Made by a program: the position numbers and the translations under genes
In this document: positions 1 through 13,463 of the stretch, piece after piece
Numbering within the stretch: position 1 is the first letter of the stretch
How the letters are laid out: every line of letters starts with the position of its first letter
Notes under the pieces: generated by a model
The model's database searches: none
Told to the model about the DNA's origin: nothing
The model's input: only the letters and a program-made list of their open reading frames with translations
DNA from: Candidatus Bathyarchaeota archaeon
GTDB taxonomy: Archaea > Thermoproteota > Bathyarchaeia > TCS64
Length of the DNA: 13,463 nt
Direction: 5' to 3'
Assembly: GCA_043826455.1 (NCBI GenBank)
Contig: JBDRQD010000074.1
Coordinates: forward strand, 1-13,463

Positions 1-882
1 CGCGTAGCCAGTCTCAGAGAGCATGGTCTCCGTTTCTTCTTTGGTTAGAGGTGGGAACTGTTTGTTGAAGTTGCTTTCGCAGAATGATTTGATGGCTTTG
101 ATTACTGGTTCTGGGTGTGAGACTGGTACAAAGTGGTTAGCTCCCTTGATCTCTACAACGCTCAAATAGCTATTAGCCACTATCATCCGCTTCATCTCCT
201 CAACGGGAAGCATGCTATATTCACCCCATACCAGAAGAATAGGTGCCTTAATACCTGTGAAGCACTTCCACAGATCAAGGTCCTTCCTGATGTTAAGCCT
301 TCGACTGTGATGAGACAAAGGATAAACGCGACCCTCATCATCCCTCCGGGAATACCTCAGACTCTCCTCAACGTATCGCCTTGGAGGAACATCTGATAGC
401 GTGGTATACTTGTTTAAGAGGAAATCAACCGCTTCCTCTTCACTTTTAAAGGAGGAAGGGGTGTTCTCAGGGTCTTGAGGAGTAGGCTTAGTGTAGGTTA
501 CCGGTATTATATCTATGAGTACAACCTTCTCAACCTCCATTGGATAGCTGTCCGCTAAAACCATGGATAGCCAACCACCGAAAGACCATCCGATTAACGT
601 TACCTTCCCGAATCCTTTTCGTTGAGCTGCCTTATGTAGAATTGATACGTGCTCTTTGAACCCTATAGTGGTTTTAGGGTCGTCGCTTTGTGCATGTCCA
701 ATCATGTCGAAAGCTATGATGTGGTATCTGTCGCTAAGCGCGTCTCCGATGGTTTGTAGGTCGTGGGCGGAGCAGTATGGCGCTGATCCATGTAATAGTA
801 TGAGGCCTTTTCCCTGTTTACCCCATTCTAAGTAGTGTAGATTGTATCCGTCTACGTTGATGAATCCTTCAGAATAGCCCAC
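1..882 (-). CDS. Alpha/beta-fold hydrolase, 3'-partial (runs off the window), probably fused to a C-terminal domain
   Basis: Not in the ORF track because it has no stop inside the window. Manual translation from GTG at 882 gives MGYSEGFINVDGYNLHYLEWGKQGKGLILLHGSAP...AFDMIGHAQSD...LIGWSFGGW (GxSxG nucleophile)...PILLVWGEYS...GANHFVPVSHPEPVIKAIKSF. The frame stays open to position 1. An alternative TTG start lies at 894. Confidence 0.88.
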   Translation of the reverse strand, partial: MGYSEGFINVDGYNLHYLEWGKQGKGLILLHGSAPYCSAHDLQTIGDALSDRYHIIAFDMIGHAQSDDPKTTIGFKEHVSILHKAAQRKGFGKVTLIGWSFGGWLSMVLADSYPMEVEKVVLIDIIPVTYTKPTPQDPENTPSSFKSEEEAVDFLLNKYTTLSDVPPRRYVEESLRYSRRDDEGRVYPLSHHSRRLNIRKDLDLWKCFTGIKAPILLVWGEYSMLPVEEMKRMIVANSYLSVVEIKGANHFVPVSHPEPVIKAIKSFCESNFNKQFPPLTKEETETMLSETGYA

Positions 883-1007
883 TACCTCAACCAATCACAT
901 TTCACAGAATATTTGTTAGTGTGATGGTTTGGATAAGATTATGCCCTCTCAGCCTCTATTCTCTATTCACTGTAAAGAGTTAAATCAGCCTCAACCATCA
1001 CCTGATT

Positions 1008-1529
1008 ATGGCTTCTACTGCAACTAACCCGAAGTGGAAGAAGAAGGTGAACATCGCCTACGAGGAGTATTTTAACCCGCCTTGGTTCATACCCCACAAA
1101 GGGATCGTGAAGATAGCAAAGGAGCTGGAGAAGGAGCTTGGAAAGGAAAAAGCTCACCAAATAATTAGCAGATGCGCCGACGAACTAGCAACATCAAACA
1201 TGAGTGCTCGTGAGGGGCCCCCTGAGGAAATCATGGAAGCGTGAAGGAAGCTCATCGAGCCGACCTCACCCATCTTCGCCCACGCCTTGGAAACGGAGTT
1301 CATCGACGACACGCCCCATACAGTGAAGATGCGGGTCAAGGAATGTCTCTGGGCCAAGAGCTTCAGAGAGATGGGGGCAGCGGACATAGGCTTCCTCTGG
1401 GAGTGCAAAACAGATTACGCCGCCGCTACGGCGTTCCACCCCAAGTTAAAGCTCTGGCGAGACAAGACCCTGATGCAGGGAGATGATTGTTGCGAGTTCT
1501 GCTGGACGTGGGAGGAAGACGACAAGTAA
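1008..1529 (+). pseudogene. L-2-amino-thiazoline-4-carboxylic acid (ATC) hydrolase-family protein interrupted by an in-frame TGA at 1242-1244
   Basis: ORFs 1008-1244 and 1287-1529 share one frame, separated only by TGA (EIMEA*RKLIEPTSPIFAHALETEF). Family motifs: ELGKEKAHQII, VKECLWAKSFREMGAADIG...CKTD and RDKTLMQGDDCCEF. Confidence 0.75.
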
Positions 1530-1554
1530 AAAGAGTTTAGAAGTTACTAGAAGG

Positions 1555-2153
1555 CTACGCGCGCCTTCCAGAGCTCGTAATGGTCGATGTGTTCATAGAC
1601 TTCAATGGGCTATCCTGTGCACGCACTTGTTCCCCAAGTTCATAGTACTTGAACTGAAACGCCGTCATAGGGCTCAACTTCGTAAGGTTGAGCCCCCCAT
1701 CCTCATTGAGGACACCCTCATGGGCTTGTACTGCCTTGATTTCACCGAAAAAGAACTCGTGACCACCCAAATCCACTGATTGTGCTATACTGCACTCGAT
1801 GTTTAAAGGGAACTCCCAGATACAGGGCGATGACACACTGTGAGCCATAGGCGTCAACCCACATTCCTTGAACTTTCGACCTTCCGCCCCGAATGCGAGC
1901 CACAATACTCGACGACCCCCACGTGTTTCTTGGACGGCACATTGATGACGAAGCTATCTCCCTCAGCCATGATCCCGTAACTATACCTTGAATGTCCTAT
2001 AGCGACACCCCACATCGGTGGATCGTGGCATGCACCGGAGACGGCGCTCACAGTAATAAGATTAGGTTTAGAGCCGTCAGGAAGCGAACATGAAACAACT
2101 ACAACGGGAAGAGGAAAATCCATCCTCAACGCAACAGGAAGATCAACCTTCAT
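1555..2153 (-). pseudogene. Flavin reductase-like (flavoredoxin/DIM6-NTAB family) protein with a 1-nt frameshift near 1875
   Basis: N-terminal half: FPLPVVVVSC...PNLITVS...PPMWGVAIGHSRYSY...FVINVP...YCGSHSGRKV. C-terminal half: KFKECGLTP...PCIWEFPLNIEC...LGGHEFFFGEI. One extra base restores the family motif SGRKV(D/E)KF. Likely start is ATG 2153 (MKVDLP). Confidence 0.8.
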
Positions 2154-2438
2154 GTAATCCATAAAAGTAATCATGTCAGCGCAAGGTAAGAAATTTTATT
2201 CACACACCATTTAACATCATTTTACGCACAAAAAAACGCCACCCATCAAAATTTGGTTTAGCTAAATGCAACCCGAAAAAACTCATATTCTTCCACACAG
2301 CTGTCAGACCCCAGTCGAACAAGAACACCCCAAGCGGCGAAGACCAGCCACCCCCACCACCGCCCAAAAAACCCCTAAAAAACCTCCGATCAACAAAAAA
2401 AAGCCTTAAAAAGGGGAATCGCGGTGGCGGTGATGGGA

Positions 2439-2466
2439 CCCCCCCCCCCCTCCCCCCCACGTGCAC
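2439..2466. other. C12-T-C7 tract (G-string on the minus strand) abutting CACGTGCAC; ORB-like or G-quadruplex-prone element
   Basis: The tract is directly visible at 2439-2458, followed by overlapping palindromes CACGTG and GTGCAC. Any function is inference only. Confidence 0.35.
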
Positions 2467-2550
2467 ACACACAAACAAACAAAGCCCACAGAACCACCCA
2501 CCCAAAACACTCACACCAAGCCACCAAGAAAAACAGCAACCAGTGCAACG

Positions 2551-2558
2551 TTTTTATA
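2551..2558 (+). promoter_or_regulatory. Putative TATA box of the rps8e operon
   Basis: TTTTTATA about 40 nt upstream of the rps8e ATG. Confidence 0.5.
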
Positions 2559-2598
2559 CAGCCTCCAAGACTAAAGCCCTAACCAAGAGGAAACCACG

Positions 2599-2982
2599 AT
2601 GGCCTGGCACGACACACTCACAAAGAAAAAACAGACAGGCGGAAAGAAAAGAGCCTACAGAAGCAAACGCATCTTCGACCAAGGCAGAGCCCCCGTCGAA
2701 ACCGTCCTCGGAGAAACCAAACGCAAAACCGTCAAAGGCCGCAGCCGCATGGAGAAGACCAAGATCGTCAAAGCCAGCATGGTCAACGTCTCCGACCCCG
2801 CCACAGGCAAGACCGAGAACCTGGAGATACTGGACGTCATCAGCAACCCGGCCAAAGCCGACTACAACAGGCGCGGCGTCATAACCAAGGGCACCATCGT
2901 CCGCACCGAGAAAGGACTCGCCAGAATCATCTCCAGACCCGGACAGGACGGCGCCCTCAACGCCGTCGTCGAGGAAAAGTAA
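2599..2982 (+). CDS. rps8e: 30S ribosomal protein S8e (eS8)
   Basis: 127 aa. KKKQTGGKKRAYRSKR at the N-terminus, NPAKADYNRRGVITKGTIVRTEKGLARIISRPGQDGALNAV at the C-terminus (S8e signature). Confidence 0.97.
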   Translation: MAWHDTLTKKKQTGGKKRAYRSKRIFDQGRAPVETVLGETKRKTVKGRSRMEKTKIVKASMVNVSDPATGKTENLEILDVISNPAKADYNRRGVITKGTIVRTEKGLARIISRPGQDGALNAVVEEK

Positions 2983-3021
2983 GTTTCTTAGCCCCCCAAC
3001 CCCTGCAAGTACGTGACCCAG

Positions 3022-3297
3022 ATGAGAGGACGGGGCAAAATAAGACTCTGGCCAGCCTACTTCGACGCAGCCCTCAGCCGCGGACAGGGCAGAAGAGTAC
3101 CCAGAGATAAGGCCATACGCGACCCAACCCCAGAAACCATAGAGAAGGCCGCCCAGAGACTAGGACTCAACCCCACAGCGGAGCCAGGCGCCGCCTACAG
3201 CAAACAGCCCTGGCGCAAAACCGGCCTCGTCCAAGTAGACAAAAAAGGCAAGAAAGCCGACATCATATTGAAAATAGCCCAGGAGCTGAGAAAGTGA
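3022..3297 (+). CDS. srp19: Signal recognition particle protein SRP19/Sec65
   Basis: LWPAYFDAALSRGQGRRVP...P..ETIEKAAQRLGL...YSKQPW..TGLV. Conserved position after rps8e. Start is ATG 3022 or GTG 3013. Confidence 0.93.
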   Translation: MRGRGKIRLWPAYFDAALSRGQGRRVPRDKAIRDPTPETIEKAAQRLGLNPTAEPGAAYSKQPWRKTGLVQVDKKGKKADIILKIAQELRK

Positions 3298-3566
3298 CAG
3301 CCACCCAGAGAATAGGAGAAGTCCTCCACAGGAGCAAAACAGGCAAACTCATCGTACGACTCCAAGCCGAGGCCAGAATAGGTCAGCCCGTCCTCGACAA
3401 ACGGGGAAAAAGAGTCGGCCAAGTCTTCGACATCTTCGGCCCCGTCACAGCCCCCTACGCCTCCATCAGGATGAAGGACGATGAGACGGGCCAGCCCGAC
3501 GAGCTATACCTCGGCGATAGGGCTGAGAGAGGGCCTCGACCTAAGAAGAGAAGGCAGAAACGCTAG
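3294..3566 (+). CDS. gar1: H/ACA RNP protein Gar1/Naf1 family
   Basis: IGEVLH...LIVR...IGQPVLDKRGKRVGQVFDIFGPVTAPYASI. GTGA overlap with the srp19 stop; basic tail. Confidence 0.9.
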   Translation: MTATQRIGEVLHRSKTGKLIVRLQAEARIGQPVLDKRGKRVGQVFDIFGPVTAPYASIRMKDDETGQPDELYLGDRAERGPRPKKRRQKR

Positions 3567-4747
3567 GCCTCGGGGTTCAGGTAGTCCCGGACCGCCACGA
3601 CCTCTCCGCCTCGGAGGTAGACCCTGGGGACCCTACGGGAGACGTTACAGACTATCTCCTCATTGATGCTACCCGCCCACTCCGCGACCTCCTCGATGTG
3701 GGGCGAGTTATCTGAGCCGTCGCCGAAGAGCACCACCTCGTCGTCGTCCTTCAAGTCCTCTATGTCTGTGACGTCAACCATGCACTGATCCATGCATACG
3801 CGGCCCACCACAGGCGCCCTGACCCCATTGATGGCGACCTGGCCCTTGTTGGTCAGACTTCTCCTGTAGCCGTCAGCGTACCCTATGGGGAGGGTGGCTA
3901 TCCGGCTCTCCCTCTCGGTCTTGAAGACTAGGCCATAGCTTATCCCCGCGCCCTTTGGGACGGTTTTGATGAGGGCGGGCTTCGCCTTCAGGGTCATGCA
4001 TATCTTACTGTCAATCCTTGTGTGCTCAGCGTCTTTCCCTGGGTGCAGCCCGTACAGGGCTGATCCCGGTCTCACCATGTCTAGGCTGTACTCGGGGAAG
4101 TCGATCAAGGCGGCGCTGTTGGATATGTGTTTTACGGGTATCTCGACGCCCCTTGACTCAAGGCCCTCGACGGTGGCCATGAACCTGTTGAACTGGACCC
4201 GAGTGTACGTCTTGTCCGCCTCATATGCCGTAGCGAAGTGAGAGTAAATGCCCTCAACCATGATCCCAGGTAGTGAGACGATCTTTTCCACGGCCTCAAC
4301 GGCCTCAGGCGACGCCGGGAAGCCTAGCCTACCGAGACCCGTGTCGAGTTTCACGTGAATCTTGGCCTCTTCACCTATCTCCTGCGCGGTCTCACTGAGG
4401 CTGCGGGCCTGCTCGACTTGGTATATGGTGGGCGTGACGCCGTGTCTTAGCATCCTGGTGTAGAGGTGCTTCTGGATGTATCCGAGGACAAGAATCTGGG
4501 CCTTCACCCCGTTGTTTCTAAGCTCGACTGCTTCGTCCAGGTTTGCTACAGCGAGACTGGTTGCCCCGTTCTTCAGAAAAGTCTTGGCCGCCATCGGCGC
4601 GCCATGCCCGTAGGCATCCGCTTTCACAGCCGCCATTATGGCGGCTGATCTGGGTGTTATGCGTCGTACCTCTCTGCAGTTATGGCTTAGGCGGTCGAGG
4701 CTGATCTCCGCCCATACAGGCCTCACGTTGTAGCTCTCAAGTGACAT
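3563..4747 (-). CDS. alr: Alanine racemase-family PLP enzyme (bacterial fold-type III); substrate may not be alanine
   Basis: RPVWAEISL, AAVKADAYGHG (PLP lysine), HVKLDTGLGRLG, SNSAA, MVRPG, ISYG (catalytic Tyr), PIGYADGY, GRVCMDQ and SRRVPR. The real start is ATG 4747 (394 aa), because the ORF-track extension runs through the tRNA. Confidence 0.92.
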   Translation of the reverse strand: MSLESYNVRPVWAEISLDRLSHNCREVRRITPRSAAIMAAVKADAYGHGAPMAAKTFLKNGATSLAVANLDEAVELRNNGVKAQILVLGYIQKHLYTRMLRHGVTPTIYQVEQARSLSETAQEIGEEAKIHVKLDTGLGRLGFPASPEAVEAVEKIVSLPGIMVEGIYSHFATAYEADKTYTRVQFNRFMATVEGLESRGVEIPVKHISNSAALIDFPEYSLDMVRPGSALYGLHPGKDAEHTRIDSKICMTLKAKPALIKTVPKGAGISYGLVFKTERESRIATLPIGYADGYRRSLTNKGQVAINGVRAPVVGRVCMDQCMVDVTDIEDLKDDDEVVLFGDGSDNSPHIEEVAEWAGSINEEIVCNVSRRVPRVYLRGGEVVAVRDYLNPEA

Positions 4748-4790
4748 GGGGAAACGTGAAGCCTCTGGGAATAAATCATGTTTGGCTGTG

Positions 4791-4866
4791 TGGCGCGGCC
4801 GGCAGGATTCGAACCCGCGGCCCCGGGTTCCGAAGACCCGTGCTCTATCCACTGAGCTACGGCCGC
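4791..4866 (-). tRNA. tRNA-Arg (anticodon TCG), intronless, CCA encoded
   Basis: GCGGCCG TA GCTC AGTGGATA GAGC A CGGGT CT-TCG-GA ACCCG GGGCC GCGGG TTCGAAT CCTGC CGGCCGC G CCA forms a complete cloverleaf. Confidence 0.97.
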
Positions 4867-4954
4867 CCAAGGGGAAAGGAATCCTAGCGCACAAAAGGAT
4901 TACCCTCTTCAGGTAATGATAAAACGGGGGACCCCACCAACATCAGTGAAGACC

Positions 4955-5416
4955 ATGAAGCAGGACCGCCTGGTGAATAGCGTCGAGCTCACCACCCTTG
5001 TACACGCCACTGAGGACGAGGCGAAGGTGAGGAGGGCTGTCCTTAACCTGTTCCCGACGGGCGCCGAGCCTCCCGCCTTCGAGGCCGTGAGCCTCACAGG
5101 ATACTTCGGCGACCCTTTAACCACCCTGAAGATGACGGTGAAGAACAGGAGGCCGGCCACGGAGCTTCTCGTACACGTGGTGACGCGGCTCAACTCCCTG
5201 GACCAGACAACTCTCATGGACGAGCTGCCCCAGAGGATCGACGAGACCAAGAACCTGTACATCAGGCTGGACAAGCAGAAGGCCCTCAGGGGCCAGATGG
5301 CTCTGGACGTGCACGACGCCATCAGGATCAAGGCCAAGCTCCATGTGCCCCATGGCCTGGACCCGGTCGAGACCATACGGAGATGCCTGGAGGACGCCGC
5401 GGGGGGCCAGCCATGA
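4955..5416 (+). CDS. Archaeal RNA-binding protein (DUF54 / exosome-superoperon associated)
   Basis: VHATEDEAKVRRAV, LTGYFGDPL and LYIRLDKQKA motifs; typical position upstream of rpp30. Start is ATG 4955 (alternative 4916). Confidence 0.88.
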   Translation: MKQDRLVNSVELTTLVHATEDEAKVRRAVLNLFPTGAEPPAFEAVSLTGYFGDPLTTLKMTVKNRRPATELLVHVVTRLNSLDQTTLMDELPQRIDETKNLYIRLDKQKALRGQMALDVHDAIRIKAKLHVPHGLDPVETIRRCLEDAAGGQP

Positions 5417-6087
5417 GGAGGTTCATGGACCTGCACCTTACGCCCAGACCAGGGCAAGGGGACGCGATGGTGTGGCGAGCCGGGGAGCTGGGCTACGCGG
5501 GGGTCGCCGTGGCGGGGGAAGCTGTGAAGGACGCAGGGAGGATCGAGGTCTACACAAGGATAGACCTGGAGCCGAGAAACCAGCAGCAGCTCACGGACCA
5601 ACTGAACAAGCATAGAAGAGGCTTCACCGTGGTCTCGGTAACCTGCACCACGAAGAGCGTCGCCAGGCAGGCGGCCAAGGACCACAGGGTGGACGTCATC
5701 AAGTATCCATCTGATCACAGGAGGAAGACTGTGTGGATGGACAGGCAGCAGGCCGCCCTGGCCGCGGAGTCGGGGTGCTGCTACGAGGTCGAGGCGGCTG
5801 AGCTCATGGCCCAGGAGCCGGGCGGGCTGGAGAAGACGCTGAAGACCCTCAGGAGGGAGCTGGAGAACGCCCTCAAACATGGTGTGCCCGTGGTCTTGTC
5901 AAGCGGAGCCTCCACCGTTCAAGGGCTGAGGGACCCCAGGAGCATGGCGTCCTTCATGCACCTGCTGGGCGTGGGCGAGGAGGATGCCCTGGACATGGTC
6001 TCCGATAACCCCTGGGCACTGGTGGAAAGAAACCGTGATAAGCTTTCAGGCCGCACTGTTCTACCAGGTGTAGCCAAGGTTGAGTGA
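5413..6087 (+). CDS. rnp3: Ribonuclease P protein component 3 (Rpp30)
   Basis: FMDLHL, AGELGY, VARQAAKDHRVDVI, AALAAESGCCYEV and VPVVLSSGASTVQGLRDPRSM motifs. ATGA overlap with the upstream gene. Confidence 0.9.
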   Translation: MRRFMDLHLTPRPGQGDAMVWRAGELGYAGVAVAGEAVKDAGRIEVYTRIDLEPRNQQQLTDQLNKHRRGFTVVSVTCTTKSVARQAAKDHRVDVIKYPSDHRRKTVWMDRQQAALAAESGCCYEVEAAELMAQEPGGLEKTLKTLRRELENALKHGVPVVLSSGASTVQGLRDPRSMASFMHLLGVGEEDALDMVSDNPWALVERNRDKLSGRTVLPGVAKVE

Positions 6088-6817
6088 CTACGCGACTGTA
6101 GACATCCTGGTCCACTGCTTCTACCATAGGGTGGGCCTCCACAGGGGCCACCCTATACTGAGCGTCAGCTGGCCCCTTTCCCCCATGCCCCTACAGGAGA
6201 TAAACGAGGTGTACCACGGCATGGTGTTCAGCCTAGGGAGCACCAACACGGTGCTCATCAGGGACGGGGACACCACCATAGTCCACGACCCGGGTATACT
6301 TCAGCTGGGCCGCTATGGGACGTTGAAGATGAGGATGGCTGAGCTGGGGCTGGCCCCCGAGGACGTGGACCTTGTGATCAACAGCCACTGCCACTACGAC
6401 CACACGGAGGCAAATTACCTGTTCAAGGGCAAACCGCTGCTGGTTCACGAGGAGGAGGTCAAGTACAGCGACCAGCTGTATTGGCCAGAGTTCACTGCAG
6501 CCTTCATGGGGATCATGGACGTGCAGAAGTTCAGGGGCAGCAGGAAGGTCTCGGACCACGTCAGGATCATCGAGACGGTGGGCCACACGCCGGGCAGCAT
6601 CACGACACTGGTGGACACGGAGGAGGGCCTGGTGGCGCTGGTGGGGGACGCGGTCATCGTCAAGGAGGATCTGCTGGAGCTGAGGCCCCCCAGCGTGGTC
6701 ACCAAGAACATAGCTGCGGAGGTAGCCGTGGACAGCCTGAAGAAGATCAGGGCCCTGAACCCGGTGACGGTCATCCCGGGGCATGACGCCCCCTTCTCTC
6801 CGCAAGGTTTAAAATAG
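6080..6817 (+). CDS. Metallo-beta-lactamase-fold hydrolase (MBLAC1/AHL-lactonase-like)
   Basis: HDPG, SHCHYDH (HxHxDH), GHTPGS, VGDA and IPGHD metal-binding motifs. The TTG start overlaps the rpp30 stop by 8 nt. Confidence 0.88.
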   Translation: MSDYATVDILVHCFYHRVGLHRGHPILSVSWPLSPMPLQEINEVYHGMVFSLGSTNTVLIRDGDTTIVHDPGILQLGRYGTLKMRMAELGLAPEDVDLVINSHCHYDHTEANYLFKGKPLLVHEEEVKYSDQLYWPEFTAAFMGIMDVQKFRGSRKVSDHVRIIETVGHTPGSITTLVDTEEGLVALVGDAVIVKEDLLELRPPSVVTKNIAAEVAVDSLKKIRALNPVTVIPGHDAPFSPQGLK

Positions 6818-6848
6818 TCGGGTTGGATAGCTTCGAAAGTGAAGTAGT

Positions 6849-7022
6849 ATGCCAACACACGGCTCACTGACTAAGGCGGGTAAGGTGCGGGCCCAGACCC
6901 CCAAGATCGAGGGCACTCCTAAGAAGAACCCGGCGCCTAAGAAGAGGAACAGGATGAACTATGCGAAGAGGGTTATCTACTCACCGGACCGCTTTGACCG
7001 TAGGCGCTCTAACCCTTATTAG
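6849..7022 (+). CDS. rps30e: 30S ribosomal protein S30e (eS30)
   Basis: 57 aa, below the ORF-track cutoff: [57 protein letters not shown]. [16 protein letters not shown] is the S30e signature. Confidence 0.96.
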
Positions 7023-7316
7023 CTCCAGTATTTTCTGCAGCCAACCCCAGTTTACTGCGTAGTAGTATATTACCAGGATTAGTGTTCCTAGGGCACCTGC
7101 CAGGAGGAGGGTCTTTATCCAGTCGAAGGGCCCGGTTACAGAGGTCGTGGGGCCTCCTTTCATGTACTCGTCGAGCTGGATGGTCTGGGCTGCACCTTGG
7201 CTGTATATGTGGACTGTGTAGGCTAGGGACGCGACGGAGAAGAGGGTGAGCAGTAGTTTCCAGTGGCTTGTGACGCTGCTCATGTACACCTGTATCCGGG
7301 TGAGGTAAGGCTCCAT
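6981..7316 (-). CDS. Hypothetical small membrane protein (two predicted TM helices)
   Basis: Hydrophobic segments [18 protein letters not shown] and [22 protein letters not shown]-rich TATA-like box lies about 28 nt upstream. No family recognised. Confidence 0.65.
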
Positions 7317-7356
7317 TACTGTGTTGATTTAGAGGGTGCTGTGAAAAATCTAGTGT

Positions 7357-7414
7357 ACCCAGGTTGCTGACAACTCGGCCTCGTATCAGAAATCATGATA
7401 ACGAGTATCTGGGT
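7357..7414. other. Intergenic three-way-junction stem-loop element
   Basis: Closing stem ACCCAG/CTGGGT encloses two hairpins, GTTG-CTGA-CAAC and CTCGTATCA-N7-TGATAACGAG. Confidence 0.4.
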
Positions 7415-7435
7415 TAGGTTATGGGGTGAATAGGG

Positions 7436-8188
7436 TTAGAGGTGTGCGTTCAGCCACTCTATCACCGTTTTTATCAGAGGCCCCCTATGCTCCGTGAAGT
7501 TATGATCAGCGTCCTTGATGATCGCCCATTTTTTTGGCTTGTTGGCTGCCTCGTATAGGAGCCTGCAACTCTTCGGAACCGTCAACGTGTCCTCTGAGCC
7601 GACGACCACCAGCAGAGGAGCCGTCACGTCTCGTACGCTATCAACTGGGTTCAGCTCCACAGCCGCCTTCTTGAAGTCTCCTCTGAGCCTTTCCTCGTTC
7701 CATCCCATGAGCTTACCCTCAGCTATCTTGAGGAAGTATGGAAGCATTGCGTCCAGGGCTGGCCCTGTGGTCCAGGCCTTCAAGTCAGAGACGGGCGCCA
7801 TCAAGACACCCGTCTTCACCGACCGGTCATGGCTCATGATCTTGGTGAGGGGGAGGGCGCCCATGCTGTGGGAGACCAGCCCAACTCGGCTAGCGTCCAC
7901 ATACGGCAGCCCACGGAGGAGCTTCAAGGCGTCCCCGGTGCTGGGCGCGAGTGCCGTGAAGCTGTACTCTCCCTCACTGCCCCACGCGCCCCTGTAGTAG
8001 AAGATGAGGACAACTATCCCGTTGAGAGCCAGCTCCTCAGCCAGGTCCATGTTTTTGTTGTCCCCCGGGTACCCGTGACACAGAGCCACAGCGGGAAACC
8101 TACCCTCTTCGAGCGGTCGGTACAACCTACCCCTAAGCCGGTAGCCCCCGCTGACGAAAAAAACATCCTCGACAACAATTCCAGCCAT
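7436..8188 (-). CDS. Alpha/beta-fold serine hydrolase (S9/Abhydrolase-like)
   Basis: LRGRLYRP, LCHGYPG, FYYRGAWGSEG, nucleophile elbow VSHSMG, catalytic Asp in GSEDTL and His in ADHNF. Confidence 0.9.
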   Translation of the reverse strand: MAGIVVEDVFFVSGGYRLRGRLYRPLEEGRFPAVALCHGYPGDNKNMDLAEELALNGIVVLIFYYRGAWGSEGEYSFTALAPSTGDALKLLRGLPYVDASRVGLVSHSMGALPLTKIMSHDRSVKTGVLMAPVSDLKAWTTGPALDAMLPYFLKIAEGKLMGWNEERLRGDFKKAAVELNPVDSVRDVTAPLLVVVGSEDTLTVPKSCRLLYEAANKPKKWAIIKDADHNFTEHRGPLIKTVIEWLNAHL

Positions 8189-8257
8189 ATTCAGCCATCT
8201 CCCCTACTAATGAAACACCTTAACCATTTTTAACACCCATGTACAGATTGAACCCCG

Positions 8258-9607
8258 ATGGGGAAGCGCATCACCACCAAGTTCAAGCCAAAGAACAAAT
8301 GGGTCAGGGAAATGGTAGAGGCAGACCCACTGATAGGCTCCAGCCTCGATGTCACAAAGGAGATGCTCAAGCTCCAAGCCCCCAGGCAGAGCCTCTGCAG
8401 CGTCTGCAAGGGCGGGAAGATGCTCTGCGGCAAGACCAGCTGCCCCATCATGGCCAGGCTCGGGGCCTTCGGCAAGCTCTTCCAGAGCATAAAGGGCACG
8501 GAGATCGATGGAAGCAGCCCGCCCAGCGTCTTCGTGGGCCGCTTCGGCTACCCCTACGTGCAGATAGGGCCGCTGACGCCGACCTTCCACGGAAACACCG
8601 AGATACTGGACGCACCGGAGCAGTGGTTCGGCAAGAGCATCGACGAGATAATCCAGTACAGGAGCCAGCTCGTCAGGGGCATGACGCCGGTGAACGTCAG
8701 GAAGCCCTGGAAGGCGGGCAGGCTCCTGGAGAGGACCAGAGAGCTGAGCCTCGCCGAGCACTACGTCGAGACCGAGATGAAGCTCACCCGTAGACCCAGC
8801 AAACGGTTCTACATGAACGACGACGTCCAGCCCATAGGCCCCACGGCCCCCATGGAGAGCGTGGACATAGGCTACATCCGGTGGAACAGGCACATGGAGA
8901 CGTGCCACTACGACACCGACCTCAAGGCCGCCCCCGCCACAGTCAAGCTCTTCAGCGAGGGCCTGCCCATCAGCAACATCATGCGGGCCTTCAGCATGGG
9001 CAGCTTCGGCGTAGAGAAGAACCGACGCCTGGTGCCCACCCGGTGGAGCATAACCGCGGTAGACGACCTCCTGGGGAAGCACCTGACCCAGAAGATCAAG
9101 AACCACCCCCTCGTCAACAGGTGCGAGGTGTACGAGTCCAACTACATGGGAAACAGGTTTGAGGTACTACTGGTTCCCGACGCATGGGCGTATGAGGCCT
9201 ACGAGGCGTGGTACCCCAACACCCTGTGGAACCCTGACACCGAGCACGTAACCATAGTCACCGACTGGGAGCCCTACGACGGCCGGTCCACCTACGCCTC
9301 CATGGGGGGCTGCTACTACAGTGGCAAGCTGGCCGTCCTAGAGCACCTGGAGAAGGTGCGGAGGCAGGCCAAGGTCTTCATCTTCAGGGAGGCATACCCG
9401 GACTACATACTGCCGGTGGGCGTATGGCAGGTGCGGGAGAACGTGCGGAACGCCATGAGGCAGGAGCCTCAACGCTTCGACACCTTCAGGGAGGCCCTGG
9501 ACAGAGTCATGAGCCGGCTGAGCATCCCCCTGGAGAAGTGGTACGAGTCCGGACCCCTCCTGAGGCATACCCTGACCCAGAGGAAGCTCACAGACTTTTT
9601 CCACTGA
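8258..9607 (+). CDS. nreA: Archaeal DNA repair protein Nre (NreA), PCNA-interacting
   Basis: CSVCKGGKMLCGKTSCP Cys cluster, GSSPPSVFVGRFGYP, RRLVPTRWSITAVD, GGCYYS and PVGVWQVRENVR. C-terminal PIP box QRKLTDFF. Confidence 0.93.
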   Translation: MGKRITTKFKPKNKWVREMVEADPLIGSSLDVTKEMLKLQAPRQSLCSVCKGGKMLCGKTSCPIMARLGAFGKLFQSIKGTEIDGSSPPSVFVGRFGYPYVQIGPLTPTFHGNTEILDAPEQWFGKSIDEIIQYRSQLVRGMTPVNVRKPWKAGRLLERTRELSLAEHYVETEMKLTRRPSKRFYMNDDVQPIGPTAPMESVDIGYIRWNRHMETCHYDTDLKAAPATVKLFSEGLPISNIMRAFSMGSFGVEKNRRLVPTRWSITAVDDLLGKHLTQKIKNHPLVNRCEVYESNYMGNRFEVLLVPDAWAYEAYEAWYPNTLWNPDTEHVTIVTDWEPYDGRSTYASMGGCYYSGKLAVLEHLEKVRRQAKVFIFREAYPDYILPVGVWQVRENVRNAMRQEPQRFDTFREALDRVMSRLSIPLEKWYESGPLLRHTLTQRKLTDFFH

Positions 9608-9644
9608 ACCAGGCGAGACTAAACCGTCAACTAAAGACAGCAGG

Positions 9645-9692
9645 AAAAAAAATTTCGCGAAAGGTACAGTGGCTGTACCTCAACTCCGGAAA
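9645..9692 (-). terminator. Hairpin followed by a T8 tract on the minus strand (terminator-like, or the 3' end of a candidate sRNA)
   Basis: Perfect 8-bp stem AGGTACAG/CTGTACCT (9662-9680), extendable to 9653-9692, followed on the minus strand by T8 (A8 at 9645-9652 on the plus strand). Confidence 0.45.
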
Positions 9693-9738
9693 CAAGGCAT
9701 CTAAGCAACGTGCACCAGCATAGCCAAGCCCACTCATC

Positions 9739-9762
9739 CGCATCAACTTTAAAACCGATGCG
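9739..9762. promoter_or_regulatory. Palindromic TATA-centred site upstream of pheS
   Basis: CGCATC-AAC-TTTAAA-ACC-GATGCG. The TATA lies about 30 nt before the pheS GTG. Confidence 0.5.
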
Positions 9763-9782
9763 ATAGCCCTTAAGGTAGGTTA

Positions 9783-11315
9783 GTGAGACCCTTGAACCCG
9801 AGAGAGGTAGCCGAGAAGCTGCACGAGAACGAACGGAAGGTGCTGAAGGCAGTAGCGAAGGGCACCATGACCACAGACCAGCTCAGCCAGGTCACAGGGC
9901 TGGGCAGGGACGCCGTGGAAAAGGCGTCCGACTGGGCGGCCACCAAGGGCGTCGTTTCGTTCAGGGAGAAAGTCTCACAGTTTTACACCCTCACAGACGA
10001 GGGCAGGCTATACGCCCGGAAGGGTCTCCCGGAGCAGAACCTAAAGCGGCTGCTGGCCCACGGCCCCAGAGAGATATCGGACCTCAAGGAGACGTTCGAC
10101 AACCTCAGCATAGCCCTGGCCTGGATAAGGCGTAACGATTGGGCGGAGATCACTCAGGGCGTCATAAGGCTCACAGACAGGGGTATGAAGGCCGGTGAGA
10201 CCGAGGAGGAACGGGTGCTGAAGGCGCTTACGGGTGACGAGCCGGTCCCCGGAGCCGGATTCAATGAGAAGGAGTTGGAGACCTTGGACCAGCTCGTGAA
10301 GAGGAAGCTGGCGGAGAAGACCGATAAGGTGGACAGGTACGTGGAGGTCACCGAGTCCGGGCGGCTAATCCTGCCTGAGCTTGAGTCCACAGAGGCCTTG
10401 AAGGTGATAACCCAGCTGACCCCCGAGGTACTGGCCAACAAGGAGTGGAGGGGCGCCACGTTCCAGCGGTACGACGTGACCCTGCCGGCACCCAGCCTCG
10501 CCCCCGGCAAACGCCACTTCATCAGCCAGGTCATCGACTATATCAGGCGGTTCTGGGTCGAGCTCGGCTTCAAGGAGATGAAGGGCGAGTACCTGGAGCT
10601 CAACTTCTGGAACTTCGACGCCCTCTACCAGCCCCAGGACCACCCCGCCAGGGACCTGGCAGACACCTTCTACATGAAGACCCCCTACAAGGGCCGCCTA
10701 CCGGACCCCAAGATGGTGGAGCAGGTCAGGCGAACCCACGAGGACGGGTGGACTACCGGCAGCAAGGGCTGGCAGTACAAGTGGGACCCCGAGTTCGCCA
10801 AGCGCACGGTCCTAAGGACCCACACCACCAGCCTCAGCGTAAACCAGATAGCCAAGCTCAAGCCTGAGGACCTGCCGGGCAAGTTCTTCAGCGTGGGCCG
10901 TGTATTCCGCAACGAGACCATCGACTGGAACCACCTGGCCGAGTTCTACCAGACCGACGGCATAGTAATCGGCGAGGGAGTCACCTTCCGCGAGATGAAG
11001 GGCTACTTGAAGGCCTACCTGGAGGGCCTGGGTTTGAAGAAGTTCAGGTTCCGCCCAGGTTACTTCCCCTACACCGAGATGAGCATGGAGGCCGAGGTGT
11101 GGATCGAGGAGCGCGGCGCATGGATGGAGCTCTTTGGCGCAGGCATGTTCAGGCCAGAAGTAGTAAAACCCCTCATAGGCATCGATGTGCCCGTCCTCGC
11201 GTGGGGCCCAGGCTTCGACAGGCTCGTCATGCAGAGCTACAAGGTCAACAACATCAAAGAGTTGTACAGCAACGACATAGGCCTCCTACGGAGGGCCAAG
11301 CTGTGGGTGAGGTGA
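9783..11315 (+). CDS. pheS: Phenylalanine-tRNA ligase alpha subunit (archaeal/eukaryotic type)
   Basis: N-terminal winged-helix region, NFWNFDALYQPQDHPARDLADTFY, LRTHTT, motif 2 FRNETIDWNHLAEFYQ, GYFPYTE and motif 3 AWGPGFDRL. Confidence 0.97.
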   Translation: MRPLNPREVAEKLHENERKVLKAVAKGTMTTDQLSQVTGLGRDAVEKASDWAATKGVVSFREKVSQFYTLTDEGRLYARKGLPEQNLKRLLAHGPREISDLKETFDNLSIALAWIRRNDWAEITQGVIRLTDRGMKAGETEEERVLKALTGDEPVPGAGFNEKELETLDQLVKRKLAEKTDKVDRYVEVTESGRLILPELESTEALKVITQLTPEVLANKEWRGATFQRYDVTLPAPSLAPGKRHFISQVIDYIRRFWVELGFKEMKGEYLELNFWNFDALYQPQDHPARDLADTFYMKTPYKGRLPDPKMVEQVRRTHEDGWTTGSKGWQYKWDPEFAKRTVLRTHTTSLSVNQIAKLKPEDLPGKFFSVGRVFRNETIDWNHLAEFYQTDGIVIGEGVTFREMKGYLKAYLEGLGLKKFRFRPGYFPYTEMSMEAEVWIEERGAWMELFGAGMFRPEVVKPLIGIDVPVLAWGPGFDRLVMQSYKVNNIKELYSNDIGLLRRAKLWVR

Positions 11316-11320
11316 GCTAG

Positions 11321-12985
11321 ATGCCGGTTATAGACGTCAACCTGGAAGACTTCAGACAACTCCTGGGAAGAAAAGTAACCATAAAGGAGCTACAGGACAG
11401 GCTGCCCATGATGGGCACAAGCTGGGAAGGGCCCACCGAGGAAGGCTTCGCCCTGGAGGTGTTCCCCAACAGGCCCGACCTCCTCAGCATAGAGGGACTC
11501 GTCAGAGCGTACGCCTCCTGGACAGGGGAGAAGCCGGGGCTGAGAAAGTACCCCGTCAAGAAGTCCGGCTATAAGGTCGTAGTGGACGAGAAGACCCAGA
11601 GCGTGAGGCCCTGGTTCGTCACCGCCGTCATAAAGAAGGTGAACTTTGACGACGCCCTCATCCGCAGCTTCATCCAGATGCAGGAGAAGCTCCACATGAC
11701 CCACGGCCGCAAGCGCCGCAAGGTAGCCATCGGCCTCCACAACCTGGAGCCCGTGGAGTTCCCCGTCACCTACACCACCAAGCCCCCCGGCTTCAAGTTC
11801 AGGCCCCTGGGGGAGCGGTTCAAGAAGGACCTCACATGGATTCTGACGGAGATGAAGACGGGCAAGGAGTACGCGTGGACGGTGGAGGGCTACGACGAGT
11901 ACCCCATGATCCTCGACAAGAAGGGCATGGTGCTCAGCATGCCCCCCATCATCAACGGCGAGTACACCAGGGTGGACGAGGCCACCGCCGAGCTCTTCAT
12001 AGACGTCACGGGCACCGACCTGAAGGCCATCACCGAGGTGCTGAACGTCATCTGCGTCACCCTGGCCGACAGGGGCGCCGAGGTCTACGAGGTCCACAAC
12101 CACTACCCGGACGGCTCAGTGATGACAACACCCAACCTGAAGCCCTGGACCATGAAGCTAGACAACGGCTACGTCAACAGGACCCTGGGCGTCGAGTTCA
12201 CCCCCGGGGAGACTGCCTCGGAGCTGGAGAAGATGGGCCACGCAGCCAAGGTCAAAGGCAGCAAGATACAGGTCAGCATCCCCTGCTACAGGGCAGACAT
12301 AATGCACCCCATAGACCTGGTGGAGGACGTGGCCATAGCCCACGACTATGACGCCTTCGAGCCCGTGATACCGCCCATTCACACCGCGGCCGGGGAGGAC
12401 CCCCTGGAGGTCTTCAGCAGGCAGCTCCGTAACTTCATGGTGGGCTTTGGCCTCCTGGAGGTGGTCACCTTCATGATGAGCAACAGGGACAAGCTGTTCA
12501 CAAGGATGATGCTGCCCGAGGAGCCTATCTGTGAAACCGAGAACCCCAAGATGGAGACCTACGACAGCCTCAGGAACAGGCTGCTGCCCAGCCTCATGGA
12601 GGTCCTCAGCCTCAACAAGCACCACGGGTACCCCCAGAACCTCTACGAGGTGGACGACGTGGTGATCATAGACCCCACCACGGAGACCGGGGCCAGGACG
12701 AGGAGACGCCTGGGCGTCGTACTCTGCCACGCCCGCGCCAACTTCAGCGAGATCAAGGGGATGATGAACAGCGTCCTGGAGAACCTGGAGGTGGAGGCAG
12801 AGGTGGAGGAGGGGGGCTGGGACTGCTTCATCGAGGGCAGGAGGTACACGGCATCGGTGGGCGGAGAGCCCCTGTGCTGGGCCGGGGAGGTGCGGCCCGA
12901 GTCCTTGGAGAGGTGGGGCCTGGAGATGCCTGTGGCGGCCCTGGAGATGGACCTAGACCTTCTCTTCAGCCTCGTCCAGGACTGA
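11321..12985 (+). CDS. pheT: Phenylalanine-tRNA ligase beta subunit
   Basis: PNRPDLLSIEG, QEKLHMTHGRKRRKVAIGLH, LSMPPIING, YRADIMHPIDLVEDVAIA and LRNRLLPSL. Follows pheS by 5 nt. Confidence 0.97.
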   Translation: MPVIDVNLEDFRQLLGRKVTIKELQDRLPMMGTSWEGPTEEGFALEVFPNRPDLLSIEGLVRAYASWTGEKPGLRKYPVKKSGYKVVVDEKTQSVRPWFVTAVIKKVNFDDALIRSFIQMQEKLHMTHGRKRRKVAIGLHNLEPVEFPVTYTTKPPGFKFRPLGERFKKDLTWILTEMKTGKEYAWTVEGYDEYPMILDKKGMVLSMPPIINGEYTRVDEATAELFIDVTGTDLKAITEVLNVICVTLADRGAEVYEVHNHYPDGSVMTTPNLKPWTMKLDNGYVNRTLGVEFTPGETASELEKMGHAAKVKGSKIQVSIPCYRADIMHPIDLVEDVAIAHDYDAFEPVIPPIHTAAGEDPLEVFSRQLRNFMVGFGLLEVVTFMMSNRDKLFTRMMLPEEPICETENPKMETYDSLRNRLLPSLMEVLSLNKHHGYPQNLYEVDDVVIIDPTTETGARTRRRLGVVLCHARANFSEIKGMMNSVLENLEVEAEVEEGGWDCFIEGRRYTASVGGEPLCWAGEVRPESLERWGLEMPVAALEMDLDLLFSLVQD

Positions 12986-13462
12986 TTCATCAACCTTCTT
13001 CAACACGCCTGTGATGAAATCGGTCTTGGCGTCGGTGTATCCTTCGCGGTCCTCTCCGTAGTGGTGGGCTAGCCGTTTCTTCAGCTCGTGGTACTCCTTG
13101 GTTGTGTCCGGGTGAGCCCTAAGATAGTCTCTGAAGGCGAGCTGCCGCCTCCAGTGGCGGCTGCCCTCCACCACCAGGTGGACGTGGTGGTAGAGCTCAC
13201 GGGTGCCATAGCCGAGGCAGTAGAACCACTCCGGGTCGCCGGGCTGAGGGGTGACGTCCATGTACCCATTCTTCTCCAGGGCTTTCTGCACCCGGTCCGC
13301 CTCAGCCTTGTCCCGGACCCCAACCATGATGTCTACGATGGGTTTGGCTCCGAGGCCGGGCACAGCGGTGCTGCCCACGTGCACCACAGTCATGCCGGGC
13401 GCCCCCAGGGCCTCCGTGATCCTGCGTCTCTCCGCCTCGAAGCGCCTCGGCCACTCCGGGTC
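12953..13462 (-). CDS. GrpB/UPF0157 family nucleotidyltransferase-fold protein, 5'-partial
   Basis: The frame stays open to the window edge: DPEWPRRFEAERRRITEALG...HVGSTAVPGLGAKPIVDIMVGV...HHVHLV...LAFRDYLRAHP...Y..LK...YTDAKTDFI. Confidence 0.92.
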   Translation of the reverse strand, partial: DPEWPRRFEAERRRITEALGAPGMTVVHVGSTAVPGLGAKPIVDIMVGVRDKAEADRVQKALEKNGYMDVTPQPGDPEWFYCLGYGTRELYHHVHLVVEGSRHWRRQLAFRDYLRAHPDTTKEYHELKKRLAHHYGEDREGYTDAKTDFITGVLKKVDESVLDEAEEKV

Positions 13463-13463
13463 G

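Follow-up and report, generated by a model that had tools for sequence, protein, structure and literature searches.

An alanine racemase family gene with four altered pocket residues at the gar1 locus of a Bathyarchaeia lineage

RESULTS

An intact racemase gene among archaeal housekeeping genes

The window analyzed here is the whole 13,463-nt stretch of contig JBDRQD010000074.1 from a Candidatus Bathyarchaeota archaeon of the TCS64 lineage (assembly GCA_043826455.1). A gene for a 394-aa racemase of the Alr family (fold-type III PLP enzymes), labeled P0001 in the alignments, was found on the reverse strand at 3563..4747, where it starts with an ATG at 4747, contains no internal stop codon and ends with the stop at 3563-3565. 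It converges on gar1, which encodes an H/ACA RNP protein recognized by profile match (3294..3566, forward strand) and served as the marker of the orthologous locus; the stop codons of the two genes overlap by 4 nt (CTAG) at 3563-3566. Upstream lies a conserved neighbor, a tRNA-Arg(TCG) gene (4791..4866, reverse strand), identified by tRNA call and synteny. The neighbors (rpS8e, SRP19, gar1, Rpp30, NreA, PheS and PheT) are archaeal housekeeping genes and offer no clue to the substrate.

Elsewhere in the window, genes for an MBL-fold hydrolase (6080-6817, forward strand; 73-85% identical in relatives) and an alpha/beta hydrolase (7436-8188, reverse strand) were syntenic in several relatives; 12953-13393 (reverse strand) encodes a GrpB-domain protein. 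A frameshift, either real or due to assembly, divided a flavin-reductase-like gene at 1555-2174 (reverse strand) between two frames that overlap and match PF01613 positions 3-83 and 78-142. The region 1008-1529 (forward strand) probably holds a split gene, in which 1287-1529 matched the C-terminal half of PF14196 and the ORF at 1008-1244 matched no Pfam family. At about 2200-2580, upstream of rpS8e, the sequence is rich in A and C and low in complexity, with long runs of C, and looks like poor assembly.

The initial annotation had described the racemase ORF as an Alr homologue with its catalytic lysine and tyrosine intact, and this description held. The protein matched both PF01168 and PF00842, corresponding to the TIM-barrel N-domain and the beta C-domain, and scored 373 bits against the alr equivalog model TIGR00492 (cut-off 168). 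The alignment-based AlphaFold2 model of the monomer (pLDDT 90.3) was used in place of a single-sequence prediction, which was set aside at pLDDT 35.6, and it superimposed on solved Alr structures with TM scores of 0.88-0.94. The highest of these, 0.94, was to PDB 4y2w, also the best PDB sequence match (E 2.7e-99). Residues were placed in Geobacillus stearothermophilus (Gst) numbering through a bridge, the Anoxybacillus plasmid Alr, which aligns without gaps to PDB 1bd0/1sft at an offset of 1 and was then aligned to P0001. By alignment and codon check, the PLP-binding catalytic base Lys42 (Gst Lys39; 4622..4624, reverse strand) and the second catalytic base Tyr271 (Gst Tyr265; 3935..3937, reverse strand) were intact. 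Also kept were Y43, K129, R136, H166, S204, R219, G221, Y284, R290, C311, M312 and D313 in Gst numbering, with K129 present as Lys133 and Arg140-Leu141 retained. Since both catalytic bases and the residues that bind PLP and the substrate carboxylate are intact, two-base racemization of a free alpha-amino acid should be available to the enzyme.

A purine-rich element followed by TTTATT, placed 28-23 nt 5' of the ATG, was picked out by eye on the reverse strand at 4770..4785 as a putative archaeal promoter; we take the two elements to be a BRE and a TATA box. The element was identical in L180, a 92% identical relative, and of the upstream regions of 14 further orthologues most had a T-rich box about as far from the gene. 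This suggests that the racemase may have its own leaderless transcript, and it backs the start at 4747.

The gene is old at this locus and probably dispensable

Of 20 regions taken from genomes of the same genus, 17 showed the racemase and gar1 tail to tail. The contig of an 18th region (L131) ends inside the gene, which is syntenic by its tRNA side, and the remaining two regions hold non-syntenic copies of a second clade. In a second genus the racemase adjoins gar1 in 10 genomes. This adjacency in two genera indicates that the racemase is old and vertically inherited. A recent insertion beside the tRNA-Arg gene was ruled out by the gar1 synteny in 18 of the 20 regions of relatives and in the second genus.

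Four of the 18 syntenic same-genus copies were interrupted, by a stop plus a frameshift in G026 (L137), a frameshift in G003 (L139), an insertion of about 2 kb replacing the middle of the gene in G017 (L140), and an early stop opposite residue 12 in G016 (L133). A further copy, L045, carried a frameshift. The gene is probably dispensable because of these interruptions, some of which may be assembly errors.

Four residues of the substrate pocket are changed

In the alignment, K42, L138, H170, Y175, R226, S229, Y271 and E363 of the query corresponded to Gst K39, M134, H166, D171, R219, I222, Y265 and Y354, respectively. Four of these are replacements, all encoded on the reverse strand: Leu138 for Met134 (CTC, 4334..4336) and Tyr175 for Asp171 of the middle entryway layer (TAT, 4223..4225), both changed on this branch; Ser229 for Ile222, beside the PLP phosphate (TCA, 4061..4063), which is Ala in the homologue P0122 and in strain variants; and Glu363 for Tyr354 of the inner layer (GAG, 3659..3661), which is His, Asp or Asn in orthologues. 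The assignment of the Asp171 and Tyr354 equivalents to the middle and inner layers follows published structures (PMC2743695, PMC3485190). In the 4y2w alignment, Y175 stood opposite Ser173 and E363 opposite Gln360. The initial annotation had read TAT at residue 175 and GAG at residue 363 and had equated these residues with Asp171 and Tyr354 of Geobacillus Alr; the codons were confirmed and the bridged alignment bore out the equivalences. It had also recorded RPGI as RPGS, a change that is present, but had overlooked that Ile222 is a second known specificity determinant.

Measured against the outgroup, change was concentrated in the pocket. Six of the eight entryway residues (inner layer Y265', Y354, Y284' and A170; middle layer R309', I352, R290' and D171) were kept, the exceptions being Y354 to Glu and D171 to Tyr. 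When the query was compared with 212 outgroup sequences, it differed only at M134 and D171 among the 50 sites conserved in at least 90% of them, only at M134, D171 and Y354 among the 68 sites conserved in at least 85%, and at seven, I222 among them, of the 88 sites conserved in at least 80%. With the eight entryway residues plus I222 taken from the literature as the prior pocket set, which did not include M134, the hypergeometric P was 0.013-0.015, a value that counts Y354, whose loss predates the branch. Met134 itself was found in 96% of the outgroup sequences and in all 27 syntenic orthologues. Against its own orthologues, the branch differed at 18 of 162 conserved sites, mostly outside the pocket. 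When all 394 sites were ranked by their excess of parsimony changes over the outgroup across a 75-row archaeal clade, sites 134, 354, 171 and 222 came 1st, 3rd, 7th and 12th, and other combinations at 134/171/222/354 in the sister clade and archaeal clade included LTGS, LGGD, MDSA, LATC, LDCE, MDTD and LDCD.

The changed residues are real and are kept under purifying selection

Among 465 other distinct homologues, Tyr171 occurred in six and Glu354 in three, and the three with both all fell within the query branch. The full set of Leu, Tyr, Ser (or Ala) and Glu was found only in P0123, which is identical to P0001 over 394 aa, in P0122 (93% identity, Candidatus Bathyarchaeota) and in P0002 (88%). 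The relative L180, which covers residues 1-314 only, carried Leu, Tyr and Ser at 134, 171 and 222. The search for homologues with the Tyr/Glu pair that the initial annotation had proposed thus found it, and not Asp/Tyr, in close relatives at 88-93% identity, which speaks against a sequencing artefact. Over 3612-3824, a segment that takes in the Glu363 codon, no difference separated the window from a depth-2 contig produced by another study (run X2). The gene was also covered by contigs of X3, X7 and X8, which represent diverged strains, with a change at 4063 that gives Ser229Ala; among the differences listed, none fell in the Tyr175 or Glu363 codon, and 25 of the 37 within the gene were at third codon positions. 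One low-depth X7 contig skipped 565 nt (side 30 nt), which was taken as noise. The dN/dS ratio against L180 was 0.138 (Nei-Gojobori; dN 0.045, dS 0.327; 314 codons), indicating purifying selection. Because relatives at 88-93% identity share the pocket set and dN/dS is 0.14, the sequence comparisons indicate that the racemase is neither a sequencing error nor a decaying gene.

Tyr354 was lost before Asp171 changed

A tree of 80 rows was built with IQ-TREE in quick mode (LG+G4) with SH-aLRT support only; four intended bacterial rows were missing. A single clade of 54 rows (support 99) lay inside the Alrs of Tissierellia and Clostridia; its identified members are Bathyarchaeia of the host's family, and many rows are metagenome proteins. 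The nearest outgroups of P0001 were clostridial Alrs. From this nesting we infer that the racemase was transferred from Bacillota, from a Clostridia- or Tissierellia-like donor.

The query branch (support 100) had a stem of 0.40 substitutions per site and was nested within rows carrying His354 (96, 96). In gar1-linked orthologues from 27 distinct genomes, site 354 was His in 24, Asp in two and Asn in one, and never Tyr; site 171 was Asp in 25, Glu in one and a gap in one; and Met134 and Ile222 were each present in all 27. Because no orthologue has Tyr354 and the branch nests among His354 rows, Tyr354 was lost long before Asp171 changed. Site 354 went from Tyr through His to Glu, and Asp171Tyr followed later as a change of its own.

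These findings do not support the reciprocal exchange of an acid and an aromatic residue that had been read from the two sites, since none of the 27 orthologues carries Tyr354 and sites 171 and 354 are uncoupled on the tree. Among 52 rows of the archaeal clade, an acid at 354 occurred without Tyr171 in 11 (for 171/354, eight Asp/Asp, one Asp/Glu and two Gly/Asp) versus three with Tyr/Glu, so that an acid arose at 354 repeatedly with Asp171 kept, including Glu354 in G097 (L288). The more distant P0216 and P0254 had Tyr171 alongside a retained Tyr354. Of seven independent pairs differing in the acid at 354, an average of 4.8 showed no change of residue class at 171 (median p of 1 in a sign test), and coupling of the two sites was rejected. 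Covariation of sites 222 and 354 showed a trend in the expected direction that was not significant, with four independent pairs only (median p 0.25). A four-site rebuild of the pocket is a better description of the query branch than a swap.

Four Alr-family genes in a host that lacks a peptidoglycan pathway

Profile searches were run on the proteins and contigs of the host genome, which is 97.66% complete. MurA scored 93 against a cut-off of 393, the sole match to Mur ligases was FolC, and one Ddl-like ATP-grasp gene remained below its cut-off (NF002378, 188 bits versus 243; L270:5951-6964, G000:C57). The host thus has no recognizable peptidoglycan pathway, in line with what had been supposed, and since neither MurA nor a Mur ligase pathway is present, wall synthesis is not the purpose of the racemase. 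The Ddl-like gene is flanked by two genes that matched no family, and it is divergent from a threonine-synthase-like gene.

The genome contained four Alr-family genes, four DppA/M55 (D-aminopeptidase) loci, one of them split, and five PF01177 loci, two of which exceeded the cut-off of the amino-acid racemase model TIGR00035 (Asp-racemase family). The four DppA/M55 loci and the two Asp-racemase-family genes make plausible the role in scavenging D-amino acids that had been suggested for the racemase. In a sample of 300 other genomes of the class, in which kin are not independent, Alr matches were found in 62 of 63 genomes of the host family, in 5 of the 6 remaining genomes from its order and in 2 of the 231 from elsewhere in the class; the corresponding counts for DppA were 61 of 63, 5 of 6 and 38 of 231. 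This pattern fits D-amino-acid salvage, as in the use of Alr by Methanococcus maripaludis. Some Bathyarchaeia metabolize D-amino acids in sediments, according to a review (PMC12694404) that, in the text available, does not name the enzymes, and TCS64 (Wuzhiqibiales) is described as a peptide-degrading order (PMC12694404, PMC10321748).

The other three Alr-family genes of the host are deep paralogues with 31-33% identity to the query (L002-L004; L267-L269; G000:C47:28684-29868, C25:19464-20669 and C30:5564-6757). They kept Lys39 and Tyr265, but His166 was replaced by Thr and C311-M312-D313-Q314 by S-x-N-H. They also passed the TIGR00492 threshold; because paralogues without H166, M312 and D313 pass, this match says little about the substrate. 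Their subfamily occurs across the order, has a best PDB match of only E 1.7e-49, and may be an undescribed enzyme subfamily, possibly of more interest than the query. The paralogue L267 (G000:C47:21000-37000) lies amid three amidohydrolase-family genes, two of about 600 aa with Amidohydro_3, a neighborhood that may hint at a D-aminoacylase-like role. Non-syntenic copies belonging to the same archaeal Alr clade as the query were found in G011 (L018), G031 (L135), G097 (L288), G162 (L295) and G222 (L279), with the pocket sets LDCD, LDCE, LTGS and MDIH; G031 has its copy besides the gar1-linked one.

DISCUSSION

The site of Tyr354 governs specificity in characterized racemases, as the initial annotation had stated and as three studies bear out (PMC4517790, PMC4542195, PMC3485190). 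Tyr354 gates side-chain size, and Y354N raises serine activity 62-fold (PMC4542195). Changes at Ile222 and Tyr354 also accompany a change of substrate: the lysine racemase of Oenococcus oeni (OoLysR), whose substrates include Lys, Arg and Orn, departs from Alr at the equivalents of both, and I222T and/or Y354W in Geobacillus Alr gives weak lysine activity (review PMC6955911). No characterized racemase with Glu354 was found in the parts of the literature available to us.

The top match, AlrTt of Thermoanaerobacter tengcongensis (MBAlr1, PDB 4y2w), is naturally changed at the same two entryway sites (Ser173 and Gln360). It differs from the query in keeping Ile222 (RPGI), in having Gln rather than Glu at 354, and in belonging to a bacterium with a cell wall; its residue 360 packs on Ile227, the equivalent of I222 (PMC4517790). 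DadXTt of the same organism carries His at 354, like most syntenic orthologues of the query, and is described as having a much broader specificity (PMC4517790). OoLysR resembles the query in being annotated as Alr, and its own switch from alanine maps to the I222 and Y354 equivalents (Thr224 and Trp355; PMC6955911), two of the sites changed in the query. The Ser or Ala at 222 in the query branch fits Thr224, whereas Glu at 354 differs from Trp355. The tree, in which the nearest outgroups of P0001 were clostridial Alrs, gave no sign of close kinship between the two.

In the broad-spectrum and lysine-preferring racemases Lyr, Bar and BsrV, Tyr354 is likewise replaced, by a smaller residue that enlarges the pocket (PMC3485190, PMC4542195), which in the lysine/arginine racemases Lyr and Bar is Thr or Ala (PMC3485190). 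In these enzymes an Arg-Asn pair stands where Alr has its carbamylated lysine (PMC3485190), whereas the query keeps Lys133 (K129) and Leu141, and it scored 209 against the cut-off of 434 for the Bsr-type model NF009879. The VanT serine racemase domain shares a non-Tyr residue at 354, Asn where the query has Glu. The query fell below the cut-offs of both VanT models (NF033131, 355 versus 460; NF033132, 229 versus 900), the 394-aa protein has no membrane domain, and the scan of the window proteins turned up no van genes. The ornithine racemase model Orr (NF040742) gave 20 bits against a cut-off of 480. A parallel by description is the Alr of M. maripaludis, also archaeal and of bacterial origin, with which the organism consumes D-Ala (PMC12363236, PMC4902934); that organism is of another lineage, and in the query's lineage the Alr family is multi-copy with variable pockets.

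Taken together, we favor, with a probability of roughly 0.55, a catabolic racemase that now prefers larger polar or basic amino acids over alanine. In outline, a two-base (Lys42/Tyr271') PLP racemase would have been taken from Clostridia- or Tissierellia-like bacteria and then passed on vertically beside gar1 within a single Bathyarchaeia family. Early loss of Tyr354 in the archaeal clade, mostly to His, may have widened its specificity, as such loss does in characterized enzymes. On the query branch, Ile222Ser/Ala would open space beside the PLP phosphate and His354Glu would add an acid near it, so that Ser229 and Glu363 together could form a larger, anionic pocket suited to a cationic side chain, with Asp171Tyr and Met134Leu reshaping the corridor and Tyr175 perhaps supplying an aromatic wall. 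Preferred substrates would be larger polar and probably basic amino acids (Lys, Orn, Arg or diaminobutyrate), and the probable role would be to convert D-amino acids from bacterial debris to usable L-forms. That the substrate is specifically basic is an electrostatic argument that we advance tentatively. No match to D-lysine aminomutase (PF09043; D-lysine/ornithine) was found in the genome, in a search made without a positive control. Racemase activity, the class of substrate and the physiological direction are all predicted from sequence.

A less probable alternative is that the enzyme is still mainly an alanine (or alanine/serine) racemase, less efficient, in which the pocket changes are tolerated or compensating; Tyr175 could, for instance, restore the aromatic gate lost at 354, making the pair of changes function-conserving. 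AlrTt, changed at both sites, is still mainly an alanine racemase with serine at 28% (PMC4517790), VanT with its Asn still prefers alanine about fourfold (PMC4542195), and M. maripaludis uses its Alr for D-Ala. The query passes the alr equivalog cut-off, and the genome has two genes of the AlaDH/ornithine-cyclodeaminase family, both below the AlaDH cut-off. On the other hand, Asp or Glu at the 354-equivalent of AlrTt lowered alanine activity, where His raised it 2.2-fold (PMC4517790), relatives carry an acid at 354 without Tyr171, and the equivalog cut-off is also passed by the three deep paralogues.

It is unlikely that the protein is a PLP enzyme for a non-standard substrate or reaction, such as a racemase or epimerase of modified amino acids or peptide fragments, or an enzyme with an aldolase or lyase side activity. 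The four joint pocket changes, the long stem of 0.40 substitutions per site and the many pocket combinations in the sister clade (LTGS, LGGD, MDSA, LATC and LDCE) would suit such an enzyme, but neither the two catalytic bases nor the carboxylate-binding R136, Y284, M312 and D313 have changed, which is consistent with 1,1-proton transfer on a free alpha-amino acid. We find it very improbable that the gene is dispensable and under relaxed selection, with pocket changes that damage a weak or dead enzyme: the interrupted copies (four of 18, and L045) and the three further paralogues in the genome would allow it, but dN/dS within the branch is 0.14, sequences that diverge by 7-12% retain the pocket set, and conserved non-pocket sites are nearly untouched. 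A sequencing or assembly artefact has a negligible probability and is already refuted, because, despite the error signs elsewhere on the contig (1008-1529, 1555-2174 and about 2200-2580), the same residues recur in P0002, P0122 and L180 and the contig from another study matches over the Glu363 codon.

Taken by itself, the gene is a modest finding, archaeal Alrs and Tyr354 variants being known already. In the text available of four publications (PMC7141681, PMC6752024, PMC12694404, PMC10321748) no description of Alr genes in Bathyarchaeia was found, and Yu 2024 may cover them. The query matters mainly for the order-wide racemase radiation to which it belongs. The Alr expansion hardly extends beyond one order (67 of its 69 genomes versus 2 of 231 elsewhere in the class) and provides concrete, expressible candidates for D-amino-acid metabolism. 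Across its orthologues, site 354 is His, Asp, Asn or Glu and site 222 is Ile, Thr, Ser, Gly or Cys, so that the series amounts to a panel of natural mutants for substrate change in Alr-fold racemases. It is possible, as a tentative view of the whole, that one Bathyarchaeia order has made a bacterial Alr into a radiating toolkit of racemases, each specialized by substrate, for the D-amino acids of bacterial necromass, with the query branch as its basic-amino-acid member by way of an acid at the Tyr354 site. If so, the toolkit would comprise enzymes with hypervariable pocket sites 134, 171, 222 and 354 plus the deep paralogous subfamily without His166, Met312 and Asp313, and the acid at the Tyr354 site would be a solution not found among the characterized racemases in the available parts of the literature consulted.
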